A stretch of DNA of 15,357 nucleotides from an uncultured archaeon (lineage in GTDB: Archaea > Thermoproteota > Bathyarchaeia > Bathyarchaeales > Bathycorpusculaceae), in the NCBI GenBank assembly GCA_963810275.1, contig CAWENF010000012.1:1-15357 (forward strand), written 5' to 3'. Made by a program: the position numbers and the translations under genes. Below are positions 1 through 15,357 of this stretch, piece by piece. The notes below the pieces were generated by a model. It was given only the letters and a program-made list of their open reading frames with translations, was not told the DNA's origin and made no database searches. Each line of letters starts with the position of its first letter. The stretch's first letter is position 1.

Positions 1-53
1 ACCTACACAAAAAGGTGCACAAACAAGCCAAATAGAAGAAAAAAGGAAAAAGG

Positions 54-314
54 CTACAACTTGGAGAGAAACGACAACAACGCCACTACCAAAAATGCTA
101 GGCCCGCCCAGAACAAGTCGCCGCCAGTCAAGAAGTAAACAACTATAGCAGCGAGAATGGCAGGTATTAACACCAAAAACAACTTAACCAATAAAATAAC
201 GACCAAGCCGATGATGACCAGCACCAAAAGAAACACCCAGTCGACGCTCCCTAAGCCTATGCTTTCCAGAACCGAATAAACTATACCTAAGAGTAACGCT
301 GAAAAATTCATCAA
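54..314 (-). CDS. Small hydrophobic integral membrane protein (about 3 TM segments), function unknown
   Basis: 86-aa ORF that is almost entirely hydrophobic. Start is TTG at 314 or the adjacent ATG at 311. An oligo-T tract follows the stop on the minus strand (plus-strand A-runs at about 35-52). Confidence 0.75.
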   Translation of the reverse strand: MMNFSALLLGIVYSVLESIGLGSVDWVFLLVLVIIGLVVILLVKLFLVLIPAILAAIVVYFLTGGDLFWAGLAFLVVALLSFLSKL

Positions 315-368
315 GAGTCCCTAAAAGGAACTCTGCTTAAGAGTAAAAAAGGGTTTTGGGATTATGGT

Positions 369-872
369 CTAGCTCATTTTGCCCCTTATTTTACTTATTA
401 CTTCATCTTCCACCCACTTCTCGCCTTGCAAGGTCAGCTTGAAGTCAGGCTTGCTGGGGTCTGGTTTAAAGACGTGACCGCGTTTTGTCATTTCGTTTAG
501 ACGAGCAGGCACCATAATTTTAAGCCCGCTGGATTCCAGCAGTTTCTGAACTTGTGCAGCGGTGTTTTTGCGGTCATTCGACGAGTACAATATTAAACCG
601 ACCGATTCGTAGTGGGTGAGGTTCTCTCGGGTGACAATCACGGGGCCTTCAGTTGTGATTTCTACTATGCCTTTAAGCACTGCGCCTGAAGGCACAAGGC
701 GGTTAGTCACAAAATCCGACAGTTTCTCAGTAAAGTCCTCAGGCATGTCGGATAGAATGTCGAGGATTTCCTGCGGGGTGTCGGCTTGGATGACGACTTC
801 GCCAAAACCTGTTTTGATGCGGGCTTCTATATGCTTCACTGGTTGCACCTCAGTCTGGCTATATGGCTGCAA
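369..872 (-). CDS. Hypothetical protein with probable C-terminal winged-helix domain
   Basis: 167-aa ORF with TTG start. The C-terminal segment ARLNEMTKRGHV...FKLTLQGEKWV has the helix-wing-'LT..G' pattern typical of wHTH domains (pattern recognition only). Confidence 0.7.
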   Translation of the reverse strand: MQPYSQTEVQPVKHIEARIKTGFGEVVIQADTPQEILDILSDMPEDFTEKLSDFVTNRLVPSGAVLKGIVEITTEGPVIVTRENLTHYESVGLILYSSNDRKNTAAQVQKLLESSGLKIMVPARLNEMTKRGHVFKPDPSKPDFKLTLQGEKWVEDEVISKIRGKMS

Positions 873-897
873 TGCTTTTTAGGATTTGTGACAGGTT

Positions 898-1500
898 TTA
901 CGGCAAACCCTGCGAGTGTTTGCGTTTAACTCGCCAAAAAATTGTCGCTATGATAGTTATGCAGACTGCCGCAGCCAAAGTGGCAACAGCCGCCGCGTCA
1001 AGAGAGTACATCTGTACCCTTTCCGCTGACGGTTGGGCTTCGTATTGCAACTGATGAGGTTGGCTGCCAGTGGTGAAGACAAACCAAGACAGCTCCTCCG
1101 CCACAAACGCGGACATGTTATAAGTTGTGTTGGGCTCAAACAACCCAGTAGAGTAAACAGATATTTTTGCACCTAAAGGAGTCTGATTCTCCGTGACAAT
1201 CTTAGCTATCTCCACAAACGGAGTAAACGTGATGTTCTCAACTTTAACTGGTCTTGGCTCAGAAATAACTAACGCCATATCACGTGCAACATCTTCTAAA
1301 CCCGGCGCTGGAGCCACAAACAACATCTGCTGCTCCCAAGCGCCCGCTGCACTTGACGAGTTAGAAACAAAATCGCCCTGTGGCAAAGAATAGACACGCA
1401 CTAAATCAACAGGGTACAAATCAATAGTCCCATAATAGGTTGAGAAAAAAGCCGCAATTAATATGGCAGTTACCAACGCCGCTTTAGTTGTAGTACTCAA
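898..1500 (-). CDS. Membrane-anchored surface protein (N-terminal signal/TM, possible Ig-like domain, C-terminal TM and basic tail)
   Basis: Hydrophobic N-terminus (AALVTAILIAAFF). Several N-x-S/T sequons (NSS, NIT, NQT, NTT, NMS). Beta-rich middle ending FEPNTTYN. C-terminal TM followed by WRVKRKH. I place the start at TTG 1500 rather than GTG 1530 because a TTAAATA TATA box at about 1537-1543 puts the TSS downstream of 1530. Confidence 0.7.
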   Translation of the reverse strand: MSTTTKAALVTAILIAAFFSTYYGTIDLYPVDLVRVYSLPQGDFVSNSSSAAGAWEQQMLFVAPAPGLEDVARDMALVISEPRPVKVENITFTPFVEIAKIVTENQTPLGAKISVYSTGLFEPNTTYNMSAFVAEELSWFVFTTGSQPHQLQYEAQPSAERVQMYSLDAAAVATLAAAVCITIIATIFWRVKRKHSQGLP

Positions 1501-1554
1501 AGCTTGATTCCCACAGCCCTGCTTTGGCACTCTACCTATTTAACAATAGGCGAT

Positions 1555-1572
1555 AAAACAAAAAAAGAAAAG
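1555..1572 (-). terminator. Oligo-T archaeal terminator after gatE
   Basis: Minus strand reads CTTTTCTTTTTTTGTTTT just after the gatE stop. Confidence 0.6.
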
Positions 1573-1577
1573 TGGGG

Positions 1578-3476
1578 TTACTTGAGGCGCTCACGTAGCA
1601 GTTTGCCGACCAGTTCAGGGTTAGCTTTGCCACGCACTTCCTTCATTGCGGCGCCCATAAGCATAGCAAACACGTTCTTGCTCATCTTCTCAATCTGCAC
1701 CTTGTTAGCTGCAACGATGCGGTCAATTATGGGCACAAGGTCGGCTTCAGTGTACATCTTCAAGCCCAAGGCGGCGGTTGCGTCCAGCACAGTTTTCTCC
1801 TCGTTTTTGCTAAGCCACGTGAAAACGTCTGCAACTGCCTCTTTAGCAAGTTCGCCAGCGCCGACAGCTTTGAAGATGCCGCCGATTTGCTCGTCAGTGA
1901 CGTTTTCAGCTGCGACACCATCGCGTCTAAGGGCTTTAACGGTCTCTGTCAGGAACGCCGCTATGGTAGATGCTGCGACTTGGCAACTTTTGGCGGTTTC
2001 CTCAAACAGTGCGTTGTATTCGCAGTCGATGAGTTGCCTTGCGAGTTTTTCATTTAAGCTGTACTGCTTGATTAGCCGAGCTAGTTTTTTGTCGGCTGGT
2101 TCGGGAAGGTTAGCTTTGATTTCTGCAACAAGCTCTTCGGTGATGGGTTGTGGGGGTATGTCGGTTTCGGGGTACATGCGGGCTGCGCCGGGTCGGGGGC
2201 GCATGTAGCGGGTGGTGCCGTCGTCTTTGGCTGTTCGGGTCTCCTGCGGGATAAATTTGCAGGCTACTTGGGCTCGTTCAACCACTGCTTTAAGTGCGTC
2301 ATGGGTGTTTTCGGCGGTGTCAGCTACGAAGACCACTGCGTCAGCTTCTGCTGCGCGGACTGCTTCTCTTAATGCCTTGACCTCTTCGGCGGTTATGCCG
2401 TAGTTTGCCAAGTTTTCGTCGGTGTGGAATATACCGCCCACTCTGCCCCAGAACTTCGCATAATCCGACAACTCACTGCCTAAACGGAAGCCAGGCATCA
2501 ATTCCCGACCTGTCAAGCCGTTGAAGCCCATGAGTTTGACGGCAAGCACCGTCTGTTTTTTGTCCACTGCCTTTCGGATAATCTTGCTCTCGGATGCTTG
2601 GAATATGCCTGTTACGTCCACGAATTCAGGTTTTAGTTGGTCGGGGGTGATACCTCTTTTTGCCATTTCCTCTTTAATTGCGACCAGGTTTAGTTGGCGC
2701 TGGACCTCGTAGTCGACGACGGTTGAGATTAGCTCGAGTTCCTGTACACCTTTGATTTCGATTAGGGTACCGTTTGGGATTGAGACATTGAGGTCTTGGC
2801 GGATGGTGCCCAAGCCGCGCATGACTTTACCTGTGTCTCGGAGGATTCTTCCGATGGCAAAGGCTACTTCTTGTGCCTCCTGCGGTGAGTAAATCACAGG
2901 GGCCGTTGCAACTTCGATAAGTGGGATGCCGAGACGGTCAATGCGGTACCGTATTGTTTTACCCTCATGCATAGTACCAGTTTTGCGTGCGGCGTCCTCT
3001 TCAAGAAAGGCGGCCTGCATTGGGATGATTTTGTCGTTTACCTTTATCCAACCGTCCAACGCTAAGGTGCAGGTGCGCTGAAAGCCCGTGGTGTTGGAGC
3101 CGTCGATAACGGTTTTGCGCATCACGTGCACTTCGTCAACTGTGTGCATATTCATCATAAGAGAAGCAGTTAAAACGACTTTAACGGCATCCAAATTAAT
3201 CGGATGTGGAGGTTCCTCATCCATCTCCACAAGGCAGGCGCTTTCGCGGTTAGCTTCATAGAGAATTCTCACCCCTTTTTGGAATTCAAAGTACGCTGCA
3301 GGATCCACCTGCCCCAATTCACTTTGCGTCGGGCGCAATCTACGGAGGAAAGTGATTTCGGGTTCTTCCTTGAATAAGATCGGGGGACAGCTGCAGAAGA
3401 GTTTACTGTTAACGTTGAGTTGCTGGTGGATTTCTAAGCCGACTTTTAAGCCGACTTTCTGATAATCGATGGTCAT
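1578..3476 (-). CDS. gatE: Glutamyl-tRNA(Gln) amidotransferase subunit E
   Basis: 632 aa with the GatB/GatE motifs GLEIHQQL, KLFCSC, IDGSNTTGFQRT, LEEDAARK, DRLGIPLIEVAT, GLGTIRQDLNVSI and RPGAARMYPETD. Has the AspRS-like insertion and lies next to gatD. Confidence 0.98.
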   Translation of the reverse strand: MTIDYQKVGLKVGLEIHQQLNVNSKLFCSCPPILFKEEPEITFLRRLRPTQSELGQVDPAAYFEFQKGVRILYEANRESACLVEMDEEPPHPINLDAVKVVLTASLMMNMHTVDEVHVMRKTVIDGSNTTGFQRTCTLALDGWIKVNDKIIPMQAAFLEEDAARKTGTMHEGKTIRYRIDRLGIPLIEVATAPVIYSPQEAQEVAFAIGRILRDTGKVMRGLGTIRQDLNVSIPNGTLIEIKGVQELELISTVVDYEVQRQLNLVAIKEEMAKRGITPDQLKPEFVDVTGIFQASESKIIRKAVDKKQTVLAVKLMGFNGLTGRELMPGFRLGSELSDYAKFWGRVGGIFHTDENLANYGITAEEVKALREAVRAAEADAVVFVADTAENTHDALKAVVERAQVACKFIPQETRTAKDDGTTRYMRPRPGAARMYPETDIPPQPITEELVAEIKANLPEPADKKLARLIKQYSLNEKLARQLIDCEYNALFEETAKSCQVAASTIAAFLTETVKALRRDGVAAENVTDEQIGGIFKAVGAGELAKEAVADVFTWLSKNEEKTVLDATAALGLKMYTEADLVPIIDRIVAANKVQIEKMSKNVFAMLMGAAMKEVRGKANPELVGKLLRERLK

Positions 3477-3477
3477 T

Positions 3478-4818
3478 TTATTGTTCTACTTCCTTGACTG
3501 TATCCTGCGGCTGGGTACGGGGTGAGTATTCACCGGCAATATTGGTTTTAAGCAGCTTTTTGGCTTCCTTCGGGTCTTCTGTTTGCCCAAGCGCCCACAT
3601 CAACTTGACTAAGCCCGTTTCTGGGAACATGTCGTCTAAGGGGATAACACCGAAGCTTTGCAGGTCTCGACCCGTATCGTAAACGTCCATGTCAACGCGC
3701 CCCCAGATGCACTGTGAGGCAAGTGCGATTACTACGCCTTTTTGGGTGGCTCGTTTGATGGCTTCGAAGCAGAATTTGCTCACGTGCCCCAAACCTGAGC
3801 CCTCCAAGAGGATTCCTCGGAAGCCCCGTTCGGCGTAGAAGTCAATTACTGCTGAGTCAAGTCCGGGGTGGAACTTGACAAGCGCTACTGTCTCGCAGAA
3901 ATTAGGCTTCAAAACAAGTTTGTGGGTTGGGTCGCGCTTCTGATAATTGCCTGGAAGCATAGTGACTTGCTGGTTTTGTACTCGAGCGAGTGGGAAACCG
4001 TTGATGGGTTTGAAGGTGTCTCTTCGGCTGGTGTGGCATTTGCGGACTTTGGTACCTCTGTGTACGACGGTTGCCATGTCTGAGGTGGTTTCGTGCATAG
4101 CTAGGCCGACTTCTGCGAAGGGTGCTTCACCTGCGACTTTGACTGCACCAATGAGGTTGGTTGCGGCGTCACTGCTGGGTCGGTCGGAAGAACGCTGGGC
4201 GCCTACAAGGATTACTGGAACAGGGAGGTTTTGGAGAGCGAAACTGAGGGCGGCGGCGGTGTAGCCCATAGTGTCCGTACCATGTGCGATAACTATGCCA
4301 TCTACGCCTTTTTCTATACGTTGCGCCACCGTCTCAGCCAGTGCTGTCCAGTCTTGCGGGCGCAAGTTCTCGCTGTAAATGCTAAATACAATTTCCGTGT
4401 CCACCCGTGCGATGTCAGCGAGTTCAGGCACGACACCGTAGAGGTCGCTTGCAGACATTGCAGAACGCACGGCACCTGTGCGGTAGTCTACTCGGCTGGC
4501 GATGGTTCCGCCTGTGCTCATAATCACCACGTGGGGCAAGGATGGGTTTTGTTTGGGCAGTGGGGGGACCTCGAATTTGGGTGCGGTGCCTTTGCCGACT
4601 CTTTCGACTTGAACGTCTTGGGTGGCGTTGATGCCGATGTTGTAGCCGCTCTTCATCTTGATGATAATAGCGGTGCCTTCGCCAAAGCGCGGAATCAGGA
4701 TGCCCTCGTAGGTTTTGTCTTTACTGGTGATTTTTAGAATATCGCCTACGTTGCAGTCTGCTGCCTTGAGCAGTTGCAGTGAGGCGCCTTTGTAGCCGTA
4801 GCTTTCAAGTTCACTCAT
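3478..4818 (-). CDS. gatD: Glutamyl-tRNA(Gln) amidotransferase subunit D
   Basis: 446-aa asparaginase-fold protein with the GatD N-terminal domain and motifs STGGTIASRVDYRTG, HGTDTM, GAQRSSDRPSSD and RKCHTSRRDTF. Confidence 0.98.
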   Translation of the reverse strand: MSELESYGYKGASLQLLKAADCNVGDILKITSKDKTYEGILIPRFGEGTAIIIKMKSGYNIGINATQDVQVERVGKGTAPKFEVPPLPKQNPSLPHVVIMSTGGTIASRVDYRTGAVRSAMSASDLYGVVPELADIARVDTEIVFSIYSENLRPQDWTALAETVAQRIEKGVDGIVIAHGTDTMGYTAAALSFALQNLPVPVILVGAQRSSDRPSSDAATNLIGAVKVAGEAPFAEVGLAMHETTSDMATVVHRGTKVRKCHTSRRDTFKPINGFPLARVQNQQVTMLPGNYQKRDPTHKLVLKPNFCETVALVKFHPGLDSAVIDFYAERGFRGILLEGSGLGHVSKFCFEAIKRATQKGVVIALASQCIWGRVDMDVYDTGRDLQSFGVIPLDDMFPETGLVKLMWALGQTEDPKEAKKLLKTNIAGEYSPRTQPQDTVKEVEQ

Positions 4819-6407
4819 TAAATTAGCCTCTTTGAAACATAAACTCCATCACGTCTATAACCCAAGCGCACGTAGTACCGCCTTGTTCCTAAGGCACTGA
4901 TAACTAAAAGCTTTTTGACCCTGAATTCGTCGCGGGCAACTCGTTCGGCTTCGGCGAGCAGGTCTTTTCCGAAACCCTGATGCTGCCAAGCACCTTCTGT
5001 GCGTTTGCCGACTGGGACAAGAGGTCCGTATACGTGGAGTTCACGCACGATTGCGGAAGGCGCTTTGGTGATTTCTGGGCGGTGTGCTTTGGCTGAGGGA
5101 ATACGGAGTCGCAGATAGCCTAAAAGTACGTCATTTTTGTGGTCTTCAACGGATATGAACAGTTCAGTGCCCTCCGAAGCCGAGTATCGTTCGGTCTGGA
5201 TTTTGATGTTTTCCAAATCAGGTTTTATGTGATCAACCTGTAAGCGGTGTCCCACCTCTCGACATCGAATACAATTACAACTCAATCCCTGAGCGTGGAG
5301 CCGCTGCTGTGCGAGTTCACGCAGGTTGCTTTTCTTAACGCCGGCCAAAATTAAGCCGGAGGGGATGTCGCGCTGGATACGCATAACGCGTACCCATTTG
5401 GGTATGAACTTTTTGATTTCCGAGATTACTTCGGTTGCCTGCTCGGTGATGTAGGGGGTGTATGTTCCTTCTTTTTGCCACTGGTTGGCTTTGGTGCCCT
5501 CTATGGCGAGACACGGATATATTTTGAGCATGTCGGGTTTGAAGGTGGACTCAGTGAATATGCGCTTAAACGCCTCGATGTCTTTTTGCGGGCTGCTGCC
5601 GGGCATGCCTGGCATCATATGATAAACAATCTTTAAACCAGCGTCTTTGGCGATTTGGGTTGCTTCGACCACATCCGCTACTGTGTGTATACGTCCATTG
5701 AGACGATAAATTTCGTCGTCGGGATTCTGCACACCCAACTCAATGCGAGTCACGCCCATGTCAAGCATAGCGTTGATGTGGGGCTGCTTTGCCCAGTCAG
5801 GCCGTGTCTCCACAGTTATGCCCACGTTGCGTACAATGCTTAATTCAGCGTTTGCCTTTGCCTCCTCAAGACTCCGGGAGGTTTTGCCTGTGATGGCATC
5901 AAGTGACCGCTGAATAAATCTCGTCTGATACTCGGGGGGTGTAGCGGGGAAGGTTCCACCCATCACTATGAGCTCGATTTTATCTACCTTGTGCCCGATT
6001 TGTGTTAGCTGCTCGACCCTACTTCTGACCTGCTGGTAAGGGTCAAAGCTGTTCTGGGACCCACGCATGGCTGCTGGCTCATGACCTGTATAGCTCTGTG
6101 GCGAGCCGGCGGTCGGTCCTCCTGGGCAGTATGCGCAGGGCTCCGGCTGAGGGCAAGGATAGGGTTTGGTCATGACGGCAACGACTGTTACTCCGCTTAT
6201 GGTGCGGGTGGTTTTGCGCCTTAATAGTGGGAGAAGCAGCTTTGATTCCTCAGGCGTTAACTGACTAATGATGTCGGCGCTTGATGGCACCTTCTCCAGA
6301 TGGAACTTTCCTGCCGTTTTGATCTTGAGCTTGTTAACGTCGTTACGCGTAGGAGACTGCATTGAAAGAAGCGTTTTGATGATTTCACGAAGTGCCTTTT
6401 CCATCAA
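4818..6407 (-). CDS. elp3: Elp3 tRNA wobble-uridine (cm5U) modification enzyme, radical SAM plus KAT/GNAT domains
   Basis: Motifs RTISGVTVVAVM, CPQPEPCAYCPGG (radical SAM), QSYTGHEPA, ETRPDW, LKIYPC, RIQRDIP, CNCIRCRE, IVRELHVYG and WQHQGFG. Its stop overlaps the gatD start (TAATG). Start is TTG at 6407 or ATG at 6404. Confidence 0.96.
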   Translation of the reverse strand: MMEKALREIIKTLLSMQSPTRNDVNKLKIKTAGKFHLEKVPSSADIISQLTPEESKLLLPLLRRKTTRTISGVTVVAVMTKPYPCPQPEPCAYCPGGPTAGSPQSYTGHEPAAMRGSQNSFDPYQQVRSRVEQLTQIGHKVDKIELIVMGGTFPATPPEYQTRFIQRSLDAITGKTSRSLEEAKANAELSIVRNVGITVETRPDWAKQPHINAMLDMGVTRIELGVQNPDDEIYRLNGRIHTVADVVEATQIAKDAGLKIVYHMMPGMPGSSPQKDIEAFKRIFTESTFKPDMLKIYPCLAIEGTKANQWQKEGTYTPYITEQATEVISEIKKFIPKWVRVMRIQRDIPSGLILAGVKKSNLRELAQQRLHAQGLSCNCIRCREVGHRLQVDHIKPDLENIKIQTERYSASEGTELFISVEDHKNDVLLGYLRLRIPSAKAHRPEITKAPSAIVRELHVYGPLVPVGKRTEGAWQHQGFGKDLLAEAERVARDEFRVKKLLVISALGTRRYYVRLGYRRDGVYVSKRLI

Positions 6408-6490
6408 GTTGAAAGCCGAAATAGACTTGAATTTACAGATAAATAAAGTGAACTAGCTAAAAAACGCTAAAACAAGAAGAATAGAGCAGT

Positions 6491-6655
6491 TTACTGCATC
6501 CAGTTTTGGCCCGCTTTGCGCTGCAGAACCACACGCTTGGCGAAGTTACGTCTGTTGCGGTTCTTGGGGCTTGGGGAGGTTCTTTCTTGAGCTGCGACTT
6601 TTGGGGTTTGTGACCTTACCTTACCAGCTTTTGAGAGTGATCCGTGAGTTGGCAT
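6491..6655 (-). CDS. rps30e: 30S ribosomal protein S30e (eS30)
   Basis: Hand-translated 54-aa ORF, absent from the ORF track: MPTHGSLSKAGKVRSQTPKVAAQERTSPSPKNRNRRNFAKRVVLQRKAGQNWMQ. HGSLxKAGKVRxQTPKV is the S30e signature. An SD-like AGGTG lies at 6662-6666. Confidence 0.97.
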   Translation of the reverse strand: MPTHGSLSKAGKVRSQTPKVAAQERTSPSPKNRNRRNFAKRVVLQRKAGQNWMQ

Positions 6656-6692
6656 ATCTTACACCTTTTGCATATGAAGCATAGATGTTGCA

Positions 6693-6703
6693 CTTAAACC
6701 TTT
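6693..6703 (-). promoter_or_regulatory. BRE/TATA promoter of rps30e
   Basis: Minus strand reads AAAGG-TTTAAG about 40 nt upstream of the ATG. Confidence 0.55.
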
Positions 6704-6880
6704 AGTTACAGCTGAACCTTTCTGGCGCCGAAAGGCAGCTTTGTCTGTTTTGAGTTTTCACATTGGAATATGCGTTTCTTCGGGGAATATTTATTACTTT
6801 AACGCAGTATTCTCTTGGTTAATTCCTTTAGGTGATCATAAAATTTTTAGAAAGGACGCAGTGGAGGGCAAAAAGTTCAG

Positions 6881-7816
6881 ATGCCGTTTAAGAAAAACAA
6901 AAAAGACTCTCAAGAAGCTTTGGAGCTTGAATGGAGCCTACAAGTCAAAAACTACAAGTTATGCTTGGACCGCAAACGCTGCGTCGGATGCGAAATCTGC
7001 ACCTTAGCCTGCCCCAAACAGGCGATTTCCACCGCAAAGCAGACTAAAGTTGATGGAAAAGCGCAGAAAGCGAAAATCGACATCGACATCGAAAAATGCA
7101 ACTTTTGCGGCGTATGTGAAATCACATGCCCCTACGGCGCAGTTAAAGTGTCCCAAAACGGCAGTAGCGACCTCGCTGTGCTGAAGAAGGAAAGTTACCC
7201 GAAACTTATCCGAGACATAACGGTGAACCCTAAGAAGTGCGATAAGACCTGCAATGACTGTAAAACCATCTGCCCCTTAGACCTAATCAAAATATCAAAG
7301 GTGGGTTTTGACAACAAACCTATCGAGGACTTCTCCAAACTCTCCGAGCTGGGCAAAAAACGAGTCCAAGTCACCGTAAACATAGATAAACAACATTGCC
7401 CAACATGCCGAGTTTGCGAGTTCAAATGTAGCCCCGGCGCCATCCGAGTTACCAAAACATTCGAAGGGAAAATCGCCATCGACCAAGAAAAATGTCATGA
7501 AGGCTGCAATGACTGTTTTGACGTGTGTCCTATTACTGGAGCATTAGTTTTGGGGGCGAACGGCAAAGTGTACACTAACGAACTGTTCTGCACTTACTGT
7601 GGCGCCTGCCTAAACGTGTGTCCAAAACCCGAAGCCCTCACTCTTAAACGTACAAAGATTCATCATGAACCGGTGCATTCGGGTGCTTGGAATAAAACCT
7701 TAGAGCGCTTAACCAGCTCAGAAAACGCAGTAAAAGAGCTAAAAGCTAACGCCTCTAAAGCTCGGCTACAGCTGGTTGAGGACCGCTTCAGAGTTGAGGA
7801 GCTGAAAAAGAAATGA
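6881..7816 (+). CDS. Polyferredoxin with six [4Fe-4S] motifs (FwdF/MvhB-like)
   Basis: Motifs CVGCEICTLACP, CNFCGVCEITCP, CDKTCNDCKTICP, CPTCRVCEFKCS, CHEGCNDCFDVCP and CTYCGACLNVCP. Upstream GGAGG at about 6863-6867 and AT-rich TATA-like TATTTATTA at about 6788-6796. ATGA overlap with the next gene. Confidence 0.9.
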   Translation: MPFKKNKKDSQEALELEWSLQVKNYKLCLDRKRCVGCEICTLACPKQAISTAKQTKVDGKAQKAKIDIDIEKCNFCGVCEITCPYGAVKVSQNGSSDLAVLKKESYPKLIRDITVNPKKCDKTCNDCKTICPLDLIKISKVGFDNKPIEDFSKLSELGKKRVQVTVNIDKQHCPTCRVCEFKCSPGAIRVTKTFEGKIAIDQEKCHEGCNDCFDVCPITGALVLGANGKVYTNELFCTYCGACLNVCPKPEALTLKRTKIHHEPVHSGAWNKTLERLTSSENAVKELKANASKARLQLVEDRFRVEELKKK

Positions 7817-10236
7817 CCACACCGCAAAATAAACCTGAACCTCTCCGAGTGGGCGTCTTTGTATGCCATTGCGGGTTGAACATAGCAGGCACTGTAGACG
7901 TCCACGCCGTCGCGAAATACGCAAAAACCATCCCAGACGTCATTTTCGTCAAGGAGAACCGCTACACATGCGCCGACCCGGGGCAAGAAGAAATTCGCAA
8001 TGCCATTAAAGACCACAACCTTAACCGCGTCGTCATCGCTGCCTGCTCTCCGCGAATGCATGAGGCGACCTTCCGCCGAACCGTCTCCGAAGCAGGGCTT
8101 AACCCGTTTCTCTACGAGATGGCTAACATCCGCGAGTTCGCTTCTTGGTGTCACCAAAGCGACCCCGCCGCGGCTACGGAACGCGCTAAAGACACCTTGA
8201 AAATGGCGGTCGCCAAAGTCCGACTCGCCCAGCCTCTGCAAAGCATCAATGTACCAGTGACTAACAAAGCGCTGGTCGTAGGCGGAGGCATCGCAGGCAT
8301 AAACGCCGCTTTGGATCTGGCAGAGCAAGGCTTCAAAGTCTACATTGTCGAGAATAGCCAAAGCATCGGCGGACACATGGCTGCATTGGACAAAACCTTC
8401 CCAACCTTGGACTGTAGTATCTGTATTGAAGGACCAAAGATGGTGGATTGCGCACGTCACCCAAACATTACGATTTTCACAAACAGTGACTTGGTGAGCT
8501 GTGATGGATACATCGGCAACTTTAAGGTTAAAATTCGCAAAAACCCCCGCTATGTTATCACTGACAAGTGCACGGGCTGTGGAGAATGCAAAGATGCTTG
8601 CCCGATCGAGTATCCAAACGAGTGGGATATGAACTTAGGCACAAGAAAGGCCATCTCTGTACCGTTTGATCAGTCTGTGCCCCTAATTTACGGAATTAAC
8701 CGCGATTACTGTATTGAGTGCTTCAAGTGTGTTGATGTCTGTGGGGAGCGTGACGCCATTGACTTTGAACAGCAACCTCAGGAGGTAGAAATAGATGTGG
8801 GTGCCATCGTGGTCTCCACTGGCTTTGACATATACTTGCCATACGACATGCCCCTTATGGGCTACGGCAAATACCCCAACGTCTTAACCAGCATGGAGTT
8901 CGAGCGTCTTATCTTAGCGGCTGGCCCGACGGGAGGCAAAGTTATCCGTCAATCTGATGGCAAAAGACCCAAACGCATAGCCTTCATACAATGCGTAGGA
9001 AGCCGAGACAAACAGCACTACGCATACTGCTGCAACTTCGGCTGCATGTACACCCTAAAACACACAGTGCAACTTAAAGAGAAATACAAAGAAGAAGTGG
9101 AGGTCTACGTTTTCTACATTGACATCCGCAGTTCTGGCAAAGGCTACGAGGAGTTCTATGACCGAGCACGGGTGGATGGAGTGAACTTTATCCGAGGGCG
9201 GGTAAGCCGAATCGATGAAGACCCCGAAACTCATAACATCACGGTGCATAGCGAAGATAGTTTGCTTGGGCAGCCGATTGAGGTGGAAGCGGACATGGTT
9301 GTGCTCGCAACCGCAGCCATACCCAAAAAAGGCAGCGAAGAAATCGCCCGCATCCTTAATCTCAGTCGTGACGCCGATGGCTTCTTTATGGAGGCACACC
9401 CCAAACTCAAACCGCTCGATGCACCAACGGACGGCATCTTTTTCGCAGGCGCATGCGCAGGCTTAAAAGATATTCCTTACAGTGTATCACAGGGTTCAGG
9501 TGCAGCGGCAAGGGCTGCAACAATCATCAGCAAGGACACATGGAAAATCGAGCCAATAATCAGCGTCGTGGACGCGGAGAAATGCAAGAAATGTGGCATA
9601 TGCGTGGATAAGTGCCCTTATGGCGCCATAAAACTGGAGCCCGGAAAACCAGCAAGCATCATAACTGCCAGCTGTCATGGCTGCGGAACATGCGTTGCCG
9701 AATGCCCCCACGGAGCTATCACGCAGCGGCACTTCACGGACGCCCAAATTCACGCACAAATAAAAGCGGCGCTTGAAACTAACCCGGAAGACAAAATCCT
9801 TGCGATTTTGTGCAATTGGTGCAGCTATGCAGGCGCTGATCTTGCGGGTGTCAGCCGATGTGAATATCCAGCAAGCGTTAGAGCAATACGCGTTATGTGT
9901 AGCGGCAGAGTGGCAAAAGAATTCGTGCTTGAAGCCCTTCGCCTGGGCGCTGGAGCGGTGCTGGTTGGTGCATGCCATCTACCTTACGATTGCCACTACA
10001 TAAGCGGCAACTACAAAATGAAGGAACGCACAGACGCACTCAAAGCAACGCTAACTAAACTCGGCATGAGCCCAGAGCGCTTCCGAGTCGAATACGTCTC
10101 AGCCGCAGAAGGCATCCACTACGCAGAGGTTATCAAAGAAATGGACTCTAGCCGTAAAGCCCTTGGAAAAGAGAGAATTAAAGCGGAAACCAAGAAGCTT
10201 AAGCCGTATTTGGATAGGCTACTCAAAAACAGATAG
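7813..10236 (+). CDS. hdrA: Heterodisulfide reductase subunit A fused to a C-terminal MvhD [2Fe-2S] domain
   Basis: HdrA features: RVGVFVCHCGLNI, AACSPRMHE, NIREFASW, FAD-binding GGGIAG, LDKTFPTLDCSICI, an inserted ferredoxin domain, IQCVGSRD...YCC and a C-terminal 2x[4Fe-4S]. These are followed by the MvhD motifs LCNWCSYAGAD, IRVMCSGRV, GACHLPYDCHY and VSAAEG. Confidence 0.95.
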   Translation: MTTPQNKPEPLRVGVFVCHCGLNIAGTVDVHAVAKYAKTIPDVIFVKENRYTCADPGQEEIRNAIKDHNLNRVVIAACSPRMHEATFRRTVSEAGLNPFLYEMANIREFASWCHQSDPAAATERAKDTLKMAVAKVRLAQPLQSINVPVTNKALVVGGGIAGINAALDLAEQGFKVYIVENSQSIGGHMAALDKTFPTLDCSICIEGPKMVDCARHPNITIFTNSDLVSCDGYIGNFKVKIRKNPRYVITDKCTGCGECKDACPIEYPNEWDMNLGTRKAISVPFDQSVPLIYGINRDYCIECFKCVDVCGERDAIDFEQQPQEVEIDVGAIVVSTGFDIYLPYDMPLMGYGKYPNVLTSMEFERLILAAGPTGGKVIRQSDGKRPKRIAFIQCVGSRDKQHYAYCCNFGCMYTLKHTVQLKEKYKEEVEVYVFYIDIRSSGKGYEEFYDRARVDGVNFIRGRVSRIDEDPETHNITVHSEDSLLGQPIEVEADMVVLATAAIPKKGSEEIARILNLSRDADGFFMEAHPKLKPLDAPTDGIFFAGACAGLKDIPYSVSQGSGAAARAATIISKDTWKIEPIISVVDAEKCKKCGICVDKCPYGAIKLEPGKPASIITASCHGCGTCVAECPHGAITQRHFTDAQIHAQIKAALETNPEDKILAILCNWCSYAGADLAGVSRCEYPASVRAIRVMCSGRVAKEFVLEALRLGAGAVLVGACHLPYDCHYISGNYKMKERTDALKATLTKLGMSPERFRVEYVSAAEGIHYAEVIKEMDSSRKALGKERIKAETKKLKPYLDRLLKNR

Positions 10237-10237
10237 C

Positions 10238-10275
10238 TTTGCTTCTCTTTCGGACCTTTCATTTATTTATTTTTT
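10238..10275 (+). terminator. Pyrimidine/oligo-T terminator after hdrA-mvhD
   Basis: The sequence CTTTGCTTCTCTTT...ATTTATTTATTTTTT directly follows the stop codon. Confidence 0.55.
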
Positions 10276-10450
10276 GGAAGCAATGAGTCCACATACACCA
10301 AACTCGTTCATTTAATCAGATGATAACTCGCCTGTTTAGCCTTAACAGCTACAAGTTCACTCGGTAGCATCTAGCACTCGCCCACAAATCGGGAAGATTA
10401 TGTAATAGGGCTAACTGGCCACCTCTAAATACTAAAAACAGAATATGGGG

Positions 10451-11010
10451 TTAGCGGAGGGTGGCGTTGTTGGGGTAGCCCCTTTCGGGCGGCAGCACCA
10501 ACCCATTCATCTTGTAGGCTATTAGGATGTTACTGTTGTTAATGTAGTCCAGCGGAAGCTCAGTGGAATAACCGTCATATGCATAGAAAATGACACCTAC
10601 GGCAGAGGGATCAACGCCTGCATCCTTGAGCAGATCGCTAACCAAAAAGCTCTCCCAAAAAATTGTAACTGACCAACCCTCGACACAGTGAAGTACTGTC
10701 ACTTTCCGGTAATTTTGAAATTTCTCTAAAATATTAGCATAAGTGTATTCAATGATTCAATTCACCAATCCCGTTATCTGCAGACGATAATTGGATTCGT
10801 TGACATATTGGGGGCCTTTAATAGAATTTTCTCTGAAGTCAGCGATGGAAGATAGGTCTTGTCCATGGTAATCACGGATTTCTTCAGGATAAGCTATCCA
10901 AGCTGGTTTGTCTGATAATTGTAGGCGGCAATTCCGATGATCATTAGAAACATAATGATAACAGAAGCCGCAATAATCTGCACAGCAATCTTTCTTTTTT
11001 TATTCTCCAT
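10451..11010 (-). pseudogene. Decayed sulfite-oxidase-family (MsrP/YedY-like) molybdopterin-dependent oxidoreductase
   Basis: ATG at 11010 starts MENKKRK plus a TM helix, ending at a TAG at about 10894-10896 (frameshift). Another frame continues YPEEIRDYHGQDLSSIADFRENSIKGPQ...YRLQITGLVN, hits an in-frame TGA at 10757-10759, then reads LHCVEGWS (Mo-ligand Cys), DGYST and AYKMNGLVLPPERGYP before ending early. Confidence 0.85.
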
Positions 11011-11113
11011 TATCCTCAAAAAGGAACGAAAAAAGTAGGTTTTAAAGATGCTATTAAGAATAGAGCAGCTGCCTGAAAATATTGCAGCAGAAATACTCAG
11101 CGGTAAGTTAACA

Positions 11114-11533
11114 TTAAAGTCTAAGTCTAACCTTCTGTTGAACCGTAGCCAAATACGCGGGTAAACTCTCTATGCACTGAACATCATGTCCAACCAGACC
11201 ATACAACTCACGCCAAAACAAAACATTCACCTTAACTTTGGCACGCTCCAAATTCCGCTGCAAACGCTTAGTCCCCTCCCTGCCCCTCCGATCATAATCT
11301 AGAAGCAAAACAACCCCACCAACGCCAAGCGCCTCTATCTGCGATGCAGCTTCAAAGAAAGATTTGCCTCCTGTCTTAAGCGTTAAAACAGTTCCATTGA
11401 CGCCAAGTTCGGCGAGGGCTTGGGCATCTTTTTTGCCCTCTACTACTACAGGTTTGCCTTTGGCGGCTTCTTGCGCTATTTTGGCTATGAGTTCTTGGAT
11501 CTTCTCTAAGCGGTCTTTTAGATGCGTGGACAA
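11114..11533 (-). CDS. Stand-alone TOPRIM-domain protein (archaeal small TOPRIM / RNase M5-like)
   Basis: VVEGKKD and LLDYDRRG (DxD) TOPRIM motifs in 139 aa. TTG start 5 nt after the tyrS stop. Confidence 0.88.
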   Translation of the reverse strand: MSTHLKDRLEKIQELIAKIAQEAAKGKPVVVEGKKDAQALAELGVNGTVLTLKTGGKSFFEAASQIEALGVGGVVLLLDYDRRGREGTKRLQRNLERAKVKVNVLFWRELYGLVGHDVQCIESLPAYLATVQQKVRLRL

Positions 11534-11538
11534 GGCGG

Positions 11539-12627
11539 TTACCTTGTGATTTTAGCCTGGCGAACTGTCTCAAGGCAGTCTTTGGCTTCCATATTGTTAG
11601 CAAAGTAGCGGCGCACTGGCTCAAGAATATCGGCAAGCTGGGCGGCAACGCCGTTTTTAAGATCCATAGGATGGAGTTTACCCTCAACATATGTTTCTTC
11701 AAGCTGCTGCTGACTTTCAAACGATAAGTTGCCGCCGAACTTAGCGGGTCGCTCAATATTAAAGACCGGTTTCTCTCTGAAAATGATGTAGCGACAAATG
11801 TCCATAATTGGGTTGTGCGTCACTGTTTTCTCTGGACAGAAGGCTTTGGACATTTTCATCTTTATCGCCTCAGGTGTGTCATATATGAAGATGCAAGTGT
11901 CAGGTTTACTTTTAGACATCTTGGCAGAAGCGATAGCTTCTCGTTCCTGTCCCTCGGGAATAGGCCAAATCGAGGGTTTCGCCAACCCCTGCAAAAGGTG
12001 ATGGTGGATACAAACAGGCTTCCAGTAGCCGATTTTTTGACCGATTTCGCGCCCAACCATATTGGCCTTGCGCTGGTCTAAGCCAAGCTGGCAGATCTTG
12101 ACGTTTAGCTGAAAGATGTCGGCGACCTGCATGGGTGTATAGAGGTAATCGGATACGTAGTGGGCTTCCCCTTCCTTGCGACCCGCTATTTCCAGCGTGC
12201 GGGTGGTGCGGGCAATGGTGAGTTCTTTAGCGATGCGCACGGTTTTAGCCCAGTAGTCGATGTCTTGGTAGACCTCGTCAGAGTAGATGAATTCGACTTT
12301 ATCGCCGGGCACCCCAAGCGCAAGCCAGCTATGCTTGAAGAGATCGGCGGCTTTTCTAATTAATTCGCGGTCGCCTCCGAGCTTGTTGTTTAGCCAGGCA
12401 TGCCAAGTTGCCAAAAATGCCTTGTAGCGGATGCCTGCTTCGGCAAAGTCCTTCATCTTGTAAGCGCAGATAACACCAGTTCCAAGATGCGCCAATCCTG
12501 AGGGTTCCCAGCCATTGTAGGCAATTGGATGCTTTTCAGATTCAAGTAGAGCGCGTAGATCATCTTTTGTAACGACTTCTTCGGTTGGTGGTCTGCAAAT
12601 AAGCTCAATTTTACGTTCAATATCCAA
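11539..12627 (-). CDS. tyrS: Tyrosyl-tRNA synthetase (archaeal type)
   Basis: Motifs AYNGWEPSG, HIGH-like HLGT, YTPMQVADIF, GLDQRKAN, KMSKS, AFCP and LHPMDLK. Confidence 0.96.
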   Translation of the reverse strand: MDIERKIELICRPPTEEVVTKDDLRALLESEKHPIAYNGWEPSGLAHLGTGVICAYKMKDFAEAGIRYKAFLATWHAWLNNKLGGDRELIRKAADLFKHSWLALGVPGDKVEFIYSDEVYQDIDYWAKTVRIAKELTIARTTRTLEIAGRKEGEAHYVSDYLYTPMQVADIFQLNVKICQLGLDQRKANMVGREIGQKIGYWKPVCIHHHLLQGLAKPSIWPIPEGQEREAIASAKMSKSKPDTCIFIYDTPEAIKMKMSKAFCPEKTVTHNPIMDICRYIIFREKPVFNIERPAKFGGNLSFESQQQLEETYVEGKLHPMDLKNGVAAQLADILEPVRRYFANNMEAKDCLETVRQAKITR

Positions 12628-12769
12628 GTTAGTTCCAGCTCTTTACAGTAGCCTAATGATTGTTGGGAATTTAAAAATTTACTCGGTAAAGAGATGCTAT
12701 CCTTCTTAATATTCAACAAATCTCGTTTAAAGGAATTTTTCCTAAAATTAAGTGTTTAGAGTTAACCAG

Positions 12770-13102
12770 CTATCTTGTTGAGTATCCGCTGGTCATTGAA
12801 CTGTACGGGTTTTGTTTCTCTCTGTTTTCAGCTATCTCCTTCATTTCTTCAACCGCTTGAACTATACCTCTATCTGCCAACAAACTACCTAAAACAATCG
12901 AACGAGATAACAATTCAACTTTCCCGTTACCAACATTATTTTTAATCTCTGAAAGAGTCATTTCGTTTGCAGTGGAATAAAGTTCTATTATGCAAGTTTT
13001 CGGGCGATCTTCAGGAATCCCCCGAGTGACTATAACATAATAATCAGTTTTTCCCCTTGAATAAATGCTTGCATCTGAGTCGAATTTTGACCAATTCAAC
13101 AT
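12770..13102 (-). CDS. Hypothetical protein (orphan, AT-rich)
   Basis: 110-aa ATG-initiated ORF with a plausible own promoter (TTTAAG at about 13139-13144) and an upstream AAGGT. No recognisable motif. Confidence 0.6.
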   Translation of the reverse strand: MLNWSKFDSDASIYSRGKTDYYVIVTRGIPEDRPKTCIIELYSTANEMTLSEIKNNVGNGKVELLSRSIVLGSLLADRGIVQAVEEMKEIAENREKQNPYSSMTSGYSTR

Positions 13103-13250
13103 TACAGGTGACCTTGTCTCTCTGTATTTAGATCAGGACTTAAAGATATATTTCTTTGCACGACTTTTGTTTACCTTTAAGTGAGTAGTTAAGTGCAAAA
13201 TTAAATCAAGATAATTAACAGTGATTGCTAAGGAAAGAAGCAACAGATAG

Positions 13251-13450
13251 CCGCAAATTTCGCGGGCAGTTTGTCTCCCGACGTAACCTAACACTTAACT
13301 TCACAGTAGGACTCTGTCCATCTAAGCTAAGTTCTCTCGGCGCGGGAATTTAGGCCCGGCCCACTGTGTCCCTTGTTTGGGTGAACCCGCCTTCACGGCG
13401 GCGCAAGCGTATTGGGTCTTGCAGCTCTGTTGGGTCCGTCGTCAAGGGTG
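13251..13450 (-). ncRNA. Candidate structured non-coding RNA of unknown family
   Basis: About 56% GC by hand count, against about 28% in 13141-13240. TATA-like TTTTAATA at 13471-13478 lies about 25 nt upstream. Several helices can be formed by hand, and their G-U pairs favour the minus strand. Ends in a 3' hairpin plus a pyrimidine tract. Confidence 0.6.
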
Positions 13451-13500
13451 GAATTACCAGTGGGGAAATGTATTAAAATTGATAACCAAATTAAGTGTTC

Positions 13501-14508
13501 CTATCCTGAAGTCGAAACAACATTCTGGGGCTGCCCCGCGCTGAACTGCTTGATGTTTTCGATCGTCATTTGGGTAAGACGTTCCAAGGATTCCTTGCTG
13601 TTAAACGCACAGTGCGGTGTAATAATGACATTGTTTAGGCGCAGCAATATGTGGGCCCGAAGCATCGTTGCCAACTGCTCCCGAGGCAAATTGTCTAGCA
13701 GCAACTGGGCCTCTTCGCGTATAAGCATCTCCTCCTCCAGCACATCCAAACCAGCGCCTCGAAGCCTGTTCTCAACCAGCGCCTCGGTAAGCGACTCCGA
13801 ATCCACCAATCCGCCCCGAGCAGTGTTGATGACAATTGCAGACGGTTTCATCAGGCGAATTGAGTCTTGATTTAGGAAATGGTGAGTTTCATCGTTAAGT
13901 GGCAAATGAAACGTAACCACATCAGATTCACGCAGAAGCCGTTTCCAATCCACATACTCAAACCCCAATTTTTCTGCTAAGTCGCTTTTGGGGAACTTGT
14001 CAAATGCCAGAATCTTCATGCTAAAGCCTTTGGCGATACCGATGACGTGAGCGCCTATGCGCCCCGTGCCCAGCACACCCAAGGTTTTGCCGTTTAAGTC
14101 AAAGCCCTGCACGCTTTCGCAGTTGAAGTCTCCGCGGCGGCTACGCTCGTAAGAGTCATGGATGCCCCGCGAGAGAGACAGGATAAGAGCAAAGGTGTGT
14201 TCTGCAACGGTGATTTCGCCGTAAATGGGCACGTTGCAGACGAGTATTCCTTTTTGTTTGGCAGCGGCGGTGTCGATGTGGTCAAAGCCGGTTGAGCGGG
14301 TGGATATGAGTTTGGTTTTGGACAGTTTACCGATGAGTTCGGCGGTTAGGTCTGAGTATATGAAAACCGAAACCACCTCGGCGTCTGCTGCCTTTGAAAT
14401 ATTGTCCTCGTCCAGTGGCTCATGATACATCTCCATGTCAAAGCCAGTTAAGCCGTCTTTGAGTAGTTGTTCCTCCCATGGTTGAACCTCAAAAAATACT
14501 ATCTTCAA
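13501..14508 (-). CDS. D-isomer-specific 2-hydroxyacid dehydrogenase (D-lactate dehydrogenase-like, NAD-dependent)
   Basis: Motifs STRSTGFDHID, VAEHTFALIL, NAD-binding GTGRIG, and catalytic INTARG / LDVLEEE / TPH. I place the start at TTG 14508 (MKIVFFEV), which is preceded by an SD-like GGTGA, instead of GTG 14538. Confidence 0.92.
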   Translation of the reverse strand: MKIVFFEVQPWEEQLLKDGLTGFDMEMYHEPLDEDNISKAADAEVVSVFIYSDLTAELIGKLSKTKLISTRSTGFDHIDTAAAKQKGILVCNVPIYGEITVAEHTFALILSLSRGIHDSYERSRRGDFNCESVQGFDLNGKTLGVLGTGRIGAHVIGIAKGFSMKILAFDKFPKSDLAEKLGFEYVDWKRLLRESDVVTFHLPLNDETHHFLNQDSIRLMKPSAIVINTARGGLVDSESLTEALVENRLRGAGLDVLEEEMLIREEAQLLLDNLPREQLATMLRAHILLRLNNVIITPHCAFNSKESLERLTQMTIENIKQFSAGQPQNVVSTSG

Positions 14509-14604
14509 AAAATCACCACAAACAACAAAGAATAGCACGCTGTTAAAGTTAAGTCATTTGGCAACTTAACAATAATCCAGAAGCGCTTTTGATGGTAAAA
14601 TAGA

Positions 14605-15175
14605 ATGGAGATTGGCAAGACAGTTTACTTTGCTGACCGCCAAAGCTGGTGCGCATGGCTAAAAGAAAACTTATAAACTAAAAGAAATCTGGCTGATCTA
14701 TCCCAAAGCGGGGACAGGCAAACCCTAGCATACTCTACAACGACGCCGTGGAAGAGACACTTTGTTTTGGGTGGATAGATAGTACAGCAAAACGCATTGA
14801 CTAGGTCAGCTATGCACAGCGGTTTTCGCCTCGAAACCCAAAAACGCCCTACTCGGAAGCTAACAAGCAGCGCTTAAGAAAACTCGCTGCAGAGGGCAAA
14901 GTAATCCCATTCGTCAAAACCGCCATCAAAGGCTGGTTGCACGAAGAATTCACAATGCCAGCTGACATCTTGGAAACAATAAAAGCCAATCCGGGAGCAT
15001 GGGAGCATGGAGCAACTTTCAAAGTTTCTCTGACTCTTACAAACGCATACGAATCGCCTACATAGAAGGAGCAAGAAACCGCCCCCAAGAGTTCCAGAAG
15101 CGCCTGCGTCACTTCGTTGCGATGACGGCGAAGAACAAGCAGTTTGGGTTTGGAGGATTATAAAAACACTATTAA
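14605..15175 (+). pseudogene. YdeI/OmdA (OmpD-associated) family pseudogene
   Basis: Reconstructed across frames: MEIGKTVYFADRQSWCAWLKEN / KEIWLIYPKAGTGKP / SILYNDAVEETLCFGWIDSTAKRID*VSYAQRFSPRNPKTPYSEANKQR...MPADILETIKANPGAW / SNFQSFSDSYKRIRIAYIEGARNRPQEFQKRL. CFGWID and RFSPR are family hallmarks. At least five lesions. Confidence 0.88.
14993..15008 (+). repeat. 8-bp tandem duplication GGGAGCAT that frameshifts the ydeI-like pseudogene
   Basis: The sequence reads GGGAGCAT GGGAGCAT GGAGCA. Removing one copy restores the frame ...PGAWSNFQSF. Confidence 0.85.
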
Positions 15176-15181
15176 GTTTGG

Positions 15182-15258
15182 TGGGGCCGGGGCCGAGATT
15201 TGAACTCGGGCGAAAGGCTCCACAGGCCTCTATGCTACCAAGCTACATCACCCCGGCC
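15182..15258 (-). tRNA. tRNA-His(GUG), intronless, with encoded G-1 and CCA
   Basis: Cloverleaf: acceptor GCCGGGG/CCCCGGC, D stem ATGT/GCAT, anticodon arm GAGGC-CTGTGGA-GCCTT, T arm CCGAG-TTCAAAT-CTCGG, discriminator C73, then CCA. G-1 is at 15258. Confidence 0.97.
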
Positions 15259-15277
15259 ACTTTTTCATGAAAAAGTG
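15258..15277. repeat. Perfect 20-bp palindrome abutting the tRNA-His 5' end
   Basis: CACTTTTTCATGAAAAAGTG equals its own reverse complement. Confidence 0.9.
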
Positions 15278-15357
15278 CACCTCAGCCGGTTTAGTTGTTT
15301 CCAGCCGAGATTAGCTTGGCTTCGTTATTGTCATGTCAAACACCTTTATTTGCGTTT

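Follow-up and report, generated by a model that had tools for sequence, protein, structure and literature searches.

A conserved RNA of Bathyarchaeia is probably a stand-alone two-hairpin box H/ACA guide with predicted targets in large-subunit rRNA

Bathyarchaeia are abundant, mostly uncultured archaea of sediments and soils, and to our knowledge their non-coding RNAs are essentially unannotated. Here we describe a conserved RNA encoded on the minus strand of a 15,357-nucleotide stretch of Bathyarchaeial DNA (the window), which is very probably a stand-alone box H/ACA guide sRNA of about 190–210 nt, built from two hairpins and with predicted targets in the LSU rRNA. A preliminary description of the locus had proposed an undescribed or ribozyme-like RNA. 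Covariation among homologues instead gives two K-turn/ACA hairpins, the fold of the known H/ACA class.

Results

A conserved minus-strand RNA absent from family databases

The whole conserved RNA occupies 13259..13466 on the minus strand and matches our covariance model R1 with 169.9 bits over model positions 1–217. The locus is non-coding and lies between a 2-hydroxyacid dehydrogenase ORF (13501–14538, minus strand) and an orphan 110-aa ORF; the tyrosine-tRNA ligase gene tyrS (11539..12627, minus strand; NF006330, 402.6 bits) is outside the RNA. Every sequence string quoted in the preliminary description was found in its place, and 100-nt windows reproduced the roughly twofold GC enrichment over the downstream flank (0.51–0.62 at 13250–13449 versus 0.30–0.40 at 13100–13299). 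The choice of the minus strand as the RNA strand is backed by many conserved G-U pairs; G-U is kept in 63 of 75 alignment rows at one pair of stem P7 and in 69 of 75 at one pair of the hairpin 1 upper stem.

Searching with R1 identified homologues, usually single-copy, in 139 of the 151 genomes of the order, where 100 of 105 high-quality genomes, 61 of 63 genera and all 12 families carry the RNA. At the level of the class, with Bathyarchaeia identified by the titles of their records, it was found in 132 of 151 genomes, and the check for homologues suggested earlier bears out conservation across Bathyarchaeia. Outside the class, 39 of 131 genomes of the phylum gave weaker matches, and in other Thermoproteota the conservation of the fold was seen for single hairpins.

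As anticipated, no Rfam model matched the locus at gathering level, the sole such match in the window being a tRNA (15185–15257); at E<=10 one chance match appeared, on the opposite strand (RF01097, 16 bits, E 4.1). ARAGORN detected tRNA-His alone in the window. The RNA was also correctly set apart from RNase P and SRP RNA, as both sit elsewhere in the genome and score above model threshold (C1:69324–69617, 187.2 bits, and C2:50736–51051, 150.5 bits, respectively).

Covariation supports a two-hairpin fold

The structure derived from 75 distinct sequences consists of two hairpins. Each rises from a lower stem through an internal loop and an upper stem to a K-turn and an apical stem, and has an ACA box. 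In this structure 88.1% of the paired cells hold a pair, versus 32–48% when the partners are slid against each other. Changes on both sides were observed in 46 of the 53 pairs, and the observed values were matched by none of 500 shuffles. Homologues also differ by loop indels of 1–2 nt. Folding of the single sequence gave no significant signal (z -1.34, 19 of 200 shuffles being as stable; plus strand z +0.23). RNAalifold run on the raw MAFFT alignment recovered the fold in part only.

The alignment of 75 homologues retained two of the helices first drawn for this RNA, namely hairpin GCAAG/CUUGC (95.3% paired, both-side changes in 5 of 5 pairs) and hairpin GGAC/GUCC (76–83% paired). Others lost to better-scoring competitors. 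These include the long terminal helix CUUGACG/CGUCGGG (71.1% paired, double changes in 2 of 7 pairs), hairpin CCGCC/GGCGG (59.1%), the junction helix CACAGUG/UACUGUG (65.1%, 1 of 7) and the junction's inner helices CGGG/CCCG (78.8%, 1 of 4) and GGC/GCC (48.6%); the competing helices are P1 (89.5%, 7 of 7), P2 (89.9%, 7 of 7), P5 (93.5%, 6 of 6) and P6 (97.8%, 5 of 6). The proposed CCGC/GCGG hairpin (13265–13251) and the pyrimidine tract are absent as conserved features from the 3' flanks of relatives, and the UUAG arm of a suggested CUAA/UUAG pseudoknot falls within the covarying stem P7. A model of hairpin 1 as a three-way junction containing CCGCC-GUGAA-GGCGG was dropped; a GACYY/RRGUU upper stem and the K-turn covary.

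Both hairpins have the layout of archaeal box H/ACA RNAs

Hairpin 1 (SL1; 13367..13448, minus strand) is closed by a lower stem (13448–13443 with 13375–13370, 89.9% paired), above which the 5' guide strand ACGACGG (13442–13436) and the 3' guide strand CACCCAAA (13383–13376) form the internal loop. Positions 1–5 of the upper stem (13436–13432 with 13388–13384), recounted by anchors, are paired in 66–69 of 74 sequences, and position 4 alternates between CG (39), UA (24) and UG (5). The K-turn has invariant GA positions at 13427–13426 and 13394–13393 and a 3-nt bulge at 13397–13395, and it carries the GCAAG/CUUGC apical stem-loop (13422–13403). The box ACA1 (13369–13367) is located directly 3' of the lower stem and is conserved in the alignments.

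Hairpin 2 (SL2; 13272..13346, minus strand) is assembled from P6, P7, P8 and P9, which are 97.8%, 94.8%, 81.5% and 83.3% paired, respectively. Covariation defines its lower stem (13346–13341 with 13283–13277) and its upper stem (13332–13325 with 13300–13293). The internal loop is formed by the 5' guide strand CCGAGAGA (13340–13333) and the 3' guide strand GUUAGGUUA (13292–13284), the latter followed by C13283 and made up of a tandem GUUAG-GUUAC, a duplication of 4–5 nt. In the K-turn A13323 faces G13302, with a 3-nt bulge on the 3' side (13305–13303); in much of the genus the second K-turn pair is A:A or C:A, and other families have G:A there. An apical hairpin (13319–13309) completes the structure, and ACA2 (13274–13272), likewise conserved in the alignments, begins 2 nt past the lower stem.

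Archaeal box H/ACA RNAs are recognized by an internal loop of 5–11 nt per strand and an ANA, usually ACA, box 3' of the lower stem. Both hairpins show this layout, with 7–9 nt per loop strand and lower stems of 6–7 bp; a Pyrococcus descriptor sets the lower stem at 7 bp or more (PMC2377435). In 30 sequences the key G:A pairs keep both their G and their A without exception. Counted upwards from the foot of the upper stem, the distal G:A pair stands at position 10 in SL2 and at 10–11 in SL1, its usual height being 9–10 positions (PMC7075261). An earlier count of ours that placed the ACA boxes 17–18 nt away from the loops and inverted the K-turns was discarded, as both anomalies vanish when distances are taken from the lower stem as in PMC7075261 and the hairpins are set against the HgcG consensus. 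SRP, RNase P, tRNA, C/D and self-cleaving cores had been excluded when the locus was first described; box H/ACA guides had gone unconsidered.

The genome encodes Cbf5 (429.6 bits), Nop10 (80.5 bits) and Gar1 (36.9 bits), all above the respective cut-offs. L7Ae would bind the K-turn of each hairpin and Cbf5-Nop10-Gar1 would sit on each lower stem and ACA box; the internal-loop strands would then pair with LSU rRNA on either side of a uridine, which Cbf5 would convert into pseudouridine.

Predicted target sites of the guide strands in the LSU rRNA

We scanned the LSU rRNA with relaxed rules, in which 2–6 unpaired target nucleotides were allowed and Watson-Crick pairs were counted. The best match of loop 1 was UGGGU [UUAGA] CCGUCG near position 2700 (5 + 6 pairs; equalled by 15 of 100 shuffles), a three-U site that we take, leaning also on the mention of 'three consecutive U's' in PMC7075261, to be the H90–H93 junction in domain V. 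That of loop 2 was GUAAC [UCUGA] CUCUCUC near position 2030 (5 + 7 pairs; equalled by 5 of 100 shuffles), presumably helix 69. The separation from shuffles is modest for both loops, and these pairings leave 4–5 target nucleotides unpaired, the canonical number being 2. If the relaxed pairing is assumed and the lengths of the paired 3' guide and of the lower-stem 3' strand are summed, ACA1 is 15 nt from the third U of the UUU run; on the same assumption ACA2 is, in the window, 14 and 16 nt from two U's of the putative helix-69 loop. The rule for the distance from target U to ACA is 15 +/- 1 nt (PMC7075261). If one U is bulged out, 10 nt of the putative helix-69 site are complementary to the GUUAG-GUUAC repeat of SL2.

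With exactly two unpaired nucleotides, hairpin 1 is matched by an SSU site, GGUGAA-UA-CGUC (5 of 100 shuffles), and hairpin 2 by CUGAC-UC-UCUC, just downstream of its relaxed LSU match and with an ACA spacing of 17–18 nt. Plain complementarity of eight single-stranded segments to SSU and LSU rRNA was at chance level, the best being 10 nt to the SSU (8 of 100 shuffles). A search of the genome of origin for the canonical hairpin 2 target pattern was uninformative because its rRNA genes are not assembled. Since tyrS adjoins, we also considered as conceivable a guide for tRNA-Tyr U35, which is known from Sulfolobales (PMC2651775). ARAGORN found no tRNA-Tyr in the genome, with or without intron mode, and by eye a generic tRNA-Tyr anticodon-loop context fits neither loop.

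Leader and trailer pair with the hinge

The hairpins are joined by a hinge (13347..13366, minus strand) that contains the 3' strand of P1 (13366–13360, CAGUGGG), the 5' strand of P5 (CGGGC, 13358–13354) and an A-rich linker (13353–13347). In P1 the leader strand CCCACUG (13458..13464, minus strand) pairs with the hinge, and all seven pairs form in 29 of 31 loci. In P5 the hinge pairs with the trailer strand GCCCG (13263..13267, minus strand), and one locus has CGGGU with ACCCG. As leader and trailer both pair with the hinge, each ACA box comes to lie in an internal loop. We found no description of ACA boxes enclosed by extra covarying helices in those parts of the archaeal H/ACA literature that we examined.

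Promoter, transcript ends and RNA libraries

A promoter-like box had been proposed directly upstream of a conserved, structured minus-strand RNA, and this arrangement held. By eye, we place a candidate BRE/TATA-like box some 25 nt upstream of P1 (ACACTTAATTTG, 13486..13497, minus strand; core CTTAATTT at 13495–13488), and its aaCAyTTAAyy pattern is conserved and equally spaced across the loci of the genus. Other families have, also by eye, a TATA-like box of their own about 25–30 nt upstream of the 5'-most conserved element. The box first named, TTTTAATA (13471..13478, minus strand), had been used to place the start of transcription near 13450. No more than 6 nt separate this box from the covarying 5' strand of P1, which lies downstream of it. 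RNA-library contigs do, however, stop at 13450/13451 in three of four runs, in agreement with the start near 13450. TTTTAATA is more likely an AT-rich promoter-proximal stretch of the upstream promoter; since the contigs end at 13450/13451, it is possibly a second promoter.

Contigs from four RNA libraries of four studies, which by themselves prove neither strand, nor ends, nor absence, are confined to 13275–13451; one of them, 177 nt long, is 100% identical to the window. Flanks 13000–13264 and 13456–13700 had no contig cover in the four runs, and the contig ends at 13451 and 13275 fall just inside P1 and P5. The non-conserved 3' flank (13232..13257, minus strand) contains short T runs, TTT at 13257–13255 and CTTCTTTCC at 13240–13232, and is possibly a termination zone. 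In relatives oligo-T runs are seen by eye 8–45 nt past the RNA's 3' end.

Discussion

Relationship to known H/ACA guides

Among the closest known systems is sR-h45 of Haloferax volcanii, a two-hairpin box H/ACA sRNA of about 200 nt whose 5' hairpin acts on a three-U site between H90 and H93 of 23S rRNA and whose 3' hairpin acts on helix 69, where a UVUN is left unpaired (PMC7075261). The Bathyarchaeial RNA resembles it in size, in having two hairpins with G:A K-turns and an ANA box after each, and in that its best predicted targets come in the same 5'-to-3' order. We propose that it is the Bathyarchaeial counterpart of sR-h45, a homology suggested by layout and targets. The most likely target of hairpin 1 would then be the three-U run near LSU position 2700, the site of Haloferax U2605, and that of hairpin 2 the putative helix 69 loop, the site of Haloferax U1940/U1942 and of P. 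abyssi U2016. The two RNAs differ in their 3' guides and hinges. The 3' guide of sR-h45 uses two A's to bind the first two U's, whereas Bathyarchaeia have one such A (C/U-ACCCA), which would leave the extra U unpaired. The hinge is about 20–30 nt in Bathyarchaeia and pairs with leader and trailer, whereas that of sR-h45 is 56 nt with a possible pseudoknot (PMC7075261).

A second relative is HgcG (RF00064; Pab40, Pf7 and Afu4), an H/ACA sRNA of Thermococcales and Archaeoglobus with three hairpins, in contrast to the two found here. Our 3' hairpin may correspond to motif 3 of this RNA, with which it shares the order of elements, the orientation of the K-turn (..GAUGA on the 3' side) and a 3-nt bulge on the 3' side. 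The 3' guides, GUGUUAC in HgcG motif 3 and GUGUUAGGUUAC here, have GUGUUA in common. Pab40 motif 3 targets U2016 in stem-loop 69 (PMC2377435). Differences lie in the lower stem (6–7 bp here versus 10 bp in HgcG), in the 5' guide (CCGAGAGAG here versus GGGUUAG) and in the tandem duplication of 4–5 nt in the 3' guide, which HgcG lacks. The HgcG model had no match in the window either at its gathering threshold of 77 bits or at E<=10, and none at the RNA locus in five Bathyarchaeial genomes. Relatives outside the class score 16–30 bits with it, below threshold, and R1 matches outside the class overlap sub-threshold HgcG matches on the same strand (30.3, 26.5 and 25.3 bits).

Within the same phylum, the classic H/ACA RNAs sR115 and sR435 of S. 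islandicus share the K-turn, internal loop, lower stem and ACA box with the RNA described here. The S. islandicus RNAs are single hairpins, and the atypical sR148 is without lower stem and ACA (PMC11077068). One 3' guide of sR148 serves two nearby uridines, U2060 and U2066, which Table 1 of that paper equates with E. coli 1917 and yeast 2266. The available text of PMC11077068 lists no Sulfolobus guide for the three-U site in domain V.

Alternative explanations

An H/ACA-like scaffold could bind L7Ae without guiding pseudouridylation, acting as a folding chaperone for rRNA (helix 69, domain V), or the RNA could be an orphan guide for some other target. We regard this as unlikely. The atypical pairings with 4–5 unpaired nucleotides, the extended match of the SL2 repeat around one bulged U and the enclosure of the ACA boxes by P1 and P5 would all suit a non-guiding role, as would experience in S. 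islandicus, where a single guide serves eight targets and many of the targets predicted do not hold up (PMC11077068). Against it, both sites are proven catalytic targets of Haloferax sR-h45 and the spacing fits 15 +/- 1 nt (PMC7075261); in addition, the ACA boxes show conservation and the genome has genes for Cbf5, Nop10 and Gar1.

A cis-regulatory leader of tyrS, whether riboswitch, T-box-like element or autoregulatory tRNA mimic, appears highly improbable. This reading draws on gene order, since tyrS lies co-oriented downstream of the RNA in 65 of 108 distinct loci, often 52–100 nt away and in several families. However, the fetched flank contains no tyrS at 42 of the 108 loci (it is shorter than 1200 nt at 13 of the 42), one locus is divergent, and unrelated genes can intervene: the window's orphan 110-aa ORF, a conserved 81–84-aa ORF, or a pair of small ORFs of 85 and 137 aa at one further locus (L003). 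Where tyrS does adjoin, we noted by eye, between it and the RNA, an oligo-T run as well as a TATA-like box some 25–30 nt before the tyrS start codon. The RNA-library contigs end at 13275 without run-on, and the fold has the H/ACA layout. That there is no functional RNA at all, and that the conservation reflects a DNA element or what is left of a coding gene, is scarcely credible: the single-sequence z of just -1.34 and a 152-aa plus-strand ORF (13412–13870) that partly overlaps the RNA region are outweighed by the compensatory changes in 46 of 53 pairs, the one-strand G-U pairs, the 1–2-nt loop indels and RNA-library cover of this region with bare flanks.

The stand-alone guide reading leaves room for a more speculative proposal on the outer helices, one that we hold with reserve. 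P1 and P5 might form a precursor fold not described before, controlling trimming or RNP assembly, or might belong to a mature 'clamped' architecture, with the 3' guide of SL2 working in two registers. A guide of this kind may address uridines both in the putative helix-69 loop and in the adjoining downstream stretch.

Implications

The locus thus encodes a conserved, true RNA, most likely of a known guide class, that is missing from RNA family databases. Of the genomes searched in the class, about nine in ten carry it; Rfam models leave it undetected, and a model like R1 could annotate it in hundreds of genomes. On our assignment, RNA guidance in Bathyarchaeia is predicted for the conserved pseudouridines in helix 69 and in the peptidyl-transferase region. 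Two small peculiarities, the outer helices around the ACA boxes and the duplication within the 3' guide, concern the making of H/ACA RNAs and the way in which they recognize targets. If the RNA is indeed the counterpart of sR-h45, the two-hairpin arrangement of Haloferax would be widespread in archaea, and the two hairpins could also exist as separate genes.

A structured RNA conserved across Bathyarchaeia

The strings quoted in the preliminary description were all found on the minus strand where it had placed them. Two minus-strand ORFs flank the region, one for a D-2-hydroxyacid dehydrogenase (13501-14538) and the other an orphan of 110 aa (12770-13102). The G+C excess over the downstream flank was confirmed in 100-nt windows (0.51-0.62 vs 0.30-0.40). 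No Rfam family reached threshold at the locus: at gathering thresholds the window contained a tRNA at 15185-15257 and nothing at the RNA locus, and a search of 13000-13700 at E<=10 returned a single chance match on the opposite strand (RF01097, 16 bits, E 4.1). ARAGORN identified tRNA-His only. The folding test proposed there gave a weak signal (z-score -1.34, matched by 19 of 200 shuffles; +0.23 for the plus strand). On single-sequence evidence alone, the RNA call would not stand.

A DNA search of relatives identified the element in 30 of 41 genomes, the window's own included, mostly in single copy. From the 30 aligned loci we built a covariance model of 217 positions and 45 pairs. Full-length matches to this model occurred in 139 of 151 genomes of the order (100/105 high-quality genomes, 61/63 genera and 12/12 families), and matches at E<=0.01 in 132 of 151 genomes of the class (84/95 high-quality). 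RNase P RNA and SRP RNA both lie elsewhere in the window's genome, above threshold, and the element is therefore neither. A pattern scan of named genome records found 94 stretches; among the 80 of these 94 matches that were listed, most carried Bathyarchaeota or Bathyarchaeia titles (Bathy-6, AD8-1, UBA233, Bathycorpusculum) and a few were titled otherwise, for example Nitrososphaerota, Thermoproteota, Methanocella sp. or bacteria. We accordingly take Bathyarchaeia to be the class and Thermoproteota the phylum. RNA-bearing records under bacterial titles (Acidiferrales, Dehalococcoidia, Limnocylindrales) or other archaeal ones (Methanocella, Nanoarchaeia, Methanobacteriota) are probably mis-binned contigs or mislabelled bins.

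The window's genome has a second RNA copy on contig C22, 99% identical and with the same neighbours. The entire neighbourhood is repeated there (C22:1-5000, locus L033; ~97-100% identical to the window), including the RNA, the orphan ORF, the tyrosine-tRNA ligase gene tyrS, a Toprim gene, the dehydrogenase and tRNA-His. The contig is probably a duplicated or strain-variant one; the genome's contamination is 4.45%.

Covariation supports a two-hairpin fold

The fold derived from alignments of the homologous loci differs from the one first proposed. On the minus strand, two outer helices, P1 (CCCACUG 13464-13458 with CAGUGGG 13366-13360) and P5 (CGGGC 13358-13354 with GCCCG 13267-13263), enclose hairpin 1 and hairpin 2, respectively. 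In hairpin 1, the lower stem (CCCUUG with CAAGGG) is topped by an internal loop and followed directly by an ACA; above the loop are an upper stem (GACCC with GGGUU), a K-turn and the apical hairpin GCAAG/CUUGC. Hairpin 2 has a lower stem of CCCGCG with CGUCGGG, an ACA 2 nt after it, and a loop whose 5' side is CCGAGAGA and whose 3' side is GUUAGGUUA; above the loop come an upper stem in which ACUUAGC pairs with GUUAAGU, a K-turn and the apical hairpin GGAC/GUCC.

The 53 pairs of the fold were scored on an alignment guided by the covariance model (88 matches, giving 75 distinct rows); having been fitted to that model, the alignment leans towards the model's own pairs. Paired combinations filled 88.1% of cells, as opposed to 32-48% in controls with the 3' partners slid by 1-3 columns; 46 of the 53 pairs showed changes on both sides, and none of 500 shuffles attained the observed values. 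Not included in the model are the upper stem of hairpin 1 and the C-stem of its K-turn. That upper stem scored 63.7% in the alignment, with a one-column register shift; when recounted from anchors, 66-69 of 74 sequences proved to be paired at its positions 1-5, position 4 being CG in 39, UA in 24 and UG in 5. On the same alignment the helices of the preliminary description showed few double changes and poorer pairing: 71.1% for its long terminal helix, 59.1% for CCGCC/GGCGG, 65.1% for CACAGUG/UACUGUG, 78.8% for CGGG/CCCG and 48.6% for GGC/GCC. The hairpins GCAAG/CUUGC and GGAC/GUCC, common to both folds, were upheld. Its assignment of the RNA to the minus strand was borne out as well, since the G-U pairs are conserved.

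Both hairpins resemble archaeal box H/ACA guides

Both hairpins show the archaeal box H/ACA layout. The sheared-pair G and A are invariant in the 30-locus alignment; the bulge of 3 nt belongs to the 3' strand. The distal G:A pair is 10 positions above the upper-stem base in hairpin 2 and 10-11 in hairpin 1; the usual height is given as 9-10 (PMC7075261). Cbf5, Nop10 and Gar1 are all encoded in the window's genome, each above cut-off. Element order and K-turn orientation are the same as in motif 3 of the HgcG/Pab40 Rfam consensus (RF00064), whereas the 3' guide is GUGUUAC in that consensus and GUGUUAGGUUAC in the RNA. The HgcG model found nothing at the RNA locus, in the window or in five Bathyarchaeial genomes; thus, the RNA is outside that family as defined. 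The RNA most likely belongs to a known kind, the box H/ACA guides. Our literature searches, which were not exhaustive (Bathyarchaeota, H/ACA, pseudouridine, guide RNA), found no description of it. Two of its details are unusual: outer helices that covary and enclose the ACA boxes, and a 3' guide made of the tandem GUUAG-GUUAC.

Predicted targets in LSU rRNA

Since the window's genome has no assembled LSU rRNA, we turned to two complete genomes from within the genus and scanned their rRNA genes. In these genomes (G003 and G014) the SSU and LSU genes are ~1 Mb apart and therefore do not form one operon. Leaving two nucleotides unpaired, as is canonical, gave a match of the hairpin 2 loop to LSU UCUGAC-UC-UCUC (6+4 pairs, 2 of them G-U; shuffle mean ~0.1 matches) and of the hairpin 1 loop to SSU GGUGAA-UA-CGUC (6+4 pairs; equalled by 5/100 shuffles). 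When 2-6 unpaired nucleotides were allowed, the best LSU matches were UGGGU [UUAGA] CCGUCG at ~position 2700 of the 3027-nt gene for hairpin 1 (15/100 shuffles equal) and GUAAC [UCUGA] CUCUCUC at ~position 2030 for hairpin 2 (5/100 shuffles equal); taken alone, either shuffle control is modest. We take these two sites to be the H90-H93 junction and the helix 69 loop, respectively. For hairpin 1 the LSU site is favoured over the SSU one because ACCCA of its 3' guide never varies, whereas the SSU-pairing part differs among lineages (UUC, UUCU, UUU, UUA).

The two predicted LSU sites correspond to those published for sR-h45, a two-hairpin H/ACA sRNA of Haloferax. According to PMC7075261, sR-h45 is ~200 nt long; its 5' stem-loop directs pseudouridine 2605, in a three-U run between H90 and H93, and its 3' stem-loop directs pseudouridines 1940 and 1942 of helix 69, with unpaired U-V-U-N. 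Motif 3 of P. abyssi Pab40 is reported to target U2016, one of two conserved stem-loop 69 pseudouridines (PMC2377435). Counted as in PMC7075261, over the 3' strand of the lower stem and whatever part of the 3' guide is paired, and assuming relaxed pairing, the third U of the UUU run is 15 nt from ACA1; for the two helix-69 loop U's, the distances to ACA2 in the window are 14 and 16 nt. These predicted guide-target pairings, with 4-5 unpaired nucleotides, are atypical, and the uridines named are candidates; work cited in PMC7075261 shows that the pocket has room for more than two.

Putative promoter and RNA-library contigs

By eye, a BRE/TATA-like box at 13495-13488, ~25 nt upstream of P1, is conserved in all loci of the genus. 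The previously proposed promoter box, TTTTAATA, is 6 nt from P1, and we read it instead as an AT-rich promoter-proximal stretch. In other families P1 is preceded by an extra 5' hairpin (GGCGAUGA...GAGC), and a TATA-like box, again by eye, is spaced similarly from that hairpin. This hairpin, located between promoter and P1 in L016, L020, L023, L029, L030 and L031, carries a C-box or K-loop-like UGA...GA signature; the window's genus lacks it.

In four RNA libraries, each from a different study, contigs cover 13275-13451 only. A 177-nt contig matches the window at 100% identity, and in two other runs the contigs end at 13450 plus 3-4 letters, followed by adapter sequence. No contigs were found on 13000-13264 or 13456-13700, and contigs cannot prove ends or absence. 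Their limits agree with those of a canonical H/ACA RNA, running from 3 nt ahead of the lower stem of hairpin 1 up to just short of ACA2, and with the same reservation they fit the 5' end near 13450 predicted earlier. Either the P1 5' strand and the P5 3' strand belong to the precursor only, or the contigs are truncated.

Genomic neighbourhood

The tyrS gene (NF006330, 402.6 bits) is co-oriented downstream of the RNA in 65 of 108 distinct loci, at 52 to 5990 nt (<100 nt in about half), and divergent in one; it was absent from the fetched flank in 42, of which 13 had flanks <1200 nt. Variable genes sit between the RNA and tyrS, and, by eye, T runs and a TATA-like box lie ahead of an adjacent tyrS start. 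On these grounds we regard the RNA as a gene of its own in conserved synteny rather than a tyrS leader. H/ACA RNAs of Sulfolobales have been linked to tRNA-Tyr pseudouridine 35 (PMC2651775; PMC11077068). ARAGORN, intron mode included, found no tRNA-Tyr gene in the window's genome; as the assembly is 92.6% complete, the gene may be outside it, or may have an unusual intron.

In several genus members a conserved small ORF of 81-84 aa (M-x-E-S-V/I-T-F-E-P start) begins 10-28 nt after the RNA (L005, L007, L017, L018, L019, L026, L012); others have a truncated or shifted version (49 aa, 40 aa). A 187-aa ORF in L008 has an N-terminal part similar to the C-terminal half of this small ORF, and in L003 the same position is taken by a pair of small ORFs (85 and 137 aa). 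The site directly after the RNA seems to be a gene-insertion hotspot. In the window, RNA and tyrS are parted by an AT-rich stretch (12640-13240, GC 0.28-0.40) containing the orphan 110-aa ORF, which has no Pfam or NCBIfam family and no tblastn match in other loci except the C22 copy; the stretch has the look of an insertion or of a spurious ORF. Further window genes, at 7813-10236 (plus strand), 1578-4818 and 4818-6407 (both minus), encode an HdrA-like protein of 807 aa, in which FAD/ferredoxin domains are joined to an MvhD/FlpD domain; GatD and GatE; and an ELP3-like radical SAM/acetyltransferase protein.

Separate hairpin units

Across the phylum, 59 of 151 genomes matched the model, including all 20 in-class genomes of the draw, which leaves 39 of 131 out-of-class genomes. 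These matches are weaker (23-51 bits) and cover just one hairpin (1 or 2) or both, in tandem in some; three overlap same-strand HgcG matches of 30.3, 26.5 and 25.3 bits (gathering score 77). In G386, G295, G344, G365 and G337, all out-of-class, the two hairpin types form units of ~110-180 nt that stand apart or directly in tandem, some overlapping weak HgcG matches. Two named Bathyarchaeial records have a second, partial copy ~1-1.5 kb from the full RNA, with hairpin 2 alone in L110:1754-1891 (64.4 bits) and hairpin 1 alone in L121:1917-2068 (33.8 bits). Such units may have fused to give the two-hairpin gene, or that gene may instead have been split.
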